A DNA stretch of 64,000 bases from Octopus vulgaris (lineage: Eukaryota), in NCBI GenBank assembly GCA_951406725.2, contig OX597830.1, positions 15,252,001-15,316,000 of the forward strand, given 5' to 3'. Below the pieces are notes generated by a model. It did no database searches. It was not told where the DNA came from and saw nothing but the letters and a program-made list of their open reading frames with translations. The first letter of the stretch is position 1; every line of letters begins with the position of its first letter. Below are positions 1 through 64,000 of this stretch, one piece after another. The translations under genes and the position numbers were made by a program.

Positions 1-2330
1 ACTGACAGTAGAACAGGAAAATCCCCATTTTCCTATGTCGAGGAGAGGATACGAACAACGGAGACCACATTGGTAGTTTTTGGCCTCTACTCCTGCTGAA
101 CGCTGGTATGGAGATTTTGGCCAAGGTGTAAGTAAAGATGGCACTTGTTGGGAAACTGATTAGTGATGCAAAGACATGCACTATTCCGAACAGATCTACC
201 CAGAGCAATGTCCACTTCATGTCAGATACCATAGAAATTGGATGAGGAACTTGGTAGTGAGGTACTTATCTTAGGGCAGTCGAGAGTTTTCGATTGGATT
301 CACCACCTATCCTTAGTGCCGGTCTTCACAACTGCTGGTTCTGGTCCCGCCTTCAGATGCTGGATTACTGCAATGTACAACGATTTCTGCTCGAGAATTA
401 GAACGAATGGTTACATATCGAAACCATTCAGCATGAATATTTCGATCCGTCAAGATTGTCATCCCTTATCTCTTCTGTATGTAACGGATTCCTGAACCGC
501 TACTACAAATGCTAGAGACATTGGGAGGTAACCCTGTTAACTAGGGTGAGGAAGATCTAACTTGACATATGCGGATGGCGATACAGTTGTAGTGTCAGAC
601 ACCAGGCGCATCCAAGTGATTGGCTCCGTTCTAAGGGAGTTCGAGGAAGTGGCAGAAACCAAAATTAAACATGAAATATCAGTGGATATGCAATGCAGTC
701 CCAGGTAAGGCAGGTGTCCCAGGTAAGACACGTCGCAGGGTGGCAGATAGACGGGGCAGTATATTTGCTCGATGTCTGATATGGTACGCGTCTCCAAGTG
801 CTATGTCACATATGGAAAAAAAAAAACTATGAAAAAAAACGCATCTGGCAAACGCCGCAATCCGGTCAGGCGGTAATATATGACGGAGGCGACGTGGGCG
901 TTCGCCGTCACTGCTCAACCTATTTGTCTACTACCCACAAGAGAGGACAAACAAGGACAGACATAGGTATTAAATCGATTATATCGACCCCAGTGCGTAA
1001 CTGGTACTTAATTTATCGACCCCGAAAGGATGAAAGGCAAAGTCGACCTCGGCGGAATTTGAACTCACAACGTAACGGCAGACGAAATACCGCTAAGAAT
1101 TTCGCCCGACGTGCTAACGGTTCTGCCAGCTCTCCGCCACTGCTCAAACATTTAGAGACAACTTTCTGTTGGTCCATTTCGGCGTGAGACTGGACACCCT
1201 ACACGTCACCTCGATCAGGTCCGATAGGCGTAGTTGAGGTGACGAGTAGGGTATCCAATCGCACACAGAAATGGACCAAAAGAAAGCTGGCTTTAAATGG
1301 TTGAGCAGCGGTGACGAACGCCTACATCGCCTCCATCATATATTACCGCCTGACCGGATTGCAGCGTTTGATTTTCTGCTTCATGTGGAAAAATCCGGCA
1401 CTCCATTTACTGTCAACATCCGAGGCATGCTGTGACTGATGATGCGCAAACATACGCCGAGGTTGCGACATCACCAGTCACTCTTTGACAGGGTATAATC
1501 ACCGTTTGTCAGATGTGGTTTTTTTTGGTTTTTTTGTCATAGTTCGACTCTTTCACAGAACGGCAGTCCTAGATAAAGAAAAGCCCGATTCCAGGCGTTT
1601 GGCATCTGGAATGTCGTTAAGCGCTCAAAATCCTCTACCAGTTGGGCCATGCGGTCACTGGAAGTTCAACGTTAGCGTTTTATAGAGGATTATTGGTGAG
1701 CAACAGTGACGACGTACTCGGGGAAACCCTGGACATCGACGAAAATGAAACCAGCTACTCTGCTTCGGAGGACTTTCGGGTTTGGACCGATAATTAATTT
1801 CCAGAAATCGATTACCAGTGCCACTGTGAAGGAACTCTACAAGCAAAGAAGTACCGTCAGCCGGGCACACGCAGGATGACTCGTTTTGCACGCGCTCGTC
1901 CAGTACCTAAACATTGCTGACTTGTGGACTTATGTCGAACACCAGATGCGTGAGAAGGAGAACCAGTCTTTGCTATTCTGGTGGCCTTAGCGAAAGAGTA
2001 TGTGTAGCAGGGTTAAAAGGGGTGAAGATAGACACCTTCCTATTTGGCCACACCCACATCAACTTTTTCCAAGTTTTACTTGAAAATGAAAGTAAGGGCG
2101 GCGAAGGATGTACTTCCTTCTTGCAAATTTGGAGAAACGTGGCTGAGAGTGGCAAGCATGAATCAAGGGAACTGGTATGCGTCTGTACATTAAGGGGAAG
2201 ATGGGTGAGGGCACTTGTCTTGAGGGTCAGGATGACCGTGGACCTCTTGGGCTTCCACGAACAACCATCTGAAGACTCTCTTTTGGGGGAAATATTTCCC
2301 GTTTGAGTTTTTTGTTCCTTTGTTTCTATT
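1..2330 (+). mobile_element. Decayed Tx1/L1-clade LINE ORF2 (RT to C-terminus), interrupted by an inverted duplication and a SINE
   Basis: Degenerate RT motifs in order: TCTIPNRSTQSNVHF (~173), GQSRVFDWIHH (cf. DQxKAFDRVxH), SIRQDCHPLSLLY (cf. VRQGCPLSPLLY), YADGDTVVVSD (cf. YADD), then EVTSRVSNRTQKWTKRKLALNG..AYIASIIYYRLT. Many stops and frameshifts. Confidence 0.8.
921..1135 (-). mobile_element. SINE family A (tRNA-like head, young tail)
   Basis: Matches the other family A copies; flanked by TSD-like cgtcactgctcaacc / cgccactgctcaaac. Confidence 0.85.
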
Positions 2331-2459
2331 AATTACAGTTGACACGATTATCCTCCCCCCCCCCCACGTGATACTGTACTGTTTCGTTTTACACCGTCTT
2401 CGATCTTTTTCTAATTCCTTAGTTGACGGATATAAAATAGACAGAAAATGGATAGAAAT

Positions 2460-4075
2460 TAGATAGATAGTTGACAGATAAAAAATAGAGAGAGAGAGAG
2501 AGAGCTTAATAGATTGATTGATTGATAGATAGGTAGATAGAGATAAAGATGTTTGCGTGTATATATATATATATAATAATAATAATTATTATTATTATTA
2601 TTATTATAATTATTATTCCTAACTTACAGGATATATAATATATATGTGTGTGTGTGTGAGTGTGTGTGTGTTTGTGTGTGGTGTGTGTGTGTATATATAC
2701 AGGTATATGTAAGTGTATATATGTCTCTATATATGTATTTATGTAAGTATGCATCTATGCATGCATGAATGTATGTATGTATGTATGTATGTATGTATGT
2801 ATGTATGTATGTGTGTATGTATGTATGTATGTATGTATGTATGTATGTATGTATGTATGTATGTATGTATGTATGTATGCATGTATGTATGTATGCATGC
2901 ATGTATGTATGCATGTATGTGTGTATGCATGTATGTATGTATGTATGCATGTATGTATGCATGTATGTATGTATGTATGTATGTATGTATGTATGTATGT
3001 ATGTATGTATGTATGTATGTATGTATGTATGTATGTATGTATGTATGTATGTATGTATGTATGTATGTATGTATGTATGTATGTATGCATGTATGTATGT
3101 ATGTATGTATGTATGTATGTATGTATGTTTGTATGTATGTATGTATGTATGTATGTATGTATGTATGTATGTATGTCTGTATGTATGTATGTATGTATGT
3201 ATGTATGTATGTATGTATGCATGTATGTATGTATGTATGTTTGTATGTATGTATGTATGTATGTATGTATGTATGTATGTATGTATGTCTGTATGTATGT
3301 ATGTATGTATGTATGTATGCATGTATGTATGTATGTATGTATGTATGTATGTATGTATGTATGTATGCATGTATGTATGTATGTATGTATGTATGTATGT
3401 ATGTATGCATGCATGCATGTATGTATGTATGTATGTATGTATGTATGTATGTATGTATATGTATGCATGTATGTATGTATGTATGTATGTATGCATGTAT
3501 GTATGTATGTATGTATGTATGTATGTATGTTTCGTTGTATGTGTGTATGTTCGGGTTATTAAAACACGAGTTCATTAAGCTTATATACGCGTGTCATGCA
3601 TATCTACTTTGTATATACTTCCTTGTGTGCGTGTGTGTGTGTGTATACTTCCTTTGTATATGTGTGTGTGTGTGTGCGTGCACACTTACATACATTCATG
3701 CGTGTAAACATAAGCACATACATGTACATACACACATGTCACACACACACACACACATGTTTGTATGACGTATATTAATCAGTTAATTATCTCAGCACTC
3801 ACACGCACGGACTCTAGCAGACACAAGTACATCTACGTATGTATATATGTACGTATGTATGTATGTATGTATGTATGTATGTATGTATGTATGTATGTAT
3901 GTATGTATGTATGTATCTTTGTATGTTTGTATGTATGTATATGTGTGCGTTCACGAGCACATATGTGCGTATGTACATATGTACACACACATCTATACGT
4001 ACACACAAAGCATATATAGTTATGTACGCGTGTGCGTGTGTCTATCTGTCTGTCTGAGCGCGTGTGTGGTTGGTT
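2460..4075. repeat. Compound microsatellite field, mainly (TATG)n of ~770 bp plus GATA, TA, ATT, TG
   Basis: Directly visible; source of the MYVC/HTYI ORFs. Confidence 0.98.
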
Positions 4076-4109
4076 GGGTGGGTGAGTACGCGCGGGTGGA
4101 TAGTTAGCT

Positions 4110-4520
4110 ATGTGATTAATCCAAACCATTGTTTTTACGCTCGTATCCAAACTGAACAGATAAATTCCTGAGCATGACTCACATCCTCTCACGATGGCTG
4201 CTACCCACTGCGATGCGTGTAAGCCAGCGACAAGGCTGGACGATTTCATTCACAAATCTCCCACAGATAGGACATTTGGAATCCACGCGTTGCTCAAGCT
4301 GTCTTTGATCATCTTTGTAGCAATCTCTTTTATAAGATAATGGCTCTACACGGTTTTTCGAATCGTTTCTCTCCCCCGTCACACAGATTGTTTTCCGTGA
4401 TGTTCGAGCGAAAACGTTTAACATGACGATCACCATTGCTCGAGTATTCCCGAGGAAAATACTCTTGTCAGTTGTTGGTGTTATACGGATCAGACTGTCT
4501 ACGTCTACCTCGACGTAGAA
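4110..4520 (-). mobile_element. Possible R4/Dong-like non-LTR remnant (zinc-knuckle region)
   Basis: VDSKCPICGRF..EIVQ plus a frameshifted LVAG resembles the CxxC..ET..H.V.GC motif of RLE-type elements; heavily decayed. Confidence 0.4.
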
Positions 4521-4551
4521 ATGTCTCGTGACTGTTACACAGCTTGCAACT

Positions 4552-4924
4552 CTTTTGCTCTTTTACTCTTTTACTTGTTTCAGTCATTTGACTGTGGCCA
4601 TGCTGGAGCACCGCCTTTATTCGAGCAAATCGACTCCTGGAACTTATTCTTTGTAAGCCTAGTACTTATTCTATCCGTCTATTTTGCCGAACCGCTAAGT
4701 TATGGGGACGTAAACACACCAGCATCGGTTGTCAAGCGATGTTGGGAAGGGGGGACAAACACACACACACAAACATATACACACACGCACATATATATAT
4801 ATGTATACATATATACGACTGGCTTCTTTCAGTTTCCGTTTACCAAACCCACTTACAAGGCTTTGGTCAGCCCGAGGCTATAGTAGAAGACTCTTGCCCA
4901 AGGTGCTACGCAGTGGGACTGAAC
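4552..4924 (-). mobile_element. SINE family B (head truncated)
   Basis: Tail (ctctttta)n, ggccatgctggagcaccgcc, internal CA/TA microsatellite, cttgcccaaggtg core. Confidence 0.9.
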
Positions 4925-4989
4925 AAGGAGAGAACGAGAGAAACATTAAAACGTCTGATGCCAAATAGTTCAGCCTTGAATAAAAAATA

Positions 4990-5237
4990 AAGCCCTTCGC
5001 ATTGGCTCACAAGGCCGGGTTCCCGTATTCTGTAGCGCGTATATATTCTTCCCCCACCCTGGATTGGACATCAGTCCGTTGCAGGATTAAAAATTTTTGA
5101 CAGCTGTGTGGACTGTAGAAATAAGAAATTAAGTGTTTTGCTCAAGAAGACGACGCATCGCCCGGCCTAGGAATCGAAACCACAACCTTATGATCATAAC
5201 TGCAATACCCTAACCACTAAGCCACTCATATCCACCA
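4990..5237 (-). mobile_element. SINE family C (decayed)
   Basis: Reverse complement of the tggcttagtggttaggg..gtggtttcgattcct head and of the body seen at 32590. Confidence 0.75.
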
Positions 5238-5388
5238 GTGCCGAATAAGTGACATCGAATAGCTGGCGCCAAAGTGGCTGTTCCAAAACGTCTCTTCCCT
5301 GCTTAGGAAATATCTTTCGGTCTTTATTTTGAAGTAATTATCAGAGTTAATATAACAACGGAACATCTGTACTCAAGTATCTCGATTT

Positions 5389-5615
5389 TACGAAGGGGTA
5401 ATTAAAAGTTCTTGGGTTTGAGTAAAACAAAATACCGGAGGATCAGTTAATTCTGATTTTATTCAGCATATTCCTTTCTCAGATTCACACACTTATTACA
5501 GTGGTCCTTCAATTTTTCTAAGCCCTGTAAAAGAACTCGGAATGTTGGGCCTCCAACCGGACCCTTAAATCCTTAAACACCCTTAAATCCAAAAACTTTT
5601 CAGTAACCGCTCGTA
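5389..5615. mobile_element. Mariner-type MITE
   Basis: Imperfect TIRs ta|cgaaggggtaattaaaagtt ... aacttttcagtaaccgctcg|ta with TA flanks; second copy at 55873. Confidence 0.75.
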
Positions 5616-7304
5616 CAACACTACAACACTCCACAGGCCTTAGACCATATCTATTTATTTCGCAAATGTTTAAATCCTGTACAACCTTAGACTCTTAAAC
5701 TCTCCACATCCACCCAACTAATTAACACTTAAAATTAATGCAGAACAATAAAAGAACATAAAGCATTATACACCAATTCCACCACCGTGGCCATCCAAAC
5801 ACCCCTTTCTTCACAGCCGCAATACATGTGAACGCACCACCCACACAATCACATAACAATACCTGCAACTATTGCACAAACACTGCACAAAACTACAATG
5901 ATATTTGTAACAATGACTCCTAAACACAAACTCATGAACCGCATAATAACTGCTACAAAGGATTACTCCAGCGGATCACGCACACCCTTGCTCAAGTTGA
6001 CGCATTACTACGAACTATAGAATGACGTTAGTTGCTGTGCATACTGGGCGTCTACCCCAAACATACAATTGCATCGACCTGGTTGCACTGACACCATACA
6101 CCGGATATGCTTCTCCTTTGTACGTCTGCTCTGGTGTGGACGAAAGCATTTTATATTTGTTGTTGAATATAATGATATGAATACAACGAAATATACAGTA
6201 ACGTTTGCCATATACAGTTTGGGGACCTTTATTCGTATTAACAATAGGCGTAGAATGGATCTGGACGCAACCTCAGAACGTGTCTTTCTCTCCACCCTTA
6301 CTCACTGCTTATACATCATCGACGCTGCACAAAATGCTTTATGCTCTATTCTCAATTATACATCAACTATATTAGAAGTGACATTGTGTCCGCCTAATGA
6401 TTCCGCTTATATGAGGCAACATTCAGTCACACCATATATGCAATGGCCAATTGGAAAACGGGAGCGACCGTCTACGAAAGAGATGTACTTAAAGCAACAA
6501 TGAGCTCACAAATGTATGAAAGCTCAAATTTATAGAAAGACATGCATGCATGTTCATGTATGCACCTATATGACCATGTCACAAACCCACAACACTCTCC
6601 AACATATATATATGAACACTATCTTCGTTATCTTACTTCCAGAGTATTATAACACTATCATGTCCATCTAGAAGGCTGGACGCCTGACGCAGGCGGCAAC
6701 ACACTCGACTTGATATTACAATACGCAAATACACATATAAAACTACTTATTCACATTTATTTAAATGCATCATACAAGCTCACATGCACACATATAAACT
6801 GGGGAATGCACCCAACACCAGTGCTAAATGCATAATCCATATCGTACACACGATATACTACCCATATATTTATGTAGAGATACTCCGGTACTATATTACT
6901 TCTGACATTTGCTTCAGAACGATGACACAAAAATACATTGCAAACAGTTCTTGTAGCTATGACAAATCACAAGAGAAACCTTCAATTATACACTGGCGGA
7001 ATGATTACTACTCGATAAATATATTTTCTCCTTTGTTACTAGTTCAAAATTGTTGACATCTCGTACTCTCCTTAATCTCACGAAATCTCGCCTTTAAATC
7101 TCGCCATTTAGACACCAGAGTTGTCAGCCATTGTTCACACTCCGATTGAATAACTGGCAATATGTTCGCACGAAGCCTATGGTAACAAACTACTAATTTT
7201 CTATTTAAAGTGTGTGTGTGTGCTGCGTACGCGTGCGCACACGTGTGTGTGTGTGTGTGTGTTTGTGCGTGTGTGTAGGGGTGTGTTTGTGTATGGGTGT
7301 GTAT

Positions 7305-7376
7305 ATACTGCTTCGGCACAACATATACTAAAATTGGAACAATGACATGCAAATTCATGAAGCGTTCCGTAATTTT
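7305..7376 (+). pseudogene. U6: U6 snRNA retro-pseudogene with a ~34-nt internal deletion
   Basis: gcttcggcacaacatatactaaaattggaac matches the U6 5' part; atgacatgcaaattcatgaagcgttccgtaatttt matches the U6 3' end; ACAGAGA box and AGC triad are missing. Confidence 0.92.
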
Positions 7377-7537
7377 CACTGCAGGTGCTCAAGCATGGCC
7401 ACAACCTTGGGGCTAAAACCTATAAAGGAAGAATAAAAGAAGAATAACCTACATATATAAATGTATATAAATGTGTGTGTGTGCGTATGTATGTATATGT
7501 ATATGAAAATATGTGTGTGTGCGTATGTATATGAAAA

Positions 7538-7603
<66 letters not shown>

Positions 7604-7650
7604 TGTGTGTGCATGCATACATAATAACAGAATTAGTGAGTAGAAGATAT

Positions 7651-7861
7651 TACTCTTTACTCTTTTACTTGTTTCAGTCATTTGACTGCGGCCGTGCTGG
7701 AGCACCACCTTTAGTCGAGCAAATCGACCCCAGGACTTATTCTTTGTAAGCCTAGTACTTATTCTATCAGTCGTTTTGGCCGAACCGCTAAGTTACGGGG
7801 GCCGTAAACACAACACTATCGGTTGTCAAGCGATGTTGGGGGGACAAACACAAACACATAA

Positions 7862-7907
<46 letters not shown>

Positions 7908-7990
7908 GACGGGCTTCTTTCAGTTTCCGTCTACCAAATCCACTCACGAGGATTTGGTCGGCCCGAGGCTATAGTTGAAGACACTTGCCC
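7651..7990 (-). mobile_element. SINE family B (5' truncated)
   Basis: Matches the family B tail and body. Confidence 0.9.
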
Positions 7991-8715
7991 CACTCTCTCT
8001 CTCCCTCACTCTCACTCTCTCCCCCCTCTCTCTCTCTCTTTCTCTGTTTATGCGTGTGAGCATATTTCTAAAGGTGTGTATGAAGAGAGGGAACGTATTT
8101 ATGTCACTCGGGTTCAAATAATATATTATAATGTATGTATGTATGTATGTATGTATGTATGTATGTATGTATGCATGAATGTAATCCCGATAGGGCGACT
8201 TTTAAGCTAGCTCTTGTGGAGGGCTCCTCCTTGGGCCTTTGGCCCAACAATGACACTTCATGCATTGAGTACATATTAAATTTTATTAAACCTGACCGAT
8301 ATTTTTCAAGCAATGAACAATTTTCATCAAAGCAACGATATAGTTTGTCGACTTGGAACTTATTGCAAAGCTGCATGATGAACAACAGTACCACCACCAT
8401 CGCCACCATATCAGCCATACAAATACCATTCAGACTTCTGACTTCTGACGCTACCGCCATCAATACATTTGACTTCGCCGCCTTCCACTCCACCGCCATC
8501 ACCACTGCCTTTCACAACTTTTACTCTCTGACCGCCTTGCCTACTACCACCACCACCATCACCACCACCACCAACATCACCGCCCGCTCCGCCTCTATCA
8601 CAACCACAGCTCATACTATTACTATCACTCCGTTACCATCGGTCAGTATGTTAGTTTAGTGTTCAGTCCCTCCTTCTCTCTTTCTTATTATTACTCCCAC
8701 TGCCACCATCAAAAC

Positions 8716-8926
8716 GAGAGGAGCTTTCTCCGTCCGGGTTGCGGATCCGTGGAACAAGCTGCCAGACGAGATGGTGAAGATGCCGACGACCGCTTTGTTC
8801 AAAGCCTCCCTGGACCTCAAGTGGCCTGAACTCTTTACATGAACACCACCCTGTACTTAACTCCATGTCCCCCTACATGGCCTTGCTATTTGCTTTTGAG
8901 CCAAATTAACTAACTAACTAACTAAC
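8716..8926 (+). mobile_element. 3'-terminal fragment of the CR1/L2-clade LINE with (TAAC)n tail
   Basis: Near-identical to the reverse complement of 14132-14342. Confidence 0.92.
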
Positions 8927-9439
8927 TACTACTTTTAATAAAATCATCATCAACTCTCCTTAAATTTCTTTTTTCTCTTTCTCTCCCTCCCTTTTTCTTT
9001 CTCTTTCCCAGTCTGTTTTCGCCACCTCTCACCGTCTTTATACCTACTATTACTCTATTACTCTCTCCCCAGTATGAGCCCTACTATTACTATCACCCCA
9101 GTATGAGCAATAGTAGAAGTGTCAACGGATAGTGAGAGAGGGAGGTCGAAGTGTGACACACTGACACACAGAAATTAATTTTCGCATTTATGATATTAGA
9201 TATATAGTTTATTACTAGTTAATGATTATTAACTGTTCGTGATAATATGTCATTTTATACTACACTCTTGTCAATTAATTGGTGAAGTTGATATTCATTA
9301 TTTAGTCGCTGATTGAGTTACTGTAAATTTACTCACACGAAACCTATGGTATCCGACTACGATTTCAATATATAACTTTACGCACACTCGCACTTTGCCC
9401 ACCCCCACCGACACCCCACACAGTCAAACAAACAAATAT

Positions 9440-11925
<2,486 letters not shown>

Positions 11926-12429
11926 GTAGATGATGACATAACCTCGTTCGACTGTTTCATAATGAAGCTGAGTAACTCAAGCCAATGGTGGACAGCGTCA
12001 CCGTGGTAGCTTTCCGTGCTAAAAACAACAACCAAATATTCCTTACGTAACACCCTATCTACTTGATAATGGAGTGACACATTGGAGTCCCAGAAAGAAA
12101 ACTGTGCCTGAGTGGAAGACTTGAATATTCTTTTGATTATAGACCAGCTCATTTAGGGCTAACCGGTGCCGAAACAACGACAAGAACAACAACAGGCCTT
12201 AATAGGAACTCGATTTGGTTGCGCCGAATCAATTTTGAAAGTAAATGATATTTTTTAGTTGCAAAAGAGTCGCATTTAACTTATTTGAATTGAGATACTC
12301 AAAAATCAATGGTTCTTGGTCAATTTTTGCCTCTGGACTCTTTGATTCCTATTTTACTCTGATGGACCTTCAAAGCCATTCGATGTTTAAAACAATCCCA
12401 TTATAGCTTCATAATTATTATTATAAAGC

Positions 12430-12811
12430 AATAAAGGTCGATAAAATAAGTACTAGTTAAACACTCGGGTCGATGTAATCGACTCATCTGCACTTCCCCC
12501 AATCTGCCATTGTGGCAAAAAATTGAAATAATAATTGTTATTATTGTTATTAAGGTGGCGAGCTGGTAGAATCGTTAGTACGCTGGACGAAATGCTTGGC
12601 GGTATTTTGCCCATCACTGCGTTCTGAGTTCAAATTCTGCTGAGATCGACTTTGCCTTTCAGGGTTGATTAAATACGCACTGGGAACGATGTAATCGACT
12701 TAATCGCTTCCCCCAAATTTCAGGCCTTGTGCCTACAATAGAAGGGATTATTATTATTATTATTATCATTATTATTATTATTATCATTATTATTATTATT
12801 ATTATTATTAT

Positions 12812-12862
<51 letters not shown>

Positions 12863-13060
12863 GCAGCGAGCTGAAATAGATGTTAGCAGCCGAACAAGAT
12901 GCTTAGCAGCATTTCGTCCATTTTTACGTTTTGAGTCCAAATTTCCCCGAGGTTGACTTTGCCTTTCATCCTTTAGGGGTCGATAAAATAAGTACCAGTT
13001 GACTACTGGGTCGATGCAATCGACTTCCATCTCCTCCAACGTTGCTGGCGTTGTGCCAAA
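12430..13060 (+). mobile_element. Three old SINE A copies or fragments separated by (ATT)n/(AGT)n
   Basis: Heads at 12554 and 12861; gtcgataaaataagtac body; ggccttgtgcc-type old tail. Confidence 0.8.
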
Positions 13061-13295
13061 ACTATTATCATCATCGTTGTTGTTGCTGTTGTTGCTGGAA
13101 CAATAGGTGAAGCATTTTGAAATAGCTCTATCGACGTAGGTATGGCCGTTTCGTTAAGAAATTTGTTTTGCAGCTTCGGGATTGCAGGTTCGATCTCACT
13201 GCAGAAATTTCGGGTTGACACAAAACCTTGTCATTGAAATATAGTTGGCAGAAACTGACCAGTTAACCGACACATGGATTGTACATGGTACCAAG

Positions 13296-13631
13296 ACATC
13301 ATAAGCGGAAAGTGTAACCTCTCGAAAGAGCTGGTCTTCACTCCTGCTCCAGAGCGTCGGCTGCAGGGTCATTCCGAAAAGCTCTATCTGCGACGATTTC
13401 ATCTCAATCGAAGGAGAGGGGGCTTTCTCCGTCCGGGTTGCGGATCCGTGGAATAAGCTGCCAGACGAGATGGTGAAGATGCCGACGACCGCTCGGTTCA
13501 AAGTCTTCCTTCACCTCAAGTGGCCTGAACTCTTTACATGAACACCACTCTGTACATAACTCCATGTCTCCCTACATGGCCTTGCTTTTTGCTTTTTGAG
13601 CCAAAAAATCAACTAACTAACTAACTAACTA
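13296..13631 (+). mobile_element. 3' fragment of the same CR1/L2-clade LINE
   Basis: IISGKCNLSKELVFTPAPERRL.. matches the 468-aa ORF C-terminus; (AACT)n tail. Confidence 0.92.
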
Positions 13632-14131
13632 AGAGCCTGGCTTCATCGAAATGATTCATGAAATCTACACTTTTACAATCATTAGAATCAAGGTTCCGCT
13701 CTGGAGATAATCCATAGATCATGGTTTCTTCCTTCATTTCTCCTGCCAGTCTCGGAGGTTCAGTGATGTATTTATAAATGCTTTTCCTTTCTTCTCCAAT
13801 CGTGCCAGTCTCGGAGGTTTATAACTGCTATTCCTCTCTTCTCTAATCGCGCCATAAAAGATGTAATTTCGTTTTTTTTTTTCATTAAGAATTCATTAAG
13901 TACCAGGTACGTATTATGCCGGTTTTTCTGTTGGTCAATGAAAGATAAGATTATTGATAATGATTACTATTCATCCAGTTTTATTATCAGATTAATTTTA
14001 TTTAATTCGTTTTTACTTCCTCCTTTCGTCAATGATCACAAACCCAGGGTGGGATTTCTCGGTATTATCTAAACGTTTTACTGAAATCCTGTTACTTGTC
14101 TTGGTCAGTTCTGGCTTCAACATTTTCTTTA

Positions 14132-15642
14132 TTAGTTAGTTAGTTAGTTAATTTGGCTCAAAAGCAAATAGCAAGGCCATGTAGGGGGACATGGAGTTAA
14201 GTACAGGGTGGTGTTCATGTAAAGAGTTCAGGCCACTTGAGGTCCAGGGAGGGTTTGAACAAAGCGGTCGTCGGCATCTTCACCATCTCGTCTGGCAGCT
14301 TGTTCCACGGATCCGCAACCCGGACGGAGAAAGCTCCTCTCCTTCGATTGAGATGAAATCGTCGCAGGTAGAGCTTTTCGGAATGACCCCGCAGCCGACG
14401 CTCCGGAGCAGGAGTGAAGAACAGCTCTTTCGAGAGGTTACACTTCCCGCTTATGATGTTGTGGGCGAGAATGAGATCACCACGGCGGCGGCGTTTTTCA
14501 AGAGAATAAAGGTCGAGCGTCCTCAGCCTTTCTTCGTAGGACAAATTTTTGAGACCATGAACCATGCGGGTAGCCAGCCTCTGGACTCTTTCGAGATGCT
14601 GTATGTCTTTGAGGAGATAAGGAGAAAAGGCTTGAATCCCATACTCCAATATGGGTCTCACCAGCGTGACATAGAGTGACAGGAATATGGCTGCTGTGAG
14701 CATTCCGAATGACCGTCGAATCAAAAACAGAATTCCGCGCGCTTTGTTGGCAGCATGGACGCACTGGGCCGAAGGCGCAAAGGAGGAATCCACCAAGATA
14801 CCCAGGTCCTTTACCTGATCGGTCCTCTCCAGCAGCAGACGACCCGGCTCGAAATCAAGTTGAGTTGCAGGTGTAGAGCCGACAGGCAGATGACAGCACT
14901 TTGACACGTTCAGACACAGGTCCCAATCGTTAGACCACTTCCAAATTTGGTGGAGGCATCGACGAAGATCCTCTATACTACCGCGAGGAGCGACCAGTTT
15001 GATATCGTCGGCAAATAGAAGGGTGTGTTGCGTGAGGTCGTCGGGCAAGTCATTTATGAAGACTAAGAACAACAAGGGCCCAAGCACTGAACCTTGAGGC
15101 ACGCCACTGCTCGCACTGGAGACGTCGGACCGCGAACCATTAACTTGAACTTGGAAGGAGCGATCTGAGAGGAAGGCACCAACCCATCGTACAATATCCG
15201 GATGGAAACTATATGCTTGAAGCTTGACAAGTAGTAGGCGGTGGTTTACCGAGTCAAAAGCTTTGGCAAAGTCCAATAAAACGATGTCAACAGCATCACT
15301 ATCATCGAGGATGCGCGTCACCAATTCTTCCATTACTAGTAAGTTGGTCAAGCATGATCTCTTCGGCACGAAGCCGTGTTGGGAATCAGTGATCGAGGCT
15401 GTGTTTAGGAGGTGGAGCATCATACTTTTCTTAAGGATGGTTTCGAACATCTTGCTGATTATTGATGTAAGGGAAACCGGTCGGTAGTTAAGCGGGTCTT
15501 CGCGGCTCCCTTTCTTGAAAATTGGGCAGATTATCGCTGTTCTCCAGTCTGCAGGTATAACACCCGTCGCCAATGACATATTGAATAGTCGTGTCAAGGG
15601 CTCGCAGATGACCGGAGCCAACGCTTTGATAACCCGTGGGTG
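14132..15642 (-). mobile_element. 5'-truncated CR1/L2-clade LINE, young
   Basis: (TAAC)n tail at 14132-14150, short 3' UTR, open RT frame; homology stops at HPRVIKAL (15642). Confidence 0.95.
14215..15621 (-). CDS. Reverse transcriptase (partial LINE ORF2, no endonuclease domain, no true start)
   Basis: NYRPVSLTS, QHGFVPKRSC, DFAKAFDSVNH, GVPQGSVLGPLLF, LFADDIKL, VKDLGI, LSYEERL, RGHSEKL; 468 codons without a stop. Confidence 0.95.
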   Translation of the reverse strand: MAPVICEPLTRLFNMSLATGVIPADWRTAIICPIFKKGSREDPLNYRPVSLTSIISKMFETILKKSMMLHLLNTASITDSQHGFVPKRSCLTNLLVMEELVTRILDDSDAVDIVLLDFAKAFDSVNHRLLLVKLQAYSFHPDIVRWVGAFLSDRSFQVQVNGSRSDVSSASSGVPQGSVLGPLLFLVFINDLPDDLTQHTLLFADDIKLVAPRGSIEDLRRCLHQIWKWSNDWDLCLNVSKCCHLPVGSTPATQLDFEPGRLLLERTDQVKDLGILVDSSFAPSAQCVHAANKARGILFLIRRSFGMLTAAIFLSLYVTLVRPILEYGIQAFSPYLLKDIQHLERVQRLATRMVHGLKNLSYEERLRTLDLYSLEKRRRRGDLILAHNIISGKCNLSKELFFTPAPERRLRGHSEKLYLRRFHLNRRRGAFSVRVADPWNKLPDEMVKMPTTALFKPSLDLKWPELFT

Positions 15643-15837
15643 TAATTTTTAACTTGTTATTCTAACCCAGATTACCGATTAATTCTTTATTTACTCCTCT
15701 TCATATCATTTGTCGGCCATTTACTTTACAATTACGCTAGTCTAGAAATTTCGTTAAAGCTAGGTACACCATAAACCAAGCTTCGTGGATAGGTGAAAAA
15801 AATAAGAGCCGGCCATATTACTTTCAGCGATATTGCA

Positions 15838-16250
15838 TACTCTTTTACTCTTTTACTTGTTTCAGTCATTTGACTGCGGCCATGCTGGAGCACCGCCTTT
15901 AATCAAGCAACTCGACCCCGGGACTTATTCTTTTTTGTAAGCCCAGTACTTATTCTATCGGTCTCTTTTGCCGAACCGCTAAGTAACGGGGACGTAAACA
16001 CACCAGCATCGGTTGTCAAGCAATGCTAGGGGGACAAACACAGACACACAAACACACACACGCACACATATATACATATACATATATACGACGGGATTCT
16101 TTCTGTTTACGTTTACCAAATCCACTCAGAAGGCTTTGGTCGGCCCGAGGCTATAGTAGAAGACACTTGCCCAAGGTGCCACGCAGTGGGACTGAACCCG
16201 GAACCATGTGGTTGGTAAACAAGCTACTTACCACACAGCCACTCCTGCGC
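15838..16250 (-). mobile_element. SINE family B, full length
   Basis: Complete from head (gcgcaggagtggctgtgtggtaag) to tail (gagtaaaa)n. Confidence 0.93.
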
Positions 16251-16574
16251 ATGCGAAAGATTTTTATTCAAACTAAATAAAAAGATTTCGATGTTTATAT
16301 TTTAGATTTATGAGTCATAATGTAAAGATGGATAAGACGACTTTCATTTTGATTCTCCACTACGATACATGGATTAAATATTTTTTCCTTCTTGCCACAT
16401 TGTGGTTCAAAGGCTATCTTTTAGTCTTCTCATTGTGTTTCAATCCTCGTGAAAGCCACCCTGGAAAGTATCAAATTACCTTAAATTTCAATTTTTAAAA
16501 CAATTTTTCCCCGAAACTTCGAAATTCATCATGTTGTACTTATCTCGCAAAGATTTGTTGTTGAAACGGTAATA

Positions 16575-17195
16575 TTGGTTTCCAATTTTGGCAGGAGGCT
16601 ATCAAGTTCGAGTGAAGGGAGTAAGTCGATTACATCGGCCCCAATGCTCAACTGGTACTTCTTTTATCGACCCCAGAAGGATGAAAGACAAAGTCAACCT
16701 CAGAGGAATTTGAACTAAAGGACGAAAGGCCTCTAAGCATTTTGCCCAGTGAGTTAACGATTCTATCAGCTCGCCGCCTTATAAAAGAACGATCGGTTTC
16801 AAATTTTAGCATAAGTCCAGCAATTTCGGGGAAGGGGTAAATCGATTGCATCAACCCCAGTACACGACTGGTATTTATTTTATCGACCTCCAAAAGGATG
16901 AAAGGCAAAGCCGACCTCAGCAGAAATTGAACTTAGCATACAAAGTCGAAAGAAACTCTGCTAAGCATTTTTTCCAGCGCAGTATCGATTCTTCCAGCCC
17001 GCCGCCTAAAACTATCGGTTTAAAATTTTGGTACAAGGCCACCAAGTTCGGGGGAGGGGAAAAGTCGATTACATCCGCCCCCAGTACTCGACTGCTATTT
17101 TTTTTATTGGCCACCGAAAGAATTCAAAACGTAATGACGGACGAAATAACGCTAAGCATTTTTACCGGAGTGTTTACGATTCAACCGGCTCGCTG
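16575..17195 (-). mobile_element. Three consecutive old SINE A copies
   Basis: Units at ~16575-16780, 16795-17007 and 17015-17195, each with aaattttggca/ta(c)aagg tail and agctcgccgcc-like head. Confidence 0.8.
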
Positions 17196-17215
17196 TTTTA
17201 TAAATGAACAAAATA

Positions 17216-17626
17216 GGCGCAGGAGTGGCTGTGTGGTAAGTAGCTTGTTTACCAACCACATGGTTCCGGGTTCAGTCCACTGCGTGGCACCTTGGGCAAG
17301 TGTCTTCTACTATAGCCTCGGGCCGACCAAAGCCTTGTGAGTGGATTTGGTAGACGGAAACTGAAAGAAGCCCGTCGTATATATGAATATATATATATAT
17401 GTATATATATGCGTGAGTGTGTTTGTCCCCCTAGCATTGCTTGACAACCGATGCTGGTGTGTTTATGTCCCCGTTACTTAGCGGTTCGGCAAAAGAGTCC
17501 GATAGAATAAGTACTGGGCTTACAAAAAGAATATGTCCCGGGATCGAGTTGCTCGATTAAAGGCAGTGCTCCAGCGATGGCCGCAGTCAACTGACTGAAA
17601 CAAGTAAAAGAGAGAGTAAAGAGTAA
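17216..17626 (+). mobile_element. SINE family B, full length
   Basis: A-box tggctgtgtgg, B-box-like gggttcagtcc, core, internal microsatellite, tail. Confidence 0.93.
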
Positions 17627-19398
17627 AATATCAGCAACAAACATAAAGATACTTTGATATTATTAAAAAAGAAATAAAGAAATAATATAACCCTGAGTGT
17701 ATTTTCAACGGTGAAATCAAGTTCTCCGTTTACAATACACTCATATTTGTTTAGTTTTACTTATCAATCAGTGACAAGTATTAAGTATTAATCTAATGCT
17801 CTCATCGGTTGCAGTTCCTGAAAATATTTTGACATCCTGTCCTCAAATGTTTATATTGTCGTTTGCTTAACACTTGTACTAATTCCCTTTTATTTATTCC
17901 TTAATCTCTTTAAACGTATAATTGTTATCCTTATCTGTCAAATATCCCAGGAGTCATAATTGGCCATATTTCCCCTCTTACTGACTGTAATTTTGAGGAC
18001 AATGACAAGCAGCATAATCTTTACACTAATAGATCAGCAATGGATGAGACTGTTATAAAAGGTGAAGAAGAACCTCACGTGGTACAGGTATACAGTGCTA
18101 CTGCTGCTGCTACTGCTGCTGCTTGTTGTTGTTAAGCAACAAGGTGGGTAAGGGTGATTAGGTGATGGTCTAGGGCTTAGGGGCGGGAGACCCCAGACCT
18201 TGGAGAAAAAAGAAAAACTTTGGTCGTCTTGTTGTAGTCGAGGGCTCTTCATTGACGCCCGACACCACTGGGAGGTGGCCCTCGAAGTCACTGGAAATGG
18301 AGATCTCCAGGTCCGAATTCTTGGACAGCTGCTGCTGCTTAGTCAACATCTACCTGCTCTCCTATTCGGCTTTGATCAGGAAGACCTCAGATCAAAGGTA
18401 ATTCAGAATTGACAATTTCGACTTTATTCAGACAATATATTTAGGCCTACATTAAACAATGTGCCCCCTTTTTTTAAAGTAATGTAGGGTGTGGTTTGAG
18501 AAGAAATTGACTACTATTTCTTGCAGGTCGAGTGAGCTACATAGAGACTTCCTTGCTAGTTACAGCAGGCAGCGCAGATAGAACACTTCACGTGGTACAT
18601 CTAAATATAATAACTAACATTTATTACAGTATAAAAGGTATAATATATAATAATAAACAGTCAACAGCTAGTAATATGAATAGAGGTGCAACACTGAGAA
18701 GGAAGCTATAATGTTTCAAACATATATGGCCGTCGTCAACATGACCAATATCGAAATCACACAATCTAAGTAAAAATATCGATTTTTTTCCTTTTACTAC
18801 ACAGATGACTATTGATGTAGGAGAATAAAGTCAATTGATCCTAGTATATTACTTATTTTTATCGATCTAAGCAACGATCGATCGCAAGATAGGTAAAACT
18901 GAACCTAGAGAGACTTCAATACAGATCGGCGAAGTACTAAAGTTGATAGCGTCATCGTATCTGGGAACGTGCCCCGGCGTTTCGTCTTCCATTCATACAC
19001 ACGCTTCACGATTGATTCAAAGGTTATTTTCGCAATTATAGATGTTTATGTAACTGTTTTGTTCTTCGCCAAGATTTCATTCATGATTTCACAAGGGAAA
19101 AGAAACATGAAAGAAAATAAATGCGAGCATAAAAATCAAGAAGTAATTTAACAAAAATCACATTGTAGACTTTGCAAGATAGCTTCCAGCAACGACATTC
19201 TTGTTAAACTTGAATGACTGCTCTTGAAATAGGATTCAGCCGTACAGTTTGCTTGGAAGAATTTATCATTTACTGAGTCTTAAGCTACACTACACGTGTG
19301 TGGATTTTTCTTTTATAGCAGTAAAGACAATACACGTGTAAACATTAATTTCTAGTATTGTTAGTATTACTGGTTGGATAATATTGACATTAATGTAG

Positions 19399-20460
19399 AG
19401 CGGCGAGCTGGCAGAAACGTTAGCACGTCGGGCGAAATGCTGAGCAGTATTTCGTCTGCCGCTTCGTTCTGAGTTCAAATTCCGCCGAGACCGACTTTGC
19501 TTTCTATCCTTTCGGGGTCGATTAAATAAGTACCAGTTACGCACTGGGTCAATATAATCGACTTAATCTATTTGTCTGTCCTTGATTGGCCTCTCTGTGT
19601 TTAGCCCCTTGTGGGTAGTAAAGAAATGGGTAATCGACTTAATCCGTTTGTCTTCTCTGTGTTTAGCCCCTTGTGGGTAGTAAAGAAATAGGTATTTCGT
19701 CTGCCGCTACGTTCTGAGTTCAAATTCCGCCGAGGTCGACTTTGCCTTTCATCCTTTCGGGGTCGATTAAATAAGTACCAGTTACGCACTGGGGTCGATA
19801 TAATCGACTTAATCCGTGTGTCTGTCCTTGTTTGTCCATCCTGTGTGTAGCCCCTTGTAGGTAGTAAAGAAATAGGTATTTCGCCCCTCGCTAAGTTCTG
19901 AGTTGAAATTCTGCCGAGGTCGACTTTGCCTTTCATCCTTTCGGGGTCGATTAAATAAGTACCAGTTACGCACTGGATCAATATAATCGACTTAACCCCT
20001 TTGTCTGTTCTTGTTTGTTCCCTCTATGTGTTTAGCCCCTTGTGGGTAGTAAAGAGATAGGTATTTCGTCTGTCATTACGTTCTGGGTTCAAATTTCGCC
20101 GAGGTCGACTTTGCCTTTCATCCTTTCGGGGTCGATTAAATAAGTACCAGTTACGCACTGGGGTCAATATAATCGACTTAATCCGTGTGTCTGCCCTTGT
20201 TTGTCCCCTCTATGTGTAGCCCCTTGTGGGCAGTAAAGAAATAAGAATCATTAGCACACCGAGCGAAATGCTTAGCGGCATTTCGTCCGTCCTTACGTTC
20301 CGAGTTCAAATTACGCTGAAGTTGAATTTGCCTTTCGTGTTTTCGGTATCGATAAAATAAGTATCAGTTGAGCACAGGGGGGGTCGATATAATCGACTTA
20401 CCCCCTGCCCCCGCCTCCACCCCCGAAATTTCTGGCCTTGTGCCAAAATCTGAAACCAAT
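19399..20460 (+). mobile_element. SINE A head-to-tail multimer (six units)
   Basis: Restarts at 19629, 19691, 19875, 20060 and 20245; outer TSD-like aatattgacattaatgt (19380) / aatattggcattaacgt (20458). Confidence 0.92.
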
Positions 20461-21190
20461 ATTGGCATTAACGTTACCAAATTTATTCTGAGGAGGTGTC
20501 GATTTTCCATGTAAAATACCAGAATGATATCAGCAAAATTAAATTGGAAAATGAAACCCTTTCTGCGAAATGAGTAATTCTACTGAAATGTCAGGTAGGT
20601 TTACCACCATATACACACACACGCACACACACATATATAGATATATATATACAGTACACACTACACACATTCACATGCATAAACTCGCACACTAAGCACA
20701 CACATATATACAACAAAAACGCATGCGCACACATATTTCACGAAATATCTAGCAACATAAATTAACTGAGATTGGGTCCAATATATTAAACAGTAGTCTC
20801 AGTTTGCAGAATAGAGTGAACTAACAAAACAAGCAAAAACAAAAGATGAAAGTCTCCAGCAACACAGATTTCCGATAAATTAATAATTTAATGATCGTTC
20901 TAAATGAAGAGAATAGTTTTGGCATTATTTTCTTTTAATTTTGTTTTCCTTATGCGTTGCCAAATATTAAAAAGTGATTAAAAATAAACATTTTCTGAAA
21001 GCTGAAAATTTTTTTTCTGTTTATTTGATTCGGCATTATTTTATTTTCCCTCGAATTCATTAATTTATTTTTCTAATATAGAATAAAATTCTTCATAGCA
21101 ACGATGCGGTAAATAGCTGTACATAATAATCATAGTAAATGTCTCATCAAAAAGCTTTAATGCAAAGATGCAGTGGAATCTGTCTCCTGC

Positions 21191-21234
<44 letters not shown>

Positions 21235-21779
21235 ACCATCGTAATACTCAGATATTGCAGTATAACGGAGGATAAGCTACTCCGTTAGACACAGATCAAT
21301 TGTTACAAGAGGTGGGTGGGAGGGAGTGCTGATAGAGTTGGTAATATTGACAAATGATTGGAGATATTTATCTGTGATACGGATTAGGGTGAAATTTAAC
21401 CAAGAATAAACATCTCTAACTCACAGCAGACTAGAAAATATTCTATTGGCAGTCGAAGCTAAATCAGAACACGAATAGGAAAATTAAGACTAAAGGCTAT
21501 CAAATCAAGGCTTCGGTGGTTCAAATCCTTTGAGCAGCACTGTTCTTCGTCTAACATTAAGGTACTTCGTTTCCAACAACGCAGCTTGCATAGTTGTAAG
21601 TTGGTGACCAAGGAGAGTTGATTCCTTGCTCTAAGCACCGACAGCACTGTAAGATTAACGAGTGTTTGAGGAGCTCTCTTGCAGGGTTGGGTTTCAGTCC
21701 TTCCCAGCGTCTGTGTCCTAATACAATGGTTAATAGAGTGGCTATGTTTTCTGCTCTGTTACCAATAATCTGAAAGATA

Positions 21780-22070
21780 TATGGTTAAGAAGCACGCATT
21801 TCAACTACATGGTTTCGGGTTCAGTCCCACAGTGCGGCACCTTGGGCAAGTGTCCTGTTATAGAACCCGATCGACCAATGCCTTGTACGTAAATTTCGTC
21901 GAAGGAAACTGTGTGGAATCCTGCCATATATTTGTGTGCGTGTGTGTGTTTGTGTTTACTTCATCATCACACGACAGGACAACCGGCGTTGGCTGGTTTA
22001 CGTCCTCATGACTTGGCGGTTCGGTAAATGAGACCGACAGAATAAGTGCAATACTTAAAATAAGTACTTG
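21780..22070 (+). mobile_element. SINE family B (decayed)
   Basis: gggttcagtcccac..ggcaccttgggcaagtg core. Confidence 0.75.
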
Positions 22071-22103
22071 ATACATTTTGAATTAACGGTAAGATATTAC
22101 TAA

Positions 22104-22518
22104 GGCGGTTAGCTGGCAGAAACGTTTGCACGCTGGGCAAAATGCTTAGCGGAATTTCGTCTGTCGCTACGTTCTGAGTTCAAATTCCGCCGAGGTCGAC
22201 TTTGCCTTTCATCCTTTCGGGGTCGATAAATTAAGTACCAGTTACGCACTGGGGTCGATATAATCGACTTAATCCGTTCGTCTGTCCTTGTTTGTCCCCT
22301 CTATGTTTAGCCCCTTGTGGATAGTAAAGAAATAGGTATTTTGTCTGTCTTTATGTTCTGAGTTCAAATTCCGCCGAGGTCGACTTTGCCTTTCATCCTT
22401 TCGGGGTCGATAAACTAAGTACCAGTTACGCACTGGGGTCGATGTAATCGACTTAATCCCTTTGACTGTCCTTGTTTGTCCTCTCTGTGTTTAGCCCCTT
22501 GTGGGTAGTTAAGAAATA
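22104..22518 (+). mobile_element. SINE A dimer with perfect 16-bp TSD
   Basis: ggtaagatattactaa at 22088-22103 and 22519-22534; second unit restarts at ggtattt (22335). Confidence 0.95.
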
Positions 22519-23293
22519 GGTAAGATATTACTAACCAAACCAACGTAGGAGTCTGTAGAAATAACGACAAAAACTCCCTCGAACTATACCCTGGTGTATT
22601 GGATAAGGAAAGGACACGTTATATTGTGCTACGTGCAATATTGTTCTATGTATCAGGGGATGGTCACATTTGGAATGCATTTAATCACTGTTCTGCACAA
22701 TGAGTGCTCATTTAGGGCTAAGCAATGACAACAACAGCAACAACAACATTTAAACATGCTCATATATAATCAGGGAGATTTTGATTTTGAATTTTTCCGG
22801 TATACTCTCTCAAGTCAGCCAAAGACGGCAGAATTGTTGGAGCGTGAAACAAAATGGTGAGCGAGAATTTAATTACATTTTCATTTAAAATGTCGCTGAA
22901 ATCAATTTATATTTCATCCTTCCGGTACCGATAAAATAAACAGAATACTGCACTCAGTCACCGAGATTACATTTATTGACATTTATTGATGGAAGAAATG
23001 CAAAGTCGATCTCAGGCGGATTTGAACTGAGAACGGAGAGAGACAAAAGATACGGCGCTGAGCATCTTTGTATGCAAAGCTCTAGCGATTCTACATATCA
23101 GAGTTCCATCCGTAAATATAGGCCAAAAGGCGCAAAACAAACGTTTCTCATACGTTTGTCACAAGGTCGTACACGAGACTCATATATTGTCAAGATGCAA
23201 GATGAGGCAGGTAAGGTGGAGAGAAAGAGGAAAGGCGATTTACGTATATATAAATATATACAAACATATGTATATACAAATTACATGCGAACA

Positions 23294-23359
<66 letters not shown>

Positions 23360-23494
23360 TCAGGCACGCACATATCAAGATTCTAATTCGCCATAGCGAT
23401 ACAAATAACTTGATGTTAGAACTCAATACACAGCTGTAAGATAATGAAGACAATTACGCGATTCTTGTTCCATTGTCATCTGTTTGATTTCATA

Positions 23495-23901
<407 letters not shown>

Positions 23902-24239
23902 TGAAATATGTATGCATGATATATGTATGTATGCCTCTGCGTAATACTAAGGTAGCCTCCCGGCAAATAGTGGTGGTGCTTACGTGTATGTACGGTAGAC
24001 AGCCGTACAATTAATCTCTCTGTATTCTCTGTAGTAGCACACATGTCAGTACAGAGCTGGAATTTATTTTGCTGCAGCAATTAATTATGAAAATATCGTG
24101 TTGCGATAAATAAAAACTGAATTGAGTTGTTGCAAAACAACTCCGGCTTTATTTTATTTAGCGAGGAGGATACGAGATAGGTAAGTAGGTAGGTAATGTG
24201 CGTCCCCTCTAGCAGAACAGCTATTGCGGGTGTATAAGT

Positions 24240-24315
24240 GTGTGTGTGTGCGTGTGTGCACCTCAGTGTACATATATACACACACATATACATAGAAACT
24301 TATACATATACATTC

Positions 24316-24370
<55 letters not shown>

Positions 24371-24554
24371 CATATATATGCATACATATATATATATTTA
24401 TATATATATACATACATATATATGCATACATATATATATATTTACATATATATACATACACATATACATATATATATATATATAATATATATGTGTGAAT
24501 GTGTGTGCGTAATTGAGTATATACTTGTATATATATATGTATATATATATATGC

Positions 24555-24637
<83 letters not shown>

Positions 24638-24988
24638 TACATACATATACATATACATAAACATATAAGTACGAGTATATATGTATGTATGTATATATGT
24701 ATGTACACACACATATACGTGCATATACATACATATTTCTGACGTTCTTTGTTGAAAGGAATTAGGGGTCGTAACCAAGGGTTTTATGCCATCCTACACT
24801 GGTTGTTAGGGATTACTCAATGAAGCTGACAATTGTTGCCGGTCAATGATTTGAAGAAAAGCATGGTTGAGTTATATAGTTACAGACATAATGAAAGGGT
24901 GGGTGCGCATGCGCACGAGCCTGTGAGTGTGTAAATGTACACAATAGTTAAAGTATTGTCCATAATTATTATACTTCAGGCATTTTAC

Positions 24989-25024
<36 letters not shown>

Positions 25025-25098
25025 GGAGAGAGATAGATAGATATAGACAGATATATATATATAGAGAGAGAGATAGATAGATAGATAGATATAGACAG

Positions 25099-25131
<33 letters not shown>

Positions 25132-25219
25132 TTGATAGATAGATAGGTAGATAGATAGATTGATACATACATACGTAGATACATACATACATACATACAT
25201 ACATACATACATACATACA

Positions 25220-25253
<34 letters not shown>

Positions 25254-25260
25254 CATACAT
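24240..25260. repeat. (TA)n/(CATA)n/(GA)n microsatellite field
   Basis: Directly visible. Confidence 0.95.
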
Positions 25261-25261
25261 A

Positions 25262-25615
25262 GGCACAGGAGTGACTGTGTAGTTAGAAGTTAGCTTCCCA
25301 ACTACACGATTCTGGGTTCAGTCCCACTGTGTGACATTTTGAGCGTATGTCTTCTACTATAGCCCTGGGCCGACTAAAGCATTTGCGAGTGGATTTGGTG
25401 GACGGAAACTGAAAGAATCCCGTCTTTGTGAGTGTGTGTGTGTGTAACAGCCGGTACTAGTGTTTTTACGTCAAGCGGTTCGGCAAAAGAGTCCGATAGG
25501 ATAACTACAAGGCTTATGAAAACACAACGGAACGGGTTCGATCCATTCGACTAAAATTCTTGATGGCCGCAGTCTAACAATTGAAATGAGTTGAGGATGG
25601 AAGAGAAGAGAGAAG
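25262..25615 (+). mobile_element. SINE family B (decayed)
   Basis: Head ggcacaggagtgactgtgtag and recognisable body. Confidence 0.8.
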
Positions 25616-25732
25616 ATATGAAATATAACAGACTGTGCTTATGGAGTTGCATATGCAAATATATAAAAAAATAGACGTGGTTGAATAGCTAATCGGTCAC
25701 AGTCATGGGGTACTGGAACTGATCTCAGCTTC

Positions 25733-25990
25733 AGCTATTGTCTTCTGCCTAAACCTTATGTTTAGCTATTGTTTTCTGCCTAAACCTCAACCTCATGCTT
25801 GAGCTATTGTTTTCTGCCTAAGCCTCTGGCTTGGGCTGTGGTTTTCTGCCTAAACTTCATGCTTGAGCCATTATTTTCTGCCTAAGCCTCTGGCTTGGGC
25901 TGTGATTTTCTGCCTAAACTTCATGCTTTAGCTATTGCTTTCTGCCTGAACCTGATGTTTGAGCTATTGTTTTCTGACTAAAATCTCATG
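25733..25990. repeat. Minisatellite, about 8 units of ~26-35 bp (gagctattgttttctgcctaaacctcatgctt)
   Basis: Recurrent ttctgccta core. Confidence 0.9.
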
Positions 25991-26121
25991 CCAAACTTTT
26001 GACCATAAATGAGTAGATATATTTGATGATTCGCTCATTCAGGTTCAGAATTACGTTAATCGTGTGTTTCGAGTATTCAGTGTCGCATATTGAACGTCTC
26101 AATATGTAAGCTGTTCTCAAA

Positions 26122-26580
26122 TGCGGCGAGCTGGCAGAAACGTTAGCACGCAGGGTGAAATGCGTAGCCGTATTTCGTCTGTCTTTACGTTCTGAGTTCA
26201 AATTCCACCGAGGTCAACTTTGCCTTTCATCCTTTCGGGGTCGATAAATTAAGCACCTATTTCTTTACTACCCACAAGTATCTAAACACAGAGCGGACAA
26301 ACAAGGACAAACAAACGGATTAAATCGATTATATCGATCCCAGTGCGTAACTGGTACTTATTTAATCGACCCCGAAAGGATGAAAGGCAAAGTCGACCTC
26401 GGCGGAATTTGAACTCAGAACGTAGCGGCAGACGAAATACCGCTGAGCATTTCGCCCGGCGGGCTAATGATCCTACCAGCTCGCCGCCTTAAATTAAGTA
26501 CCAGTTATGTACTGAAGTCGATCTAATCGACTGCCCACCAAAAAAAAATTTCGGACCTTGTGCCTAGAGTGGAAAATAAT
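26122..26580 (+). mobile_element. SINE A with a nested antisense SINE A (26258-26489)
   Basis: Outer TSD aatatgtaagctgttc (26101, 26578); inner TSD taaattaag(c/t)acc (26245, 26490). Confidence 0.95.
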
Positions 26581-26844
26581 ATGTAAGCTGTTCCGTTCAT
26601 CCACCAATGAAATACGTGACGTCGAAACCGTCTGTTCGTATAACACTCATATGGTATTTACGTGTACGGACATACGCACGCTCACGCACATGCATGCACG
26701 CGTGCACGCACAGATCTTTCGCAAACGGGAACACACACGCGAAAACAGATAATCACATGTATGAACGCATATACAAATATAGTCCACGAAGCGCTTCGTA
26801 ACTACTCGGAGTTTCATGCATGATGCAATCGCCCAGATTTTAGG

Positions 26845-26980
<136 letters not shown>

Positions 26981-27130
26981 GTGTGTGTGCGTGTGTGTGT
27001 GTGTACGTATGCATATATATATATATATCCCTTATATATAGGGATACACACACACACACATATATATATGCATATTCATTCTTTTGGAAGTTTTCCAACA
27101 CCATTTTGTGTGTGCGTTTCTATGTATGAA

Positions 27131-27209
<79 letters not shown>

Positions 27210-28329
27210 GTGCGTATGTGTTGTATCACTCAAGTGTGATTAATGGAGTCGATACGTTGAGTATTTTTATGAATGAGATGTTGTAGGTCGTTGGCAGACG
27301 AACAAGAGTAAATATGTTGGCAAATACGATGAAACAGAATAAGTAATGAGGTGAAATCAGGAATCCGTATTGAGTGGGAGAGTTCGGTCAAGAATGTCAT
27401 TGAGTTCAGTTTGCCTCTGGAACGAAGAGGATAAAATGTCTGGGACCATTTTTCAGTTCGTCTGACAGACAGGAAAATAGCGAAATAAGGAATGGATTTT
27501 GCCACGGGTCTAATTTGATGTCAATTCGTTGAGATTTGAATAGTATTTCATGGCGAATCTTCTTTTGTAATTTAACACGAATTCTTAACATATATGCAAG
27601 GCCAGTGGTTCTGGGAGGGCAAATAAGAAATGGAGCTAATTTTGGGATTCGGAGAAACTCGACGAGTTTTGAACCGAGTTCGTGGAGATCTGTTACAAAA
27701 TACTTCGAGGTGTTTTATTCCATCGTCGGTCTATTAATTAGACAATCCATTAGTTACATTCGTAATTTAATTCTAAAACCTGAAAACAATATCTTTATTA
27801 TGTAATTTCTGTATTATATAGCTATTATATTAATTGAAAGTGTGGGTAAGTGATATTCGGTAATTTGATAGACGAATTAAAAGGAATATTCATGGTAGGC
27901 ATATATTCATAATTATTTCTTAATTAGACTTAAGATATCAGCTTTGTAGATTTGGTTAACTGTATGACTGCCCTTTGGCGATCGCCTATCATAATTCATT
28001 TCTCTATTTAGCTATTCAAGGAAAATTGTATGCGACTTCATTCATGCAAAACATAAAACGTTTAAAAAGAGACGTAGTATACAAGGAGGTGTTGGAGCCT
28101 GAGGTTTATATGAGCACAACAGCAAAGAATCCTGCCTGGTGGTAGAATGCAGTAGATCAAATCGACCCTAGGATCTGACTGGTATTCATTTTATTGGGTT
28201 ATAAATGATCAAAAGGCAAAGTTGACCCGACCGGAAAATGAATTCAGATTCTAAACGGAGACCACGAAATATTTTGTCTGGTGGCTCTACTGATTTTGCC
28301 AAGTCACTGCCTTAATAACAATAATAACA

Positions 28330-28786
28330 GTGATTTCAAATTTTGACACAACGCCAGCAATTTCCAGAATAGGGGTAAGTTGATTACATCGACTCCAGTG
28401 CTTGGTTGATATTTAACTTATCGACCCCGAAAAGAATGAAAGGTAAAGTCGAACTCGGCGAAATTTGAACTCAGGACGTAAAGACGGACGAATAGTGCAA
28501 AAGTTTGTCTTAACTTGTACGTCACACAAACTGAGAAGAGCATTGTCGCTGTTTATTTTCTTTCCTTTTTTTTTTCAACTTTATTTTCTTTGTTTACTTT
28601 CATTTTACTTTTTTATTTTTTGTAGTTTTATCTCTGTCTTTCTCCCTATTTTTCTCTATCACATAACTTTCTAAATAAACAACCTGGTGTGTTTATTTGA
28701 ATGGCCAACCAATGTATACCATGAGTTTCTCTGTCCTAGGTGTCAGGAAGACACTCTGCGAGAAATGGAAACAGAATTGAAAGAAG

Positions 28787-28851
<65 letters not shown>

Positions 28852-29080
28852 CCTTTTTACTGTAGGCACAAAGCCTGAAATTTGGAGGGAGGGGGGTAAG
28901 TCGATTACATCGACCCCATTGTTTCACTGGTACTTAATTTATCAATTCCGAAAGGATGATGGGCAAAGTTGATCTCGGCTGAATTAGAATGCAGAACGTA
29001 GTTTGAATTCAGAACGTAAAGCCGGAGTAAATGTCGTTTAGTAATTTATCCGGCATGGTAACGATTTTACCAGCTCACCT
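28330..29080 (-). mobile_element. Two old SINE A copies (~28330-28495, ~28850-29080), the second with an (AAT)n tail
   Basis: Family A body in reverse complement. Confidence 0.75.
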
Positions 29081-29642
29081 ACTTCTTTAATAGTAACAAA
29101 AATTCTGACAATGGCGCAAAACCATAATTTATGGAGAGGGTACGGTCAATTATATTAAGGGGAGAGACAGATTAAAAGTAAAGCAGAAAAATGGAAGGAC
29201 GAAATAATATGGGTAAGCGGAAGATAGGAAAATTTAAGCCAGTTGATGAATGTGTTGAAATTGCCTTGACTTCCTTGAGTCAACAGCTGATGAGGGGCAT
29301 ATTGATATCCATGTCTGTGTTTCTACCTGTCTTGGGTGTTGCTGTTGTGTGTCATTAATTTTTGATCTCTTGGATGATAGCGCCACGTTGATACCTTACT
29401 GGCTTTAATGCAGTTCCTTTTTAATATCACTTAATAACCTCTGCTCCTTTCAGTTTTTCTTTCTCTCTCTCTTTCTCCCTCTTTTTCTCTCTCCTTTTTT
29501 TTCTCTCCGCTTGTTCTCCATCTTATGTTCTCACTCTCTCATCCTTCTCTCTGTACTTTGATAAATCTCTCCATCCCTCTCTTCTCTGTCTGTTTGTTTT
29601 TCTCATCTCTCCCACACATTCTCTCTCTCTACATCTCTCTCT

Positions 29643-29674
<32 letters not shown>

Positions 29675-30061
29675 GACCCTTTCCGACCTGATTCTAATCT
29701 TCTCCCACAACGCTTTTCAGATTTCCTCATGATTCTAAATATACATTCTTCTTTCTTATTGAACTTGAACCTATAACCTACCACTTCATTCTCCCCTATA
29801 TTTCTCTCTTTGTTCTGAGGCTAACATCCAACAATCTGCCATCTCTTTTTCTTCTTGGTGTCATCATTCGTTTCTGTTTATTTCTTTCCTTTCTCTATTC
29901 TTCTCTTGGAATTATTTCTCTGCTACGCCGTCCTGTTCTGGTCCTCCTCACAGTATGACTGAATTATTCCCTGATCTTTCGTTAAGTTGACACACTTCGA
30001 TATTTGCTGCTCTTTATTCTTCTTACGCATGTTGCCAACTGGTCTCATTTTCTCCATTGCT

Positions 30062-30475
30062 GGATCTTTTCGGTTTGAACGGCAGTTTTTTCTAGCGGTG
30101 TCATATGAAATTGTCACCCATAATTATGACCCTAGTATCGATCTATTGCATTTCAATCTGTTTTAGGATTAGGGTTAGGGGGAACGGTGTCTTTTTTTCT
30201 TCACAAATGTAAATAAACCCAATCTGTTTCTTAAACGAGTGACATATTCATACGGCACAGAATGTTTTTTCTACCTCAATAGACGTCAGTGATTGATTGA
30301 AATTGCAGGAATTGAAGAAAAAAAGCAACAAATATCTTACAAACTGTAGAATTTTCTCAATAAAGCCAAGAGAAAAAGATGTTTTATAAACACATTCTAC
30401 CAGTATACGAAGTTTAAAATTTTTTAGTTACCTAGAAATTATTTTTAAAATCTGCCGTTCAAACCGAAAAAATCC
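30062..30475. mobile_element. MITE with 24-bp TIRs
   Basis: ggatcttttcggtttgaacggcag ... ctgccgttcaaaccgaaaaaatcc; flanks ccattgct / caattgtt (6/8 match, possible 8-bp TSD). Confidence 0.85.
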
Positions 30476-31075
30476 CAATTGTTTTGTTGCCTTCCAGTCT
30501 TCCGGCTATCATTGCCTGATAGCATTTGTTGTTAATCTATCGGTATTCTGCCAATAAATTATGCTGATCTTCAATCAATAAACGGTGTTTTACTTTTCTC
30601 CGCTTAAATCACCTTGCGTGCGTGTATGTGTGTGTGTGTGTGTGTATTATGTATGTACGTATGTGAGTGAGTATGTGTGCGCGCGTGTGTGTGTAAAAGA
30701 GAGAAGGGGAGGAAGGAGATGCCCCCTTCTCCCATATTACTTTCCAAGGTTCATTGAGAAAATGGGAGCGAGAGTAAGTTATTTCCCTTTTATGTAGGCG
30801 TTCATTCTCTGGTTGAAAATACATTCACTTCCTATCAAGACAACAAAAACAAAAACGACACATAAAAAGTTCTAAATAAATAAACACAGTTTTGCACATA
30901 AACAATACAATGTAGCGGTTCAAATCAGCTCTAGGTGAGTATGAATATGAAATCATCTGGTTCTGGACAAATGTACTTTGACTAATCATTCTGCGTGACA
31001 TTCTTAAGTCGTATAAACGAAGAAGGTATAGAATGATGTACAGATATATTATGTCTTAATATTTGAGGTGAGAAA

Positions 31076-31520
31076 GGTGGCGAGCTGGCAGAAGCATTAG
31101 CACGCCGGGCGAAATGCTTAGCGGTATCTCGTCTGCCGCTACGTTCTGAGTTCAAATTCCGCCAAGGTCGACTTTTGTCCTCTCTGTATTTAGCCCCTTG
31201 TGGGTAGTAAAGAATTAGGTATTTCGTCTGCCGCTAACTTCTGAGTTCAAATCGACTTAATCCCTTTCTTTGTCTCGTCTACGTTTAGCCCCCTGTGGGC
31301 AATAAAGAAATAAATATATGAGGTGAGATTAAGGCAGCGAACTGGCAGAGTCGTTAGCGCGTCGGGCAAAATGCTTAGCAGTATTTCATTCCTCTTTACG
31401 TCATCAGTTCAAATTCTACCGACATCGATAAAATAAGTACCATTTGAATTTCGGGGGTCGATGTATTTGACTTATCCCCTTCCTCCAAATTCCTGGCTTT
31501 GTGTCAAAATTTGAAACCAA
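31076..31520 (+). mobile_element. Young SINE A dimer with internal deletions (31076-31312) followed by an old SINE A (31333-31520)
   Basis: Target motif aatat(n)aggtgaga present at 31058, 31313 and 31519. Confidence 0.9.
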
Positions 31521-31659
31521 TATAAGGTGAGATAAGTTACATCTTGAACGCATTTAATTCTATTTCTGCTCAATTTGGAACTGTCAGGTGACTAAAGAAT
31601 AAATTTAGTTAATATTTTAGTCTTCTTAAATCATTCACTGTTTTAACAAGGTCGGTCCT

Positions 31660-31845
31660 TTACTCTTTTACTCTTTTACTTGTTTCAGTCATTTGACTGC
31701 GGCCATGATGGAGCACCGCCTTTAGTCGACCCCGGGACTTATTCTTTGTAAGCCCAGTACTTATTCTATCGGTCTCTTTTGCCAAACCGCTAAGTGACGG
31801 GGACGTAAACACACCAGATTCGGTTGTCAAGCAATGCTAGGTGGA

Positions 31846-31888
<43 letters not shown>

Positions 31889-32072
31889 ACATATATATAT
31901 ATATATATATATACATATATGACAGGCTTTTTTCAGTTTCCATCTACAAAATCCACTCACAAGGCATTGGTCGGCCCGGGGCTATAGCAGAAGACACTTG
32001 CCCAAGGTGCCACGCAGTGGGACTGAACCCGGAACCATGTGGTTGGTTAGCGAGCTACTTACCACACAGCCA
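31660..32072 (-). mobile_element. SINE family B
   Basis: Near full length. Confidence 0.92.
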
Positions 32073-32314
32073 CATAGATTTTTACATTGAATCACCTCCA
32101 CGTACAGTAGTGATTCGCTTGTTTTTGCTACTTAGCCCCCTCCTTTCATCGAATGATGTCTTACAAACGATTCCTCTTCGTGTTTTGCAAAAACAACAGA
32201 GAGAAGAAATCAGCAGCTTAATAAAACGGTTGCTACTTTTGTACTGTGGTTTATTACCTGCATTTTCTAATGCTGTTCCTCCAGCATCTTTATAGTTATA
32301 TGTGTATGCTTATA

Positions 32315-32531
32315 GGGCAGTGAGCTGGCAGAACCGTTAGCACGCCGGGCGAAATGCGTAGCCGTTACGTTCTGAGTTCAAATTCCGCCGAGGTCGACTT
32401 TGCCTTTCATCCTTTCGGGGTCGATAAATTAAGTACCAGTTACGCACTGGGGTCGACGTAATCGACTTAATCCATTTGTCTGTCCTTGTTTGTCCCCTCT
32501 GTGTTTAGCCCCTTGTGAGCAATAAAGAAAC
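32315..32531 (+). mobile_element. SINE family A
   Basis: Head to tail; TSD-like tatatgtgtatgcttat / tatatatgtatgattat. Confidence 0.9.
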
Positions 32532-32589
32532 ATATATATGTATGATTATTACCTTCAATGTTAATAAGTAAATACTAAAGAAAGCAGAG

Positions 32590-32852
32590 TGGAGGCGCGT
32601 GGCTTAGTGGTTAGGGTGTCAGCATCATGATCGTAAGATTGTGGTTTCGATTCCTGGATCGGGTGACGCGTTGTGTTCTTGAGCGAAACACTTCATTTCA
32701 CGTTGCTCCAGTCCACTCAGCTGGCAAAAATGCGTAACGCTGCGATGGACTGGCGTCCCGTCCAGCTGGGGAACACATACGCCATTGAAACCGAAAAACC
32801 GGGCCCATGAGCCTGGCTAGGCTTTGAAAGGACGCATTTATTTTTTTCATTT
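32590..32852 (+). mobile_element. SINE family C, full length with 14-bp TSD
   Basis: A box tggcttagtgg, B box ggtttcgattcc; TSD taaagaaagcagag at 32576 and 32853. Confidence 0.93.
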
Positions 32853-32994
32853 TAAAGAAAGCAGAGATTTCTGTAACGAAATTACGATGGAATTCATCTC
32901 TTCATCTGTCATGTTTCTACTCACCGTTCACACACACTCTTCTACTCATATTCTGATCGCAACAAAGAATTTTTTTTAATATGCTTAAAATGTT

Positions 32995-33373
32995 GTTGTG
33001 TGGTAAGAAACTTGCTTCCCAACCACATGGTTTCAGGTTCAGTCCCACTGCGTGGCACTTTGGCCAAGTGTCTTCTGCTATAGCCTCGGGCCGACCAAAA
33101 GCCTTTTTGAGGGGATTTGGTTCCCGGAAACTAAAAGAAGCCCATCTTATATGTATGTGTGAGCGCGAGCGCGTGTGTGTTTCCCACTATCTCTTGATAA
33201 TCGGTGTTGGTGTACTTATGTCCCCAAGACTTAGCGGTTCGGCAAAAGAAATCGATAGAATAAGCACCAGACAAAAAAATGTACTGGAATCGATTCATTC
33301 GACAAAAAATTGTTCAAAGCGATGCCCCAAAATTGCCGCAGTCGAATGATTTAAATAAGTAAAAGATAAAAGA
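32995..33373 (+). mobile_element. SINE family B variant
   Basis: Family B body with private substitutions. Confidence 0.88.
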
Positions 33374-33792
33374 TTGTACATGGTTTAATTATGTATTTCT
33401 AAGGAAAAGCACGACAACGTTAAAGATCCAGCCCTTTTTATCGTGACCCCTGCCATTTGCCGTTCCCATCTTAGGTCATCATGGCTCCGAGAAGGTCTCA
33501 CAGCCCACGTTGAGGACCACTGATCTAAAACATTAGTCATCGCAAACCAAAGGAAGGCTCACGAAGTAGTTGCTTAATCGTTAGAAATAGCAGCCAAATC
33601 ACTTACAACTCATATACTAAAATCTTGGGAAATAAAACACATTGCACAGCGAAGTCCTTATTTATCTGTACTAAGATGATCTTCATCTGTGAAAAAAGGA
33701 AGGGATGGCCACAATTGGAATGGCTTTAATCACAGGTCTACTTAATCATGGATGACCTAGAATAAAACAATATTTGTCACCTTTATATTCCG

Positions 33793-34029
33793 TCTGGTGC
33801 TTATTCTATCGATTTCTTTTGCCGAACCGCTAAGTTTTGGGGATATAAGTACACCAACATCGATTATCAAGAGATGGTGGGAAACACACACACGCTCGCG
33901 TGCACACATACATATAAGATGGGCTTCTTTTAGTTTCCGTGAGCCAAATCCCCTCAAAAAGGCTTTTGCTCGGTCCGAGGCTATAGCAGAAGACACTTGC
34001 CCAAGGTGCCATACAGTGGGACTGAACCA
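33793..34029 (-). mobile_element. SINE family B variant, inverted twin of the 32995 copy
   Basis: Shares the same private substitutions; lacks head and tail. Confidence 0.88.
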
Positions 34030-34584
34030 GGTGTATCTGAAACAATAAATCTTCGGGTGTGAGATTTACGTCTGTGCCATAGATTTTCTTTAGAAGCGAC
34101 TAACAAAAGCTTCACATAACAACAATAACAACAACAACAATATTAGTCAGTAGACATTTGTAATAATACTTAGCTAAATCCCAACGATTAGCCTTCACTG
34201 CTTATTTTAAATCCAGCCATGTAGTGACTAATCCTCGCTGCGCCTGTTAATTCTAATGTTTAATCGCCATTCAGAAAGTCCTTGCTAAATAATATTGAGG
34301 TCAAATAAACTTTACACAACTGATCGGTGACATATTTCAATGGATCTCAAAACTTTAAACATTTTGGCTTATTTCGATACCGCTTTATGTTGAAAGTGCC
34401 TGTTGCCAAAGGTCTGTATTTTCATACATCTATTTTTCTATAGGTGTATAGGACATATTACTATAGGTCACATACGTTGTACATCTCAGCCTTTATTGGA
34501 CAGTATTGTCACCATGAGTCATTATACTACAGATCACAGCTCCTATTGAATAGAAACTCTATATAAATGCTCCCTGTTGACCCA

Positions 34585-34840
34585 GTCAATAGAACAGCCT
34601 GCTCGTGCGATTAGCATGCAAGTGGCTGAGCATTCCACAGACACGCGTACCATTAACGAACTTCTCGGGAAGGTTCAGCGTGACACAGTATGTGACAAAT
34701 ATAGCCCTTTGAATTACTGGTACTACCAATTCTTGACAGCTGAGTGGACTGGAGCAACGTGTCTCAAGGGCACAAGCATCGAACTCATGATTGTACGATC
34801 GTGATCCGAATACCCTTACCACTAAGCTACGTGCATTTCT
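34585..34840 (-). mobile_element. SINE C-related element with a different tail
   Basis: Homologous to 43655-43925 (gctcagccacttgca..aat..gagcaggctgttc). Confidence 0.7.
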
Positions 34841-35277
34841 TATTTCTTTATTGCCCACAAAAGGCCAAACATAGAGGGGACAAACAAGGACAGACAAAGG
34901 GATTAAGTCGATTATATCGACCCCAGTGCGTAATTGGTACTTATCTAACCGACCGCGAAAGGATGAAAGGCAAAGTCAACCTCGGCGGAATTTGAACTCA
35001 AAACATAACGGCAGACGAAATACCGCTAAGCATTTCGCCCGGCGCGCTAACGTTTCTTATTTCTTTACTGCCCACAAGGGGCTAAACACAGAGGGGACAA
35101 ACAAAGATTAAGTCGATTACATCGACCCCAGTGCGTAACTGGTACTTAATTTATCGACCCCAAAAGGATGAAAGGCAAAGTCGACCTCGGGAGAATTTGA
35201 ACTCAGAACGTAACGGCAGACGAAATGCCGATAAGCATTTCGCCCGGAGCGCTAACGTTTCGGCCAGCTCCCCGCCT
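34841..35277 (-). mobile_element. SINE A dimer inserted at the head of the C-related SINE
   Basis: TSD agctacgtgcatttct (34825) / agttacgtgcttttct (35279); internal junction at 35056/35057. Confidence 0.92.
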
Positions 35278-36111
35278 GAGTTACGTGCTTTTCTGCTATA
35301 GGACGGCTGCTGTCGAACAATATATGTGTATGTCGCAATATGTTTTTACGTTATTGGTTCATCCACCATAAGCTAATACTGCCATCAAACAATAATGATA
35401 GAATATTATTAAAGCCAACGACTTTGTAAGTTACTGTTGCTATCGGCTAAAATTGTTATAAATCAAAATTTCCAGAGGATAGTGAATAGTAGTAACGAGT
35501 GAATGACGGATAAACTTGTAGGAGAAACGGCAAAGCGGCTTGATGTTTTTATTTACGTCTGTTTATGTTGTGAGATCATATCCAGTCAGAGTTGAATCAG
35601 ACTTCCATCATTCGACGGATGGATAAAAAAAAACTGAACATTAATATACGGAAAACGAACTAATTGAATGCGCTCTTCAATAACATTTTTGTGATATGGT
35701 ATTACTGTTGCTATAGGTTACTACTACTATAGGTTACAACTGCCATAGGTCAATTGTTCTTAACCTGCACGGAAATGCCCTATTCAAGGCATTGTGAAGG
35801 CACAAAATGGCGGCAAATGTCAAGAAGGTATTAAGGCGGGAAGACACTTGGTGTTTAGAGGAGTCGTTTTTTTTTTGTTTTCTTAGAAATAAAATATTAA
35901 AAGCAGATAAAAATACTTATATTCTCAACATATTTTCAAAAGAAATCTTTAAAATATGAATATGATATTACATTATTAATGAGCAGAAATATGACTGATA
36001 ATGCACCTAGGTCCCACAGTAATTAAAATTTAACACAGAAGGGACCCTAGTTCCTGCAAATCTCTAAAGTGGGCCACATGCTGAACTGGATACGAAAACA
36101 ATATGGGTAAT

Positions 36112-36522
36112 AGGCGAAGGCGTGGCTGTGTGGTAAGAAGTTTGCTTCTCAACCACATGGCTCCGAGTTCAATCTCATTGAGTGGCACTTTTGGGAAATG
36201 TCTTTTAGTATAACCTCGAACCGACCAAAGACTTTTGAGTGGATTTGGTTGACGAAAACTGAAAGAAGCTCATCGTGTATATGTGTATGTGTGTGTGTAC
36301 GTGCGCGCACCTTTGTATTTGTGTTAGTCCCCACCACTGATTGACAACCGGTGTCAGTTTGTTTACGTCCCGGAAACTTGGCAGTTTAGCAAAGGAGGTC
36401 TATAGAATAAGTATCAGGTTCAAAAATATGTACTGGGGTTGAGTTTTTTCAAGGCGATGCCCCAGCATGGCCGCAGTCCGATGGCTGAAACAAGCAAAGG
36501 CTGAAAGAAAAGCTAAAAGATA
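36112..36522 (+). mobile_element. SINE family B (older)
   Basis: Head, body and cccagcatggccgcagtc tail. Confidence 0.85.
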
Positions 36523-37029
36523 ACAAGCCATTGGGGAAAATTATTATTTTTAATAAAACCTTCAATTAATATAAATCAATCAACATTTTTTGTGGGGTGG
36601 CGGCGATAACAAAACATGGGGGCATTTCTAAACCGTTGTCCGATGAAAGTAAGGGAGATTGGGACGTATAAAAGGCTTAGAGACATTGCTTTAGTTTAAG
36701 GGGATTTTAGGGCCAGTGACTCACACATACAGGTTGATGTGGGTTCGGTCAATGCCATAGTCGACAGTTTAATATCAGCGAAGTTGTTACATCTTGCGAA
36801 AGAACACTTCATACTCAACTACAATGGCTGGCAGATGCGTTATTGCTTTAGAAGAGACAATACGTTACAATCATAACTGGTCGATGACTTCTATATAGAT
36901 CAATGAATTCTAATGTTGCGTCCGATATGAATATATATGCATATTTACTTATATATTTACATACATATACAAATTTTGTACATTGTGTGTGCCTCAGTGT
37001 GTGTATGTGTATGTGTGTGTTTACAGAGA

Positions 37030-37650
<621 letters not shown>

Positions 37651-37877
37651 GATGCATGCATGCTTACATACATAATTGCTTCTCTTGTTTGATGATAGCT
37701 CTCGAGGGAGACATACATACGCCAGTATAACATGTATGACACTCGCTAAGTATCCAGTCACGAGCAAGATGATCGGAAATGGCGAGTTTTCTTTAAGAAA
37801 GCTTTCTGCTAGACACTTTCATTAAAAACAAAACCTAAATGCAGTCATCTTCTTTTGCTTCCTGTGCACTGTATGCA

Positions 37878-38110
37878 GTGGAGGCGCGTGGCTTAGTGGT
37901 TAGGGTGCCAGCATCATGATCGTAAGATTGTGGTTTCGATTCCTGGACCGGACGACTCATTGTGTTCTTGAGTAAAACACTTCATTTCACGTTGTTCCAG
38001 TCCACTCTGCTGGCAAAAATGAGTAACGCTGCGTTGGACTGGCGTCCCCTCCAGGTGGAGAACACATACGCCATAGAAACCGGGAAACCGGGCCCATGAG
38101 CCTGGCTAGA
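37878..38110 (+). mobile_element. SINE family C
   Basis: Highly similar to the 32590 copy. Confidence 0.92.
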
Positions 38111-38129
38111 AAAGAAAGGAACAGCGAAT

Positions 38130-38540
38130 TCAAAGCGACTGAGGCTTTGAGTAACTGTATGCCAGTGATTAGAGTAGACCTTTTCTAGATGGGGGTCATT
38201 GATGTTTGTATTGTACAGCAGCGGCATCGACCCAGATGGGTAAGAAATATTCCATTGTAGTATTGCTTCCCTTGAGCTTTATAGTGTAATTGCTGAAGTA
38301 TCTTTAGGCTCTGAAAAGAAAGGTTAGTCGTTGTTGGATGCAGTACTAACTATTTTAAGGCTGGGCTTTTACCAGGAAAAGTATTCTGTAATAGTGAGAC
38401 AAACACGTGGAGTGACTGTCCGATCTTTAGTTCACTGTTGCTTATGATTAAAAGTGGGATGGCCCGTATGACGATGCTGTCTTGGTATAAACAGCATTTG
38501 TTTCCTTGCTGTTGAAAGAAATATCCTGTGATTCTTTGAC
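38130..38540 (-). mobile_element. Possible non-LTR RT remnant
   Basis: Weak motifs ELKIGQSLHVFV and PSGSMPLLYNTNINDP (cf. PQGSVLAPLLYNIYTND). Confidence 0.3.
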
Positions 38541-38544
38541 TTTT

Positions 38545-38965
38545 ATCTTTCATTTATTACCAGGGGCTGGAGCCATGCTGGAGCCACGCTGGAGCCATAC
38601 TGGAACCATGCTGGAGCACTGCCTTCAATGTGTTTGGCTTTCTTTTCTGTACTGCTTTTGGTGAAGTAACGAGTTGCACGGAACTAATTTTCTTTGTGTC
38701 TCCTGCCCCGATGTGGGTTCATCTGGTATTTCAGATAAAGATTTGTCCAGACGCTCTTTGAAGACCGCTACATCCACACCTCGCAAATCTCTCGAAGCTG
38801 CTTGGCAGAATGTTGACCCCCAAGTTTGAGGCCATCCTTCGAGATAGAGAAGACCGGATCTTTGATATTTTGCAGTGTCGTCCAGATCGTTGGCTGGTGT
38901 ATATCTTTCAGGATGATTCTCCGATTTCCAAAGTTTTGGTGCGATTGTACGTGTTCTTGTACAAA
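38545..38965 (-). mobile_element. 3' end of a second CR1/L2-like LINE whose tail matches SINE B
   Basis: Frameshifted C-terminus YTSQRSGRHCKI..NILPSS..RDLRGVDVAVFKERLDK..SEIPDEPT; followed by ggcagtgctccagcatgg with a locally amplified 11-mer. Confidence 0.7.
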
Positions 38966-39179
38966 TATGTGTGTGTGCGTGTGTGTGTTTGAATATATGT
39001 GCGTGCTTCTGTGGGCATGTGTTATTATATGTGTGTGGATGCGTATGTATATATATTTGTGTGCGGATGTGCGTACGTGTGAGTGTGTATATTAAAGCGT
39101 ACTTATGATTGTGTAGACATTCCGTATTGGTGTATCATCTGTGTTGCGCCTGTGTATGTGTATATGTGCGCACGCGTGC

Positions 39180-39243
<64 letters not shown>

Positions 39244-39479
39244 ATATGTAATAACGTAGAGATGGCTTTGCAGAAAATATGAATGTAGGCAATGAATAAA
39301 TATATGTTTTTTAGAGAGCGTATTTATGTGTGTGTGTGTGTGTGTGTGCCTTCATATGAGTGTATATAGATGTGTGCGTGTGTATGTCTATTATTCTTGT
39401 TCGTTTTTGGATAGAGAATTCCTTATTTTGAATAGATCAGTGATTGAAAGACTCTAATGTTTGGTGTAACATTTTCTTA

Positions 39480-40965
<1,486 letters not shown>

Positions 40966-42092
40966 TTGTTAATGTGCTGATATTATTGTTTTGCTCTTGT
41001 TTTGCTCTTGTTTATAATAAATCTATTGGAAAATTCATTTCTACGTATGCATCTCTGTGTGTTGTTTTGATGTCATCAGCGAGGTTTTTCAACTCTTTTA
41101 GTTAGACAGATAGATAAGCAAATGAATAGAGAGACAGACAGACAGATAAGCAGCAGATAGATAGAAAGATAGATAGACAGATAGAAAGCGAGAGAGAGAG
41201 AGAGATGTACGTAGATCGATAGTTAGAGAGAACGGGAATGGGTGAGTGAGAGAGAAAGCAGATGAGAAGAGAAAGAAAGCAGATGATAGAAAGGATAGAA
41301 AAAATTGAATTTTATTAAATAAAAATTGAAGAATGAAAACAAAAACTGATTGAAAACAACTAAGTTCAGGAGAAAGTGGGAGGTGGGAGAGTGAGAGAAG
41401 GAGGAGATATAACGAGATTGACAGAGAGAGAAAGAGAGAGGAGCTGAGAAGGAGATAGACAAAGAGGAAATGAAAGAAGTTTCGTGAAAGAAAGGAAACA
41501 AGAAAAATTAAAACGTGAATCATTAAAAGAAATGTTATGAAATAATGAAAATTTCTATGATATCATTTATGATTCCTTCGTAGTTTCAAGTGGAAAAAAA
41601 TCTGGAAAAATATAACAAAGAAATGAAAGCCTTGTACGTAATATAATTTTAAAAGGTAAAATGGAAGAATCAGACGGTAAGGAGGAGGACAACGAAGGAG
41701 AAGAAAAGAAAAAATGCACGTTATTCGAAGAATATACCCATATAATATAATAATCAACAATTGTAAAGAATTTACGCCAGTATTTGTCATGTTGTTTCAA
41801 TTATTGCTATGTTAAAATTTTATTTTATATTAAAGTTTCCAGCTAACGGTCCTCTGATCAATGGCGGGATGTTAGCAAGAGCGAAGCAATGAAGTTGTGG
41901 GGCGGATTGAGGGTAGAAAGATAGTCGGTTCTTCTTTCCTTTTTCTGGTATCGGTGGTGCCGGCAGAGATGAACTCGTTTTAAATGAAATACTGTTTCGT
42001 TTTATTTTCTATAGTAAATAAACACTGGGAAAATTATCGAAAGAAACTAAAAAGAAAGGAGAGAAAAAAAAAATGTAACTGAAAGAGAAAGA

Positions 42093-42159
<67 letters not shown>

Positions 42160-43322
42160 CTAAATAATAATGGAGAAAGACAGCGGTAAAAAAAAAGAAA
42201 AAAGAAAGGTAAAAATATACTTATAGGAAGGAATTGTTGCTAAAGTTTGGTTTAGATCAAATTTGAGATTTAAACTAAGTTATTTTTCGCTTTTTTAAAC
42301 GTTTGTTTATATCAATCTGTAGTTAATGATGATTCTATGACAACATCTCAATTTCCATGCATTCTTGTGTGTTAGAAACTGACGTATATGGAATACAGCG
42401 TGTGTGTATATATATATATGTTGATATCAATGCTTATATTCATGTTTGCGTGTGTACGCCAAAGTTCTTTTGTGCAGAGACGGCAGTATACATACATACA
42501 TACATATATATATATATACGTGAATACATGCGTACATGGATACCTACGTACATACATAAATACATATAGATATAGATATATAAATATGATACCATTTTCA
42601 TATGTAACTATGTATACGTAGTGTGTTTGTATATATGTAATAATGGTAATTTGTATTGAATGATATGAACACAATGGTGAATATATATATACATATATAT
42701 ATATATATACACATATATAAAGGAACTATGTGAATGGATGTATAAATGAAATCTATACATCAATATGTGTAAATATACCTATACATATATATGAGTAAAT
42801 AAGCACGCATACCTTCACGCACACGCGCACGCGTATATGTATGTGTATATGTGTATACGTGTGTATGTATATTAATGATTTTGAGAGGTGAATGGTGGGA
42901 ACATGGGATGTTTCGACGCTCATGCTGAACTTTTTTTCTCAGAACTCTTCCAGTTAGGAACAAAAGGGGAAAAAATTGGTTACAGTTATGGTTGTATGGT
43001 TGATCCATATATTATAGCTGAAAAATGTCCCATGCCACGTTTTGAGGGAACTTATCTAGCTCGCTCGTTTTCTGTCTATCAAAAATTATCGGTACAGACG
43101 CACACGCATATGCGAACGCACGCACAAAATGGTGGCTTTTAACAAGTTCGCAACACCATCTAAGGAAAAAAATGTTTAAGGATTTCAAGTCCTCCTCATT
43201 CAGTGGACATGGTGTCATTTCTGTGCTGCTGCCCAACATTATGAAAGGAAACGGATTTAGATGTCACGTGGGATGTCTTTATGTTGGATTCAATACAGAC
43301 GAGATACGGTATTCTTTTTTTG

Positions 43323-43607
43323 ATGTATGTATGTGTATGTATGCATGTATGTATGTATGTATGTATGAATGTATGTATGTATGTATGTATGTATGTATGT
43401 ATGTATGTATGCATGCATGTATGTATGTATGTATGCATGTATGTATGTATATATGTATGTATGCATGTATGTATGCAGGTATGTATGTATGCATGTATGT
43501 ATTTATGTATGTATGTATATATGTATGCATGTATGTATGTATGTATATATGTATGTATGTATGTATGCATGTATGTATGCATGCATGCATGTTTGTATGT
43601 ATGTATG

Positions 43608-43641
<34 letters not shown>

Positions 43642-43650
43642 TGTATGTAT
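43323..43650. repeat. (TATG)n microsatellite
   Basis: Directly visible. Confidence 0.97.
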
Positions 43651-43654
43651 GGGT

Positions 43655-43930
43655 GAAATCGAGTGGCTTAGTGGTCAGCGTACTCAGCTTGCAATCGTAA
43701 GGTCATGAGTTCGATTCACGGCTGCGCGTTGTGCCCTTGAGAAAGACACTTTATGTCATGTTGGTTCAGTGTCAAAAATGAGTTGTACTTGTAATTCAAG
43801 GGTTCAGCCTTGTTGTATTCTGTGTTACGCTGATTCTCTCTGTAAACTAATTCAAATGAACGCGAGTCTGCCCCGAGTGCTCAGCCACTTGCACCGTTAA
43901 TTTCATGAGCAGGCTGTTCCGGTGATCGGA
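43655..43930 (+). mobile_element. SINE C-related element
   Basis: tggcttagtggtcag A box, gagttcgattc B box. Confidence 0.75.
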
Positions 43931-43974
43931 GCAAGAGGACGTTCATGTGGAATGTATTAGTTTGACGCTTAGTA

Positions 43975-44154
43975 AAAAAAAAACAATTGATTTTTGACGT
44001 TTCGAGCATAGCTCTTCGTTAGGAATGAAAAATGAAAGGTGAAAGTCCAAAGAAGGAAAAAATACACTAAAAGCACGTGAATAGTTATACATGTATGTAT
44101 ATATGAATGAATAGCTGGTTGCATGGATGGATGGATGGATGGATACACTATATG

Positions 44155-44195
<41 letters not shown>

Positions 44196-44395
44196 AATGT
44201 GACCGCGTGTGCACCGTTGGCGAGTTTTTTTCCTCTGTCTTCCCTTCTCTGGATCTTTCCTTTTCCTATGTTTCCTACGAAGAGCTCCGCTCGAAACGTT
44301 AAATTCTCCTTCTTTCCTGAGCGTCCAATAATACTATATTTGTTCCACGTCCTCGCGTTGTTGTGTTTTTTGAGCTTTCATGTTTGGATTAACTA
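43975..44395. mobile_element. Two divergent Penelope-like terminal-repeat remnants with degenerate minimal hammerhead motifs
   Basis: ctaacga-a-gagc-tat-gctc-gaaacgtc on minus (43995-44023) and cctacga-a-gagc-tcc-gctc-gaaacgtt on plus (44274-44300). Penelope assignment is inferred from the motif type. Confidence 0.6.
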
Positions 44396-44425
44396 TATAT
44401 ATATATACACACATACACATATATA

Positions 44426-45358
44426 CTAGACTAGCCGTGACCCGTGGGTTACCGGGAGAGTCTGAGTTCCCCAGTAACAGAGTTTTGTTTCGTGGATTTT
44501 TTCTTTTCCAGGTTATTTCGCATGCTTTCAACGAATGTGACATCGAAATCACGCGTGAACGGTTCCTTTCCCCGGAAAAGGAAATATTTGGCTGCTATTT
44601 CTTGCACGCCTTGCTTTCACGTAAGAGGTATTTCGGGTCCTTTATCGCAAGTCGCTGTTACGTGGTAGGAGGGCATACTAGAAATAGCAGCCAAATATTG
44701 GGAGGTAAGATACTTCGAATGCACTGGAAAAAAAACCTATGGAAAAAATTATTTCATGCTGAGGTTACGAACGGGTCTTTTACGAAATATTTACAGTATT
44801 TTTAAAGTCATTTTCACTTTAAAATATGTTTTAGATATGCCAAAAAAGATTGTAATTGCATTCACTTGAAAATAATTTAAAAAGACATTAAAATAGTATC
44901 TCTTTAAAGAAAGCTAAAATATAAATGCTTACTGTACAAATAACTTACATTTTTAAAATCACATTCAATTAGAAATATTTCTAAATGATTAAAATATTGT
45001 GTTTAACAAAAGCGAATACAGAAACATTTACTGTAAAAAACAAATCATATTTTTTCGTTGTCAAGTCACTGTGTCTAATCGAAACGCTAGAGCTTCTTTC
45101 CTTTCAGGATGAAATTATATTCGGAATATATTCCCATTATGCACTTTTTCGGGTATTTATATCCCCAAAATCCGAATATCTCAATAACTACCGGTCCGAT
45201 TTATCCGAAACTTGTTTTATTCCGTTCGTATTAACATTTCAGGGGATACTTAATTCATAGTATTTTCTATTATTCGCCAGTTTGGGTGTGTAGCATTGCA
45301 AGCAAGCAAGCAAGCTCGAACTTTACTTTTATTAGTGTATATATACATACATATAGAT
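44426..45358 (-). mobile_element. Non-autonomous Helitron-like element
   Basis: Minus strand ends in GC-rich cccggtaacccacgggtcacggctagtCTAG|T; 5' part tctat..actaataaaag followed by (gctt)n. 5' edge approximate. Confidence 0.6.
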
Positions 45359-46457
45359 ACATACATACATAAATATATGTACGTGTGTGTCTGTGTGAGT
45401 GTATGGAGCGTGATATATATAGAGAGAAAAAGAGATGGAATGAGAAAGAAAAAGAGAAACTAAAACATATATATGCTTCATATTTTGGTTCACACTCACC
45501 CAAATAAAATATATGATGCGCATATGTGTATGTGTATAGATCGTCGTTTATGCGTATGCGCACGAGTTTGTGCGTACGTGCGTGTGTGTGTGTGTGTGTC
45601 TGCGCGCGCATGTGTGTGCGCGTGCGTGTTACTTTACGGGAACTATACGTGTATAGTGTGTGTTCATGTGCCGCCATCGTACTACTACTACTACTACAAG
45701 TAGTAGTAGTAGTAGTAGTAGGAGGAGGAGGAGGAGGAGGTGGGGAGGAGGAAGGGAGATTTAGCTGCTCTTTACTACTGGCTGTTACCACATACAGGAT
45801 CAGCTCACCGACTCGTATATAAGTTTATTGTAGTTGTAAATGTTGTTATTGCTTTTGTTGTTTCTGTTTTTTTTTTTTTATAGATACTATTATTGTTTTG
45901 CTCCTGGTTAGGCCTGATTGAACAGGCTTATAATTCAAAACCAAAAAGGAAAACTAGAGTGAAACCGAAGTAAGTTGGTGTCAGGATTCTGAAGAAAACA
46001 TATTGAGAAGGCCATTATAGGTATTACAAATAGATATTAATTGAACTTCACTGAAAAATTTAGTAAAGAAACTGATATGAAACAGCTTATTGAAAAGTGT
46101 CTGTGTTGTGAACAATGTCGTCTGCCGGTTGAGTCATTGAAGTGAACAGAAATATTATGTATCACAAAGAAATTACTCAAAATATAAATATATGTATGTA
46201 TGAAACAGAACGGGATATATTTAGAGAAATATACGTAGAACAAAATTTATTGAAATTTATATATTTTTCGTTGTCCTATTGTTGGCAAAGATGGTGTTGG
46301 CGATGGAGAGCTGGTTGTCTGTATAAAGTTCATACATAATGTTTGGATAAGCAATGGACCTATAGTTTTCTGACAATTCAATGTATTCATTCTAAACTCC
46401 TTCTTTGTACAAAGAAGTCAACAAAAATATCGTAGACATACACTCACACACTGACAA

Positions 46458-47142
<685 letters not shown>

Positions 47143-47351
47143 ACAGTTAAGCACATAAATCGGATCACTCTGCTTCTCCAAGCAAAGAGGAAAATGTAGT
47201 GGCGCTTGGTTATATAATACCGACATTAAAGCCGACAGATATACCACAGGGATGGCAGAAGCGGTGGTGGTGTTGTGTCTGCGTTGTTAATGCAAATATT
47301 GCAAGGTCTCACATATGAAATAGAGTTGAAAAATTTCGATTCACCGAGGAA

Positions 47352-47743
47352 TCTCTCTCTATATAAAGCTGAAGTTGTCTGTGTGCGCCAGGTTTGGTAG
47401 CCTTCAACTAACACTATCTCCTCCGAGACTCTGCGGCGCAAGTTGACCAAAATTGAGAGTATGATAGAAGAAGGGTTGCTCTTCCTTCCGTAGAAGATAA
47501 AATTCAAATCGGACCATGTTAACACCAAAACTTATTTACATCAAAAAGGTGCTTTTTTCTATGAAAATTCCCTATTTTTTACGATTTTTTCACTGCTGTG
47601 TCGCCACTTTTCAGTGTATTTCAACCAGAAAAATGTTCACTTGAAGAGAATAACAAGCTACATAATGCAAAATTTTTACTTTTCAAAAATTCCAATTCCA
47701 GCGGGTCGAAACAAATTCGAGCAACGCCGGGCGATACTGCTAG
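47352..47743 (+). mobile_element. Non-autonomous Helitron
   Basis: A|TC start, CTAG|T end, GC-rich subterminal gcaacgccgggcgatactgc, no TSD. Confidence 0.75.
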
Positions 47744-48125
47744 TGTTTCATACAAAGAAGCGAAACAGCCACGTCAATTTAGCGGTATTTTCTCTCCTTC
47801 CATTAGGCAACACTTCTGTGTGTCTACCTGTTCCTTTTAAGGAATGAGCACATTGAGTAGTTGCCCGGGAGCCTCACAGGTCTGGAGAATACTGTGGCTT
47901 GCTGACAATAAATACTGAAGGGCCCCCAGAGTATTGATTTGCTCGGGGTCGATAATGCTGCTATAAAACGGCTCTGGTGTCTATTCAGAACTAAGTCAAG
48001 TCTGTCGGTTTGTATTCCAGTATGATATTTATAGAACTGTTTGTTTGTGTTTATGTATCTTTGTATGTATTTATTTCTTATCTGTCTGTGTTCCTACACT
48101 AAATATCAGTGCTTATACATTAGTG

Positions 48126-48211
<86 letters not shown>

Positions 48212-48684
48212 TGCGTGCATTCTGTGGTGGTGTGCGCACATTGGTATTGACTGCCGACAAAAAGGAGAGTTGGTGAGAAGAATCGACTCATTAATCGCCA
48301 GAAAATACGATTCACATACACATTCGATCACACATAAACGCATGCTTACGCGTGTGTAAAGTCAATACAATGCGTATATATCTTCAAACATTCCGTCAAA
48401 ATCACAACCGACATGGTAACCACATAACAAATGAAGCAGTAGTCATATTATAGTAGTGGTAGTTGTTTACAAGTATCACTGCCTCTGTTACTTCCTTTCC
48501 TTGCCCTTCCTTTTATTCTCTGGGTCTCCCTCATTCACACGCACTCTCTATCTCCCAGTCTCTCTCTCTCTCTCTACCTCTTTCTATCTCTCAATCTCTC
48601 TCCCCTTCTCCCCTTCTTTCTCTCTCTCTCACTCTCTCTCTCTCTCTCTCTCGCTACAGTAAGGATAGGGGTCATTCCTTGTAA

Positions 48685-49165
48685 ACTAGTTTCTCGCAAT
48701 ATCCACTTCTTATTTACGCCACTGTAATAGGGGCGCCTTGTTTGAAAATGTTCTGGATTGGTCGGAAACTCTTCTACTTAAATTGTCCACAAGATTCTTG
48801 ATTATGGCTTGAGGATGGTTGGAATTTTTCTACTATGTTTGGATACATCCCTTGACTCTCTGTAGCGATGGAGTTTGCCCTGTTTCTATATATCGTGTAA
48901 TGTCCACAAATTTAGTTACAATTAGATTGAAGCCAATTGTCTTGTTCAATTCGAATAGCTTGAATATTCCTATCGCGTGTTTTCTAAATTTATTCATGGT
49001 GGGACCATTCATGTTGCATGTAATTGCTAACAGATCGCCATATAACGTCTTCCGGCCAATGAGTAACCGCTCCACTGGTGTCCCGCCAAAATATCACTAC
49101 TTCTCAGTTTATTTCATCGTAGCCTGGACGACAGCGAATAGTATGAAATTTTCAATGCCTTAAAG
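48685..49165 (-). mobile_element. Penelope-like element RT remnant
   Basis: LYGDLLAI..NMNGPTMNKFRK..IGIFK..TIGFNLIVTKFVDIT, then KNSNHPQAIIKNL..LSRRVS..APYY; order and spacing typical of PLE RT. Confidence 0.75.
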
Positions 49166-49475
49166 TAATTCATTCATGAATGTAAACACCATTTTTTATT
49201 TCGTTTGGATACAAATTACGTGTGTGTATTTATGTGTTTGTGCGCGCGCATGTACGCGCGTATGTGTGTGCGTGTATGCATGTATGTTTGTGCGTGTGTG
49301 AGTAAACAACGGGATCCGTACAGTTTCTCTCTCCCAAATACCGTTCAAAAGATATCGAGAAACCAAACCTATGGTAAAAGATATTTGCTCAAGATACCCC
49401 GCAATTGTATCAAACTCAGAACCACCTGAATCTACAGTAACACATATTCTAACCAAATACTCATGGTAATGCAGC

Positions 49476-49675
49476 ATACAAACATACCTACATACATACA
49501 TACATACATAAATACACACATACATACATACATACATACATACATACATACATACATACATACATACATACACACACACATACATACATACATACATACA
49601 TACATACATACATACATACATACATACATACACACACACATACATACATACATACACGCATGCATGCATGCATAC

Positions 49676-49706
<31 letters not shown>

Positions 49707-49748
49707 AACACATACATATACATACATACATACATACATACATACACA

Positions 49749-49786
<38 letters not shown>

Positions 49787-49953
49787 TACATACATACATA
49801 CGTACATATACATACATACATACATACATAAACACACACACACATACATACATACATACATACATACATACATACACACACACATACATACATACATACA
49901 TACACACATACATACATACATACATACATACATACATACATACATACATACAT

Positions 49954-50016
<63 letters not shown>

Positions 50017-50040
50017 TACATACATACATACATACGTATA
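49476..50040. repeat. (CATA/CA)n array adjoining a decayed SINE B head (50041-50195, minus)
   Basis: Directly visible. Confidence 0.9.
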
Positions 50041-50699
50041 CAACTAGCTTCCACAGTTTTCGTCTACCATGTCTACTTACAAGGCATTGGTCGATCCGGG
50101 GCTGTTCTAGAAAGTGCTTACTCAAAGTGCCGTGCAGTGTGACCGAACCCGAATCTATAAGGTTGCTAAGCGAGCTTCTTAATACACCCATGCCTTAACT
50201 GAATTTTTTTTTTTTTATTTAACTCTAATTTCAATTTTTCAACAATGCTGTAACGCTAACACTCAAAGACAACTTAAGGTTTATATTTTGCTAAATATTT
50301 TCACAATTGAATATTAGAGTATTTATTTTCCAAACGAAAATCGGACCAAAAAGAGTCGATTTTCTGCAAATGAAAAGTAAAATATTCACTCAGCTTTAAA
50401 GAGGAAAGGGTTCCATAGAAACTGTGAAATAGTTTGATGTAAACGAAACGAAGCAACTGTTAATACAATTAAAAGAAACGAAGGAAAAACCAGAGCCAGC
50501 ATAACTGCAGTATTTTCAATATGCTCAAAACACGATATACATATGTAGTAATATTTTGGAAACAATAGAAAATAACTCCATTGTTTTGGAATGAAGATAA
50601 AACCCGAAAAATTATTGGTTTTCGACACTTTTACTGTAAGACAATAAGTAGAAAGAATTTTCATTGAAATCAACATTACATATCAAACATCTAAACAGC

Positions 50700-51165
50700 G
50701 ACATCCTGGATTTTAAGGCGGTGAGGAATGGTTAAAGAATCCTTTGAACGAAAGCTTTCTAAATAATATCAAATTGCATGGTGAAACTGCTGAAAAATTT
50801 GTTATACCTAGCTAAAAAAAAAAAAATGAAGACGGTTCTTCTTTAAAACAAATATTTAATGCTGATGAAACTGGTCAATGGATGAATATGCCAAAGAAAA
50901 CTTTTATATCAAGAATAGAAAACAATGGTTAGCGAATTCAAAACATTTACAGATCGAATTGTAGATTATTGCTAAGCTGTAATGCATTAGGTGACTCTTT
51001 AATGAAACCGTTTTAAATGCATACGGCTCATAATTCATAAGTAGTGAAAGAACTGATAAAAAAAATAAGCTGCAATCCCAGTTTATTGCCAAATAAAAAA
51101 TATCTTGGATTTCTGCTGCAATATTTGGAAATTGGTTGCATCAAAGCATTGTTTGGGAAGATGAA
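50700..51165 (+). pseudogene. Tigger/pogo-family transposase remnant
   Basis: NIKLHGETA, KQIFNADETG, MPKKTFIS, CNALGDSLMKP and an NKK..W..IF..W-like segment; frameshifted. Confidence 0.82.
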
Positions 51166-52014
51166 ATTTATGCAACCAACTGGGGGAAAAAGAAGACAGA
51201 ATATAACTTTAATGAGAGATGAGGAAAGCGTCTAACAAAGCAGAAAATTTTAAAAACCTTTATATTTCGGGTGCAAAGGCACATCTTCAGAAGGGTGCAG
51301 TCAAAGAAATGTGTGTCTACGTAGATCCTGCCATTTTGGAGAACTGGATGGGTAGTGATAACTTTAATATCTTCAACAGTCAACAAGATAAACACTGCAT
51401 ATTCAGGTAAAAATTTACACATGATTTTCATTTTTATTGGTTCCGATCATTGGACTGAGGCCACGCTAGAGCACCTCCTTCAAAGGTTTTATTTGATCAT
51501 TTCGACTACAGAGGTTATTTTAGTTTAGTAGTTATTTAATAAACCCCATTTTCGAGCCACTAAATTACAGGACGTTGTGACACACTTTTAAATAATAACA
51601 GAATTTACCTTGGTGAAAACGTCAACACGAATAGAGACACAAACACACATATATAGACATTTTTATATTGTAAGTAATCTTGGAATTTGTCCCAAACTCA
51701 GGGAAACGAGGTGAGAAATTTCGAAAGGGAGAGAATGAACGATTTTCACAAACAGATGGACAGTGTCTAAGTTGACAGAGGTTGGTAGAAAAGCCTTAAG
51801 TGCTGGATACAATTCTTAAACAACTTCGATGTAAAAAATGCTGAAGTGATGTCGACGGCCAGTGACGACGCTTAGGAAAAACAATTGGTGAAGGGCAAAA
51901 ACCAGGGCCCCGAACTATCGAGCCTGCCGGATTGTTGGATTGAGAGAAAATAGAATTTTAATTAACAAGGAATTGTTTGCATATAAAACTGTGCATTCTA
52001 CTTTGTAAGGAGCA

Positions 52015-52226
52015 TTGGACCGGTTTCCTGGTTTCTCTGGCGTAAATATTCCTCCCTGAATGGGATGCTGGTCTATAACAGGATTACTCATTTTTACCAG
52101 TTAAGTAGTCTGGAGAAAGTGAAGTGAAATGTTTTGCTCAAGAACACATCACCCGGTCCAGGATTCGAAACCACAATCTTATGATCATTAATACCTTTAA
52201 CCAACACCCCTAACCACTAAGCCATG
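52015..52226 (-). mobile_element. SINE family C (decayed)
   Basis: ccctaaccactaagcca head in reverse complement. Confidence 0.75.
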
Positions 52227-52404
52227 AGTTCGTTTGTGTCTTCTTTTAATGATAATATCATGAAAGCAAATCACACTAGATTTAATGTATGTATGTATGT
52301 GTATGCATACACACATATATACACACACAAACGCACGCATATATATATATATATATATACATACATGCATGCATACATACATACATACATACATATATAC
52401 ATGT

Positions 52405-52437
<33 letters not shown>

Positions 52438-52497
52438 GGTAAAACGGTAAGATAACAAAAGAAAGAAAGAGACCTCAATATTAGGTAAATAGAGGAA

Positions 52498-52549
<52 letters not shown>

Positions 52550-53123
52550 TTGAGCGAGTTTTCCTGATGACGTATCTGCGAGGGAATTCTTCTGAGATGC
52601 GCTTCAGAAACAAACCCACACGATTTCTAACGTAATTCTATTGTATATTCAAGAAAGACCAGTTTTCTGCAGATCAAAACTTTTTTGTTTCGTTAGATAA
52701 GTCACGTTGATATGATAATGTAGTAAACAGTTGTGCCGTTCTGATCTTGCGTCGATGAAGTCTGATACGGCGTAATTATTAACATACTTTATGGGGGTGG
52801 ACTACGTTAACAATAAAGCCACTGACATGTTCAACACGATTTATAAAACTCTATTGTTGTGATATATATGAGTAATGTAACAGTGCTAATAGGAAGCTTA
52901 AAGGTATAGTGTGAACTGGAGTACTGTGTAGCCCTGCTAAACTGGTCCTTGGGACCGGGGCAATTCCGGATTATCAACTATGCCGGTATATTGAAACTCA
53001 ACATTAAAAAAAGACAAGCAATTTTTTTTATGTCTTCTTTTCTTCGGAAAAAATTAAGTTTTAAATTGTCAACTTTTTTTTAAAAATCTTTAAACCATCC
53101 GAATGTAAACACAAAAGCCATCA

Positions 53124-53429
53124 GTGGAGGCACATGGCCTAGTGGTTAGAGCAACGGACTCGCGGTCGAGGGATCGCGGGTTCGAATCTCAGACCGGGCG
53201 ATGTGTGTGTTTATGAGCGAAACACCTAAGCTCCACGCGGCACCAGCAGAAGGTAATGGCGAACCTCTGCTGACTCTTTCGCCACAACTTTTTCTCCACT
53301 CTTTCCTCCTGCATCTTGCAGCTCACCTGCGACGGACCGGCGTCCCGTCCAGGTGGGTAACCTATACGCCAAGGAAACCGGGAAACAGGGCCTTATGAGC
53401 CAGGCATGGCTCGAGAAGGAACAAACAAA
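53124..53429 (+). mobile_element. SINE family D, tRNA(Arg)-like head, 13-bp TSD
   Basis: tggcctagtggttagagc..gacTCGcgg..gggttcgaatctc; 3' half shared with family C; TSD acaaaagccatca at 53111 and 53430. Confidence 0.9.
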
Positions 53430-53751
53430 ACAAAAGCCATCACGATACCCGTTTCCTTTGATTGCTCGGCATCTTCACTAAAATCGGCGTGTTCTTAGGT
53501 CGTCCTTAAATTAAAAGCAGCTTTTAGTTTTAAAACTTTCTATTATTTTCAAATGCTTGCCACATATCAACACATTTACTTGTCTCTGAACCAGCCATAA
53601 ATTGGATTAATTTGTCGTATTGTTTCTTAATGCTATAGATTGCTGGAAAACATGGCGTTGTGGTTTACGCTGTTCAAGCGCTATATCATTTCAATTTCCG
53701 GTTGCACTGTGGGAATTATATACTTTCTTTCCCTCACCCTTTCTCATGTTG

Positions 53752-53932
53752 ATTGCAAATTTTGGCACAAGGCCAGCAATTCCAGCGGAGTGGGTAAGTC
53801 GATTACATCAGCCCCAGAATCAATTGGTACTTATTTTATCGACCCTGAAAGGATGAAAAGCAAGGTCGACCTCGGAGGTATTTGAACTTAAAACGTAATG
53901 GAGTGCTAACGATTCTCCCAGCTCACCGCCTT
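53752..53932 (-). mobile_element. Old SINE A
   Basis: Family A body and old tail. Confidence 0.8.
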
Positions 53933-54007
53933 GCACCCTTTCTTGTATTTATCATAATAGCTATCATTGGAAGATGTTTTTAGAAACGGGTGGATAATCT
54001 GTAGGTA

Positions 54008-54224
54008 TTCTTTTATTCTTTCATTCTTTTACATGTTTCAGTCATTTGATTGCGGCCATGCTGGAGCACCGCCTTTAGTCGAGCAAATCGACACCAGAGC
54101 TTATTCTTTGGAAGCCTAGTACTTATTCTATCGGTCTCTTTTGCCGAACCGCTAATTTACGGAGACATAAACGCACCAGCATCGGTTGTCAAGCGATGTT
54201 GGTCGGACAAACACAAACACACAA

Positions 54225-54290
<66 letters not shown>

Positions 54291-54495
54291 ACACATATAT
54301 TTATATATATATATACAGATATATATATATACGACGGGCTTCTTCCAGTTTCCGTCTACCAAATCCACTCACAAGGCTTTGGTCAGCCCGAGGCTATAGT
54401 AGAAGACACTTGCCCAAGGTGCCAAGTGGTGGGACTGAACCCGGAACCGTGTGGTTGGCAAGCAAGCTACTTACCACACAACCACTCTTGCGCCT
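54008..54495 (-). mobile_element. SINE family B, full length
   Basis: Head to tail. Confidence 0.92.
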
Positions 54496-54798
54496 AGGTG
54501 CATAAAAATAGATACAAAACATTTAGGTCCTGAAGACAGTTCTCCTAAACGTGAAGCTAAATACCGATAGAGCAATGCCGGTGGTCCGTGGCCTTGCTAG
54601 AAAAGTTACTGAAGCACAAAAGATGCTAGTTTATTGGGTCACGAATTAATGGGAGTTCACCGATCGTACAAGGACAATATGAACATGGAACTGCTACACT
54701 GTGTGAGATGTCATGTCCCTTAAAAGCTCTGGTCGCACCATTGTAACCAAACCAAGAAGCAAGATGTGGAACCTTTATATGAAATATATGGAATGGTA

Positions 54799-54961
54799 GG
54801 CGCAGGAGTGGCTGTGTGGTGAGTAGCTTGCTTACCAACCACTTGGTTCCGGGTTCAGTCCCGCTGCGTGGCACCTTCGGCAAGTGTCTTCTACTATAGC
54901 CTCGGGCCGACCAAAGCCTTGTGAGTGGATTTGGTAGACGGAAACTGAAAGAAGCCCGTCG

Positions 54962-55040
<79 letters not shown>

Positions 55041-55252
55041 GTGTGTGTGTGAGTGTCTGTGTGTGTATGTATGTGTATGTTTGTGTGTCTGTGTTTGTAC
55101 TCCCAACATCGCTTGACAACTGATGGTGGTGTGTTTACGTTCCCGTCACTTAGCGGTTCTGCAAGAGAGACCGACAGAATAAGTACTAGGCTTACAAAGA
55201 ATAAGTCCTGTGGGCGATTTGCTCGACTAAAGGCGATGCTGAAACAAATAAA
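54799..55252 (+). mobile_element. SINE family B
   Basis: Full head; tail internally deleted. Confidence 0.92.
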
Positions 55253-55872
55253 AAAAAGTGTAATTGATGAATTTTTATTTGTTATAAACTATTTTTATTT
55301 GAAATTCATTATTGATCATTGATTTTTGGGGTTGCGTTCATTGATATACATCGTTTTAGTAAACCCGGACTAATTTTATATGAAGAATGTGTGCAGACGC
55401 TGGTATAACTGTGTCGTTAAGAATTTCGTTATGCAAATACCTGGTTTCAAGTTCGATCCCATTGTATAGCACTATGGGCAGCCAAAGATTTATAAGTGAA
55501 ATTTGTGGACAGAAACCGAACATATGCCCGTCGTATATATGATCGTGTATGAGTGTGCTTACGTTTATGTCCGGTAACTTAACTTTCCGACAATTAGATT
55601 TGATCAAATAATGTAATCGACAAAACCCTTCGATGCGGTGCTCCAGTATGACCACAGTCTAGAGTCTAAAAACCAATAAAAGAATAAAAGAACGCAAACT
55701 AAATGGAATTGTTCTCTAAGATGTGAATAGAATTTTAGAAACCCATTGAGAATAATTTAGAAAAGTGCTGAAAATAGCTTAGTAAGTGAGTGATTGGCTT
55801 TAAAGATACGTCACAGATATAGATTCTCAGTTTCCCGGAATTCGTTATTTTAAATGTGTGTAAAAAGATACA

Positions 55873-56086
55873 TACGACGGGGAGCTGAAAAATTCCTGGC
55901 TTTGGGTAAAAGAAAGTACAGGAGGATCAAGAGGATTTTATTCAACATATTGCCCTCTCAGATTCACACACATTGCGGCGGTCCCTCAGTTTTTCTAAGC
56001 CGTTTGAAAAAAACTCAGAGGGTTAGGTTTCCATCCAAGCCTTTCGCGATACCCTTAAAGCCAGGAACTTTTCAGTACCCCCTATA
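55873..56086. mobile_element. Mariner-type MITE, second copy
   Basis: ta|cgacggggagctgaaaaattcctggcttt ... aaagccaggaacttttcagtacccc; homologous to 5389-5615. Confidence 0.8.
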
Positions 56087-56133
56087 TACACATTCATATA
56101 TACATATATATATATATATATATACATGTATAG

Positions 56134-56370
56134 CACGACCTTCGAACTTTAGGCTTCACCAAGGAAATGACTAGTGACCGAGACTTTTGGAAATATGCAG
56201 TGCTTGAGAAGACCCGGCAAGCGAAATGAGGCCATAGCCTCGTGACCTACGCCAGGGGCGTAACCAGCCCACTTATACGTACTTTTTCCTTCTTTGGACA
56301 CTAAACTCTACTTGCGAAGACCTGTTGAGGCAAGTGAAATCAAATCAAAATCAAATTCGATGACTGGTAT
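56134..56370 (+). mobile_element. 3' end of an RTE-clade LINE
   Basis: DLRTLGFTKEMTSDRDFWKYAVLEKTRQAK* (DRxxW terminus), then UTR. Confidence 0.6.
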
Positions 56371-56896
56371 TTTCATCAATTTTTTTAAAAAATATTATTG
56401 TTGATGATGTGAGGTTTGGACGTTGAGCTTACGTTCATGAGGTGGTGAGTTCAATTTTTAATACAGGCGGTACGATACATCGGCAAGATGCATAATTTCA
56501 AATTGCTTCAATCTACTCGGCCAAAAATGAGTACCAGCCCATTACTGATGCAACCCTCACTCCCTTCAGTTTTCACGTACTAGGAGTTCCTTTGGCTCAA
56601 GGACTGGAAGGACTGAGAGGGCATCTGTGTGTTTGCTTACTACGATATAGGCCCCTAAAGCAATTAACAAAAGTCATAAACGCTTGTGATCGATGGCAAT
56701 GTCACGGTTTCAGTTGATACAGTTATTGTTGCTCAGACTTCTCAACTTTAGAACAAAGATTCCTGCCATAGAAAAACGCACTTTCTATTTCGATGTTAGA
56801 TGGGAGAAAGGTACTGAGGATTAAAAAAAATAGAGATTCTTCAGGTTAACATGTCTATGTCCAGAAATTTCAAACATTTTCAGTCTTTTTAACAGT

Positions 56897-57268
56897 AGGC
56901 GCAAGTGTTGCTGTGTGGTAAGAAGTTTACTTCCAGCCACATGGTTCCGGGTTCAGTCCCACTGTGTGGCACCTTGGGCAAGTGTCTTCTACTATAGCCT
57001 CGGCCGAGTAAAGCCTTATGAATGGAACCGATTGACGGAAGCTGGACGAAGACCGTCGTATATACATGCGTGTGTATGTGTATGTGTGTGTGTCTTTGTG
57101 TCTCTGTCTCCCACCACTACTTGAGAACCGGTGTTGGTGAGTTTACGTCCCAAGCTTTAAAAAAATAACTACTAAGATTGATTTGTTTCGACTAAATTTT
57201 TTTAAGACTGTGCCCCATCATGGCCCTAGTCTAATGGCTAAAACAAGTAAAGGATAAAAGATAAAAGA
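56897..57268 (+). mobile_element. SINE family B (older)
   Basis: Head, core and tail recognisable. Confidence 0.85.
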
Positions 57269-57879
57269 CCTTTTGGGATCATAACATGATCGAATATTCC
57301 TTTGATTGTTCTCAGCAACTTTGTCAATGACGGAAATTGATCCCTGGAATGGATGTTTCTTTCATCTTGGCTTCGGATTCGCAATAGGATATAAGGGGAT
57401 TCTTCCGTCATAGATTCTTCATTTCATACAGTTTCTTTGAGATAGTTTCCAACGTAATCTCTCATGGCAAAATCAGAAATGAATCAGGTGCATCTAAAAT
57501 TAAAACAGGATTGTCTCAGTACTTCATCAACCACTTAAATTTTTATGTCTTTGTCAATCGATGCTTTCTTGACACGTGAAGGATTTCGGAGTGTTTTGTT
57601 GATTAAGTCTTGTAGGATAATAACAATCACATCTTCTTCAGAAATCAAGGATCCATCCTTTTTTTTTTTTTTTTGTTACCTTTACCAATTTTTAATTAGT
57701 TCCATTGCTGATACAAACAGCATGAATAACACTAAATTCGTTGTCTGAAAAGTTAGGTATTTTATAAAAATAATAAATTCCCAAAAACAGCTTTTAAGGA
57801 ACAAAAATCAGCATAATACCTTCTATCTTATTATTGATAAATTGCAAGCCATGTCTATGCCCCTCTTTGACATCTCCGT

Positions 57880-58835
57880 CTCATCCATCCATCAACTTCG
57901 CTGTCCATTTATCCAGTGAGAACCGTTGGAGCTAAGTTTTTCAGACTCGCTCTCAGAAGAGGATGCCATCATAAGCGACCGTCAGCAAATAATCTGGGCA
58001 AATCTCCAAGCGAGACCACCTGAATCGATGGACATTTTTCAAACATCTCGCTTGTAATTTATTCTTAGATGTCCTACCGGTTGGCCGTTCTTGTAAAACC
58101 TGTCCTACGATTTTTTCCTGATACATTTTAATCACCTGTAGTACCAGGGATTGGGAAATTTCAATATGGAGAAGTAACAAGGCGATGAGCTGGTAGAATT
58201 GTTATTGCGCCGGACAAAATGCTTAGCGGCAATTCGTCCGTCTCTACGCTCTAAGTTCAAATTCCCCCGAGGTTAACTTTGCCTTTCGGGTTCGATAAAA
58301 TAAGTACCAGTTGAGTACGGGAGTCGATGTAATCGACTTACTCCCTCCCCCGACATTGCTGACCTTGTGCCAAAATTTGAAACCAATATGGAGAAATAGA
58401 GGCCCGACCGAGAGCAAATTCCTGATCTTTGAACCCTATATCCTAACAAATAATATAACTCCAACTTGGCTGCTGATATTCGTGATCGCACTCTTTCGGT
58501 CACAACCCAAGATTCATTACTATTGGTAAGGGAAGAACTAAAACCGAATTGAAGTCCGGCTCTTTTCACCTAACTTCTTTCTTTAGGTGATTGAATGATG
58601 AAGCTGTCACATTACTGCACCAGCGCCGACAATTCTTGCAAATAATTCAGCCGTCTGCTTTCCATCATTCGTAGAAATGGTCCGGAGATACTTGAACTTT
58701 TCCACCTGCTTCAGAGTGAATCCACTAATATACAAAGTACACATGGCAGACTTTTTCAAGAGAACCAATGTCTTCGTCTTCACAGCACTCGGCAGAGATC
58801 TTCTTTGGTGCATGCAGAAGATTACCTTCAGATGA
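57880..58835 (-). mobile_element. Decayed RTE-clade LINE C-terminal half
   Basis: KTKTLV, LKQVEKFKYL, RIVGAGAVM, ESWVVTERVRSRISAA, LLLHIEISQ, RPTGR. Confidence 0.8.
58180..58387 (+). mobile_element. Old SINE A inserted into the RTE
   Basis: TSD caatatggagaa at 58162 and 58384. Confidence 0.9.
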
Positions 58836-60543
58836 TCTAAGTAATGCCTCTTATTAAGTAAGATAATTGGTTTTCTGCTACAGAAGATGCGGGTTCGAGT
58901 CCCACAGCAGACTACGACTTTTCTATCCAAATAGGTTTTTAATCCATTATTCATACCCTATTATTTATAGCTTTATCTACATCGAGTTCTACAATAAAAA
59001 AAAGACGAATTATTTCATGTTCTCTCAAAGTTTCTAAATTTTTATGGCATAAACTTTGCTTTAATTTTAATAATATTTATTCAAAAAGCCATATTTACAA
59101 ATTTAGATGTAAAAGGGACAAACTGTGGACAGAGGGCCTCGGCGCATCATCAGTCACGTTTCTGATTACATATTAGTCCTAATCATATTCTAATCCCAAC
59201 AACAATGTTTTTGTTTTTGTTTTTTTTTATGTGTTTAAAATAAATAATGTACCTGGTTTTAAAATTGTACTTCTAAGAAACACTCCGACCTCTTTAAACA
59301 CCCGGCACCCCCCATTTACCTATTCTTGTGAACTCTCAACGCCGCAAAGGTTTCTTATTTCCCGAGTTAACAAGCGCTTGTCTCTTGCAATTGTTCTAAT
59401 TTCTGAGAAAATGTCATCGTGAACGATCTTTAAATAGCGTAAAAAAAACCGCTTGATGAATCACCCGAGCAATTTATAATTAATTCTTGATTAATACAGC
59501 TGGGAAATTGAATATAATTCCAGGAATTCCTGATTTTATTTTTAACCAAATTTCGTAAAAGTCCAGGGCCTGTACTTCTGGGAGAGAGACCTCAATATCT
59601 GAGTCCCGGGTTAGTCTAACAGGGAACTGGATAAAATTTAGACATGTTTCTGGACCGGCTGCGTCTCAGCAATCATTGTATTTGTCAAGACTCCTATACA
59701 GAAGACAGAGCTGTGTGTGTTTGGTGTTTCACGACTATAAAGAAACTGGTGTGTGGGGTGTGAGGAAGTCAGACCCGCCCTTCCCTCAATCATATGATTT
59801 CATTAGATGGGAATATTAGCATAACCACTCACACCTGAAAGACATCTAATTATCATTATTTCGAACATTTTTCTCAAACCGACTCAACAAAGGTGTTTCT
59901 TTTTTCACATATCACTGGGAATTTCATTACCGAGACTAACACAAAATATTTGGCATTCATCAACTTTTGTACGAGTTACTTGTTATATCATATAAAGAAA
60001 AATAATTAGCTATAAATTTTTAACACTCACAAAATGTAAGGTTGTTAAAGACAAGAGAACGAACTTAACAAATATACTAGAGGGAAACAATTATACATTA
60101 ATTCGTACTGTTTCGATTTACAATTATATCATAGTATTAAAGCGAAAGAAAAATCATCGTATTTCTCATGTGAAAAGTGCTGACCCTAACCAACTAGAAC
60201 AGGCAACCATTAGTAAAGATTAGGCACTGTTGTAGTAATTAAAGGAAAATTAACTGAAGTGGTTTGCTAGTGACTTCTCGGGATTATGCAATCCACCAAG
60301 ACAGGCGTCTACTACGCTATACCCTCGGAAAACGCCTTAACATATCTATCATACCTGTTTCGCAGTAGACCAACGGGATTTGACTTGTTTTGCCAGTGAT
60401 ACTGACAAAAATATTCTGCTTTCATACGGGAGGGTACAAAGCCACACACACACACATATATGTATATTCATATACCACCCCATGTACTATAGATGCATAA
60501 ACACACCCATGGGAGTATATGAATCAATTATCTATATGGGGTA

Positions 60544-60595
<52 letters not shown>

Positions 60596-61483
60596 TGTGA
60601 GTGAATGTGGGAGGGTTGTACGCGTGTGTATGTATGTGTATTGTGTATGGGTGGGGCGGTGCTATTGAGGATTAATTAAACTCAATAAGCACTTTCAGTG
60701 CAACAGACAAAAAGTATCAACTAACAACAAATATAAGTCCATGCTGAATCAGTTGTTAAGACATTAGCTAATCGTTGCTAGCTGAAACGATGTTCCCCAT
60801 GAACTGCCGAAGCTAAAATTTAAAGCTAATGCGAAACAATACACACAATTTAACAAATGTTGCTCTCTTTTTTTTTCCTCAATATAAACATTTTTTTCCT
60901 GTAGAAGTCAGGTGTCTGATAAATATGTGATAAATAAAATGCATATTCATGCAGTAATATACACATATACACCCATTTCTCTACCATTCATCTACTAAGT
61001 GGCATATACAGACTCTACTCCCCATTTACGTGTTAGCAAACAAAACTAATTATACTTCAACAATACACAAACTATTTTAGCATAGGGTGTAGTCTTTCTG
61101 CCATCGGTGCTTTGATGCCATAGCGCTGCATTTTACGCCGACGGACAACTATTCTTGCATTGTAAAGCTTGACTCAAATGGTCATACAACACAAAGATGA
61201 CGAATCGTACGGTTAATTTGAATAATTGTGGCTCGAAGTCTACCTTATCGATCAAATGACTGCGTTCACTCGGCTGATGAAACAGACGTAGTTTGCTGGA
61301 TAGTACCAATAGATATATACATCCAAGTCGAAAGTTTTCGGAATTTGAGTCACATGAAACAACGATTTCAGTCCTACTATTGAATTATTTCAAGTGACAG
61401 ATCCATAAACTAGTAAAATATTATACAGGGTGTCAGCATTGGAACGCTTTTGATAATAGGTCTCCGCGATCTGAGTTGATCGG

Positions 61484-61610
61484 TTCTTCTTCTTCTTCTT
61501 CTTCTTCTTCTTCTTCTTCTTCTTCTTCTTCTTCTTCTTCTTCTTCTTCTTCTTCTTCTTCTTCTTCTTCTTCTTCTTCTTCTTCTCCGTCACACCAACA
61601 CCACCACCAT

Positions 61611-61704
<94 letters not shown>

Positions 61705-61746
61705 ACTACTGCTGCTACTGCTGCTGCTGCAGTAGTAGTAGTAGTA
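61484..61746. repeat. Compound (TTC)n-(CAC)-(CTA)n-(CTG)n microsatellite
   Basis: Directly visible. Confidence 0.97.
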
Positions 61747-61949
61747 ACCTCCACAATGTGTTGCAACCGCCACAATGTGTCGTATCTTTTAAAGTTGAGA
61801 TGTATCAATCAACACGTGGAAGTGTATTTATGTTTCTGATAAAGCTTTGTTTCTATGCCTATCTTTTCCAATAATTTCTGCTGAATTATCCTTTTTTTTT
61901 ACTTCATTTTTTTCAAATTGTAATGGTAATTTCTGGACATCTTGCTTAT

Positions 61950-62740
61950 TCCTTGGAGTATCAGATGATGTCATCTTGACAGCTCATGCACAAAAGTAAC
62001 TGGAGGAAATTCTCGCCTATATCCACACCACAAGCCAACCTATCGGCCTCAGCATGAACCTTGGAAGGACCAAGGTCATGTTCAACAGGCACGCTACGCC
62101 AGCACCCATCACCGTAAACGGCAAGAACATAGAAGAAAAGGAGAGCTACGTCTAACTGGTAGAGATGGTGGCGAAAGACGGAAGTCTATTCTCAGAAGAA
62201 TAGCGCTTGAGTGGGTGGCCTTTGGGAGGGTGGAAAACCTCTTGAAAAGACTGAAGACTTCCATGGAAGATCTTCATAAAATTAAGATCCTCAACAAGTA
62301 CATCCTGCTTGTGATGATTTACAGTAGTTCATCATGGGCTCTCAACGCTACCATCATGAACGCCCTCATTGTAGCCCAACGGAAAATGGAACGAATTATA
62401 TTGGATATCACATTGTGGGACAAGAAAACCAATGCCTGGACTCGACAGCACACGAGAGTCAACTACATCATAACAACCATCAAGGATAAAAAATATAGAT
62501 GGGCTGACCACATCACGAGACTGAAGGACAACGGATGGACAATCAGGTTGATGGAATAGAAACCATGGTAACGGATAAGATTAAGAGGTTGACCAAAGAC
62601 AAGATGGCGAGATTATCTTATCCGCTACTGGAACTACATGGCAACGACTGGCAAAAGACAGACAGCAGTGGAAGGAGTCCAGGGAGAGGTCCCTACTACA
62701 GGATTGATAAACTCCTGGGTATTAGGAGATTAAGATTAGA
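61950..62740 (+). mobile_element. 5'-truncated, decayed RTE-clade LINE
   Basis: DDVIL..IGLSMNLGRTKVM..IEEKESYV*L..VAQRKMERIIL..KYRWADHITR..PKTRWRD; (agatta)n-like tail. Confidence 0.88.
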
Positions 62741-62811
62741 AATGTCAAATAAAAGACAAGACTATTAAATAATATTTCATCAACTATGTATCAAAATACA
62801 TGCTATAAAGT

Positions 62812-63090
62812 ATTTTTTTGTGTCTGGGGAGAGTCATTCTCTTTTAGTTCCTCATTATTTAACACACTCACCGGTAAAGTTTCCACTCATTTACTTATCT
62901 AGTTTTCCTAAAATTTTCGTTGCCTCTTGCAACCTTTTCAACAGCCGAAAGTCAACAACTATTGAAAAGGTTGCAAGAAGCAACGAAAATACTAGGAAAA
63001 TTAAAGTAAACGAGTGGGTTTAAATTATAAGTGAGTGCGTTGAATTATAAGGCACTAAAAGAGAATGATTCTCCCCAGACACAACAAAAT
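62812..63090. repeat. ~280-bp imperfect palindrome (two divergent copies of a probable Penelope-like terminal repeat)
   Basis: Arms 62818-62944 and 62959-63084 are reverse complements. Confidence 0.85.
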
Positions 63091-63653
63091 ATGCTTCAAC
63101 ACACGAACTCGCATAAAGAATCGTGCAAACCAAATCCAAAAACGAAATGCTATAAAGTAATTTTGTCACTATCAAATTCCTATCTTTTTGCTTTTATATC
63201 AAAGTATTTCGAGAATTCTGAATAACATTTCATATCAAAGAATTTTGGAAAAATTCATTTTACTAATCAAACTTTTGACAGGGGATATATAGGCCCGGTC
63301 GGTTTTACAACCGCTAAACAGAGGACTCGTTACCCTAAAGCAGGGTATGCACGCATACGAGTACATACATTCATCCATCCGTCCATACATACATGCATGC
63401 ATACACACAGACAGACACACACACATATATACATACGTACATACGCACATATGCACATACATATATACGTACACACATGCATACGCAGTGTTTTATTAGC
63501 TGAGGTGGCTTCAGAAGTGACTCAAGGGCCAAGAGTTTTGTTTCAAGACACTTGTCAAACAGCCGAAGACACTTGACGGTTAGACAAGTGGTTAGTCAAA
63601 TAGACAATGACTGTGTTTGGTGAAACAAGAATACGCTGGAAATAACACGCCGA

Positions 63654-63656
63654 GTA

Positions 63657-63709
<53 letters not shown>

Positions 63710-63769
63710 TGTAATAGTAGTAGTAGTAGTAATAGTAGTAGTAGTAGCAGCAGCAGCAACAGCAGCAGC

Positions 63770-63817
<48 letters not shown>

Positions 63818-63854
63818 TGTAGTAATAGTAGTAGTAGTAGTAGTAGTAGCAGTT

Positions 63855-63911
<57 letters not shown>

Positions 63912-64000
63912 ATGGTGGTGGTGGTGTGACGGGGGAGGATGTTAGTGATTTCTTGAAGAAGTAGAAGAAAAAGAAAAAGAAGAAGAGGAAGAAGAAGAAG
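63654..64000. repeat. Compound (AGT)n-(AGC)n-(GGT)-(GAA)n microsatellite
   Basis: Directly visible; runs off the window. Confidence 0.97.

Follow-up and report, generated by a model that had tools for sequence, protein, structure and literature searches.

A lineage-specific 3' extension as the probable guide for target choice, and possible self-homing, in a high-copy SINE

The window analysed here (the whole stretch of 64,000 nt, G000:C17:15252001-15316000) carries multimers and monomers of a 230-bp element, family A, whose reference copy lies at 22105-22334 (Table 1). Positions 1-165 of this reference (ref) are common to family A and the older sister families B1 and B2, while the tails of the three differ. 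Family A is a short, non-coding, high-copy dispersed repeat of the kind expected for a tRNA-derived SINE: exact tails in the searched genome (2.8 Gb, 227 contigs) number 78,873 for the T-type and 34,142 for the C-type. Target-site duplications (TSDs) were found for 64 of 125 monomers and are of variable length (median 15 nt), as in tRNA-derived SINEs. Box-like motifs (Pol III A and B) were recognized by eye at ref ~10-22 and ~72-84; ARAGORN returned 0 hits, and Rfam gave a chance match alone (E=2.8). TTTT is absent from the consensus, which makes Pol III read-through plausible. The motif CCTTGTG is common to all three tails and lies in a short inverted repeat 12-13 nt ahead of the end point; folding predicts a minimum-energy structure other than this hairpin and, with z-scores from 0.19 to -1.01, lends it no support. 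The core may resemble the Meta domain (66 bp, following the head in MetaSINEs), and the repeat motifs of the window are presumably reminiscent of octopus SINEs.

Table 1. Family A elements and associated target-site copies in the window (ref, position in the family A reference).
Positions	Strand	Feature	Remarks
921..1137	-	A monomer	3' junction GGTTGAG; upstream target copy GTTTGAG
19380..19396	+	Upstream target-site copy of whole array, 17 nt	Starts AATATT, as do sister-family insertions
19400..19628	+	Full-length A unit, tRNA-like head, ref 1-229	
19629..19690	+	Short A unit, restart near ref 155 (GGTAATCG)	
19691..20243	+	Three A units lacking the head (ref 47-230 in each case, 184 bp)	GGTATTT starts at 19691, 19875, 20060
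20244..20457	+	Terminal unit from ref 14 (AGAATC), sister-family B2 tail	81% to A reference
20458..20474	+	Downstream target-site copy of array	
22088..22103	+	Upstream target-site copy starting GGT, 16 nt	Identical to 22519-22534
22104..22518	+	A dimer: unit 1-230 and unit 47-230, junction 22335	First unit is the reference
26258..26487	-	A monomer, antisense inside sister-family copy at GGTA site	Target duplication present
31077..31312	+	A dimer, internal deletions, junction 31218	Last tail C-type; AAT-class target
32317..32530	+	A monomer, C-type tail then AT run	
34841..35275	-	A dimer, restart at ref 14 (AGAAAC)	AGA-class target duplication

A preliminary description of this DNA had proposed that A tails of one variant are followed by GGT both within the SINE's own sequence and at foreign targets. 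All the junctions it cited are present: GGTATTT stands directly 3' of the tail at 19691, 19875, 20060, 22335 and 31218, GGTAATCG at 19629, GGTGCTTAA at 26257 (minus) and GGTAAGAT at 22519, the last with an exact 16-nt upstream copy, and AGAA follows the tail at 20244, 35057 and 34840. One foreign example fails as a TSD starting with GGT, namely 920 (minus), where the upstream target copy is GTTTGAGCAGTG, with T and not G as its second base. The two target-site copies that enclose the array at 19380-20474 differ at 2 of 17 nt, and its terminal unit is likely an older resident element. Antisense insertions into SINE bodies, at a GGTAC site opposite ref 127-135, occur in three sampled sequences (L313, L327 and L338) besides the window copy at 26258-26487; such insertions account for 3 of 29 youngest-subfamily elements. 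The window also contains a tandem repeat unrelated to the SINE (25748-25991, period 32/64).

Genome-wide, AGGT follows 47,803 of the 78,873 exact T-type tails (60.6%), and AGGTATTTYR, which marks a new unit beginning inside the element's own head at position 47, follows 31,036 (39.3%); reversed-pattern controls gave 0-2 matches. The tails followed by AGGT restart at 47 in 65% of cases, almost all of them seamlessly. More detailed counts come from a sample with 342 tails in 191 sequences (1.48 Mb in all), each chosen around an exact tail match; 43 of 385 tails had been excluded as not ending AAAGAAAT. The set is not random, since most of it lies in the first 10 Mb of contig C1 and the best matches elsewhere were added. 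Of the 342 tails, 136 run into position 47 and 9 into position 14, and 181 were classed as standing on unrelated flank. T-type tails (n=214) are followed by AGGT 145 times, by ATAT 13 times and by AAGAA twice. The corresponding counts for C-type tails (n=118) are ATAT 31, AGGT 24, AAGA 20, AAAT/AATT 17 and other 26. The preliminary description had C-type tails followed mostly by GAA(A), a rule that does not hold, as AAGAA follows just 16 of the 118; GAA(A) is a minority class, and the TAT and AAT classes also exist but were missing from that description. A third type of self-junction was seen in two C-type arrays (L139 and L159, at C1:4442223-4442845 and near 6888400), which restart near ref 75-81 after an ATATATT junction.

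We examined whether these bases belong to the target by setting the TSD register from the bases beyond the first six only, which avoids circularity. The register could be anchored for 63 of 147 tails that have a head and stand on foreign flank, and for the other 84 it could not. Among the 21 cases of the GGT class, 17 have an upstream target copy whose own first bases are GGT, against a background of 1.2%; this agrees with the earlier claim that GGT belongs to the target and not just to the consensus. The start also matches the class in 12 of 16 TAT, 4 of 6 AAT and 2 of 5 AGA cases. Per-base matches of the 21 GGT-class targets to GGTATTTCG are 18, 20, 20, 14, 15, 9, 3, 3 and 2; the match between extension and target spans 3-6 nt and fades after 5-6 nt. 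Target class tracks tail lineage within this sample, which upholds the earlier expectation of enrichment specific to tail variants: GGT targets occur with 14 of 30 T tails and 4 of 31 C tails (p=0.005), and AGA plus AAT targets with 0 of 30 and 8 of 31, respectively (p=0.005). Furthermore, in six sequences (L035, L061, L066, L149, L153 and L184) the junction holds extension bases that are missing from the target, which implies that the template held them. Directly ahead of the target start stands a pyrimidine in 45 of 63 cases, probably through a nuclease preference. That an endonuclease cutting preference alone, or mere membership of GGT in the consensus, accounts for the pattern is very improbable: the pyrimidine bias agrees with it, but a single family has four target classes that go with tail lineage, the upstream copies contain GGT, and some junctions hold bases that the target lacks.

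We therefore consider guide-like priming by the RNA 3' end at a matching target to be likely, as judged from these genomic junctions. The DNA signature of R1-type read-through target-primed reverse transcription (i.e. flank-derived 3' bases that match the target and are sometimes inserted) is present. The read-through overhang proposed earlier as a guide stands in so far as the extension matches the first target bases, but its supposed origin in a multimer is not required; the guide could derive from the downstream flank of any source. A long templated overhang was rejected, as no RNA-derived sequence up to positions 60-62 of the second unit was found in chimeras.

Could the units of the arrays have arisen next to each other? 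Local DNA duplication or unequal crossing-over, as suggested for other tandem SINEs, would make array units each other's nearest relatives. Of 108 units, only 20 have their closest relative within the array they belong to, in agreement with the earlier expectation that multimers are not local duplicates; the remaining 88 are not, and duplication can yield neither A+B chimeras with a single fixed junction nor GGT in foreign targets. Those 20 units, the smaller distance within arrays (0.084) than between them (0.103), the identity of some neighbours and a long young array at C5:135.57 Mb speak for some local duplication. As the main route it is refuted by the unit relationships, and we give it very little credence in that role, while it remains a minor route. 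In A-only arrays the divergence of first and last units (0.031 vs 0.037) does not differ significantly (p=0.16).

The youngest subfamily (3,325 exact copies) is the upstream partner at restart junctions 1,388 times and the downstream partner 392 times; of 30 downstream partners checked, 17 are preceded by their own subfamily. Mixed pairs with the youngest subfamily ahead or behind number roughly 1,170 and 170, a polarity of ~7:1. Five first units of the youngest subfamily were each joined to a different partner. The notion that this subfamily does not form arrays was dropped, as ~40% of its copies are followed by GGTATTT (1,388 vs 3,325, counted with slightly different markers). An estimated ~16% of its junctions are to itself, compared with its ~1% share of sites, which shows that they are not random in-place insertions. 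Together with frequent mosaic units, this excess implies that duplication, conversion or multimer copying also act. Four such mosaics (L352, L354, L355 and L362) combine a youngest-subfamily head region with the tail of another lineage, pointing to conversion or joins deep within the unit. Two further tandem structures were observed: (i) a single run with at least 13 youngest-subfamily junctions, a nascent SINE-derived satellite (G000:C5:135573272-135575646), and (ii) a sister-family array with six B1 tails at 101-bp spacing (G000:C1:15779649-15780175).

Joins between families are informative about age. A+B1 chimeras have 1,883 exact matches genome-wide, and an A unit stands ahead of 7 of 28 unselected B1 tails. 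Head divergence in a set of 63 chimeras is 0.065, close to that of A monomers (0.066) and about half that of B1 monomers (0.135); no head could be located for 32 of 120 B1 tails. The first body of the chimeras has diverged by 0.041 and the B body by 0.077, the B part is the older one in 12 of 14 paired chimeras (p=0.005), and the A-type base at position 42 is found in 18 of 63 chimera heads vs 0 of 16 B1 monomers. The B bodies have at most four derived changes in common across 1,953 pairs. The chimeras are thus young A heads joined to old, independently diverged sister-family bodies. Mismatches between TSD copies do not differ significantly among chimeras (43/599, 0.072), A monomers (55/978, 0.056) and B1 monomers (7/77, 0.091). 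A sample test for loss of the target ('immunity') gave CG/TG/CA counts of 57/5/25 for monomers vs 65/6/7 for array-first units; this apparent excess of monomers without GGT was rejected after two independent listings, counted by hand, gave 76/8/15 for array-first units and 79/8/12 for GGT monomers.

The preliminary description further held that self-targeting builds the multimers. Insertions at 47 do exist: nested copies with an old head or unit upstream were found with a target duplication in L072, L202, L206 and L217 and without one in L003. Their frequency is another matter. Given ~310,000-350,000 GGTATT sites in heads or at junctions and the target profile found here, the self-insertion expected from a short overhang by itself is ~3%, ~20-fold below what is observed, and only the classical nested insertions (4 of 63 chimeras, plus L072 and L003) lie near this value. 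As 40-65% is seen, and the arrays are mostly seamless with a young head, either a homology-dependent second step or the copying of multimer RNA is needed.

A mechanism of the first kind may be outlined as follows. Pol III would read past the end of the SINE, whose consensus lacks TTTT, and the read-through RNA would be expected to carry flank beyond AAAGAAAUA. A candidate LINE enzyme would start 12-13 nt past the common CCTTGTG motif, and the RNA end would pair over 3-6 nt with the nicked target and prime reverse transcription. The end point is fixed, and target starts match the extensions GGTAT, TATAT, AATAT and AGAA. The target start would then be inherited as the downstream flank of the new copy and serve as the guide of its daughters, so that target choice would be passed on. 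At a resident head the cDNA would meet at least 46 nt of homology beside the nick, pair with that head and replace it at position 47; homology would lift success ~20-fold and give a seamless join, and where it is lacking an ordinary nested insertion would result. A minority of units would come from local duplication or multimer copying. The data examined hold no direct support for wholesale head replacement. On balance, we lean towards guided priming with array growth mainly inside older resident copies, at 47 and with replacement of the head. The stronger proposal, that the SINE homes into its own family by a heritable, flank-encoded RNA guide and that a young head overwrites the old promoter head, has in our judgement slightly less than an even chance.

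The second possibility accepts the short guide but takes seamless arrays to be one-step copies of read-through multimer or chimera RNAs from many nested sources. This would account for young heads, old bodies, polarity and a single TSD without replacement of heads; primary nested copies exist (the 4 of 63 chimeras) near the short-guide rate, the consensus has no internal TTTT, and the youngest subfamily is joined to itself more often than its share of sites predicts. However, the B bodies and last units are star-like and lack sibling groups, so that ~1,000 similar sources would be required, and the partners of the five first units mentioned above are all different. Moreover, the site at 19400 appears to be occupied in a diverged organism, and the TSD mismatches lean towards an old insertion, although not significantly. 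One-step copying from ~1,000 sources would agree with most of what was observed; we regard this possibility as unlikely, while giving it real weight. Alternatively, the reverse transcriptase could jump in mid-insertion from position 47 to the GGUAU overhang of another SINE RNA. R2 performs end-to-end template jumping, and such jumps would yield seamless arrays, young heads and unrelated units, with mosaic units being common. They do not predict a strong age polarity, in contrast to the ~7:1 seen; most first templates would have to come from old B loci; no reason was found for a stop at 47; and the orthologue of 19400 should be empty. This makes template jumping improbable.

Evidence on the history of the 19400 locus comes from other sequencing runs. 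A contig from a diverged organism (run X13) extends from 18800 to 19425 and enters the SINE head at 19400, with 28 differences in 624 nt from the window and a depth of 5; it covers the left junction alone, and a narrower second comparison at 19400 did not recover it. In this run the depth of A tails is ~7% of that in two other runs of similar single-copy depth, while that of B2 tails is similar, with contig depth being a rough hint of copy number only. This one contig, at its left junction, suggests that the locus was already occupied before the A burst. The contigs break at the repeat and so do not resolve monomer from multimer alleles. At 21244-22126 of the window, three other runs have contigs that depart from its sequence at identical positions, among them six sites in 21644-21688, which points to a divergent haplotype or a local assembly difference.

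We also looked for the partner LINE. Among 12 RT ORF ends in the 2 Mb sampled, no LINE-borne match to the SINE tails was found; the sole tail match near them is a separate B1 copy ~630 nt downstream. In the window, 14218-15648 (minus) contains a 477-aa ORF with an RVT_1 domain (E=2e-32) and terminates with a (TAAC)n tail; L176 has almost the same 3' end, so this is likely a young LINE family, and it has no significant match to the SINE tails. On the minus strand of L124 (~7300-7420), a LINE RT ORF ends in a tail containing (GAGTAAAA)n. A different SINE family, present in L005, has a similar tail, and the two probably form a LINE-SINE pair.

Several elements of this reading have counterparts in known systems. 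Target pairing by the RNA 3' end has been described for L1, CR1, L2, RTE, the I factor, R1Bm and R2Ol (PMC6007223), and Ichiyanagi & Okada 2008, cited in the same paper, belongs to the work on 3' microhomology priming. As in family A, the 3' ends of L1, CR1, L2, RTE and RTE-related SINEs overlap the target start, pairing has been proposed, and the first TSD base correlates with the 3' repeat (PMC6007223). Their overlaps, as described in that source, come from fixed, terminal, microsatellite-like repeats and span 1-2 bases in the animal cases, whereas that of family A is a non-repeat flank of 3-6 nt that is lineage-specific and matches the SINE's own head. The TSDs of RTE-mobilised SINEs are mostly at most 13 bp, with a T-stretch ~10 nt upstream; the family A median is 15 nt, which may be inflated by end matches.

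R1 offers a further comparison. Its RNAs extend into downstream flank, which may pair with the target and in some cases is inserted off-target (PMC2718515), upstream homology gives precise 5' joins and re-insertion gives tandem arrays (PMC2718515; for R1Bm and SART1Bm, PMC7265360), and its 14-bp staggered cut can be counted as a further likeness (PMC2718515; PMC7265360). By contrast, R1 as described there is autonomous, has a site-specific nuclease and a single rDNA target, and forms arrays separated by TSDs. Family A is non-coding and dispersed, with over half of the sampled tails on unrelated flank, and its favoured site in its own head yields headless units and cross-family chimeras.

Tandem SINEs with one headed unit, headless units and a single TSD pair, as here, are known as TSD-(SINE)n-TSD in the blood clam (PMC11481361) and as satellites in squamates (PMC10702118). 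The tandem share is ~3% of clam SINEs, compared with 39% of T-type tails here, and internal clam units are also 3'-truncated, unlike those here (PMC11481361). Both papers favour unequal recombination, and the squamate paper also raises same-locus insertion (PMC11481361; PMC10702118). Unlike in the recombination account given there, most family A units are not closest relatives, and the units of a SINE-derived satellite would be. The MetaSINE superfamily resembles family A in having a tRNA-like head, a common core and interchangeable tails (PMC4824008).

RNA-target pairing is itself a known principle (R1, RTE and L2). Alu can insert into Alu tails and replace older copies; it does so through a generic poly(A) tail, unlike the single internal head position of family A. 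The novelty lies in how a dispersed SINE combines lineage-specific, non-repeat guides, a single internal site and young heads on old bodies. We found no description of this pattern in the open-licence PMC and bioRxiv literature.

The internal site at 47 has been used tens of thousands of times and across families. This provides a natural experiment on RNA-target pairing and 5' homology in target-primed reverse transcription, where work on site choice and success has so far centred on engineered R2 and a small number of site-specific elements. For tandem SINE arrays, which are usually credited to recombination, it adds a route through retrotransposition. If the arrays grew in place, SINE loci would not be fixed one-time markers, since heads would be replaced and ages reset, and repeat dating, subfamily trees and presence/absence phylogenies would be affected. 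If the homing proposal is true, tens of thousands of old copies, including those of sister families, would be turned into fresh multimeric sources with the same guide, a self-reinforcing loop.
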